The position numbers and the translations under genes are program-made. A stretch of 63,947 nucleotides of DNA, counting the filler, from Octopus bimaculoides (taxonomy: Eukaryota), in assembly GCF_001194135.2 (NCBI RefSeq). It is 7 parts of 5 records of this genome, joined end to end, with 100 filler letters (N's around TTAATTAATTAA, not from the genome) between each part and the next. Parts side by side here need not be neighbours in the genome. Positions count along the whole stretch, not along the records: positions 41,687 to 57,875 come from NC_069004.1; 6 more parts are not named here. One strand, written 5' to 3'. The first letter of the stretch is position 1. Each line of letters begins with the position of its first letter. This document shows, in pieces, positions 1 through 63,947 of the stretch. A model generated the notes under the pieces. It ran no database searches. It was not told where the DNA came from and was given only the letters and a program-made list of their open reading frames with translations.

Positions 1-13798: not shown

Positions 13799-14805
13799 AC
13801 ACGCACACACAACTTTTAGCGACGTCGTGAATTACTTTGTCATTCAGAAAGATTTCCCATTTTGACAGAATCTCATTACAAGCAACTTTTACATAAACTC
13901 GTTTAGCCAAAACTACATCTATAGCAGTTGCTTAAATTACTTATTTATTGCACCGACGCATCCCAGGATTGAAATCTCCCAAACTGACATCTGATAAAAA
14001 CGTGGTAAAACCGAATGAAAATATTTTTCTTCAATGGCTACTATCGCCATGACATAACGAAGGAAATAATCCATAAAACTCTCCTTCATTCTCTTTTTAA
14101 TGTGTATGTTTTCGTTATACATTATTTCTTTATTTATCTATTTAGTTATTTATTCATTTATTTATTTTCTATATTAACATATCTCCTCGACTTCTCTCTC
14201 AATCTTTCTATCTATCCGTCTTTATTTGATTCTTATTTTATTTTATTTCTATTTTTACCTTTTTCATTACTATTATTTTCTTGAGCAATCTTTTCTTCAT
14301 TCGATAACAACCTTACTTCGGACTTGGGACGAATTCATTCATCCGAAAAAAAAAAAAATAAAGGGCAGATGGAGGAGATGGCAGTGAATGCAGAGATGGT
14401 GGAGTTTGTGGTGGCGGATCTCGAAAGCTTTTAGCTAAATGCAACGTGTCTGTCGGTGGCAGAGCAAAAGTTGTATGCCGAATATGATTGTCGGCCGAGA
14501 GCCCTAGAGATTGACTACTTTACTGTCACAAAGTGACAAGACACCCAATGTACCACTAATTATTTTTGACATTCTGGCCTTCACTTGATTTAGCCACCTT
14601 TTGTGCCAATCCTGCTTAATAACCGCTTCCATCGTACCCATTCATTCCCCATCGCGAACTTTCCTCCTCTATTTTTCATTCCCATCATTCCCATCATTCC
14701 CACCCTTCCTCACCGCTTCATCATTATATCGACTTCAATTCTGACATCCTCACTAAACCTTCACCTCTCACTATGACTCTTCCTCCTCCTCTCTCTCTCC
14801 TCATT

Positions 14806-14836
<31 letters not shown>

Positions 14837-15110
14837 TACACTCTCTCTCTATCTCTCATTCCTCCTCTCTCATTTTATCCAATTCTTGGAATTCGCCATC
14901 AAATCAAATACATGTTTATATGTTTACGTGTTTATGTACGTATATAGAAAGGTATATATGTCTCTATGTGTATGTCTGCATACGTATATAATATATATAT
15001 ATATATATACATATACACACATACACACATACACACATATATATATATATATATCTATATATTTACATAAATATAAATGTATACACACACATGTCTTAGT
15101 TGTGTCTTTG

Positions 15111-15153
<43 letters not shown>

Positions 15154-15173
15154 AAATATAAACACATTCACTC

Positions 15174-15213
<40 letters not shown>

Positions 15214-15823
15214 NNNNNNNNNNNNNNNNNNNNNNNNNNNNNNNNNNNNNNNNNNNNNNNNNNNNNNNNNNNNNNNNNNNNNNNNNNNNNNNNNNNNNNN
15301 NNNNNNNNNNNNNNNNNNNNNNNNNNNNNNNNNNNNNNNNNNNNNNNNNNNNNNNNNNNNNNNNNNNNNNNNNNNNNNNNNNNNNNNNNNNNNNNNNNNN
15401 NNNNNNNNNNNNNNNNNNNNNNNNNNNNNNNNNNNNNNNNNNNNNNNNNNNNNNNNNNNNNNNNNNNNNNNNNNNNNNNNNNNNNNNNNNNNNNNNNNNN
15501 NNNNNNNNNNNNNNNNNNNNNNNNNNNNNNNNNNNNNNNNNNNNNNNNNNNNNNNNNNNNNNNNNNNNNNNNNNNNNNNNNNNNNNNNNNNNNNNNNNNN
15601 NNNNNNNNNNNNNNNNNNNNNNNNNNNNNNNNNNNNNNNNNNNNNNNNNNNNNNNNNNNNNNNNNNNNNNNNNNNNNNNNNNNNNNNNNNNNNNNNNNNN
15701 NNNNNNNNNNNNNNNNNNNNNNNNNNNNNNNNNNNNNNNNNNNNNNNNNNNNNNNNNNNNNNNNNNNNNNNNNNNNNNNNNNNNNNNNNNNNNNNNNNNN
15801 NNNNNNNNNNNNNNNNNNNNNNN

Positions 15824-15863
<40 letters not shown>

Positions 15864-16611
15864 TGTATGTATGTATATCTACATATGTATCTATGTATGT
15901 ATGTATGCTTATTTGTATATATGTATATACACACATATATATGTAAATATACATATATATATATTTACATATATATATATGTATGCTCGTTTGCACACAC
16001 ACACATACACACAACCCCCACACACACACAACACCCCCCACACACACACTCACACATATGCGCATATATTTGTATGCATCTGATATTCATTCACACATAC
16101 GTTCCCCAACATCAATTTTCCTTGTATTCTTTGGCAGACTAACGCGAACGCCTCTCTCTGACATATGCATGGCATCACAAACAAGATTATATGCGTAGAT
16201 AGCAAATATATTTGCACAGATTCATCTTGGAACCCGAAGAAGCACTCTTTATAATTATTTCTTATTTCATCTACTCGAACCGATTACCAATTAGCCTCAC
16301 CTCTCCAACCATACACTTTGCATGTTATCTATTTGCCTTCAACAAATCAAAGCGAGAACCTCTATGTGGTCGCTTAATATGCTAGAAATAAAAGATAAGT
16401 CTCCTTAAATCTCACCACCGTGGCACTCCGTCAGTTACGACGACGAGGGTTTCAGTTGATACGACCAACGGAACAGGCTGCTCGTGAAATTAGCGTAGTT
16501 CTCGGGGAGATTCAGCGTGACACAGAGCATGACAAGGCTGGCCCTTTGAAATACAGGTATAAGAGAAACAGGAAGAAAGAGTGAGAGGAAGTCGTGGTGA
16601 AACAGTTCCAC

Positions 16612-17178
16612 AAACAGGATGAATTTGATCAAATAAAATGCTTAAATAGTCTTGGCTATTAATTCTGCCATGAAGGGAAACTATCGGTCCAGCGGAATTC
16701 CAAGATATTGATCCCCAGATCATCACACATCCTCTTCCAAGTTTAACAGTTGAAAGAAGGCAGACTGGGTCAAATGCTTCTTTTGGCTGTCTCCATACGT
16801 TTCCTCAATGGTCGGAAATAAGGTAAAGGATGTCTCGTCCGAGAAACTAACATTCTTCCACTGCTCTAGGGACCAGTTCTGTAGGTTTTTACTCCACTCT
16901 AAACGCTTTGCAATGTTTGTTTTTGAAAGTAGTGGTTTCTTGATTGCAGCCCCGCCCCCGTGAAATCCGGCTTTGTGAAGCTCCCGGCGAACAGATTTTG
17001 TGGAAACTGGATTCCCGAGGTGGTCATTAAGCTCTGCAGTAATTTTGGGTGCTGTAATTTTGTGATGCTTTCAAACAATTCGCACCAGAGTCCGACAGTC
17101 CCTATCTGAAAGTTTTGGCTTTCTTTCGAAGTCTTGTTTCGACGAGGAGGTTTCTCCCACTTCCTCAAAAGCCTTGTG
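16612..17178 (-). mobile_element. Tc1-like transposase pseudogene fragment
   Basis: Minus strand reads RKPKLSDRDCRTLVRIV*KHHKITAPKITAELNDHLGNPVSTKSVRRELHKAG..WKNVSFSDETSF..VMIWGSISWNSAGPIVSLHGRINSQDYLSIL, i.e. Tc1 HTH and DDE motifs, with a stop; cut by an N gap. Confidence 0.9.
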
Positions 17179-17928
17179 NNNNNNNNNNNNNNNNNNNNNN
17201 NNNNNNNNNNNNNNNNNNNNNNNNNNNNNNNNNNNNNNNNNNNNNNNNNNNNNNNNNNNNNNNNNNNNNNNNNNNNNNNNNNNNNNNNNNNNNNNNNNNN
17301 NNNNNNNNNNNNNNNNNNNNNNNNNNNNNNNNNNNNNNNNNNNNNNNNNNNNNNNNNNNNNNNNNNNNNNNNNNNNNNNNNNNNNNNNNNNNNNNNNNNN
17401 NNNNNNNNNNNNNNNNNNNNNNNNNNNNNNNNNNTATATATATATATATATGTATGTTTGTTTGTGTGTCTGTGTTTGTCCCCCCACCATCGCTTGACAA
17501 CCGATGCTGGTGTGTTTACATTCCCGTAACTTAACGGTTCGGCAAAAACGAGACTGATATTAATAAGTACTAGGCTTCCAAAGAATAAGTCCTGGTGTCG
17601 ATTTTGTCGACTAAAGGCGGTGCTCCAGCATGGTCGCAGTCAAATGACTGAAGCAAGTAAAAGAGTAAAAGAATAAAAGAGTATATATATGCATATATAC
17701 AGACCCTGTATAACCACTCCCAAATATGTAGATAAGTATATATATGTAGATGAAGGTGTGTATGCAATTGTGTGTGCAGTTCATAATGCGAATATATTAA
17801 ATTTTAAATGCCACAAGTTCAACTGTATCATTTTATTCATAAACGACCTACATCTTGTCTCCTTGTTCCCTTCTTCATTGCATTTATCTTCTTGAGTTTC
17901 GCTTTCTTTACCTTTACCCCCCCCCCCC

Positions 17929-18028
17929 NNNNNNNNNNNNNNNNNNNNNNNNNNNNNNNNNNNNNNNNNNNNTTAATTAATTAANNNNNNNNNNNNNNNN
18001 NNNNNNNNNNNNNNNNNNNNNNNNNNNN
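17929..18028. other. Artificial 100-bp scaffold-join spacer (N..TTAATTAATTAA..N)
   Basis: Identical 100-bp spacers at 29935-30034, 41587-41686, 57876-57975, 60184-60283 and 62846-62945; the central 12-mer gives stops in all six frames. Confidence 0.9.
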
Positions 18029-18059
18029 ATATATATGTGTGTGTATGTATGTGTGTGTG

Positions 18060-18945
18060 TCTGTGTGATTGGTATACCAAGTTCAAAAATGGTAATTTTG
18101 ACCTCAAAGATGCACCTCGTTCTGGCTGTCTAGTTGAGTTCGATGTAGAGCGATTAAACCAACTTTTGCACGAAGATTCTCGTCAAATGACAAGGGAACT
18201 GGCAGACAAAATGGAATGCTCCCACAATGCACTAGAGAAGCACCTTTTCTCGATGGGAAAGGTTCAGAAGTATGGAGCATGAGTTCCACATGCTTTAAGT
18301 GAGAACACCAAAAATCAACGAGTCGCAATCTCCGCTGGTTTGCTTACTTGTCACCGCTCAGCTCATGGACACAAGCAACGATTTCTTTACCGAATCGTTA
18401 CTGGCAACGAAAAATGGTACCTGTACATCAATATGAAGCAACGTAAGGAATGGTTTAGCCCGGGTAAACAAGTAACACCGCGCGTGAAACAAGATCTTCA
18501 TCCGCGTAAAACGATGCTGTGCGTATGGTGGGACTGGGAATGGATTATCCATTATGAACGGAACCAAATGGTCAACGCTGAAACTCCTATGTTCAGCAGA
18601 TGGAATGAGTCAACACGGCTATTCAAGAGAAAAGACCTAATCGGCAGTATGGAGTTCTTCTGCCTCTCTCATATCGCCAATATGACCAAGGAAGCCATTC
18701 AAACGCATGGCTGGCAAGTGCTGCCACACCCGCCGTACTCTCCTAATTTGGCACCAACGGATTTCCACCTCTTTTGATCTCTTTCAAATACTATGCGTGG
18801 AGTTTCGTTCAATACTGATGCAGAATTGAGAGCTTGGTGGGATCAATTTTTCGAGTCCAAATCGAGTGATACCAACGAGGTATTGAAAATCTTGTTGAAC
18901 GTTGGGAAGAAGTTGTAAACAACAAGGGTGAATACATTACTGATT
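18060..18945 (+). mobile_element. mariner transposase pseudogene
   Basis: WYTKFKNGNFDLKDAPRSG, *VPHAL (WVPHEL motif), IVTGNEKW, HPRKTMLCVWWDWE, PHPPYSPNLAPTDFHLF; stops and a deletion. Confidence 0.95.
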
Positions 18946-19002
18946 AATTAGTTGTTATTTTTTATTAAACCTTTTAAAAATTTTAAATTAAAAGAAAAAC
19001 TG

Positions 19003-19806
19003 CTCAGGGCGGAAAATTCCGGATGCACCACCGACATAGCTCTGCTGTCATCACCCGTACGAGTGCCAGTCGAGAAGGGAGTGAAGCAAGGAGATACGAT
19101 CTCTCCAAAACTTTTCACCGCATGTCTCGAGCAGATCATCAGAGGCATCGACTGGCAAGGTGGTGTCAACATCAATGGCGAGCTACTCACCCACCTCCGT
19201 TTCGCTGATGACATCGTAATCATCGCTGAAACCACGGATCAGCGTCTGACCATGCCGACGGAGCTCAACATCAAAAGCTCTGCAGTAGGTCTCAAGATGA
19301 ACCGCATGAAAACGAGGGTCATGCGGTCCGACAACGTACCAACAGGTCGAATGGTGGTTGGCAATGATGAAATACAGGAGGTAAAGGAATATGTCTACCT
19401 GGGAGAGTAAGTGAATATGCGCCGAGACATCGAAAAGGAGATCTCGCGGAGAATAAGGGCCGGATGGAAGGCGTTTAATGGCATAAGGGATGTGCTCAAG
19501 GGAAGGTTGGACAGGACCACCCGCGCCAACCTCATAAATAGCACAGTTATACCTGCAATGTTATACAGTAGTGAAACATGGGCTAAAACAAAGAGAGAAG
19601 AGCAGAGATTGGCAACGGCTCAAAGAGCCATGGAGAGGTCAATGCTTGGAATCTCGTGAGAGAGCACATCAGTAGCGAGGTCATCAAACAGAAGTCCGGC
19701 GTGAGGGATGTCATCGTAGAATATACACGCAGCAAGTTTAGATGGGCTGGACACGTTGCCCGGCTCACCGATAATCGGTGGACCCGCGCAGTTGTCGAGT
19801 GGTATC
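19003..19806 (+). mobile_element. RTE-clade LINE reverse transcriptase fragment (GC-rich)
   Basis: GVKQGDTISPKLFTACLE, HLRFADDIV, YVYLG, PAMLYSSETW, KFRWAGHVARLTDNRWTRAVVEWY; one stop and one frameshift. Confidence 0.95.
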
Positions 19807-20480
19807 TTGACCAGTTGCTTGAATACCTTCAGTTACCCCACCTTGACCAGTTGCTTCAGGACCCTCAGGTACCCCATCTTGACCGGTTGCTTGAGTACCC
19901 TCGCTTGACCAGTTGCTTGAGGACCCTTGGGATCCTATCTTGACCAGTTGCTTGAGTACCTTCAGCTACCCCACCTTGACCAGTTGCTTCAGGACCCTCA
20001 GGTGCCCCATCTTGACCGGTTGCTTGAGTATCCTCACTTGACCAGTTGCTTGAGGACCCTCAGGTGCCTGATATTGACCAGTTGCTTGAGTGCCTTCAGT
20101 TACTCCACCTTGACCAGTTGCTTCAGGACCCTCAGGTGCCCCATCTTGACCGGTTGCTTGAGTACCTTCACTTTACCAGTTGCTTGAGGACCCTCAGGTG
20201 CCTAATATTGACCAGTTGCTTGAGGACCTTCAGTTACCCTACCTTGACCAGTTGCTTCAGGATCCTCAGGTACCCCATCTTGACCGGTTACTTGAGTACC
20301 CTCACTTGACCAGTTGCTTGAGTACCCTCAGGCACCCTATCTTGACCAACTGCTTGAGTACCCACAGGTGTCCTATCTTGACCAGTTGCTTGATGACCTT
20401 CTGGTACCCTATATCAACCAGCTGTTTCAGTATCAGCAGGTGACCTACCTTGACCAGTTGCTTGAGCAAAAGAATGTGCC
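19803..20480. repeat. Minisatellite of ~36-nt units (core CTTGACCAGTTGCTT) with a 134-nt higher-order period
   Basis: Units of about 36, 36, 26 and 36 nt recur; equivalent ORF starts at 20046, 20180 and 20314 are 134 nt apart. Confidence 0.9.
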
Positions 20481-21123
20481 ACATTCAAATTCATTTTTTA
20501 AAAATAATTACATAGCTCACCTGTGGCTGAGTTTCTAAATATAGATTGTCACGTTCCTTTGATTTTCAGGTGTCTTTCTATCTGATAAAAAATGTTATGT
20601 TGCTGGAAAGTTTTGCCAACTTTCAGCAAATAACCATGATACAATGGTAGAATAAATAGATTCTCAAGGACATTAACTGAATACTTTATTCTGCTTTAAA
20701 CTTCTTATCTTTCTCTTCCCTCGCATTACTTTCTTACTTGACATTATACTTAGGGTCACTCACAGTCTTTCTCTCTCTCTCTCTCTCTGTTACCTTCTTT
20801 TTCCTCTCCTCTCTCTCTCTCTCTCAATCTTTCTTGCTTCCTCTTTCTAATCTCCTTTTCTCTCTATCACTATGATTTCATATTATTGTGTTTCCAACCC
20901 ATGCTAGCATGGAAAGCGGACGTTAAACGACGATGATGACGATGTATCCTGTTTTCCAAGGTTGGTGGCCTGACAATGCCTTGATGTATTGTTTCTGGAT
21001 CTTTATGTTCAGATACCACTGGGGTCAATTTTTCTTCTCATTCCTCCAAGGGTTGGTGAAATAAACTATTAGTTACATACACACATACATATATACATAC
21101 ATATGCATGCAAGCACAGATGTG

Positions 21124-21154
<31 letters not shown>

Positions 21155-21607
21155 GCACGCACACATACATACATACATACATACATACACACAAAGTAAT
21201 GGGATAATGTGGATTCAAAAATCCAGGCCGATACCTTTGTAATAGTCTTGGCTAACTATATCGATGAAGCAGAGTCCATAAAATCTGAAAGGAATTAACA
21301 GCCGCAGTTGTACTAGTCTGATCAGCAAAACCAAATTTAGCTCAGATTTTTTTTAAAAATCCCAGAGATATTAACTAGAATGAAGAAAAACACATCTTTA
21401 ATCCAGGATTACATCATACAAGAAACCAACACATGCTTCCATTATAGAAGTATCTTGGAATATAATCATTTAATGTTACAATACCAAACTTAAAAGATAA
21501 GCACTGGGGTTAATTTGTTCGACTAAAATTCTTCAAAGCAGTGCCCCAGCATGGGCGTATACTGATAACTGAAACAGGTTAAATAATAAAGGAATAAAAG
21601 AATGTAT

Positions 21608-21643
<36 letters not shown>

Positions 21644-22181
21644 ATCAGGGACATGCCGCCTAGGTAGCCAAGGTAGGTAGTGCTTGCCTTGAATAAAATA
21701 GATCGATAGTAACATTTTCCTTTTATGGCAGAATATGCACCTAATTCAATAAAATTATGAAGGTTACTCTGATTACTATGCATAAAATACAAAATATATT
21801 TTTTTTATAGAATAAGTAGGCATAATTTGCTCAGTATTAAAGCTACACATAGTACTTCTGTAGTACATGTGCTGCGTACATTCCTACAACAACGTTTTCT
21901 TTACGCGCTATAAAGGCAGAAGTAAATATCTGCCTTCAACTCAGTCACGCGGCTGTGTTTTGCTTATCTTTTGTGTGTTTTACTGCATAAACGTCATTCA
22001 ACTGCCTACCCTGAGTAATTATAGATAGCACATGCCTGATATGTATGTACACACACACACACATACACACATATACACACACATATATACACACACATAT
22101 ATATACGCATGCATTAATCTTGAGCAATGAGAATGAGTGCTGAAATATGGCATTGGGGGATAAAAATTCTTTATTTGTGAG

Positions 22182-22576
22182 TTAAGGCTTATATTTCACA
22201 GTATTATCTAAATGTAAGCTGGTGATGTACAAGTAGCTTCTATTAGCATCCTTGTTTATGAATCTTGCATCTTCCATTGTGAAAAAGATTGTCTCATTAG
22301 CTTGACATTTGGATGTAAATTGTAAGCGCATTGTGGAATATTCTGGTATGTTTAAGGAATGGGTACTTTCCTTCGTTATTTTATTATCTTTATTCCCGTT
22401 TTTCTGTATCTCAGCCAGCAAGGTCACAAAACGTGAAGACGTATTTTTATCAACCTTCAGTTGCACTATGCAACTTATCATGTATAACCCATCTTGGGGG
22501 ATAAGAATGTGAGTTCCGTCAAGCAATTTCATACCACCTATATGCTGGTCAGCATCTTCCTGCCATTTTAAAATTT
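22182..22576 (-). CDS. Terminal exon of a TNF-superfamily ligand (TNF homology domain, divergent)
   Basis: Acceptor ttattatttttcttttttag at 22577, then ILKWQEDADQHIGGMKLLDGTHILIPQDGLYMISCIVQL...STMRLQFTSKCQANETIFFTMEDARFINKDANRSYLYITSL...*. This follows the THD pattern L-x-W...l-x-ip-x-x-GLY-x-I...gD-x-i-x-v...tfFg; stop TAA at 22182-22184. Confidence 0.8.
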
Positions 22577-22806
22577 CTAAAAAAGAAAAATAATAACAAT
22601 AAATATCAATAACAATAACATGAGGAAAATGAGTCGAAAATATCAAAGCAGTGTCAGGTTAAAAAAAGATAAATAGATACCAACACAGAACCAATACTAG
22701 CAGAAGAGGTTTTCCAGAAACAACAAAAGGAAATTTTACCAGCAATTGAACATGATGATGGTGATGATGATGATGATGTTGAATTGAACAACGAAGTGGA
22801 ACATCA

Positions 22807-23217
22807 GGCGCAGGAGTGGCTGTGAGGTAAGTAGCTTGCTTACCAACCACATGGTTCCGGGTTCATTCCCACTGCGTGGCAGCTTGGGCAAGTGTCTTCT
22901 ACTATAGTTTCGGGCCGACCAAAGCCTTGTGAGTGGATTTGGTAGACGGAAACTGAAAGAAGCCCGTCGTATAATTTATGCATATATATGTGTATGTGTG
23001 TATATGTTTGTGTCTGTGTTTGTCCCCCCAGCATCGTTTGACAACCGATAGTGGTGTGTTTACGTTCCCGTAACTTAGCGGTTCGGCAAAAGAGACCGAT
23101 AGAATAAGTACTAGGCTTCCAGAGAATAAGTCCTGGGGGTAGATTTGCTCGACTAAAAGGCGGCGCTCCAGCATGGCCGCAGTCAAATGACTGAAACAAG
23201 TAAAAGAGTAAAAGAAT
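22807..23217 (+). mobile_element. tRNA-headed SINE family A (full length, internal microsatellite)
   Basis: A-box-like TGGCTGTGAGG, B-box-like GGTTCATTCCC, body ..GTGGATTTGGTAGACGGAAACTGAAAGAAGCCCGTCG, then (TG)n, then the 3' part ending GGCGGCGCTCCAGCATGGCCGCAGTCAAATGACTGAAAC and (GTAAAAGA)n. Partial copies at about 800-1008(+), 2385-2590(-), 10705-11062(-), 17455-17680(+), 30805-30985(-) and 41385-41552(+). Confidence 0.9.
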
Positions 23218-23261
23218 AATGTACCAGATGTTCAAACAACAAGGAACTTTTGGTCAGAAAT

Positions 23262-23710
23262 CTGGAGCAAAGAATTTCAACATAAGATGTATGTTGGGCT
23301 GAATGAGTGGGCTGAAAAGTTCATTGGCTGACTATGAAGGAGTAATACTAAAGTTTTTGCATACATTAGTTTCAACTCTCTTGATTAAAAACTGCCTTGT
23401 TTCTTTCCATGTAAACTGACATCTGACTGTTCAAAAGAAGACTTCACATGTAACTAGTAGCGACTTCTCTTGAAAACTGACGCGTTTTAAGAGAACGTCA
23501 CAGATGGAATGCCAGTCTATGCAGCTTTTCTTTCACAGGCTATCAGAGACCCATACATCATAGCAGAAAATGTTACCCAAGTTTCACTAATGTTCACAAA
23601 GAATGTTTTCTGGAACTTGAAAACTCCTCTGCAACTTCCCTAGTCATGACTTTTAGATTTGCTTCAGTGTTTACTTTTAAACGATTATTGTCCAGCTCTG
23701 AAAGTCATCC
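23262..23710 (-). mobile_element. mariner remnant
   Basis: Minus frame ELDNNRLKVNTEANLKVMTREVAEEFSSS resembles the second mariner HTH; heavily decayed. Confidence 0.55.
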
Positions 23711-23744
23711 AGTGCAACAGGCAGCTTCTAAGCTACATCATCAT

Positions 23745-23875
23745 TATCATCGTTTAACGTCCGCCTTCCATGCTAGCATGGGTTGGACGATTTGACTGAG
23801 GACTGGTGAAACCGGATGGCAACACCAGGCTCCAATCTGATTTGGCAGAGTTTCTACAGCTGGATGTGCTTTTAC
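23745..23875 (-). mobile_element. Retroposon family D 3' end (..CAACCCATGCTAGCATGGAAGGCGGACGTTAAAC + (GAT)n tail)
   Basis: The same segment recurs at about 20895-20945(+), 44190-44375(+), 52966-53085(-), 55430-55570(-), 56870-57100(-) and 57310-57460(-). Confidence 0.8.
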
Positions 23876-24652
23876 GTGTCACCCGCACGAACGCCAGTCA
23901 AGCGGTACTGGCAACGGCCACGCTCAAAATGGTGTATTTTATGTGCCACCCGCACAAGAGCCAGTCCAGGGGCACTGGCAACGACCTCGCTCGAAAATCC
24001 TACGAAGGCCAGTCAGGCGGTACTGGCAACGGCCACGCTCAAAATAGTGTATTTTATGTGCCACCCGCACAAGAGCCAGTCCAGGGGCACTGGCGATACN
24101 NNNNNNNNNNNNNNNNNNNNNNNNNNNNNNNNNNNNNNNNNNNNNNNNNNNNNNNNNNNNNNNNNNNNNNNNNNNNNNNNNNNNNNNNNNNNNNNNNNNN
24201 NNNNNNNNNNNNNNNNNNNNNNNNNNNNNNNNNNNNNNNNNNNNNNNNNNNNNNNNNNNNNNNNNNNNNNNNNNNNNNNNNNNNNNNNNNNNNNNNNNNN
24301 NNNNNNNNNNNNNNNNNNNNNNNNNNNNNNNNNNNNNNNNNNNNNNNNNNCAACGGCCACGCTCAAAATGGTGTATTTTATGTGCCACCCGCACAAGAGC
24401 CAGTCCAGGGGCACTGGCAACGATCTCGCTCGAAAATCCTACGAAGGCCAGTCAGGCGGTACTGGCAACGGCCACGCTCAAAATGGTGTATTTTATGTGC
24501 CACCCGCACAAGAGCCAGTCCAGGGGCACTGGCAACGACCTCGCTCGAAAATCCTACGAAGGCCAGTCAGGCGGTACTGGCAACGGCCACGCTCAAAATA
24601 GTGTATTTTATGTGCCACCCGCACAAGAGCCAGTCCAGGGGCACTGGCGATA
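23876..24652. repeat. 115-bp tandem repeat inside a family D retroposon
   Basis: TACTGGCAACGGCCACGCTC recurs at 23906, 24021, 24460 and 24575 (115-nt period on each side of a gap). Confidence 0.9.
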
Positions 24653-25088
24653 CATTTTAATTTTGCAAAATATCTCCTTCACCATACACTTCACAAATAG
24701 CTTTTACATATTCTTGCAGTATTTCCACCATTTCTGAAGAAGTAAAACATTACATACTGAAAATGCGACTCTAACCCTTAGTTAACCATCTTTGATCTTA
24801 AGAATAGCTAATAAAATTAAGAAGCATACTGACATTAGAGACATAACAAGAAGATTACCACACTACAAGTGATGTCACCATATCTGTTGTACCAGCATTG
24901 CAGCTCTTATGTGAAGTGTGTAAAGGCACAATTGAAATCATTTAGATCTTTCTAGATGACTTTATTAATATAACAAATAGTAATGACAACCATCAAAATA
25001 TTATAGACATTGTTACAGTAACATCTGTATTAACACCTTGTCTTTGGGCAACTTTCTATATCTTCTGTATGTTAATCGATTTATCTAT

Positions 25089-25308
25089 CTCTTTTACTCT
25101 TTTACTCTTCTACTTGTTTCAGTCATTTGACTGCGGCCATGCTGGAGCACCGCCTTTAGTCGAGGAAATCGACCCCAGGACTTATTCTTTAGAAGCCTAG
25201 TACTTATTCTATCGGTTTCCCTTTTTGCCGAACCGCTAAGTTACGGGGACGTAAACACACCAGCATCGGTTGTCAAGCGATGGTGGGGGGACAAATACAG
25301 ACACACAA

Positions 25309-25355
<47 letters not shown>

Positions 25356-25525
25356 CATATACACGACGGGCTTCTTTCAGTTTCCGTCTACCAAATCCAC
25401 TCACAAGGTTTTGGTCGACCCGAGGCTATAGTAGAAGACACTTGCCCAAGGTGCCACGCAGTGGGACTGAACCCGGAACCATGTGGTTGGTAAGCAAACT
25501 ACTTACCACACAGCCACTCCCGCGC
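25089..25525 (-). mobile_element. SINE family A, full length
   Basis: Reverse-complement copy of 22807-23217. Confidence 0.9.
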
Positions 25526-26603
25526 CTATCTATTCACATAAACAAATACATTAATGAGTGGACAGTGGAAAGAAGGCTTATATTAGATATAATAAGCTTA
25601 TCATAGACAGAAAGATAGATTTTTCAATGAAAGTGAAATAAATTAGCAAAATAGCTGAAAGATGTTATTTTTAAAATTTGTCATTCAGTCTTTATACTGT
25701 CAGACTATATAGATATATCAATAGCAATGCGTCTGTATGTGTGTGCACGCGTATTCATATAAACAAACAGCTGAACTGAACTTAAATGAAAAGAAAATTA
25801 TCTTCGTTAGCAAACAACTCAAACTGAACTTTGTCACTGAAAACTATAATGAAGGTGATGGTGGAAGTGATGATGATAATGGTGGTTATGATAATGATAA
25901 TGGTAGTGCTTGTGGCGGTGGTGCTGCTGCTGATGATGATGATGGTGCTCGTGATGGAGGTGGAAGTGATAAGCGGATAGTGTAAAGTGTGTTTTTTTAC
26001 TTCATTTTTGTATCTAGCTTTCAAGATTCTTTATGCTAATTCGTGTTTTGAAACAAATTTTGTTGTGTCTTGGGAGAGTTATTATACCAATATTAACACA
26101 TGCACTAAGAGTTGGCAGAATCATTAGCACACCGGGCCAAATGCTTAGCAGCATTTTGTCTGCCTTGATGTTCTGAGTTCAAATTCTGCCGAGGTCAACT
26201 TTGCCTTTCATCCTTTCAGGGTTGATAAAACAAGTACCAGTTGACTACTGAGGGTCGACGTAATCGACTAGCCCTCTCCTCCAAAATTTCAGGCCTATAA
26301 TAGAAAGGACTATTAACACATGCACTAACTCTCCTATAAATTTTTTATGTTGCCTATCAGTCAATATATGTGCATAAGTGCAATTATTTATCGTCTGTTT
26401 GCTCGAAAATTGATATTTGTTTATAAAATATGGATGACAGATGAGGTAAACTAACTAGAGAAAGAATGAGATGGTATAGGAAATGATGTAAAGAGAAGCA
26501 GAGGGTTGAATCGCTAAAACAAGCGCAGAGAGAATACAGTGAATATTTACAACAGAGAATGTGTTCAAGATAGAATAGAAAATGATAGAAAAAAGTGTAT
26601 ACA

Positions 26604-27580
26604 CAGTGGCGGCTCGTAGATAAAATTAGTCGGGGTGCTGCTTCAGAAAATTTTTAGCCGTTGTTTTAATATTGTGTAAGAGGAAACAAACATATAAACG
26701 GAAAATTTATGCATAAACTTGATTGGTTTGTGTATTAGCCACTGCCGGGTAGTGCGTTTAATTTGCTCACTGAACACCGCCGCGAATTCCCCCTTGTTTT
26801 TCAAAAATCCCTCTAAATCACAAAATAAGGGGACATGGGAGGAAATATGCCCTATTTTTCAAATCCTGACAGCGACACTTCAGCTGGAAGCAGGATAATA
26901 ATCTAATTCTACACTTTATCACATTCAAGAATATAAACATGTTTTTAAGCATAACACACGCGGAGTCAAAAAGAAACCATAACTTTCACCAGCACTACAT
27001 GAACGACAGTGTTCTCTCTCCCTAGCGTGAAGCTTCCTTTCTTGGACATGTGAGCATGTGCACAACAGCCAAACACCGTATCGCTGGAACTGTCACACGC
27101 ACAGTTCTCTACAGGGATTTCTGTATTTGTTTCATAAACTAGGGCAGGGGTTTTCAAACTTTTTGACTTGCGGACCCCTTTATATTTCAGGCTTTACCTT
27201 AGGGACCCCCTTATAAACGCTTATGAAATTTATACATAAATATTTGCTTAAAATAACATATTTTTACATTTATTTATTTAACAGTATTTAACAAATAGGT
27301 TTATTGTCAATTAAAAGATTTCGATTAAAAAACATATATAAAATCAAATTGTCCATAAAATGTATTTGCTGTCTACGGACCCCCTGTGGTCCGCAGACCA
27401 GTTTGAAAACCCCTGAACTAGGGGATGGCTACTGAGATTAAGCTTAAGTATTATGTAATGTACCAGTATAAAGAAAGAATTAAAGAAAAAAGGGACTCAT
27501 TATATTGAATATTATCGATAATATCAAGAAGAAATAGGGGGTGCTACAGTTCCGCAGTGCCTATACACGAGCCACCCCTG
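26604..27580. mobile_element. Non-autonomous hAT element
   Basis: Terminal inverted repeats CAGTGGCGGCTCGT / ACGAGCCACCCCTG; 8-bp TSD TGTATACA at 26596-26603 and 27581-27588. Confidence 0.9.
27145..27415. mobile_element. hAT MITE nested in the previous element
   Basis: Perfect 16-bp TIR CAGGGGTTTTCAAACT / AGTTTGAAAACCCCTG; 8-bp TSD AACTAGGG at 27137-27144 and 27416-27423. Confidence 0.95.
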
Positions 27581-28902
27581 TGTATACATATGGTTGAAAG
27601 TTACGTTAGTGACATGAATAGTCTCTCTAATGATTGTGAAACACTTAGATTTATAACTGAACCTCTGAATTACTGTGAGAATAGAAAAGACATACTTCTT
27701 CAATTATCTAGAATTGAAAGGTTTTCTTTTTTTTTTTTTTTGTAATGAAAATATTGCAGAATATACAATTTCAAATGAAACATTAATTTTTATGGCTCTA
27801 TATAAAGTTCCAACCATCTAAAAAATTTCATATTCACTGTGATATTTCCATGGATACTACTAGTTTTACTTAATATCATAATAGTAAGAATTAGCTTAAA
27901 TTTTTAATAGTAGTTATTTAAAGGGATAATTCAAATTATGAGAAAAAATGTGCAATAAATCTGTATAAATTAACTTACCCCTCTTTGTGTAACCCTCTGT
28001 TTCTATGTAAAAGAAAGAATGGTGAACTGAAAGATAAGAAGAGAGAAAGCAGACAGTGAGAAGGATATATTTTAATATAGGTTCAATATCAACAGAAGAC
28101 TATTCAAAGAAAAAGGACACTTCCTGATGTATTTCATATATTTAACATTTCAGATTATCACCTAATAAATAACTATACAATATATTAACCATTTCACAAT
28201 CATCATTATTATTACGAGGAAAATAATCTAGAACAATTATTAACCATTAATGAAAACAGACCCAGGATTATATAAATATCCTTATATTACACCCTTCACA
28301 TTGTAGTTCCATGAGCTTTAACATGTTCAGTTGTACAGTAGCGATGCCTTGCTGGGACTGATAGTACAATTCTAGTAAACATGTACAGGAGGTTTCATCC
28401 TATCAAAGTAGGATGAAAGCCATGGTCCAGTTAATCATTGTAAACATTTCATTCATATATTTAATGATGTGGGTATTTTTGTCATTTATTTCTTTAGTAT
28501 GTCTGTTACTATAAAGTTTACAACTTTTGTTTTTATTAACGTTTTTATCATTCCACTGTTAAAAGGTTATACAATCCATTTAAAGAGTAAAATCTATAAT
28601 CTATCCAATTCTTTATTGCCCACAAGGGGCTAAATATAGAAGGGACAAACAAGGACAGACAAATGGATTAAGTCGATTACATCGACCCCAGTGCGTAACT
28701 GGTACTGAATTTATCGACCCCGAAAGGATGAAAGGCAAATTCGACCTTGGCAGAATTTGAACTCAGAACGTAGTGGCTGACGAAATACCGCTAAGCATTT
28801 CGCCCGGCGTGCTAACGATTCTGCCAGCTTGCCGTTTTATCTATAATCTATAATCTATCATCCATGTTAAGTTAGTTTAGTCATGATACCTCACTTGCCA
28901 CT

Positions 28903-28931
28903 TCAGGTGACAGCGGGTAGGGTGGAGGTCA
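28903..28931 (-). CDS. Putative last coding exon of an unidentified gene (..LTSTLPAVT*)
   Basis: Acceptor (T)n-gtgtag at 28932; in frame with the 29072-29114 exon across a 140-nt intron; TGA at 28903-28905. Confidence 0.45.
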
Positions 28932-29071
28932 CTACACAAAAAAAAAAAATAGTTAAGAATCACTGGTGTATTGTATTGAGGAGATGTTTAGTTTAATGTT
29001 ACAATATGTTACAGGGTCAGATAACTCTGTGGACGCGTGGATAGTGAAATGGTGACAGTGTATATACTTAC

Positions 29072-29114
29072 ATTGTGGAGGAGCTGGTCTCTCATATATT
29101 TGCTGGCTGTCCTC
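29072..29114 (-). CDS. Putative penultimate coding exon of an unidentified gene (EDSQQIYERPAPPQ)
   Basis: Long pyrimidine tract ending ..ttttctttccaatttag, and a consensus donor gtaagt. Confidence 0.5.
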
Positions 29115-29301
29115 CTAAATTGGAAAGAAAAGACGACAAGAACAGGAAAATTAAGATGTGATGGTGACTGATGTTGTTTGTATAACTTTCATTAAAATAC
29201 TGTCTCCTTTAAGTTCTGTCAGTGTCTTGTAAGAAATCTTGGTAAAGACCTGATACACTTGTCACAGTCTTATGATATATATATATATGTGTGTGTGTGT
29301 G

Positions 29302-29351
<50 letters not shown>

Positions 29352-29539
29352 TTTAGATATAAGTGTGTGCGCGTATACACCACACACACACACACACACA
29401 CATGCAAACTGCGTGCATACTGCATAAAGTACTGTCTATCTCAGGTCCTTATTGTGAATGGACAGACAGTACAAACCACCAGTATACACAATATCTTCAA
29501 TCTACAGCATCACAATATTGGATACTGAGCGACGTCTTC

Positions 29540-29573
<34 letters not shown>

Positions 29574-29635
29574 GTAATTATATATATATGATGCTCAAAA
29601 TATCTGGCAGTGTTGGCTATAGCCTAGTCACCCGT

Positions 29636-29934
29636 ATTACGAACCAGGTGATACACGAAGGAGTCATACCCTATGACTGGTGTAGCAGCATCATAGTCAA
29701 CTGCTACAAAGGTAAAGGGGACGCTTTAGATACAAATAATTACAGAGGCATCAAGCTGTTAGATCAGGTTATGAAAGTTACAGAGAGGGTCATAGCCCAA
29801 CTAATTAGGGAGCGAATCAATGTAGATGAGATGCAGTTTGGGTTCGTGCCAGGTAAAAGCACTACTGATGCCTTATTTCTAGTGAGACAGTTGCAAGAGA
29901 AATACCTAGCTAAGGATAAACCTCTGTACCTGGC
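29636..29934 (+). mobile_element. RTE-clade LINE fragment (start of RT domain), open reading frame intact
   Basis: IPYDWCSSIIVNCYKGKGDALDTNNYRGIKLLDQVMKVTERV..MQFGFVPGKSTTDALFLVRQLQEKY; cut by a scaffold join. Confidence 0.95.
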
Positions 29935-30034
29935 NNNNNNNNNNNNNNNNNNNNNNNNNNNNNNNNNNNNNNNNNNNNTTAATTAATTAANNNNNNNNNN
30001 NNNNNNNNNNNNNNNNNNNNNNNNNNNNNNNNNN

Positions 30035-30713
30035 AATACAGTGATGACATTTTTGGACAGCTGCTAATGATGTGGGTGATATCTTCGATACTGATTCCAC
30101 AGAGTCTGCATCGATTATTACATTGTGGCGCTTTGCCCGCCTCTCTGTCCCGTTTGTTTATTAGGAATTTGGTTGCTATTTCTTGTTCTTGAATAGCAAA
30201 GGCATACCCTTCAAAGTGAGAGTTGGTGACCCGATTGTTTGTCCACGATAGATTGCTCTGGTTGTCAATGTTGTTATCACCCTGGAGCTTTCTGTTAACG
30301 CATCCATGCATGGTCTTCTGCTGGAATGCATTCATCCTCTCCTCTGATGTTATGTTACAGTAGAATCTTGCAATTTCTTTTGGTAAGAGTTCAGGGTTGT
30401 CGAATAGGGAATGCTTGTCAAGTAGTTGCCTTCCCAATCTCATGATGGTATTTATCTCATGTCTGTAGACTTCATCAAGGGGTGCACTTCGACACTTGGT
30501 GGTTATGAGATGATGTCGAAGAGATATGACACGGCATTCAAAGGCAGTCTGAATTGATGTTAGGCCCCCTTTAGGCGGTCTACATCGCTATTGATGTGAA
30601 AGTTGTTCGTGCTCGTTAGTATTTTTCGGGTCTTCACATCAAGAGCTCGGATTTCATCGATCGTCCAGTCAAGTATCCCGAATGTCGGTATGAGTACTGG
30701 TACTGCAAACACA
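30035..30713 (-). mobile_element. R4/Dong-clade LINE fragment (post-RT region to CCHC finger)
   Basis: FAVPVLIPTFGILDWTIDEIRALDVKTRKILT..SDVDRL..; FEGYAFAIQEQEIATK..CRLCGISIEDITHIISSCPKM. Confidence 0.9.
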
Positions 30714-31304
30714 TTGTATGTATGTATGTATATGTATATATATGTATGTATATTAATAAACGTATTTAGAACTACTATTATATATAATATATGTATAGTT
30801 ATACTATTTTACTTTTCTTTTACTCGTTTCAATCTTTTGACTACTGTGATGGTGGAGCACCTTCTTGAAGGGTTTTAGTCGAACAAATCGACCCTAGAAC
30901 TCATTTTTTAAAGCCTAGTAATTATTCTGTCGGGCACTTTTGCCGGTTGCCAAGCAGTGATGGGGGACTCAGCACAAGCACAAGCACAAAGACACGCACA
31001 CTCACTCACAAACACACACATACACTCACTCACACACACACAAACATATATAAATATATGTATGTATGTATGTATGTATGCATGTATGTATATGTATTTA
31101 TGCATGCATATAAGCGAATATATATACGTGTGTCCGTAGGTGTGTGGGCGTGTGCATGAAGAAGAGACACATTTAATTATAGGTATAAACCTCAACATAC
31201 CCAAATATCAGTTTAATAAATTTAATTATATATACATATACTTCATTTACATATTATATAAATATAAATATACGTACACACACACACACACACACACACA
31301 TATG

Positions 31305-31336
<32 letters not shown>

Positions 31337-31758
31337 CGAGGGCGCACACCCATACACACACATACATAGGCACACACAAATACACACGTACAGACAGACA
31401 GAGATAATATATTCCATATCACATCAGCACGTTCGTCGTTTTCATTAGTTCTATATTACAGTAATTGCTTTCTATATTATGAAATTCAAATTCTATAAAT
31501 ATTCTTAGAATTGCGACTGATATAGCTGCCATTGTTGTCGTAATTTTTGTTGTTGTTCCTGCAAATTTTGTTGTAGTTGTAGCCGTTGTTTCCGTTTCCT
31601 TATTTGCCATTTGTTGTTGTAGTTCCTGCCATTACTATGGCAATTGTTGTTTTTGTTGTTGTTTTCTTAAACAATCGTTTGCTAGCCTGCCTCCATCGCT
31701 CTGAAACTTGCACTTTTTATTGTCGCCGTTGTTGCCACGGTCGTCGTCGTCATCATCG

Positions 31759-31809
<51 letters not shown>

Positions 31810-32808
31810 GGGGTGTCGTTGTCCACGTCGTCGCCGCCATCGTGGTCGTTGTTGAGTAATGGTGACAGCGGTGTCGATTGTGTCGGTGGTGACAATATTG
31901 GTGGTGGTGTTTGTGGAGTTAGCGGTGGTGGNNNNNNNNNNNNNNNNNNNNNNNNNNNNNNNNNNNNNNNNNNNNNNNNNNNNNNNNNNNNNNNNNNNNN
32001 NNNNNNNNNNNNNNNNNNNNNNNNNNNNNNNNNNNNNNNNNNNNNNNNNNNNNNNNNNNNNNNNNNNNNNNNNNNNNNNNNNNNNNNNNNNNNNNNNNNN
32101 NNNNNNNNNNNNNNNNNNNNNNNNNNNNNNNNNNNNNNGGTGGTGTCGGTTGTGAAGTTAGTGTTTGTAGTGCTCTTAGTGGTGTTTGTGTTGCTGTTGA
32201 TGGTGATGGTGATGATGGTGGTGGTGGTGGTGGTGGTGGTCTTGGTGGTGGTGGTGTTGCTGGTGGTGGTAATGATTATGGTGATATTGTTCTTGTTAGT
32301 AGTAGTGGTGGTGATGTTTTGTTGCAGTAGTTACTGTTGTTATTATGGATGTTGCAATTTCTTTTCTTTTTGTTGTTGTTGTTACCCTTGTTATTGATAT
32401 TGTTGATGTTGTTGTTGTGGTTATCATTGTTGTAATTCTCATTGTTATTATTGCGGTGTATTACAGGTTCGCGTACACTTAATGTGATTCTGAGGTCCAA
32501 TTCTGCATGACACTGTATAACATACCTTGACCTTTGAATGAAAATTCGTATTGAGAAGAAGAAGAAGAAGAAGAAGAAGAAGAAGAAGAAGAAGAAGAAG
32601 AAGAAGAAGAAGAAGAAGAAGAAGAAGAAGAAGAAGAAGAAGAAGAAGAAGAAGAAGAAGAATCTGGAAACATAGAACTCTTACTACATAGAACTCTTAC
32701 TACAGAAAACAAATGAGTTCATTATTCGAATGAGATGGAGAGCTCTCTACTATCATTCTCTATCGTTTTTTACTCTATACAAGTTGGACCTATTAATATA
32801 GATATCTA

Positions 32809-33676
32809 CAGGATGGGTGGAAAGTAACTAGGCAAATTGCTTATAGAATTTTTAGTATCACTGAAGTCATGAAAAAAACACTTTTTAAACAGACAACACT
32901 AATGCGTATTTTTTTTTTTTTATTTTCTTATTGTCTTATTTCTTATTTCTTATATTCCAGATGGCCGGTCACTTGACTTTTCAGCGTCGAGCTAAGATAG
33001 CACGCTATGAAGTGAGGACTTTTGTTGTTTCAGTCCAGAGATAGTGGCGTGCATGGAAAGGTAAGACAATAAAAAGTTGTCATGCAAGGCTGATGACCAC
33101 GGGCTCTGTGAATGATGCAAGAAGTGGCCGTCCAAACACATCCCGATCAGCGGAGAACGTGGCAACAGTGCAGGAAATGTTTAATCGCAGATCGCAAAAA
33201 TCAACACATCAAACAGCGCGTGAAAGTGGACTAACAAGACATACAATACGGACGGTGTTGCATAAAGAATTAAATTTTCGTCTGTGGAAACCACATAACG
33301 TGCAGTAGCTAAAGCCTGAAGACTGTTACAGCAGAAGTCCAGAAGTCCAGATCTCACTACATGTGATTTTTACCTGTGGGATTACACAAAAAAGTGGGGT
33401 GTACAAGAAAAAAACCTCACACACTAGAGGACTTGGAGACACGGATTCAGGAGGTTCTCAGTGATCCTAGACGACGACCTTCAGAAGGTTGTTCACTCCA
33501 TCCTTGGCCGTTTGTGGAAACTGGTTGCCACTACCGGTGCTTACGTTGAAATATGAAGATTTACTTTCATTTTCCCATGTAATAAAGAACGTGTATAATC
33601 TGTTTCAATAGATTTGTAAAAAGAATATGAACTTTATTACAAATTTTTAATGCCAACTTACTTTTCACCCACCCTG
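32809..33676 (+). mobile_element. Internally deleted Tc1/mariner-superfamily element (maT/DD37D-like)
   Basis: Imperfect TIRs CAGGATGGGTGGAAAGTAAC / CTTACTTTTCACCCACCCTG with TA at both ends; TGSVNDARSGRPNTSRSAENVATVQE..KPHNVQ and an SPDLTTCDFYLWDY motif. Confidence 0.85.
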
Positions 33677-33994
33677 TATATATTTATACTTTAAAATTCA
33701 TCTGAAAGTCTCCACCATTTGCTTTCTCCCGTTTTGCATGTATATATGTATACATATTTTGTATTACGTACCAAAGCTAATATATTTAATATTTGACGTA
33801 TCAGATTTGTTTATCTGCATAATAGCCTCCATACCCGGTCAAATGGGTGCCTTTTAAAGCCTTTCTTTACCTTGTGGAATCGATCCTCTGTAAAGAAATC
33901 GGAGTCTATGTTTGAATCTTTTGAGCACTAGTAAGTGTCGTCTATACAGAAGATCTCATCTGTTGACTACATATATACGCATGTATGTATGTAT

Positions 33995-34428
33995 ATTCTT
34001 TTATCCTTTTATTCTTTTGCTTCAGTCATTTGACTGTGGCCATGCTGGAGCACCACCTTTAGTCGAGCAAATCGACCTCAGGACTTATTCTTTGTAAGCC
34101 TAGTATTTATCCTATCGGGTCACTTTTGATGAGCCGCTAAGTTACGGGGACGTAAATACACCAACATTGGTTGTCAAGCGATGGTAGGAAGACAAATACA
34201 GACACACAAACATATACACAAACATATACACACATATACACAAACATATGCACAAACATATACACACATATACAAATATACGACGGGCTTCTTTCAGTTT
34301 CCGCCTATCAAATCCACTCAGAAGGATTTGGTCGACCCGAGGTTATAGAAGAAGACGCTCTCCCAAGGGGCCACGCAGTGGGACTGAACCTGGAGCCATG
34401 TGGTTGGGAATCAAGGTTCTTACCACAT
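33995..34428 (-). mobile_element. SINE family A, full length
   Basis: Reverse-complement copy of 22807-23217. Confidence 0.9.
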
Positions 34429-34439
34429 ACATACATACA

Positions 34440-34473
<34 letters not shown>

Positions 34474-34774
34474 CATACATACATATATGTGTATGTCTCT
34501 TCTATTTTTTAATTATTATAAATCTTCCACTGAAGAGGTAACCGATTTCTAACAAATAAACAAGGCTCCATCTTTGGGATATAGTTAACACAGACACATT
34601 TACATTTGGAACTTAAGAAAAGGCTTGCATATTTTTACTGTTCCACTCACGGAACAGTGAAAATATGGTGGATATAGTAGTAGTAGTAGTGGGTACGACT
34701 GGTGGGGTGGATATTGTTGTAGTGGTAGTGGTAGCAGTGGTGGTGGTGGTGGTGGATATGGTGGTGTGGTTGTG

Positions 34775-34823
<49 letters not shown>

Positions 34824-35546
34824 CAGCAGCAGCAGCAGTAGTAGTAGCTGTTATTACAATTCTTGTTGCACGTGAAAAACGCTAAAATTAGTACCCGTAT
34901 GTTGTTACATGTTAGGTGTGTCTCTACCATCTACCACCTTCCTTTATTCTGGTTTTGTTATATTTTGGTAATTAGTAGTAGGGCAAAATGGTGGTGGTGG
35001 CGGTGGTGGCGGTGGTGGCGGTGGTGGCGGTGGTGGTGATGGCAGCGGTGGTATTGCCTATTGGCTTGCGATGTTCTGTTTATTAAAATTTCTTGTAATA
35101 TTGTCTCAAACTTCAAGATTAGACATTAATTTAGACATCAGCAGTTTACGAAGCGAGAAAAGCAAAATGGAAACAAAAGAAGGATGTAATTAGCAACGAA
35201 ATTAATAAGAACGTCTTTCTTGCACACAAATACATATACATATATACACACATACATACATACATACGTACATACAGGCATGCATGCATACATACATACA
35301 TACATTCATACATACACACATACATACACACACACACACATACATACATACATACATACATACATGCATGCATACATGCATATATACATACATGCATACG
35401 TACGTACATACATGCATGCATACATACATACATACATACATACATACATACATACATACATACATACATACGTACGGACGTACGTACGTACAAATATACA
35501 TGCTCATACACCGGAAATTCTATATGAACGGCTACAAAGATTATCT

Positions 35547-35605
<59 letters not shown>

Positions 35606-35903
35606 NNNNNNNNNNNNNNNNNNNNNNNNNNNNNNNNNNNNNNNNNNNNNNNNNNNNNNNNNNNNNNNNNNNNNNNNNNNNNNNNNNNNNNNNNNNNNNN
35701 NNNNNNNNNNNNNNNNNNNNNNNNNNNNNNNNNNNNNNNNNNNNNNNNNNNNNNNNNNNNNNNNNNNNNNNNNNNNNNNNNNNNNNNNNNNNNNNNNNNN
35801 NNNNNNNNNNNNNNNNNNNNNNNNNNNNNNNNNNNNNNNNNNNNNNNNNNNNNNNNNNNNNNNNNNNNNNNNNNNNNNNNNNNNNNNNNNNNNNNNNNNN
35901 NNN

Positions 35904-35964
<61 letters not shown>

Positions 35965-35966
<2 letters not shown>

Positions 35967-36830
35967 AGGTGGTATCAAAATATTTCCGGACTAGTAACGT
36001 TTGATAAAAAAAATAAATAACTTATTTAGCCAAGTTTTAACAACATCTCTAAAATAGTCATCTTGCACAGCACTACACTCGTCTCAGCGTTCCTGTTATT
36101 TCTGAAATCCAACCTGGAAGTCGTTTTCCGTAAGCGAGTCGAGGACCTTCTGCGATTCACTCTTAATCTCGACAACAGTATTAAAGCGGTGACCTTTGAG
36201 CTGCATTTTCATCTTGGGGAAGAGACGGCGCTGAATCTAGCGTATATGGCTGGTGCGGAAGCGATAACATGTTTTTGGCGAGAACCTCACGAGAACTGTG
36301 TGGAGAATCTTTGTTCATCGCGCTCTATAGACGCGAGTGCTTTCGCCGAATGTTCTCCCACAAACGCTTCAAAATGTCGCAGTAGAACTCTCGATTGACA
36401 GTCTGGCCCTGGGAGCCGAATTCTCGATGCTCGATATCATGTTTCCGCGGGTGACGCTCGTGACAGGTCTTCCAGATCGCTCATTGTCAACCAGGGACGT
36501 TCTTCCGTTTATGAATCGCCCGTGTCACTCGAAAGACTGCGTACAACCCATTGACTTATCACTGTAAGCTTGCCGAAGCATGCTCAATGTCTTTGCAGCA
36601 GACCTCCTCAAGTTTAACGCAAAATTTCACGTTGGCTTTTTATGCCTGTCCATGACAATATCGCAGGCTACAGCATAAACAAGATCACAATTTGCGAATT
36701 GAACACAGCGATTTCACTCGGCACACTGCTTCCTGCATGTCACTGCTAAATGTCACCGCGCACACAACCGTGTGCTGCGATCTGTTGGCGCTCTAGGGAA
36801 CTAGTCCTGGAACTTTTCGACACCACCTCG
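35965..36830 (-). mobile_element. Non-autonomous mariner (internal deletion derivative)
   Basis: TIRs CAAGGTGGTATCAAAATATTTCCGGACTAGT / ACTAGTCCTGGAACTTTTCGACACCACCTCG-TA; minus frame contains SGRPVTS and QTVNREFYCDILKRLWENIRRK. Confidence 0.9.
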
Positions 36831-38025
36831 TATGCCTTGTTAGTCTTATGACTGCATTCGAATCTCAGCTTGGTGTGTTTTTACACACAATGTGGGATTT
36901 ATCTTCCGAACTATCCTGTGACGACAGTATTCCCACGTTTATGAGGAAACGAACGTGTTAAATATAAGTGTACTCACCTGATATGCATACACACATACAT
37001 ATATATGTGGCACGTGTTTCTGTATATATATATATATATACACACATGTACATACATAAATAAATGCATATACACACATCTACATGCATATATATGTGTA
37101 TTTATATTAGTGGGTGTGAATTTAAATGCAAGGTATGTTTATTTTTATAAATATACAAAATTAGATGAATTATTCTTGACGGAAGCAGTCTTAGTAATAA
37201 AAGGTAATCTTTATATCCAACTTAATGTGGACGTCTTGTTAGGATGCTGAATACTGCGTTGTTAGCCTTGAGAAATCTTTTTATATATGCGTAGGGTGCA
37301 TAAAAGCGCATACATAAATCGTAGCAAACGAAAACAATCCATTATGGGAGATTCATCTGCTACGCTTTACGTATGTGCTTTTATACCCCATGTGCCTATA
37401 TGAGAAGATCATTCGAGGTTAATAACGCAATATTCGGAATTCTAACAATACAATGTCAGCCACGCTGTGAGAAGTAAAGAAACTGCTTATAAAATAAGTT
37501 TGATCTCTGTATTGCACAACAATTTGGATCTAAATTCTTAAACCTTACTAATGACTTATAGGCCTATAGTATTTCGTTATGCAGCCATAATGTATATTAA
37601 ACGTTTTATAAGTCAATACCGTGCACTACTGTGTTAGCTGTGCACTTAAATCGTGTGTTAAGTTCATCTTTATAGGAAACCTGTAGAGATGACCTTAACA
37701 TCTTTTCTAAAACCTTCATCAGGAAAGGTATACGTGGCTACAATCCACAGAGTTTCGTAGCTTGTACTGAATTCGTCTACCTAATTTGTTTAGTAATGCT
37801 TAGCACTGACAACATGGATTAATTAATAATTAATGCACAACAGAGCTACTGGGGATAATTAGAAATTTAATATATATCAGTTTTGACAACAATGTACTTT
37901 TATTGTGATACATGTACAAAGTAATTATATCAAATGTTTATATATCTTCCCGACCATAAAGCGTAGGATGCACATAGCGAGTTTGAAGTCTTCTGAGATC
38001 TTCATCTGAAAAAGAGTCAGAAATA

Positions 38026-38082
<57 letters not shown>

Positions 38083-38319
38083 TTTATTTGTTATTCTTTT
38101 CCTTAAGTCATTGGTCTGCAGTCACGATAGAGCACCATCTTCGTCCTTGCTGCTGGTTTTAAAGTGTCGTATTTATCCTACTGGTTCCTTTCGTCGAACC
38201 GCCTGGGACATAAGCTAGCCAACATCGGTTGTCAAGTGGTAAGAGACAAGCGTATGCTCAAAGACACATACACACTCATATACATGGAGCTTCCGCGCAA
38301 TTCCCACCTGCTTTTCTTC

Positions 38320-38788
38320 TATTCTTTTGCTTATTTAAGTCATTTGACTGCGGCCATGCTGGAGCACCACGTTAAAGACTTTTTTAGTTGAAGAAATCGA
38401 CCTCAGAACTGATTCTTTGTAAGCCTAGTACTTATCCTATCGGTTCCTTTTGCCGAACTGCTTTGTTACGGGGACGTAAACATGCCAACATCGGTTGTCA
38501 AGCGATGGCGGTTGGGGACACAGACACAAAGACACAGGTACAGAAATATATGTACACACGCACACACATAAACACACACGCACACACATATAGAGACACG
38601 CACACACCCTCATATATATACATATATATACGACGGGCTTCTTTCAGTTTCCGTGTACCAAATCCACTCACAAGGCTTTAGTCGGTCCGAAGCTATAGTA
38701 GAAGACACTTGCCCAAGGTGCCACGCAGAGGGACTAAACCCGGGACCATGTGGTTAGGAAGCAAAGCTTTTTACCACACAGCCACATC
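38320..38788 (-). mobile_element. SINE family A, full length
   Basis: Reverse-complement copy of 22807-23217. Confidence 0.85.
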
Positions 38789-39735
38789 TATTCAAAATGC
38801 ATTGGTAAGCTTGGTGTTTTAGTACCAGTAAGTTGCAGTAAAGTGTAAGTCACCCGAAAATGCATTCGTTGCAAAAGAATTTTCTTAAACTCACAGCCTT
38901 ACTTGCACTATTATTCTTCACACATGCTAAGGAATAATGGTGGAGCCTCGACACACAGAGTCACTCCTCCTGCTAGAAATAGCAGCCAAATATCTCTGAA
39001 ATCAAATACTGCAGTTTAAAAATGTTTTTAAACAAAAGTATATACAGGTTAATACAGTCATAGGTACACTATGCATGATGGAAAATACATGGATGGAAAG
39101 AATTTTCTTAAACATACACAGCCTTACTTGCATAATTATTCTACACGCATCCTAAGGAACAATATTCGGGCCTCGACATAGACAGTCGCCCATCCTGTTA
39201 GAAATAGCAGCCAAATATCTCTGCAGTCAAACACTGTTGTTTTAAACGTAGAAAAGAAATGAAAGGATTTACTGGTTAATACAGTCGTAGATAAACTATG
39301 CATGAGAGAAAAACGGGATGATAACTGTTGTAATATCCTTGACCATAGGCCTATTCGATCATGTCTGACCGGAATCTAAACCAACAAACGTTACCGTAAA
39401 TGTTGACTGACTACATCGGTCAGTTAACATCATTAAAGATATTAACCATTTCTGCTGGAAGCACTTTTGACATTAGTAGTAGCTTGCAGGTGCTTTTTGG
39501 GCTTGGCACTGTCACACTAAGAATCAGTTTCTCTCCCAAGGCAGTCTTGGAGTTCAATATACCCCTTATACCGTTCATAAATATTTTTAATATTCGCAGA
39601 CGTGTCTCCGTATTAGTTAATATAATTACGTTAATGTTTTAATTTATCTAAGTAGACTGTAATTATATTAGTTAATGGTCATTAATTGTCTTTATTTAAT
39701 ATTACAGCTGATGGGGCGGTTATTTGTTGTTGATG

Positions 39736-39767
<32 letters not shown>

Positions 39768-40160
39768 GTTGTTGTTGTTGATATTGTTGTTATAAATTTG
39801 ATATTGTGACGTGATCGAACACCTGGTGTGTCTGTCCATTTTAGGAATTCTTGCGAAAACTGTATTAGCGGTTTCATATTGTTATTTCTTCGATAGCTTT
39901 GACAGTATTTCACCTGACCTCATCAAGTACACATTACACATTTTCTTTGTGTAGCAATTATAATTAAGAATTTTCGTATTACCGAATGCTTGCCCTTTGA
40001 ATTATTCATTTATGATTATATTCGTGGGGCATAGAAAAGCTTATCGTCTTTCCCGCTCTTTTTGTTCCTGCAATCTAACTCCAGGTCGAGCAAACCTCAA
40101 ACGCATTCGCCCCTTCACTGTGCCCTTTTATTATCATCATCATTATCATCATCATCATCA

Positions 40161-40213
<53 letters not shown>

Positions 40214-40261
40214 GAGTGAGAGAGCAGTGCATGCCATCAAAGTGANNNNNNNNNNATTATT

Positions 40262-40712
40262 GAGTGAGAGAGCAGTGCATGCCATCAAAGTGACACTGGG
40301 GTAAAATATATGAAGCCCATTATGCCCATCATGACTACCCGTCTGATAAGGGTACACAAGGCACATGCACCACAACCATATGTGCGCGACATGGTGATCT
40401 CATATCTATACTAAACAGCGCATGACCTCGCAGGTGGGGCCCAGTTAGAATTTTCTTCAGGTCGAGTAGCCCATCCCGCTCAAATGGTCCCTGAATAAGG
40501 TTTATTTAAGGATGTTGAGCAAAACACCCATGTTTTCAAAGGTGAATTATTCAAACACCACAGAATTCCTCTCGACACATGGCTATGATGCTGCCCCACT
40601 ACTTCTCATGATCAGAGATGCACATATCGTCAGCCGCCAAGGGACATGCTCAACTGGTTATGTCAAACAACTGACAAGCAAGCAAATCTGTGGTATTAAG
40701 CAGAATATTTGT
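40262..40712 (-). mobile_element. ~450-500 bp non-coding interspersed repeat embedded in (ATT)n
   Basis: Homologous copies at about 40975-41270 and, in the opposite orientation, at 58818-59310. Confidence 0.75.
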
Positions 40713-40713
40713 T

Positions 40714-40794
<81 letters not shown>

Positions 40795-41319
40795 TTATTA
40801 TTATTATTTACATCGCCCCCAGCGTTACACTGGTACTTAATTTATTCTACTTCTTTCATATTTTCGGAGTCGATAAATTAAGTACCAGTGTAATATTGGT
40901 TTCATAATCGACTAGTCCCCTCTCCGCAAATTTCCGACCTTGCGCCTATAGCAGAAAGAATTATTATCATTATTGGGTGAGAGAGCAGCGCGTGTTATCA
41001 CAGTGACACCGGAGTAAAATATACGAAGCCCAGTATACCCATCATGACTACCCGTCTAATAAAGGTTCACCAGGTATCACAAACATATGTTCGCGACATG
41101 GTGATCTCATATCAAGATAAACAGCGCATGATATTGCAGGTAGAGCCCAGTGAAAATTTTCTTCTTGTCGATGAAAATCTTGCTCAAAAGGTGTCTCAAT
41201 AAGGGTCATTTAAAGATGTTGAATGAAACACCCATGTTTCTAGAGGTAAATTATTCAAACTCCAAAGAATAATTCAAGCGACGGAAAGTGAGGACAAAGA
41301 GTGGCCACAAAGGCACACA

Positions 41320-41367
<48 letters not shown>

Positions 41368-43019
41368 TACACACACATGTATACCAGGTGTAACCAGTAG
41401 TGGTTGAATGGTAAGTAGCTTGCTTACCAACCACATGGTTCCTTCAGTCCCACTGCGTGGTACCTTGGGTAAGTGTCTGCAACTATAGCCTCGGGCCGAC
41501 CAAAGCCTTTTGAGTGGATTTAGTAGGCGGAAACTGAAAGAAGTATGTCGTATACATATATACATACATACATATATATATATATANNNNNNNNNNNNNN
41601 NNNNNNNNNNNNNNNNNNNNNNNNNNNNNNTTAATTAATTAANNNNNNNNNNNNNNNNNNNNNNNNNNNNNNNNNNNNNNNNNNNNTATATATATATATA
41701 TATATATATATAGAGCACCTGTTGCTAAGCAGTAGGGTTGGGGTGGGAGACAAAGACACATACATATAGACATATACAAAGGCTTCTTTTAGTTTCTGCC
41801 TACCAAATCCTCACACAAGGCCTTCATCAGTTTGGGGCTACAGTAGAAGATATTTGTTCAAGGTGCCATGCAGTGGGGTTGAACCTGGAATTATGTGGTT
41901 GAGAAGCAAACTTCTTACCACATGGAATTTCAGTTGTCATCATCTTTTACTGTCCATTCCCCATGCTGGCATGAGTTGGACAGTTAGACAGGAGTTGGTC
42001 AGCTTGAGGGCTGCTTGGGTGTCATTTGTCTGTTTTGGCTTGGTTTCTGAAGTGAGATTCCTTCCTAACACCAGCAACTTTACAAAGTGTATTGGGTGCT
42101 TTTATGTGGCACCAGCACCCACAAGCCTGCAAGACTAAGATCTTTTGGCTGAGTAAGGGATGTAGAAGACATGCCTCCATGCATGAACAACCACTTTCCC
42201 AGATTTTAAATCCAGTTGTTAAAAATATATCTCTTGTTTCAGTCATTAGACCGTGACTATGCCGGATCAGTGCATTGAAGAATTTTAGCTGAATGAATTG
42301 ATCCCAGTACCTACTTTTTTTAAGTCTGATACTTATTCTATCAGTCTCTTTTGCCATACTGCTAAGTCAAGTGATGGTGGGAGACAAACACAGACATACA
42401 CAAACAGGCTTCTTTCAGTTTCTGCCTACCAAATCCACTCGCAAGGCTTTGGTCAAATGAAGACACTTGCCCACAGTGCAACACAGTGGGACTGAATCTG
42501 GAACTATGTTGTTGGGAAGCATGCTTCTTACTACAGTCATGCTTGTGCCTATGTTGATTAAGATTTTACACCATTCACCTTCACTTTAATATAGAAAACA
42601 TTCTTCCTTATAAGATTTTGGCCAAGGTCACATCATGTCAAAGACAGACAGTGATTATAACAAATTTTTGACCTCTGCTTAACCACATGGTCATGAAGAA
42701 AGCTTCTTAACCACATAGCCTGTGCCTGCACCAGCTGAGAGAAGAAAAGACTAACCCTTTTGATATCAACCTGCCTGAGACTGTCCTTGGTTCAATGATA
42801 TAAACTCTGTTTTACAGTGATCTAAATTAAAACCTTCCCTCAAAATTTCATGTTGAGATATGTTCCAAACATCAACTTAATAATGACAAAATTATTTTAC
42901 TCAATTCTTCATTATTTTCAAAATTAACTGAAACAAAAGCAGTGTATATCAACAGAAATATGGTAAGGAAAGGATCAATCAAATTATAAGGGAGGGCAGC
43001 AGTTTAAAAAAAATCTTAC

Positions 43020-43192
43020 CTTTTGTTGAGATAAAGGCTCTTTTGAAGTGGCAGCCTCTTTGGTTTCATCTTTATCTTCCCCTGTGGGAGTACTCACAGA
43101 AAGAACATCAGTTAAAGTGGAACCAACCACAAGCATTTTGGCACCTTTGGTAACTTTTAGCTCCCGCAATGTCATATCATCTCTTGCTAAAC
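43020..43192 (-). CDS. UBFD1: UBFD1 exon (GLARDDMTLRELKVTKGAKMLVVGSTLTDVLSV..KEPLSQQK)
   Basis: Matches UBFD1 GLVPEDKTLREIKVTSGAKIMVVGSTINDVLAV..KEPLCRQK as recalled; cag acceptor, gtaaga donor, phase 1 to 0. Confidence 0.92.
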
Positions 43193-43659
43193 CTGATTTT
43201 TTTTTTTTGGTGACAGAAGAAAGAGAAAATTTAAATCCCTATTTACAAAATTTAAACATTGATGTTTATTTTGACATAAGCTACGGAAAATGCACAAATT
43301 AAATATATGTACAGAATATAACATGTAACAGTATTATCAAAGGTTTACTCAAGAGGTACAAACTATCTATGACCTATACAGCTTTAAGGTATCACAAAAG
43401 GCCTGGTTGGAAGACCAACCTTCCATGTTTTTTTACAAGGCTTAGAAAAACTGAAGGATCACTGCAATAAATATGTGAATCTGAGAGGGGAATACGTTCA
43501 ATAAAATCAATTAACTGATCCTCCTGTATTTTCTTTTTATCAAAGCCAGGAACTTTTCAGCACCCACTCATACATACTTTCCCAGAAGCCTTAGTTCTTT
43601 ACATATCTAAACAAATCAATTTCTCATAGAACACAGTTTAATGAAATAATTCAAAATAC

Positions 43660-43695
43660 CTTTAAACATAATTTTTTGCATGGTAGCAGGAACAC
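43660..43695 (-). CDS. UBFD1: UBFD1 36-nt exon (GVPATMQKIMFKG)
   Basis: Matches GLPPAMQKVMYKG; strong pyrimidine tract plus tag acceptor, gtattt donor, phase 1-1. Confidence 0.92.
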
Positions 43696-46318
43696 CTAGA
43701 ATAAGATAAGGAAAAGAAAAAAACAGTTAAGTGAAAAGTTCATAAAAAACAGAAGAGAATCTAACTGTTGTGCTGGTGACAACTGAAATTAATGGTAAGA
43801 GAGACAGAAATGTCGAAAATTGAGAGTAACTGTGGTGACAAACTATGTTGTTGTTTAGGTTCTCGTCAGCTCTAATTGAGAAAACCATAACCATTGCATC
43901 ATTTATTGCTCTGTACCAGACATCTGCCACTCCCTCCATTCACTCCTGACACCCCTGCCCCACTCATACCTTGAAGGTCCACTCTGATACCTCATCACCA
44001 CTTACAAACTCTCCAGTTCCACCATCTCTTCCAAAATGTGAGAAGTTATATAGCTCCTCTTCAGCAAGAAACCAGTTCTGCTCTGGCCCTTTATCTCTCC
44101 CTACTCCTTATTCTCTTAACACAAAGTTCCTCTTCCCAAACTCTAGGTTTGTAGTCAATCATGTTGCATGACAACTTCACTAGTGCTGTTAGTAAAAAAA
44201 AAAAAAGTACCCAGTGGACATTGTAAAGTGGTTAGCATTCCGAAGGACATCCACTTATAGAAACCATGTCAAAGCTGACACTAGAGCATGATGCAGTCCT
44301 TGGGCTAACTGAATTCTGTTTAAAGCATTCAACCCATGCCAGCATGGGACATGGACATTAAAGGATGATGAATATGATAGTCCAATCAGTACCTTTTTGA
44401 TTTAGGATTATGATGATGAAAGTAGTGAGGGTGAGGAATGTCACAAATGGAAAAATGCTTAACAATCCAGGCCCATATATAATCGACTAAAGCCCTATTT
44501 TTTTGGTATAATATTAACTTTTTAGCAAACTTCCAAAGTTTGTGCTTCATTTTGCCAAGGACAAGCAATCTCCACCCCACACACTAGACATTTGAGGGAA
44601 CTCGAGTTCTGTGCTGGCATCTGTCCATCTCAAGAGATAAAATGGAGTTTGCACTACTGGTCAGTAAATGCTCCAGGACAGAAGTCTGGGTTAGGTATAT
44701 GGAGGTCCTAAGTCACCCAGGTACTAGAATCTCCCTCACAGCCATGCTAGTGTGATCCAAAAGAGTACAGAGCAGTATATTTGGAACTTGACACTAAACC
44801 AATACCTCATGCAAGAGTTGCTGGATTAGTGTCAAGTCAAACACAAGGGAGACAAGTATTTAAAAGTTAACCAGAAATAATTTATACATTGAATAAACTA
44901 CAATATTAGTTAAGTTTATTTCAATCATGCAAGGGAAACAACTCAAGACACATTTTCCTTGTAAAAGATCTCTTCAGCAAAGTATAAACTTCTCTCAAAA
45001 ATATACAGCTGATTTGACAGAGAATTAAATACCTTACAGAATATATTCCAACTCTCTGCATTCTGAGTTCAAATCCTGCTGAGGTATACTTTGCCTTTAA
45101 TCATTTTGGGGTCAATAAAATAATTATAGAACTGCTAAAGCATCAAACAAAGATGTCTTTGCATCTGGAGTTTTTGTGTGGTGCCCAGTTAATATTACCA
45201 CTTTGTCTTTAGCAGAATTCATCTTAATGTAAGCATTTGGGCAAAGTTTCCAGTTTGAGAACATCCTCTCACTAGTCTCGGAGGCTCTAGAAAAATAAAC
45301 AGTAATGGGTGCTGCCCTTCCCTCTCTGACTAAACAGTGACAAAAAGAAAAATAAGAGTTCACTAATGTGTGTAAAAAACTGGCCTATTTTAGAGAATTA
45401 CTCAGACACCAGCAGTACAAAGTGCTGCAAATATAGTATGCATGTGGATGATATATATATTGGTTTCAAATTTTAGCACAAGGCTAGCAATTTCGTAGGA
45501 AGGATTAAGTCGATTACATTGATCCCCCAGTGTTCGACTGGTACTTATTTTATCAACCCCAAAAAGATGAAAGGCAAAGTCGATCCAGTGACATCTGAAT
45601 TCAGAAAGTAAAAGAAAGACAAAATGCCATTGGGCATCTTGCCTAGCGTGCTAACAATTCTTCCAGGTTGCTGCCTTATGGACGATAAATATTGAGAGAG
45701 AGAGAGAGAGAGAAAGAGAGATACAGTTAGGTACTGAGATAAATTAGCCTGTGAATATGATTAGGCTTTATAAAATAGGAACTAACATGCAATGTGACAA
45801 GGATTAAATAGATATTTTATTAAAAGATATTCTTAATTTGCAATAACATGAAAAATTGTCAGTGTTGGCAAATATCATTTGTGGGCCAAAATGCCATTTA
45901 GAATATGCATAGACAGGAATGTAATTATACATCAATGTGGATGTATTGGGAGGCATGAATGAATGCAGAGACAGATTTATATGCATGATTACATATAAGG
46001 TGATGATGAGTTTTGGGACAAAATGCCATCTAGAATATGCATAGACAGGAATGACAATAATAATCAGAATTGAGTTGTTCACCACCTGGTGGTATATCAC
46101 AGAAACTCAGCTCCTAGCTTCATTCTTGTTTCATCTTTCAATGGCTGAGTCTACTTTCTAAGAGCAAATATTGGAAAGAACCTATAATAACCAAACATGT
46201 AACATTGCCTGTATCTATAGTTGCATACATTTGTATCCATGCATATGTGTGTTTGTTTGTTTATAGTTTTAGCTTAGAGCTGCGGCCATGCTGATGCACC
46301 GCCGTGTTAAAGTGTGCG

Positions 46319-46438
46319 ATGCTTACAGCACCTAGGTTTCCCAAGTGGTCACCCATCTAAGTACTCACTAGGCTCGACGTTGCTTAACTTCGGTGATCGG
46401 ACGAGAACCGGTGCTCTCAGCATGATATGGCCGTAAGC
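46319..46438 (-). rRNA. 5S rRNA sequence (120 nt; dispersed, probably retroposed copy)
   Basis: GCTTACGGCCATATCATGCTGAGAGCACCGGTTCTCGTCCGATCACCGAAGTTAAGCAACGTCGAGCCTAGTGAGTACTTAGATGGGTGACCACTTGGGAAACCTAGGTGCTGTAAGCAT; typical metazoan 5S with the internal control region; no oligo-T terminator directly after it. Confidence 0.92.
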
Positions 46439-46603
46439 CATATGTGTTTGTGTGTGTAACATTTTTTATGATACAATCATCAAACGTCATAGACTGAGAA
46501 GTAACAATAAATAAGAAATGATAAAAATAGAGAAATTGTAACAAATACAGTGTAAGATGAGCATGACGAAAAGACAATTTATAAGAAGCACCAAGTAACT
46601 TAC

Positions 46604-46744
46604 CAATAATTTTTTCAATGCTGCTCTTCACCTGGCTGATTGTTTTATCCAAATCAAACTCGACATCAAATTTCTGTTTATTAAATACTACTTTAAACGG
46701 TACGCATTCTTTTGGGGTATCTGCAGTACTGCAATTTGGAGTTT
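46604..46744 (-). CDS. UBFD1: UBFD1 exon (start of the ubiquitin-like domain: KECVPFKVVFNKQKFDVEFDLDKTISQVKSSIEKIIG)
   Basis: Matches ELVDLKIIWNKTKHDVKFPLDSTGSELKQKIHSITG as recalled; ctctacag acceptor, gtaagt donor, 141 nt, phase 1-1. Confidence 0.9.
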
Positions 46745-48155
46745 CTGTAGAGAAGAAAACAAAAAGCAAATATTATCTCAAGTTACATATTTTAGAGATG
46801 GGACAATTGATTAGTCTTGGGACAATCATAATTTAGAGAAAACCAAATGACAAGTATTCCAAGTGTAACCATCTCCTGTCTTTCACTCAGAACACAACAG
46901 ATATGGGATTACACTAATCAACATGCCCCAACAATCTTTTTAAGATGGCAGTGTGTATTTTGAGGGAGATTTGGGGATTCCTGCAATAGGTCAGGTGACA
47001 ACATAAAATAGACAATAAAGGCTAAAAGTTGAAAAACAAAATCATTAGAAAATATCAATAGGTTACATTTTTATAAGTTTTCATAAAATTTCCTTGGTCG
47101 AGTACATAATCTATACATATAAATTTGACATGGGTGATTCTTTCTTGTCTTGGGATTCACAGTGAAACGGCTGGGTGGAATTGCACAAAAAATTACACAG
47201 ATGTGTAGAATGATCTGGTGGTGATGCTGGGCTTTGTATTTTTTTCATAGTTCCCATGGTTACCGAGATAATCTACTATAATAATACTCTTGTGTTTATG
47301 AATGAGAAAGGAAAGGGTGAAAGCTGAATAAGGAAGGAAGGGGTGATGTCATACTTAGTAGTGGGATAATGAAAATTGTACGCTGAAAGAATAAATCAAA
47401 CAGCGTTTCAACTGTGTGAATATATGTGTGTGTATATAAAAGGGGGAGCATGTGAATGTGTGCTTGTGTGTGTGCGCGTGCATGTGCAATGGAAGTGGGA
47501 TGGTTCATCTTTGTTCGCTTAGTATTTGGGGTTTTTTTTGATTTGGTTGAATCTTGGTTGTTTTTTTTTTTTTGTTGGTCAGTTATTTTTAGCGTCTTGA
47601 CAGAAAAAAGTCATTCTAAAATTGTTTTTTAACGTAAACATGCCCAAACAAGTCGAATGCTTACACAGAGCAGGTGTTACAGCCACCTCATCCAAACCGA
47701 CCGGGTGAAACGGAGCTTAGCTGCTAGTAATGTATAAAGGGCATTGCATTAACAAAAACGTTGGCAACCTACATTAAATAAATATTTTTTTTGCTATTTT
47801 TTTTTTACCCTTTTATCTCATGACAAGAATACTATATATATTTGTAAATTCCATCATTACCTTCTGCGGTAATTTGCTTGATGAAATTCAAAGACAGAAA
47901 AAGACTGACAACCAAAATAAAAACTATATACAAATGTGTTTGTGTGTGTATGTATGAATGTATGTGCGTGTGTGTGTGTGTATATATATATATATCTATA
48001 TATATATATATATATGTATATACACACACACACACATACATACATGTAGTTATACTTAGGATGGTCATATTTTGTCAAACACCATGCACTATATTTTCAG
48101 TGGTAATTTGCCTGATGAAACTCAGAGGGATCAAGAGGCTGACAACCAAAATAAA

Positions 48156-48210
<55 letters not shown>

Positions 48211-50067
48211 TATTGTTTCACTTAGAGATGGTCATATTTTGCCAATTAAACACATGCACTGTGTCTAATTGGCAAAATATGACCACCCCCAAGTAATAAT
48301 ATCTGTTTCAACCCACAATTTCACATCAAGAATCTTACAAAACAAATGCATAAACACACACACAGATTCTGAGATCAAATCATGTTACATTCACTACTAG
48401 AATTTCAGTGAAATAAAGTACCAGTAATACACCTGTGTCAATATTAATTCAACTGTTTATTACTTAAAGAAAAAAATAGTCTATTTAAAAATAAATTGAT
48501 ATATAAGATCGTCTTGATAAAAGAAAAACAAAAAACACTGAGTTTGGCAAGAGAACAAGTAAGAAGTGTTTAAACCCTTTTGAGATTCTTATAAAATGGG
48601 AGAAAATTGAAGGAAGTTAGACATTGATCAGTTTCAGGTTTAAGATTGTAGACAGACCGGAACCAAATGTTTATGTCATTCATAAACAATAGGTCTACCT
48701 TGATCAAGCTTACAGACATATGATACAAAGGATTTCAGTCAAGATCCTCCAAGCTTACAGCATGTGAAAAACTTTGTTATGTAGATACCATTTTTTAAAG
48801 ATGATAAGGTTTAATTTGAAACAAATTTAGGTATTTCTAGCAGGTCAAATGATTTCAGAGATAGCCCCCATATTAGTTTGTAATATGAAGAAGTATTTGA
48901 AGGGTGAAACAGGATAAAACACGAGAGATGAGAAGAGAGATAGACAGACAGACTGCTCCTTAACAATTATTTTAATTAAATATTCAGGATAAGTATTAAT
49001 TCCTGGTTGAAGCCACTTCCCTTTCATCAATAAAATTCTCTCCAAAAATTTGGCTTCTTGGTTCTTATGCAAAAACATTCTAATCACAGACATCACATGT
49101 ATGTTGGTTTATAGAATAGGTACATCATATCCTGAGGTATTGTAAGAGACTAAATAGGTTGGTGCCAGGAAGGGCATCTGGCCATAAAACACTGCCTTAA
49201 TAAGTCCCATGTAAGCATGAAAAAGGATTATGATGATGATTAAGCCACTGTAATCAGCTGAGCATACAACCCTATCTTTCTCACAAATAATGGTTTTAAA
49301 AACTGGGAAATCATTTACAATAAACTATCTCTGACCTTGTTGCAGCTTTATTTATTAACTGGGTACAATTGAGAGCTGCAGACAAAATGTGAATCAGAAA
49401 GTCCAAACCAATTTGGAACATATAAAAAAGTACATAATTTGTACTTTTGTAATTTGGTCTAGCTAGGCATGCTGGGACTATGCCAAGTCATTGTAAGCAT
49501 ACTAGCTCCGTATATATAATGTATATAGAATATCAGATTAGTAAGCTGTTTGAGTGCCAATTAATTAGTAAAGGAGCTGATAGCTCATGTTCACAATAAC
49601 AGTGGCATGTTATGACAAAGTGAAGCCCTTTCATCTCTAAATAATTTTTTTTTAAAATCAATCCACCGAGTTGTAAATGGATTACATGAAAATGTTACAG
49701 TTCATCAATGAAAGCAATGAAGCAAAATAAATTTGTTGAATACGCTTGCTTTGTTTACAATACTGATATTTGAATCCATCTATCTAAGCACAGTTAAGAC
49801 AACCCAATATAGTGTTTCTAAATGATGCAGAACTCATTCCATTGAAAACAAAATGGTTTAATCACTGACAGTGATTAAACATTTAGTAAGTGATCGAGTA
49901 TAAATAATGAGTAGAATCACTAAAACCATTGAAGGTAGTGACAACCTGTGGTCACAGTCCAATAACTGCATGCACATACATTTATTTATATATATATAGA
50001 CATATATATAAACTTACTTGGAAATAGATGCATGGCATTCAATCAAATAATAATATAAATAATATAT

Positions 50068-50388
50068 ATATGCATATATGGGTACAGGACATCACAAAAC
50101 ATAACATGAAATACGAAAATAAAATTGGGTACGCAAACAACGAGAGAAACAAACGGAAGACAAGTAACGTAAAAAACGATCCTTCATCAGTTGTTGGCTG
50201 TCCTTCTACTCCCTATTTCGAACATTGAATGACAATGCTTGAAATAGGGAGTAGAAGGACAGCTGACAACTGATGAAGGATCGTTTTTTACGTTGTCTTC
50301 CGTTTGTTTCTCTCGTTGTTTGCGTACCCAATTTTATTTTCGTATTTCATGTTATGTTTTGTGACGCCCTGTACCCATATATGCATAT
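50068..50388. repeat. Near-perfect 321-bp palindrome (foldback element)
   Basis: Arms of ~160 bp, 5-nt loop AATGA at 50228-50232, few mismatches and one small indel. Confidence 0.95.
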
Positions 50389-50443
50389 CTACATACATAT
50401 ATGTATGTATGTATATATGAGTATATACATATATTATTTATAT

Positions 50444-50476
<33 letters not shown>

Positions 50477-50477
<1 letters not shown>

Positions 50478-50780
50478 GCGCAGATGTGGCTATGTGGTAA
50501 GAAGTTTACTTCTGAACCACATGGCTCTGGGTTCAGTCCTATATGTCTTCTACTATAGCTTTGGGCTGACCGAAGCCTTGTAAGGGGATTTGGTAGGTGG
50601 AAACTGAAAGAAGCTCATTGTATGTGTGTGTGTGTGTCTTGTGCCTGTGTTTGTCCCCTACCACTGCTTGACAACCAGAGCAGCGAAAGAGACTAGGGGT
50701 CAATTCACATGACTAAGAATCTTTCAAGGCGATGCCCATCATGGCTGCAGTCTAACAACTGAAACAAGTAAAAGATAAAA
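50477..50780 (+). mobile_element. SINE family A, CpG-decayed copy
   Basis: Homologous to 22807-23217 with many CpG>TpG/CpA changes; other decayed copies at about 41735-41925 and 42225-42550. Confidence 0.8.
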
Positions 50781-51223
50781 CGTGTATGTATGTGTGTGTG
50801 TATACAAACATACATACACACACATGTATATGTGAAAGCAAAGACAGTTGTCATATATGTAGATGGTATAAAATTCATGGAAAACTGGACTAATAGCAGT
50901 ACTGAACAGCCTAGTCCACCCAACAGTGGTCAGTCAATATCAAAGGTTGTTTGCTGCACCAATGTAAGCAGTGAACTTGAGCTAATCACACCATCATAAG
51001 TCCTACATATTTCGGCAAGTCAAAATGATTTATCAAAGTGTGTGTATGTATGTATATAAATAAAATATAAAGAAAGAGAGGTATCATAACCAAATGGGTT
51101 TATTGGATTTCAAATGCATCGAACTATGCATTACATCCCTTTGTTTTGTTTCGGTCTACTATGTGGTTTGTAGCCTGATCCATTAAAGGTTTTTTTTATG
51201 TACACCACTGGATAAGTTAAATC

Positions 51224-51280
<57 letters not shown>

Positions 51281-51494
51281 AGAAACTAAGGAAGGTCAAA
51301 ATCACATGATCTGGTGATCTTGGAACTAGAGGTTGTAGGGATTCAGCTCCCTGCTAGCAATATAAACAAGAATGCATTTTGCATCAAAAGCCAATAGGAG
51401 AGTTTCTCTCATGGTATCTACCACAGCATAGTTTGTTGTAAAAGAACATCCACATTTAAGTGGCAATAAATGTTACCTCTTGGTATTAATACAC

Positions 51495-51825
51495 ACATCT
51501 ATTGGTACTCCATTGGGGATGATGACAAGGGGTCCAGTTGATCTGATCAACAGAACAGTCTGCTCATGAAATTAACAGGCAAGTGGCTGAGCACTCCACA
51601 GACACACATACCCTTAATATAGTTCTCTGGGAGATTCAGTGTGACACAGAATGTGACAAGGCCGGCCCTTTGAAATACAGGTACAACTCATTTCTGACAG
51701 CTGAGTGGACTGGAGCAATATGAAATAAAGTGTCTTGCTCAAGGACACAACACACTGCCAGGAATTGAGCTCACAACCTCATGATCATGAGCCAAATACC
51801 CTAGCCACTAAACCACATGCCTTCA
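51495..51825 (-). mobile_element. tRNA-headed SINE family C
   Basis: Minus strand: TGGTTTAGTGG A box, GAGCTCAATTCC B-box-like, then GTGTCCTTGAGCAAGACACTT..TTGCTCCAGTCCACTCAGCTG; partial copies at about 16425-16560 and 11160-11245. Confidence 0.8.
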
Positions 51826-51844
51826 CTATACGCACACACACACA

Positions 51845-51885
<41 letters not shown>

Positions 51886-53086
51886 ACAAACTTGTTATGT
51901 AGCCTAGACTTGAGTGACTAAATTGGCACCCACCAGGTTACCTAGCAACCCAATAGGATAAAAACAAAACCTGTTGAGAGGACAGATGAATTGAGCATCA
52001 AGTCAATAACTAGCTAGCGATTGTGTATGACGACAGAAATACTTGATACAGTGATCAAGCACATTGTGAGAGCTCCTTCCTCAAGATTTTGTGACAACAG
52101 GTGTCTAAGAGAGGATCAGACAACGCTGCTTATGGTATGACCTGCCTACACCACCCTGATGCCTTATGGAGGATTCAAAAAAAAAAAAAAAAGAGTTAAG
52201 GGAATACATCCTGAAAGAAAACAAGTGGTATCAGTTTGGTTTAACCCTTTTGATACCAAACTACCTGCGACTATCTTGGTTCCATAGTATAACTGTCTGG
52301 TTTCCAAAAGTTCTGAATTAAAATCTTCCATTAAAACTGTTAATTTAAGTTCCTAATACCAGCTTGATAATAACAAAATCACTTTATTAAATCCTTCACT
52401 CTATTTTAAATTGAAGTAGACACAAGTATCTCAACAGAAATATGGAAATAAAAGGGTTAAAGTGATCTACATAAAAACATTCCATTGAAATTTCAAAACA
52501 CCTGCTTAATAATGACAAAATAATTTTGCTAAATTCTTCATTATTTTCAGAAATAATTAAACCAAAAGCAATGTATTTCAACAGAAATATAGTAACAAAA
52601 GGTTTAAGCTGGTTTCCAACAAACTGGCCTGGAATCATTCTTGCCACTGGATTTATCTCCCTCAGAGTTAAGACAGTGATACTGGCAAATGTTCACCCCA
52701 ATACCACTACACAACCTCACTGCATAGGTATCTCCTCCTGCAATGAGGAACATGGATCTTGAGTAGGGCTGTTGAAGAGTGCAATCCACAATACGAGATC
52801 AAGATTATAAACAGAGTAGGGGATATTTGATGCATGGTATCCTCTTCTGACTACATGAGATGTTATGACTCATCTTCTGAGAGACGAGTCATAACAGCTA
52901 GTCATGTTGTAAGAAGACAAACATCAAGGGTACGTGTGCATGTGCACGTACAGACATCATCATCATCATCATCATCATCGTTTAACGTCTGCTTTTCATG
53001 CTAGCATGGGTTGGACGATTTGACTGAGGACTGGTGAAACCGGATGGCAACACCAGGCTCCAGTCTGATTTGGCAGAGTTTCTACA

Positions 53087-53574
53087 TCTATATATGTATA
53101 AAAATGAGAATGTTTATCTGTGTGTGTGTGTGTGTGTGTGAATCCCTAAAACTCCAGAACTACACAACCAATTTCACACTTAGTGTCCCGGTTGTGTTTC
53201 AGTCAAAAAAAACTTTTAACTTCTTGCATAGTTCGAGCCCACAGCAACATCATATCTCCTCCACTATTTAAGTATTATGAGTCAAAAGTGAAACAAAAAC
53301 ACTCATGTCAAATACTTTCTCTTTAAAAATGAAACCTTTCCACTATTTCAGTATCAGAACTGAAACAATCACATTTCGATACTGTAATGACAGATACTTC
53401 CACTTTAATGGTTTCATTTTCATACAGAATCTACTACAGTGAAACTATACTCTCACATATATACAGGCATACATACATACATATATACATACATACATGC
53501 ATGTACAAATGTATCCATATACATGTATATATATATATATAAATTGTAAATCCAAAAAATAACAACATAACTAC

Positions 53575-53622
<48 letters not shown>

Positions 53623-54463
53623 NNNNNNNNNNTCCTGGGGCTAAAAGCAACAGTAACATCCACCCCTAGGAGTCAGCCACATTTAAGTGGCAATATACTT
53701 CACTTTATATATATATAGATATACATCTATATGCATACATGTATATGTATACATATGTAGATGTATATATTTAGATGTACATGTAATATGTACACATATA
53801 TACAGGCATACAGATATCTATACCTATATACACCCATACACACACACACACACACATGCACACAAACACACACATTATTCATTTGTTTTTTTATCCAAAA
53901 CTACATCAAAAGTACTGAAGGGATCTTTATGAAATTTGGAAATTATATTCTATGCATAACGGCCATAACCCTCATGAAAATTCATATGTTTTTGATGATG
54001 AAATTTTAACCATACATATTACACACAAATAAAGTAATATTTCTAAAATTTCTTCTTCTTAGAAGTTACAAAGACCCCTTAATGGGGACTTCACATGCAC
54101 AATTTAGTCATTTTTCCTAAGCAAAGACGAATACAGTTGTACCATTGGTAGCTATAGGGTCACCCAAACATAACAGATGAGCATTATTTCTAATTCAACG
54201 GTACAACAGTGTAAGACTATCCTTTCAGATATAGTTACATTGTGATTTCTGCAATGTGGTGCATAAATTGTCAAGTAAATGAGATGCATTTTTGCCTCCA
54301 CTGATTCACTTGCAAAGTGTTGAGTAAAATTATTTCGTTGCAGACCTCCTTTGAGTTTTTTTATTATCACTGGGTCACACATAGTCACCAGTTGGTAACA
54401 TTGATTTCAAGGCCTTCCCAGATGAGTGACTGGTTGTTCTAAGACGTCAGGTATCTCTGCTAG
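53087..54463 (+). mobile_element. Possible non-autonomous Helitron
   Basis: 5' A|TCTATATATG.. and 3' ..GGTATCTCTGCTAG|T; similar 3' ends at about 47700-47727 and 57850-57875. Continuity across the internal gap is unproven. Confidence 0.45.
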
Positions 54464-54489
54464 TACATATATACATACATATGTGTGTG

Positions 54490-55402
54490 CAGTGAGAGCT
54501 AGCAGTGACCTTCATGAATCAGTGTGCCAAGTGACATTGCCGTGTTTACTTTGCAGGTTGTGAAATTTGTTTTTGTGATCACAGGTATGCTGTAGTCTGC
54601 GATTTTCTCATGGAGAGGAACAAAGAACCAATGCAAAATCCTGTGTTAAACTTGGGATGTCTGCTACAGAGACATTGAGCAAGCTTACAGCGACAGGGCA
54701 AAGGGTCTTACGCAATGTTTTGAGAGGCACAGGTGCTTCAAAAGAGGAAGAACATCCCTAGAAGACAAACCACAAACATCGCCCCCAGAAATGTAGTACT
54801 GCGCATTGAGAATTTGTCCTCCAGGGCTAGACCATCAATTGAGAGTTCTACTATGATGTTTTGAAGCATTTGAGGGAGAACATTCAACAAAAGCAACCAG
54901 ATCTGTGGAGTGTGAAGAATTGGATTCTCATGACGACAATGCACCCTGTCATTGAGCTCTCCCACTTGCGAGTTTCTTGCCAAAAACAACATGGTATCGC
55001 TTCTGCACCCACCCTGTTCACCAGATTTAGCCTCTGCAGGCTTCCATCTCTTCCCCAACATGAAAATGCAGCTCAATGGTTGCCATTTTAACACTGTTGT
55101 CAAGATCCAGAGCGAATCCCAGGTTCTCGACCTACTTACAGAAAATGACTTCCAGGCTGGATTCCAGTAGTAGCCAGAATGCTGAGACCAGAGCCAGCTC
55201 AAAGTACTGGCAACTCAGGCATGACAAAGACAAAAATTATACTTGTAAGGGCACCAAATTTCAGCTTGCCAAGGGCACCTGGCTGGTACCAGTGTATTGC
55301 TGTGCGAGATGACTATTTCAAAGAAAATGATGTTAAAACTTAGGTAAATAAGTTATTTCTTATTAAACATAGTTAGTCTGGGAACATTTTTCATACCACC
55401 TC
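54490..55402 (+). mobile_element. Non-autonomous mariner, same family as 35965-36830
   Basis: HPPCSPDLASAGFHLFPNMKMQLNG and a 3' TIR; a third fragment of the family lies at about 57468-57632(-). Confidence 0.85.
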
Positions 55403-55568
55403 ACATACACACGTAGGTCTATATATATCATTATTGTTGTTTAACGTCTGCTTTTCATGACGGCATGGGTTGGACAGTTTGACTGAGGACTGGCGAGCCA
55501 GAAGGCTGCACCAGGCTCCAATCTGATCTTGCAAAGTTTCTACAGCTGGATGCCCACCCTAATACCAA

Positions 55569-55608
<40 letters not shown>

Positions 55609-56084
55609 CTATGAATTTCCATCCTCTTGCTATTGTTGTTATTACACACACAGATATAGGAGGGGAGAAAGAGAGAGCATAATATAAGTGAATGAAAATA
55701 GAACAGGGATCAGCTTCGTTAATTAATGAAGTTGATAACTTAATTGCTGTTCCCTTGTTTATTTAATTTCATATTACGCTCTGTACTTGCCTAACAATTT
55801 ATCCTGAAGCATATGCATCCTAAGCTGTAACAGGTTATTAGTACTGGTATGTTCAAGTGAAATTATAATTGACACATGTGTAAAACACATAATTATTAGT
55901 GAGGGATTATCAATTTGGGCAAAATACTTTATAAGCTCATTGTTAGTAAACCAGGCTAACAATATTGTTTAGATTAGTAAAGAGATCTGTATCTTGTGAT
56001 AGGATCCAAGGTTATCACCATTCTATAATGTAAATCCATGGTTGCAATCCAGTTATACTGTTTTGATTTTTTTTTACACAATGA

Positions 56085-56381
56085 TATACAAAACTAGGCA
56101 TAAATAATGATTATTACTTATTTTTCAGTATTGTAGTAAATTTGACTTAGAGCTGTTTCCAGTAATCATTATAGGTTCATTATTGATAAGTTTACTCAAT
56201 TGGCCCATTGATTGGTTGAGAAAAACTGAATGACCTAGAAAGTTAATGCTACTTTTGTTCCAGGGTCGATTGAGTAAACCCATCAATAATGAACTTATGA
56301 CTACTGGAAATAGCTGAGAGTCAAATTTACTACAATACAGAAAAATATGGAATGACCATTATTTCTGCCTTGTCTTGTGTA
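56085..56381. mobile_element. MITE-like foldback element with ~120-bp imperfect inverted arms and TA ends
   Basis: GTATTGTAGTAAATTTGACT..TTCCAGT..GTTCATTATTGAT..TTTACTCAAT mirrored at 56265-56381. Confidence 0.8.
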
Positions 56382-57783
56382 CACACACACTTGTTAGAGC
56401 CAACAGAAGTGATATTGTTCATTGCCAGTAAAACAAAAGTCCATTTATTGTATTATTGATGATATGAAAAGGTCATTGACTAAATGGGACATTCATCTGT
56501 CTTGGCTCATAGGATAGTAGAGTTCAGTTGATGTGAGCATTAGTAGCTTGATTTAACTGAAGAGCTCTTAAAAAGACAAACACTGCAAAAATCACCAGGA
56601 CTAAATACATAACAGCAAAGCCTCAACAAACACACCCAACATGCTAGAACTAGCAAGCAAATCTTCCTCAAATTATATCCATCTCCTTCACTAAAAAAAA
56701 GACACATCAGACAATGTTGTCCTGTACACACCTAAAAGAATAAAGGATGATCAAGGCAAAAACACTTGATTGTAGCATTGCTCTTTGAAGACTGACTTTT
56801 AGACACTAGATGAAGCTTTCTGTGCTGTTCAGTGAGTTAATGTATTTTTACATGACTTAACAGAAAACAATCATTATTTAATGTCCATTTTCCATGTTAG
56901 CATGGGTTGGACAGTTTGAAAGGAGATGGTGAGCCAGAGGACTGCCCAGTTCCAATGTCTGCTTTGGCATGGTTTCTATGGCTGGATCCCCCTTCCTAAT
57001 GCCAACTGTTTTACAGAGGGTACTGGGTGCTTTTTATGTAGCACCAGCAAGGTCACCAAGTAATTTGTAAAATCAAAGACCCCCCCCCCTCAACTGAGGA
57101 GGGTGGTAATATTGAGAGAGTTGTCTCTATGTGAGGTGATGAGAGATTAAAGTATGACAGAGAGACAGATGCATGTGTCATAATGTAGGGGAGACATATA
57201 TATGGTCACTCCCGTTAAAAAGAGAGAGAGCAATAAGATAGCAATGAAGATGTGCCAGGGCCTACTCTTGAACTGCAGGAAGGTGAATGTAAGACAATAA
57301 AGCAATCATCATAATCATTTAATGTCTGCTTTCCATGCTCGCAGGAGTTGGACAGTCTGACAGGAAAGAGCCAGCTGGAGAGCTGCCCAGGCTCCACAGA
57401 TCTGTTTTGGTATGGTTTCTATGGTTGGATGCCCCTCCTAAAGCCAACCGCATTACAGAGTGTAGTCCTCTGAAAAAGTCATCTTGCACAGCAATACACT
57501 GGTCCGAGCGTTCCTGCCACTTTTGGAATCCAGTCTGGAAGTCGTTTTCTTTAAGCGAGTCGAGGACCTTCTGCGATTTGCTCTTGATCTAGACAATGGT
57601 GTTAAAACTGTAAACTTTGAGCTGCATTTTCAGATACAATCCATCCCATTCTTATAAAAATTATAATTCTGTCCAAATTGGTGTGCTGAACTCAAACTGT
57701 TGTTTCTGCTCAGCATTAAAATTTACTCCACAAATGTTTTGTTAATGCTGCACTTGCCCAAATCACCTGTTCCAACGTAACTG

Positions 57784-57832
<49 letters not shown>

Positions 57833-57975
57833 AGCTATGCCATTTTAATCCTGAGCAATGCTAGGTATCTCTGCTNNNNNNNNNNNNNNNNNNNNNNNNN
57901 NNNNNNNNNNNNNNNNNNNTTAATTAATTAANNNNNNNNNNNNNNNNNNNNNNNNNNNNNNNNNNNNNNNNNNNN

Positions 57976-58801
<826 letters not shown>

Positions 58802-59399
58802 TAATAATAATAATAATGGAAGTGTTATCATGTACATTGTTTTGTCTTGGTATAAAAGATGAGCTACAGCAAATATTCTGCTCAATACCACAGATTTGCT
58901 CGTCAGTTGCTTCACCTTAACCAGTTGAGCATGTCCCTTGGTGGCTGACGATATGTGCATCTCTGATCATAAGCAGAAGTAGTGGGGGAGCATCATAGCC
59001 ATGTGTTGAGAGGAATTCTTTAGGATTTGAATAATTCACCTTTGGAAACATGGGTGTTTTGCTCAACATCCTTAAACAAACTTTATTCAGGGACCTTTTG
59101 AGTGGGGTGGGCTACTCGACCTGAAGAAAATCTAACTGGGCTCCACCTGCAAGGTCATGCGCTGTTTATCTTGATATGAGACCACTCTGATGCGCACATA
59201 TGGTTGTGATGCATGTGCCTGGTGTACCCTTTTCAGACGGGTAGTCATGGTGGGTTTACTGGGCTTCGTATATTTTACCCCAGTGTCACTTTGATGGCAT
59301 GCCCTGCTCTTTCACTCAATAATAATAATAATAACAACAACAAACTTTCTGTCATTATTATTAGAAAGTTCGTTCGTAGCAACACAAGATCAAGCATTA

Positions 59400-60097
59400 A
59401 GGACTATTTGGATGAAAACCAAAATACACAAAAACCATGTAGATTCCCAATGTAAGTTATGCAAATCAAAAGAGGAAAGTGTGACTCATATAGTAAGTGA
59501 ATGTAGCATGCTGGCACAGAAAGAATACAAGAAAAGACATGACAATCTAGGAAAAGTAATCGACTGGCAGTTATGTAGAAAGCTAGGATTTGAACATACT
59601 GATAAGTGGTGTGAACATGAACCTAGTAAATTACTAGAATGTAAGAAATAAAAGATGTCGTGGGACTGTAACATTCAGACTGACAGAGTAATAGAAGCTA
59701 GAATTCCTGATTTGGTAGCAGTAGATAAGGAGAATAGAAAGTGCCAGACAATTGACTTTATAGTTCCGAATGATGAAAAGATTAATATGAGAGGTATAGA
59801 AAAAATAGCAAAGTACCAGGACCTAGCTATTGAATTACAGAGACTATGGAAAGTGCGGGTAAAATGTATCCCCGCAGTTATAGGTGCATTGGGAAATATC
59901 CCTAAAGATTTGAAAAGAGATGGATAGCGGAAATAGGCATAAAACCCTGTTTAGTACAGCTCCAGAAAACAGTGATATTAGGTACAGCTTGGCATCGAAG
60001 GTTGCTTGCTGTAATATAACAGGAGGGTTCTTGGCATCTAAAGCTACCGATGTTAGGATTCTCTTCCAACAGTCTAATCTGGTGAGTATATATGAAA
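59400..60097 (+). mobile_element. R4/Dong-clade LINE 3' fragment (CCHC finger plus RLE)
   Basis: CKLCKSKEESVTHIVSECSMLAQKEYKKRHD..WDCNIQTDRVIEARIPDLV..IDFIVPND..EKIAKYQDLAIEL..VIGALG; (AAT)n at both ends. Confidence 0.92.
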
Positions 60098-60115
60098 ATA
60101 ATAATAATAATAATG

Positions 60116-60183
<68 letters not shown>

Positions 60184-60283
60184 NNNNNNNNNNNNNNNNN
60201 NNNNNNNNNNNNNNNNNNNNNNNNNNNTTAATTAATTAANNNNNNNNNNNNNNNNNNNNNNNNNNNNNNNNNNNNNNNNNNNN

Positions 60284-60319
<36 letters not shown>

Positions 60320-61764
60320 AAAGACAAGCAGTAAATATTTGATTGGTGTACATCCTATTAGCGGCTGCGCGCTATGACTTCCGAAAGAACAGGAAGTCAT
60401 AGTGCGCAGCCGCTAATAGGATGTGTATGTTTGACAGCTGAATTACTATTGAATAAGTGGAAAGAGAGGAAGAAAAAGTGAGAGGGAAAGAACGAGAAAG
60501 AAGGGTAAACAGAGAGATAAAGAGAAAGCAAGCGAGAGTTTAATAATGGAAATGAATTAAGTAGGACGATGGGAAAAGTATTGAAAAGAGAGAGAAGGTA
60601 GTGAGGACGAAATGAAGGCCATAGAGACATTAAGGTGTGACGAGGGAGTAGAGCAATATATCTGTGGGGGGTGGGTTGAGGAAAGGTACTTTCCTCTGTA
60701 TTATTGTAGGTGTCCGTATATGTCGGTGACACACATATTCGCATAATGTGTTCTTTAGGTTTTCTTTTTCGATTTTGAAAAATGTTTTCAATATGAAACC
60801 GCGTGTTGAGAACAATATTGTTATATTAAGGAAGGGTCGTAATCGATAAAGACTTATAAACACACTTATCGGTGCTTTGTCTAAATTTCACTTATCTTCT
60901 TTTTCAAAACAACGCAAAAGTCAGTTATAAAGTGGAAACCCAGAATTTATAAGAAAAGACAGTATATTCATTTAGAAAGGTATAAATTTGCCCAGAAAAA
61001 ACAAAAAACAAAACATTTAGTGGTTTGGGAGACTGTTTTGAAAAAGAAATAAAAGTGAAATATAGACAAACAACAAGCGGTGAATGAGTTTATAGGTTTT
61101 ATCTATTACCACTCCTCTCAAATGTAGTAATATTGTTTATTTCTTTCGTTTTAATAATAAGAACTACAAGCGACCCATGACCTCTTGCTGGGTATTTTGT
61201 TATTCATCATAGGCCTCTGGGCAATAAATACTTTGTTCACATCTTTGTATGCTTATATATTGCAATTTTTCTTAAAGATGAGTGGAAATAAATGATATAT
61301 ATTGATTCAATTTGACAATAAAATTATATGAAAATATAATTAAATCATGAAACGGAAATTGTTTAATCAGATTTTATTTTCTCTTTTTGTTGGACGGGTA
61401 TTAGGCTTGTAAAGATAAATTAGATAAAATCTACATCTCGGTTTAACGTTGAGAAATACTTTTATTTTCAAATAGACGCGTTCGTCACGATGGATAATAC
61501 AAATCTGTGGGTATGAGCCGTTTTGGCGTCGTCGTTGTGACTCCGCCTATCTGGCGTCGTTGGATCGACTCTTGATTAATTTGATAGAAAACGCTCTAAT
61601 GTTTCTCTTGTTCTCCCTTCTCTTTCTTTCTCTGCTTGCCTGCCTGCTTGTCTGTCTGTCTGTCTGCCAGCCTGCCTGTCGTCTCTCTCTCTCCCTCCCT
61701 CTGTTTATGTGTGTGAGAATATTTCTGTTTATGTGTATGAGGAAAGAAAAAGTGTTCATGTCAA

Positions 61765-61960
61765 TCGGCCGATATCATTTTGTGCCGGTCGCTGTCGGGA
61801 CCTCAGGTGTTCTAGGACCACGTACTACCAATTTCCTCCACAACATTAGGATAATGGCGGCCAGTCCGAGAAATGACGGCCGCAGAGGTGGTGTGGAAAC
61901 TGCAGCGAATACCGCTGGCCATTCTCAGTAGCAACGCCATTGCGGCACGGCTGAGGTCAC
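61765..61960 (+). mobile_element. CRE-clade non-LTR retrotransposon, C-terminal RLE fragment
   Basis: YHFVPVAVGTSGVLGPRTTNFL.. then, after a frameshift, LQRIPLAILSSNA. This resembles the CRE motif FvPvAvET-G--Gp-a--fl...QRiS-AiqRGNA. Confidence 0.65.
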
Positions 61961-62151
61961 CGTTTCTTCTGGGGTATGTAGCCGTAAACATCTTTATCTA
62001 AATACTCTAGTGCTCTCTAACTTGGAGCGTGCTTTTCTTTCTAATTTATGAGATACTGATGATATACAATATATATGTGTGTGTGTGTGTGTGTGTGTAC
62101 GTGTGTGTGCGTGCGTGCATGTGTATTTACATATATACACACATTCATGCA

Positions 62152-62256
62152 TACCTACCTACCTACCTACCTACCTACCTACCTACCTACCTACCTACCT
62201 ACCGACCTACCTACCTACCTACCGACCTACCTACCTACCTACCTACCTACCTACCC
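62152..62256 (+). repeat. (TACC)n microsatellite
   Basis: Directly visible. Confidence 0.95.
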
Positions 62257-63947
62257 ATCCAAGATTTCGGGCCTTGTGCCTAGAGTAAAATATAATTAAA
62301 AAAATCTGATGCAGATTCTCTGCTCAACTTTCTCTGACATGGTCAATGCGACGAACACACGCTACACACGTTACTTCCAAGCACTGCTGTAAACAGCGGA
62401 AGTGAGCTCTGTACATCTGAGTTTAAGGTCAATCTGTGCCAAGCGGCTTCACTCTGTGCGCTTTAGCTTCGTCATTATGGCAACAGTCCGGATACTTATT
62501 GATCAAACAACATACATACATACATGCATCCGTTGCATGCAAACATACAAACATAGTGCGTACATGCGTTACATGCAACAAACATATGTACAATCATGCA
62601 TATACATTCGTACATACATATATACATACATACGTACATGCTTTACATATAAACATGCATACATATATGCATACACATACATACATACATACATACATCT
62701 GTATTGCATACAGACATATACATTATACATTCATGCGTGCATACGTGTATGCTACCACACAACACAACCACTGCATACTGTACAACACCGCCATACCATC
62801 GCACACAACGATAAACATCACAATCACAATCACAATCACTACACANNNNNNNNNNNNNNNNNNNNNNNNNNNNNNNNNNNNNNNNNNNNTTAATTAATTA
62901 ANNNNNNNNNNNNNNNNNNNNNNNNNNNNNNNNNNNNNNNNNNNNTATATATATATATACACAGACACACACACACACCTAATATATATATATATACACC
63001 CATCTATCTATCTATCGTTTTTGCTTTTATTCTTTTATTCACATACATTTCTTACCTTCTAACTTTGTTTCTCTTTCTCCCCCACCTTCTCTTTCTCCCT
63101 ACGTATTTATATCTACACACACACACATACACACATACACACACACACATAAGTACATACAAGTTCTTGCTTCTATTTTTTACACATGCTCTTTTGTTAT
63201 TACTTTTTTTTGTTTTGTTTTGTTTTCCTTGAAAACTCTTGTGTGTGGTGCAGCAGCTGTCCTCTATTTGTCCGTCACTGGCGTCGCTATCGTTCCGACC
63301 GCAATCAAACCGGAAACAACTGCTGTCAATGACGTCATCATATATGGCGTCACTTTCTATATAACCGACAGTTTAGCGAAGAGATACGACTGCGGCGTGA
63401 CACAAAACAACAACAACAACAACAATAGTGGGGCGGAAATCATTGCTTTTCATACCAATTATTTATTGACTCTTTCATTATTCACAACCAGCTTTAATCT
63501 TTGTAATCGGAATTAGCCATAATTTCAATTAATCTTATTTAAAGAATTCAATGAAATTATTTTGTTACTTCTTTAGAAAATAATTCTTTACAGAGGCAGA
63601 AGACGATGATATATTTTGGGACGTGAACAGAGCAATCGATTTAAATCGATTCCAGAGTTTCACATTTTTTTCGTTTACCGACCCAGGAAGGATGAACAAT
63701 AAAGGCGTTCCTGCTAAGGATTTGAACTCATCGTGGCGAAGGTCGTAAAGAAATACGTCAATGAAACTTGCTCGTTGCGTTACCGATTTCTGTCAATCCA
63801 CCTCACACTTACACACACACACACGCGCGAGCACACATATGCACTCAATCCCCCCCACACACACACACACGTACTCTCTCACACAGACATACATATATAC
63901 ATACATACAGACAGACAGACTGATAGAGAGAGAGAGAGAGAGAGAGA

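What the first reader, a model, noticed from the sequence alone, without database searches (positions are those of the whole stretch)
46242..46447. 5S rRNA head plus SINE 3' tail flanked by a TSD: candidate 5S-derived SINE or chimeric retrocopy in a UBFD1 intron
Seen (minus strand): a complete 120-nt 5S is followed by CGCACACTTTAACAC and then GGCGGTGCATCAGCATGGCCGCAGC. That matches the 3' tail of the window's main SINE family (GGCGGTGCTCCAGCATGGCCGCAGTC) and is followed by an A-rich/(AAAC)n end. The unit is flanked by CATATGTGT at 46242-46250 and 46439-46447, and has no Pol III T-run after the 5S. Known: SINE3 elements pair a 5S promoter with a LINE-recognised tail, and template switching makes such chimeras. 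Inference: a 5S-headed SINE sharing its tail with tRNA SINEs; I am not aware of one described in cephalopods.
Basis: partly seen in the sequence, partly recalled or inferred. Interest (0 to 1): 0.72.

Follow-up and report, generated by a model that had tools for sequence, protein, structure and literature searches.

The report
Retroposed 5S rRNA fused to SINE tail
A young 188-bp retrocopy in a UBFD1 intron joins a complete 5S rRNA sequence to the 3' module used by the genome's tRNA-type SINEs; this design is already known from insects, fish and mammals, and I could not test whether it is one copy of a family or a single accident.

Summary
A full-length 5S rRNA sequence lies at 46320-46438 on the minus strand (Rfam 107.8 bits against a threshold of 38). 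No T-run terminator follows it. Instead there is a 69-nt 3' part: a 16-nt junction, a GC-rich hairpin (GGCGGTGC-AUCA-GCAUGGCCGC) and an A-rich (AAAC)n end. A perfect 9-bp repeat, ACACATATG, abuts both ends of the whole unit.

The 3' part aligns with the tail of a tRNA-type SINE copy in the same piece; only 1 of 2000 shuffles scored as well. CpG observed/expected is 0.87 in the 5S part and 1.15 in the tail, against 0.25 for the whole piece, so the insertion is young. Two distant relatives have no 5S in the orthologous UBFD1 intron.

This is one retroposition event of a "5S head plus SINE/LINE-type tail" composite. HaSE3/HaSE1 in moths and CoeSINE5/CoeSINE4 in coelacanth have the same design.

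The key question is whether it belongs to an amplifying family of at least 100 copies or is a one-off template-switch chimera. I could not test this, because no collection I could reach held DNA sharing this genome's SINE families. I lean slightly towards a family (about 0.5 against 0.4). Either way it is a new member of a known kind, of moderate to low interest.

The parts
46439..46447 (-). Upstream copy of the target-site duplication, ACACATATG. It abuts 5S position 1.
   Evidence: (family D11).
46320..46438 (-). Full-length 5S rRNA-derived head, 119 nt, covering the region that holds the internal Pol III control elements (box A, IE, box C).
   Evidence: RF00001, 107.8 bits, model positions 1-120 with two non-canonical pairs; 35 of 41 highly conserved consensus positions are kept, and CpG observed/expected is 0.87.
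46304..46319 (-). 16-nt junction segment TCGCACACTTTAACAC. Its 3' nine bases (CTTTAACAC, 46304-46312) already align with the tRNA-type SINE tails. Only about 7 nt (TCGCACA) have no assigned origin.
46280..46303 (-). GC-rich hairpin core of the tail, GGCGGTGC-ATCA-GCATGGCCGCAG. It forms 4+4 bp around a 4-nt loop.
46251..46279 (-). A-rich 3' end, CTCTAAGCTAAAACTATAAACAAACAAAC, with three AAAC units. It is homologous to the TCTAACAACTGAAACAAGTAAAAGATAAAAC end of the tRNA-type SINE.
46242..46250 (-). Downstream copy of the target-site duplication, ACACATATG.
46604..46700 (-). Host context: 3' part of the UBFD1 exon that encodes the start of the ubiquitin-like domain (...FKVVFNKQKFDVEFDLDKTISQVKSSIEKIIG). 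The GT donor is at 46603-46602. The element starts 155 nt into the intron, in the same orientation as the gene.
   Evidence: weak PF00240 hit.
43660..43695 (-). Host context: a UBFD1 micro-exon (GVPATMQKIMFKG) that closes the host intron. Coordinates are approximate.
   Evidence: The same micro-exon is present in L003 and L004.
50475..50785 (+). Reference copy of the tRNA-type SINE, whose 3' tail is homologous to the element's 3' part.
   Evidence: CpG observed/expected is 0.31, so it is an old copy.
42225..42552 (-). Second, more decayed copy of the same tRNA-type SINE with its tail.
   Evidence: CpG observed/expected is 0.21.

Best explanation
The unit 46251-46438 (-) is a retroposed copy of a 'simple' 5S-headed SINE (SINE3 type). 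It has a complete 5S rRNA sequence, which would supply an internal type-1 Pol III promoter. This is joined almost directly to the roughly 60-69-nt 3' module (GC hairpin plus A-rich/(AAAC)n repeats) that the genome's tRNA-type SINEs also carry. That module is presumably what a partner LINE's reverse transcriptase recognises.

How it would work:
- Pol III starts in the 5S head of a master copy.
- It finds no T4 terminator and reads through the tail.
- The LINE enzyme binds the hairpin and repeat tail, nicks a target such as CAAACACATATG, and primes on the (AAAC)n end.
- It copies the RNA to its 5' end and leaves a 9-bp target-site duplication.

The founding element would have arisen when the reverse transcriptase switched template from a SINE or LINE tail to 5S rRNA.

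Shown here: the parts, their order, the tail homology, the target-site duplication, the missing terminator, and the young age. Inferred: Pol III transcription, the LINE partner, and above all that other copies exist.
For: - **Intact head:** full-length 5S with near-perfect structure.
- **No terminator:** the longest T run inside the element is 3.
- **Shared tail:** the 3' part is homologous to the tRNA-type SINE tail in the same piece, with 1 of 2000 shuffles reaching the score.
- **Hairpin kept:** the tail core folds into a stable hairpin.
- **Single event:** a perfect 9-bp duplication abuts both ends of the composite.
- **Young insertion:** CpG observed/expected is 0.87 and 1.15 in the two parts, against 0.25 in the surrounding DNA and 0.21-0.31 in the old SINE copies.
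- **Separate tail lineage:** because both halves are undecayed, the roughly 25-30% divergence of the tail flanks from the tRNA-type SINE copies arose before insertion. This suggests a separate tail lineage, not a copy of the main SINE.
- **Precedent:** HaSE3/HaSE1 (PMC3272025) and CoeSINE5/CoeSINE4 (PMC5786205) show the same design, and SINE3 families have arisen independently many times (PMC10886601).
- **Cephalopod hint:** the giant squid genome has about 24,000 5S-derived loci 'likely to be SINEs' (PMC6962438).
- **Sampling argument (inference):** a randomly read 16-kb piece is far more likely to hit a member of a multi-copy family than a unique accident.
Against: - I found no second copy anywhere. 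There is none in the 16-kb piece even at Rfam E<=10 or with nhmmer, and none in 41 kb of related loci.
- Protein-level searches for ORFs across the junction found nothing. These searches had very low power.
- The 5S part is as well formed as a real gene (107.8 bits). That is what a direct copy of cellular 5S rRNA would look like, whereas many SINE3 heads have drifted.
- The element has no body segment.
- The copy-number criterion of the SINE definition is untested.
Confidence: 0.5

Rival explanations
1. It is a one-off chimeric retrocopy. During a single target-primed reverse transcription event, a LINE reverse transcriptase began on the 3' tail of a SINE or LINE RNA. After about 69 nt it switched template to the 3' end of a mature cellular 5S rRNA and copied it to its 5' end. 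The locus is then a dead-on-arrival pseudogene, or at most a potential founder, and not a member of a family.
For: - The architecture matches the template-switch chimeras described for U6, U3 and 5S with L1 or Alu: a full-length small RNA in sense orientation at the 5' end, a 5'-truncated retroelement 3' end, an A-rich tail, and a target-site duplication around the whole (PMC4494074; bioRxiv 10.1101/2025.02.02.635956; PMC4758252).
- The 5S part is pristine and full length. The join falls within a base or two of the expected mature 3' end (...AAGCA|T), and the U-run is absent.
- MAFFT aligns the 5S 3' end (TAGGTGCTGTAAGCATCGCAC) with the SINE segment TAGGTACTGGGATCAATTCA. This microhomology could have guided a switch.
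- No second copy was found.
Against: - Such events are rare per genome, so meeting one in a 16-kb sample is unlikely beforehand compared with meeting a family member.
- Outside the hairpin the tail differs clearly from the tRNA-type SINE copies although the element is young. The donor was therefore not the common SINE.
- In the primate LINE-1 catalogue, 5S/LINE-1 chimeras are mostly truncated and antisense (bioRxiv 10.1101/2025.02.02.635956), unlike this one.
Confidence: 0.4
2. There were two independent events. A 5S retropseudogene and a severely 5'-truncated SINE or LINE tail landed next to each other, and the flanking 9-mer match is a coincidence in CA/TA-rich DNA.
For: - The piece is rich in CA/TG/TA microsatellites.
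- Nine-mers recur nearby at 0.3-0.9% of positions.
- About 7 nt at the join (TCGCACA) have no assigned origin.
Against: - The 9-mer abuts the 5S position 1 and the end of the (AAAC)n tract exactly.
- No alternative duplication flanks either half alone.
- Both halves have the same undecayed CpG content, as expected for one event.
- 5S RNA has no tail of its own with which to prime retroposition.
Confidence: 0.05
3. It is a dispersed 5S gene or orphon, or a fragment of a 5S array moved at the DNA level, and the downstream sequence is array spacer.
For: The 5S sequence scores like a functional gene. An A/T-rich stretch, ATAAAAAA, lies at -31 to -24.
Against: - There is no T-run terminator.
- There is no second unit in 16 kb.
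- The downstream sequence is homologous to a SINE tail.
- A target-site duplication is present, and the site is intronic.
- Two relatives lack any 5S in the orthologous intron.
Confidence: 0.03

Closest known systems
HaSE3 of Helicoverpa armigera and its tRNA-headed partner HaSE1 (PMC3272025; PMC5786205)
   Same: A 5S rRNA-derived head is joined to the 3' region of a tRNA-derived SINE of the same genome. Copies sit in introns with target-site duplications of 8-19 bp. [quoted passage not shown]
   Different: HaSE3 shares a body of about 246 bp plus the tail with HaSE1, and that tail traces to an RTE LINE. Here only about 60-69 nt are shared, there is no body, and no LINE partner has been identified. 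HaSE3 is known from several copies and species; here there is one copy.
SINE3 of zebrafish and other 5S-headed SINEs (CoeSINE5 in coelacanth, SINE-1_Pmo in python, MEG-R in fruit bats, OS-SINE1/AmnSINE1 in salmonid fishes and amniotes)
   Same: The head comes from 5S rRNA with an internal type-1 Pol III promoter and the tail is recognised by a LINE. CoeSINE5 and CoeSINE4 are a 5S/tRNA pair that share their 3' sequences (PMC5786205).
   Different: Those are multi-copy families with consensus sequences and usually a body or LINE-derived segment, and their 5S parts have often drifted. The known hosts are fish, reptiles, mammals and insects (PMC10946416; PMC4494074), not molluscs.
Template-switch chimeric retrocopies (U6/L1, U3/L1, 5S/L1, snRNA/Alu)
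   Same: They arise in a single event. The small RNA is at the 5' end and a truncated retroelement 3' end follows. An A-rich tail and a target-site duplication enclose the whole.
   Different: They were described for L1 with poly(A) tails in mammals, and each junction is unique. In primates the 5S parts are mostly truncated and antisense (bioRxiv 10.1101/2025.02.02.635956). Here the 5S is complete and in sense, and the tail is a hairpin plus a microsatellite-like repeat, the stringent type.
Stringent-type LINE/SINE 3' modules, such as eel UnaL2/UnaSINE1 (Kajikawa and Okada 2002; from my own knowledge and as cited in PMC5786205)
   Same: A short stem-loop is followed by short tandem repeats at the very 3' end, shared between elements that use one reverse transcriptase.
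   Different: No LINE carrying this hairpin was found in the DNA available. Recognition by a reverse transcriptase is inferred, not shown.

Membership tests
SINE (SINEBase formal criteria, PMC3531059) | Short (<1 kb), interspersed, non-tandem repeat. | tested here: met
   The element is 188 bp between its target-site duplications. There is one 5S in 16 kb and no tandem unit.
SINE (SINEBase formal criteria, PMC3531059) | [quoted passage not shown] | not testable with these tools
   None of the reachable collections held DNA sharing this genome's SINE families. Junction and SINE-core patterns gave 0 relevant hits in metagenome, genome and viral contigs. The window's ORFs are absent from the protein collection. 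Junction-ORF searches were empty.
SINE (SINEBase formal criteria, PMC3531059) | At least 60% identity with tRNA, 5S rRNA or 7SL RNA over at least 60 nt. | tested here: met
   The covariance-model match is full length at 107.8 bits. Identity to the Rfam consensus is 80 of 118 positions (68%), and 35 of 41 highly conserved positions are kept.
SINE (SINEBase formal criteria, PMC3531059) | Distinct from an RNA pseudogene: either extra body or tail sequence, or diagnostic changes shared among copies but not with the cellular gene. | tested here: inconclusive
   Extra 3' sequence homologous to a SINE tail is present. Diagnostic substitutions could not be assessed, because I had neither the species' 5S genes nor any other copy.
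SINE3 (5S-headed SINE) | Internal type-1 Pol III promoter (box A, IE, box C) retained and no terminator before the tail. | tested here: met
   The whole 5S, including positions 50-97, aligns to the model with high posterior probability. The longest T run is 3. Promoter activity itself was not tested.
SINE3 (5S-headed SINE) | 3' tail shared with, or recognised by, a partner LINE. | tested here: inconclusive
   The tail is shared with a tRNA-type SINE and folds into a hairpin followed by (AAAC)n. No LINE with this 3' end is present in the piece or in the fetched loci.
Template-switch chimeric retrocopy | A full-length small RNA at the 5' end in sense orientation, a 5'-truncated retroelement 3' end, an A-rich end, and a target-site duplication around the whole. 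| tested here: met
Template-switch chimeric retrocopy | The junction is unique in the genome. | not testable with these tools
   The same limitation as for copy number applies.
5S rRNA gene or 5S array unit | A T-run terminator directly after the gene, and tandem repetition with spacer. | tested here: not met
   No T4 occurs for 296 nt after the 5S end (69 nt of tail plus 227 nt of flank). There is only one 5S in 16 kb at E<=10.

The most novel reading that the evidence does not exclude
This locus is a copy of a recently born, still active 5S-headed SINE family in an octopod. That would be the first SINE3 characterised in Mollusca. It would have been created by swapping a 5S head onto the hairpin/(AAAC)n tail module used by the abundant tRNA-type SINEs. 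It would also explain the tens of thousands of unexplained 5S-derived loci reported in cephalopod genomes.
Probability: 0.45. Interest if true: 0.45.

Novelty: new member of a known kind. Interest (0 to 1): 0.34.

Why it matters
If it is a family, it extends 5S-headed SINEs to molluscs. [quoted passage not shown] It would also be a very clean example of head swapping on a shared LINE-recognition tail, with an almost unaltered 5S head and no body, so it would be close to the moment a SINE is born. It would give a concrete candidate for the roughly 24,000 '5S-derived loci' noted but not analysed in the giant squid genome (PMC6962438).

There are practical consequences too. Such copies inflate 5S gene counts in Rfam-based annotation of cephalopod genomes. 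Young copies could serve as presence/absence markers.

If it is a one-off chimera, it is an ordinary by-product of LINE activity. Its only value would be as evidence that the tail-recognising LINE was recently active.

Tried and rejected
- **DNA scans for the junction.** The pattern GGTGCTGTAAGC-N(8-30)-GGCGGTGCNNCAGCATGG gave 0 hits in metagenome, genome and viral contigs.
- **Tail motif alone in metagenomes.** It gave one hit, a high-GC bacterial contig, which is a chance match.
- **Core of the tRNA-type SINE in genome and viral contigs.** It gave 0 hits, so those two collections hold no DNA carrying this SINE family.
- **Six-frame concatenated pseudo-protein of the element.** It returned only generic 5S-array ORFs of at least 204 aa. 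The tool seems to keep hits of comparable length to the query, so this search was wasted.
- **Antisense 5S-plus-tail frame.** It gave 4 generic 5S ORFs, none with the tail.
- **Exhaustive HMMER search with the 31-aa ORF across the junction.** It gave one weak, irrelevant hit.
- **Exact look-ups of 14 different ORFs of the piece** (20 entries over three look-ups, several given twice). None is on record, so the source genome is not in the protein and contig collection.
- **UBFD1 exon search.** It brought only unlabelled ORF fragments. The closest was 81% identical, on a 1-kb Logan contig. The two long contigs, L003 and L004, share none of the window's SINE families, so they are too distant for a true empty-site test.
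- **Literature.** I found no paper describing a cephalopod or molluscan 5S-headed SINE, and no paper containing the tail motif. The octopus genome paper and the 1983 paper of four marine-invertebrate 5S rRNA sequences are not held.
- **Whole-element MFE fold.** It does not reproduce the canonical 5S fold. I disregarded this, because the covariance-model alignment is the appropriate test.
- **Pfam on neighbouring ORFs.** It gave nothing beyond a weak ubiquitin hit.
Full report
**What is there**

Rfam finds one 5S rRNA match in the 16.2-kb piece, at 46320-46438 on the minus strand. It covers model positions 1-120, scores 107.8 bits (gathering score 38) and has only two non-canonical pairs. No other 5S-like sequence appears even at E<=10 or with nhmmer and sensitive blastn. 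ARAGORN finds no tRNA gene.

Read on the minus strand, the unit is, in order:
- ACACATATG, the upstream copy of the flanking repeat (46447-46439).
- The 5S sequence, GCTTACGG...GCTGTAAGCA (119 nt).
- TCGCACACTTTAACAC, a 16-nt junction segment.
- GGCGGTGCATCAGCATGGCCGCAG, the GC-rich core of the tail.
- CTCTAAGCTAAAACTATAAACAAACAAAC, the A-rich end.
- ACACATATG again (46250-46242).

The longest T run in the element is 3, and the first T4 on that strand lies 227 nt downstream. A 5S gene terminator is therefore absent.

**Is the flanking repeat real?**

ACACATATG occurs three times on the minus strand of the piece and never on the plus strand. In this microsatellite-rich DNA, a 9-mer recurs 150-260 nt downstream at 0.9% of positions overall and 0.3% locally.

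Here the two copies abut the 5S position 1 and the last AAAC unit exactly, which makes chance still less likely. Allowing a 2-nt slip, the match extends to CAAAC(AC)ACATATG. The (AAAC)n end therefore overlaps the target sequence, as expected if the tail repeats annealed to the nicked target. I accept it as a target-site duplication of a single insertion.

**Is the 3' part a SINE tail?**

In my piece the motif occurs only inside the element.

The piece does hold three copies of a tRNA-type SINE, at 50475-50785 (+), 42552-42225 (-) and 41922-41742 (-). The third has its 3' part cut off by the edge of the piece. Their heads show box A-like and box B-like motifs on direct reading, though they are too decayed for ARAGORN or Rfam.

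The tail of the 50475 copy (...ATCTTTCAAGGCGATGCCCATCATGGCTGCAGTCTAACAACTGAAACAAGTAAAAGATAAAAC) aligns with the element from CTTTAAC to the A-rich end. The Smith-Waterman score is 29, against 13.8 +/- 2.2 for shuffles, and 1 of 2000 shuffles reached it. The older 42552 copy aligns in the multiple alignment but is not significant on its own.

Homology therefore begins about 7 nt after the 5S end. The "linker" is mostly tail.

The core folds into a hairpin of 4+4 bp with loop AUCA, at -14.4 kcal/mol. The decayed 50475 copy has lost the fold.

A stem-loop followed by short repeats is the layout of stringent-type LINE and SINE 3' ends. That reading comes from established knowledge and is not tested here.

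**Age**

| Region | CpG observed/expected |
|---|---|
| 5S part of the element | 0.87 |
| Tail part of the element | 1.15 |
| Whole 16-kb piece | 0.25 |
| Old tRNA-type SINE copies | 0.21-0.31 |

Both halves are undecayed, so the insertion is recent and the halves are the same age. It follows that the clear divergence of the tail flanks from the tRNA-type SINE copies arose before insertion. The tail came from a related but distinct source: another SINE lineage or the LINE itself.

**Context**

The element lies on the same strand as UBFD1, 155 nt into the intron that follows the exon ending ...SSIEKIIG. The GT donor is at 46603-46602. The intron is closed by a micro-exon, GVPATMQKIMFKG, at about 43660-43695, and the next exon is at 43020-43192.

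The gene identity rests on two things. The orthologous loci L003 and L004 have the same three exons in order, and a neighbouring called gene in L003 carries PF25343 PH_UBFD1_C. A weak ubiquitin-family hit supports this.

In L003 and L004 the orthologous intron is about 0.7 kb and has no 5S; here it is 2.9 kb. Those two relatives share none of the window's SINE families, so they are distant. This shows only that the insertion is specific to this lineage.

**Family or single accident?**

This is the question that matters, and I could not answer it.
- Both metagenome scans, both genome-contig scans and two viral-contig scans found no DNA from this genome or a close relative.
- The window's ORFs are not in the 15-billion-protein collection.
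- Three protein-level attempts to catch ORFs across the junction found only generic 5S ORFs or nothing. Their power was low, because such short ORFs are seldom called.

The indirect arguments point both ways.

For a family:
- A random 16-kb sample is much more likely to hit a multi-copy element than a rare accident.
- The tail is a distinct variant with its hairpin preserved.
- 5S-headed SINEs have arisen repeatedly (PMC10886601), often by taking over the 3' part of a tRNA-headed SINE of the same genome: HaSE3/HaSE1 (PMC3272025) and CoeSINE5/CoeSINE4 (PMC5786205).
- The giant squid genome holds about 24,000 5S-derived loci that its authors consider likely SINEs (PMC6962438).

For a one-off chimera:
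- The 5S part is as good as a real gene and is full length.
- The junction sits at the expected mature 3' end.
- There is no body segment.
- The layout is exactly that of template-switch chimeras (PMC4494074; PMC4758252; bioRxiv 10.1101/2025.02.02.635956).
- The 5S 3' end resembles the SINE segment that would precede the tail, which could have guided a switch.
- No second copy was seen.

I put a family at about 0.5 and a one-off chimera at about 0.4. Adjacent independent insertions get about 0.05 and a DNA-level 5S orphon about 0.03.

**Comparison with what is known**

The design of a 5S head on a tail shared with a tRNA-headed SINE is established. SINEBase requires three things: a short interspersed repeat, at least 100 copies, and at least 60% identity to 5S over at least 60 nt (PMC3531059). 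The first and third are met, and the second is untestable here.

Reviews list 5S-derived SINEs in fish, reptiles, mammals and insects only (PMC4494074; PMC10946416). I found no paper describing one in a mollusc.

The best case is therefore a new member of a known kind in a new phylum. The worst case is an ordinary chimeric retrocopy.

**Organism**

I could not verify the organism. The tRNA-type SINE resembles, from memory, the abundant octopus SINE, and the nearest UBFD1 exon ORFs are unlabelled sequencing-run contigs.

Noticed in passing
window 50062-50394: A long foldback: 102-nt arms that are 96% complementary and 129 nt apart, plus an inner pair at 50166-50227 / 50233-50294 that is 94% complementary. 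It lies directly upstream of the tRNA-type SINE at 50475. It gets only sub-threshold miRNA-hairpin hits in Rfam. It may be a MITE or a palindromic insertion.
   Followed up: no
window 56085-56381: A second inverted repeat, with 85-nt arms that are 84% complementary and 127 nt apart. It looks MITE-like.
   Followed up: no
window 41933-42061, 52968-53089, 55427-55547, 56864-56992, 57305-57433: Five copies of a second SINE-like family (repeat families D9, D10 and D17). On the opposite strand they end in ...CATGAAAAGCAGACGTTAAACGATGATGAT, a (GAT)n-type tail. This tail is unrelated to the tail of the 5S element.
   Followed up: no
window 54738-55312 and 57319-57657: Inverted repeats about 2.3 kb apart (55061-55191 against 57499-57632). 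ORFs there read ...HPPCSPDLASAGFHLFPNMK..., which from memory resembles the C-terminus of mariner/Tc1 transposases. Pfam gave no hit.
   Followed up: partly
window 46462-46469 (-): An A/T-rich ATAAAAAA stretch lies at -31 to -24 relative to the 5S start. It is in flanking intron DNA, outside the target-site duplication. Many 5S genes have a TATA-like upstream element at this position, so this copy might happen to be transcribable.
   Followed up: no
window 45874-45934 and 46006-46066: Two 61-nt direct repeats, 82% identical and 132 nt apart, lie 180-370 nt downstream of the element in the same intron.
   Followed up: no
window 43660-43695 (-); L003 about 6880-6915; L004 about 9275-9310: A conserved UBFD1 micro-exon encoding GVP(A/P)(T/S/A)MQK(I/L)M(F/Y)(K/R)G. 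The intron that precedes it is 2.9 kb in the window but only about 0.7 kb in the two relatives.
   Followed up: partly
window 53623-53632: A 10-N assembly gap sits inside an (AT)n microsatellite.
   Followed up: no
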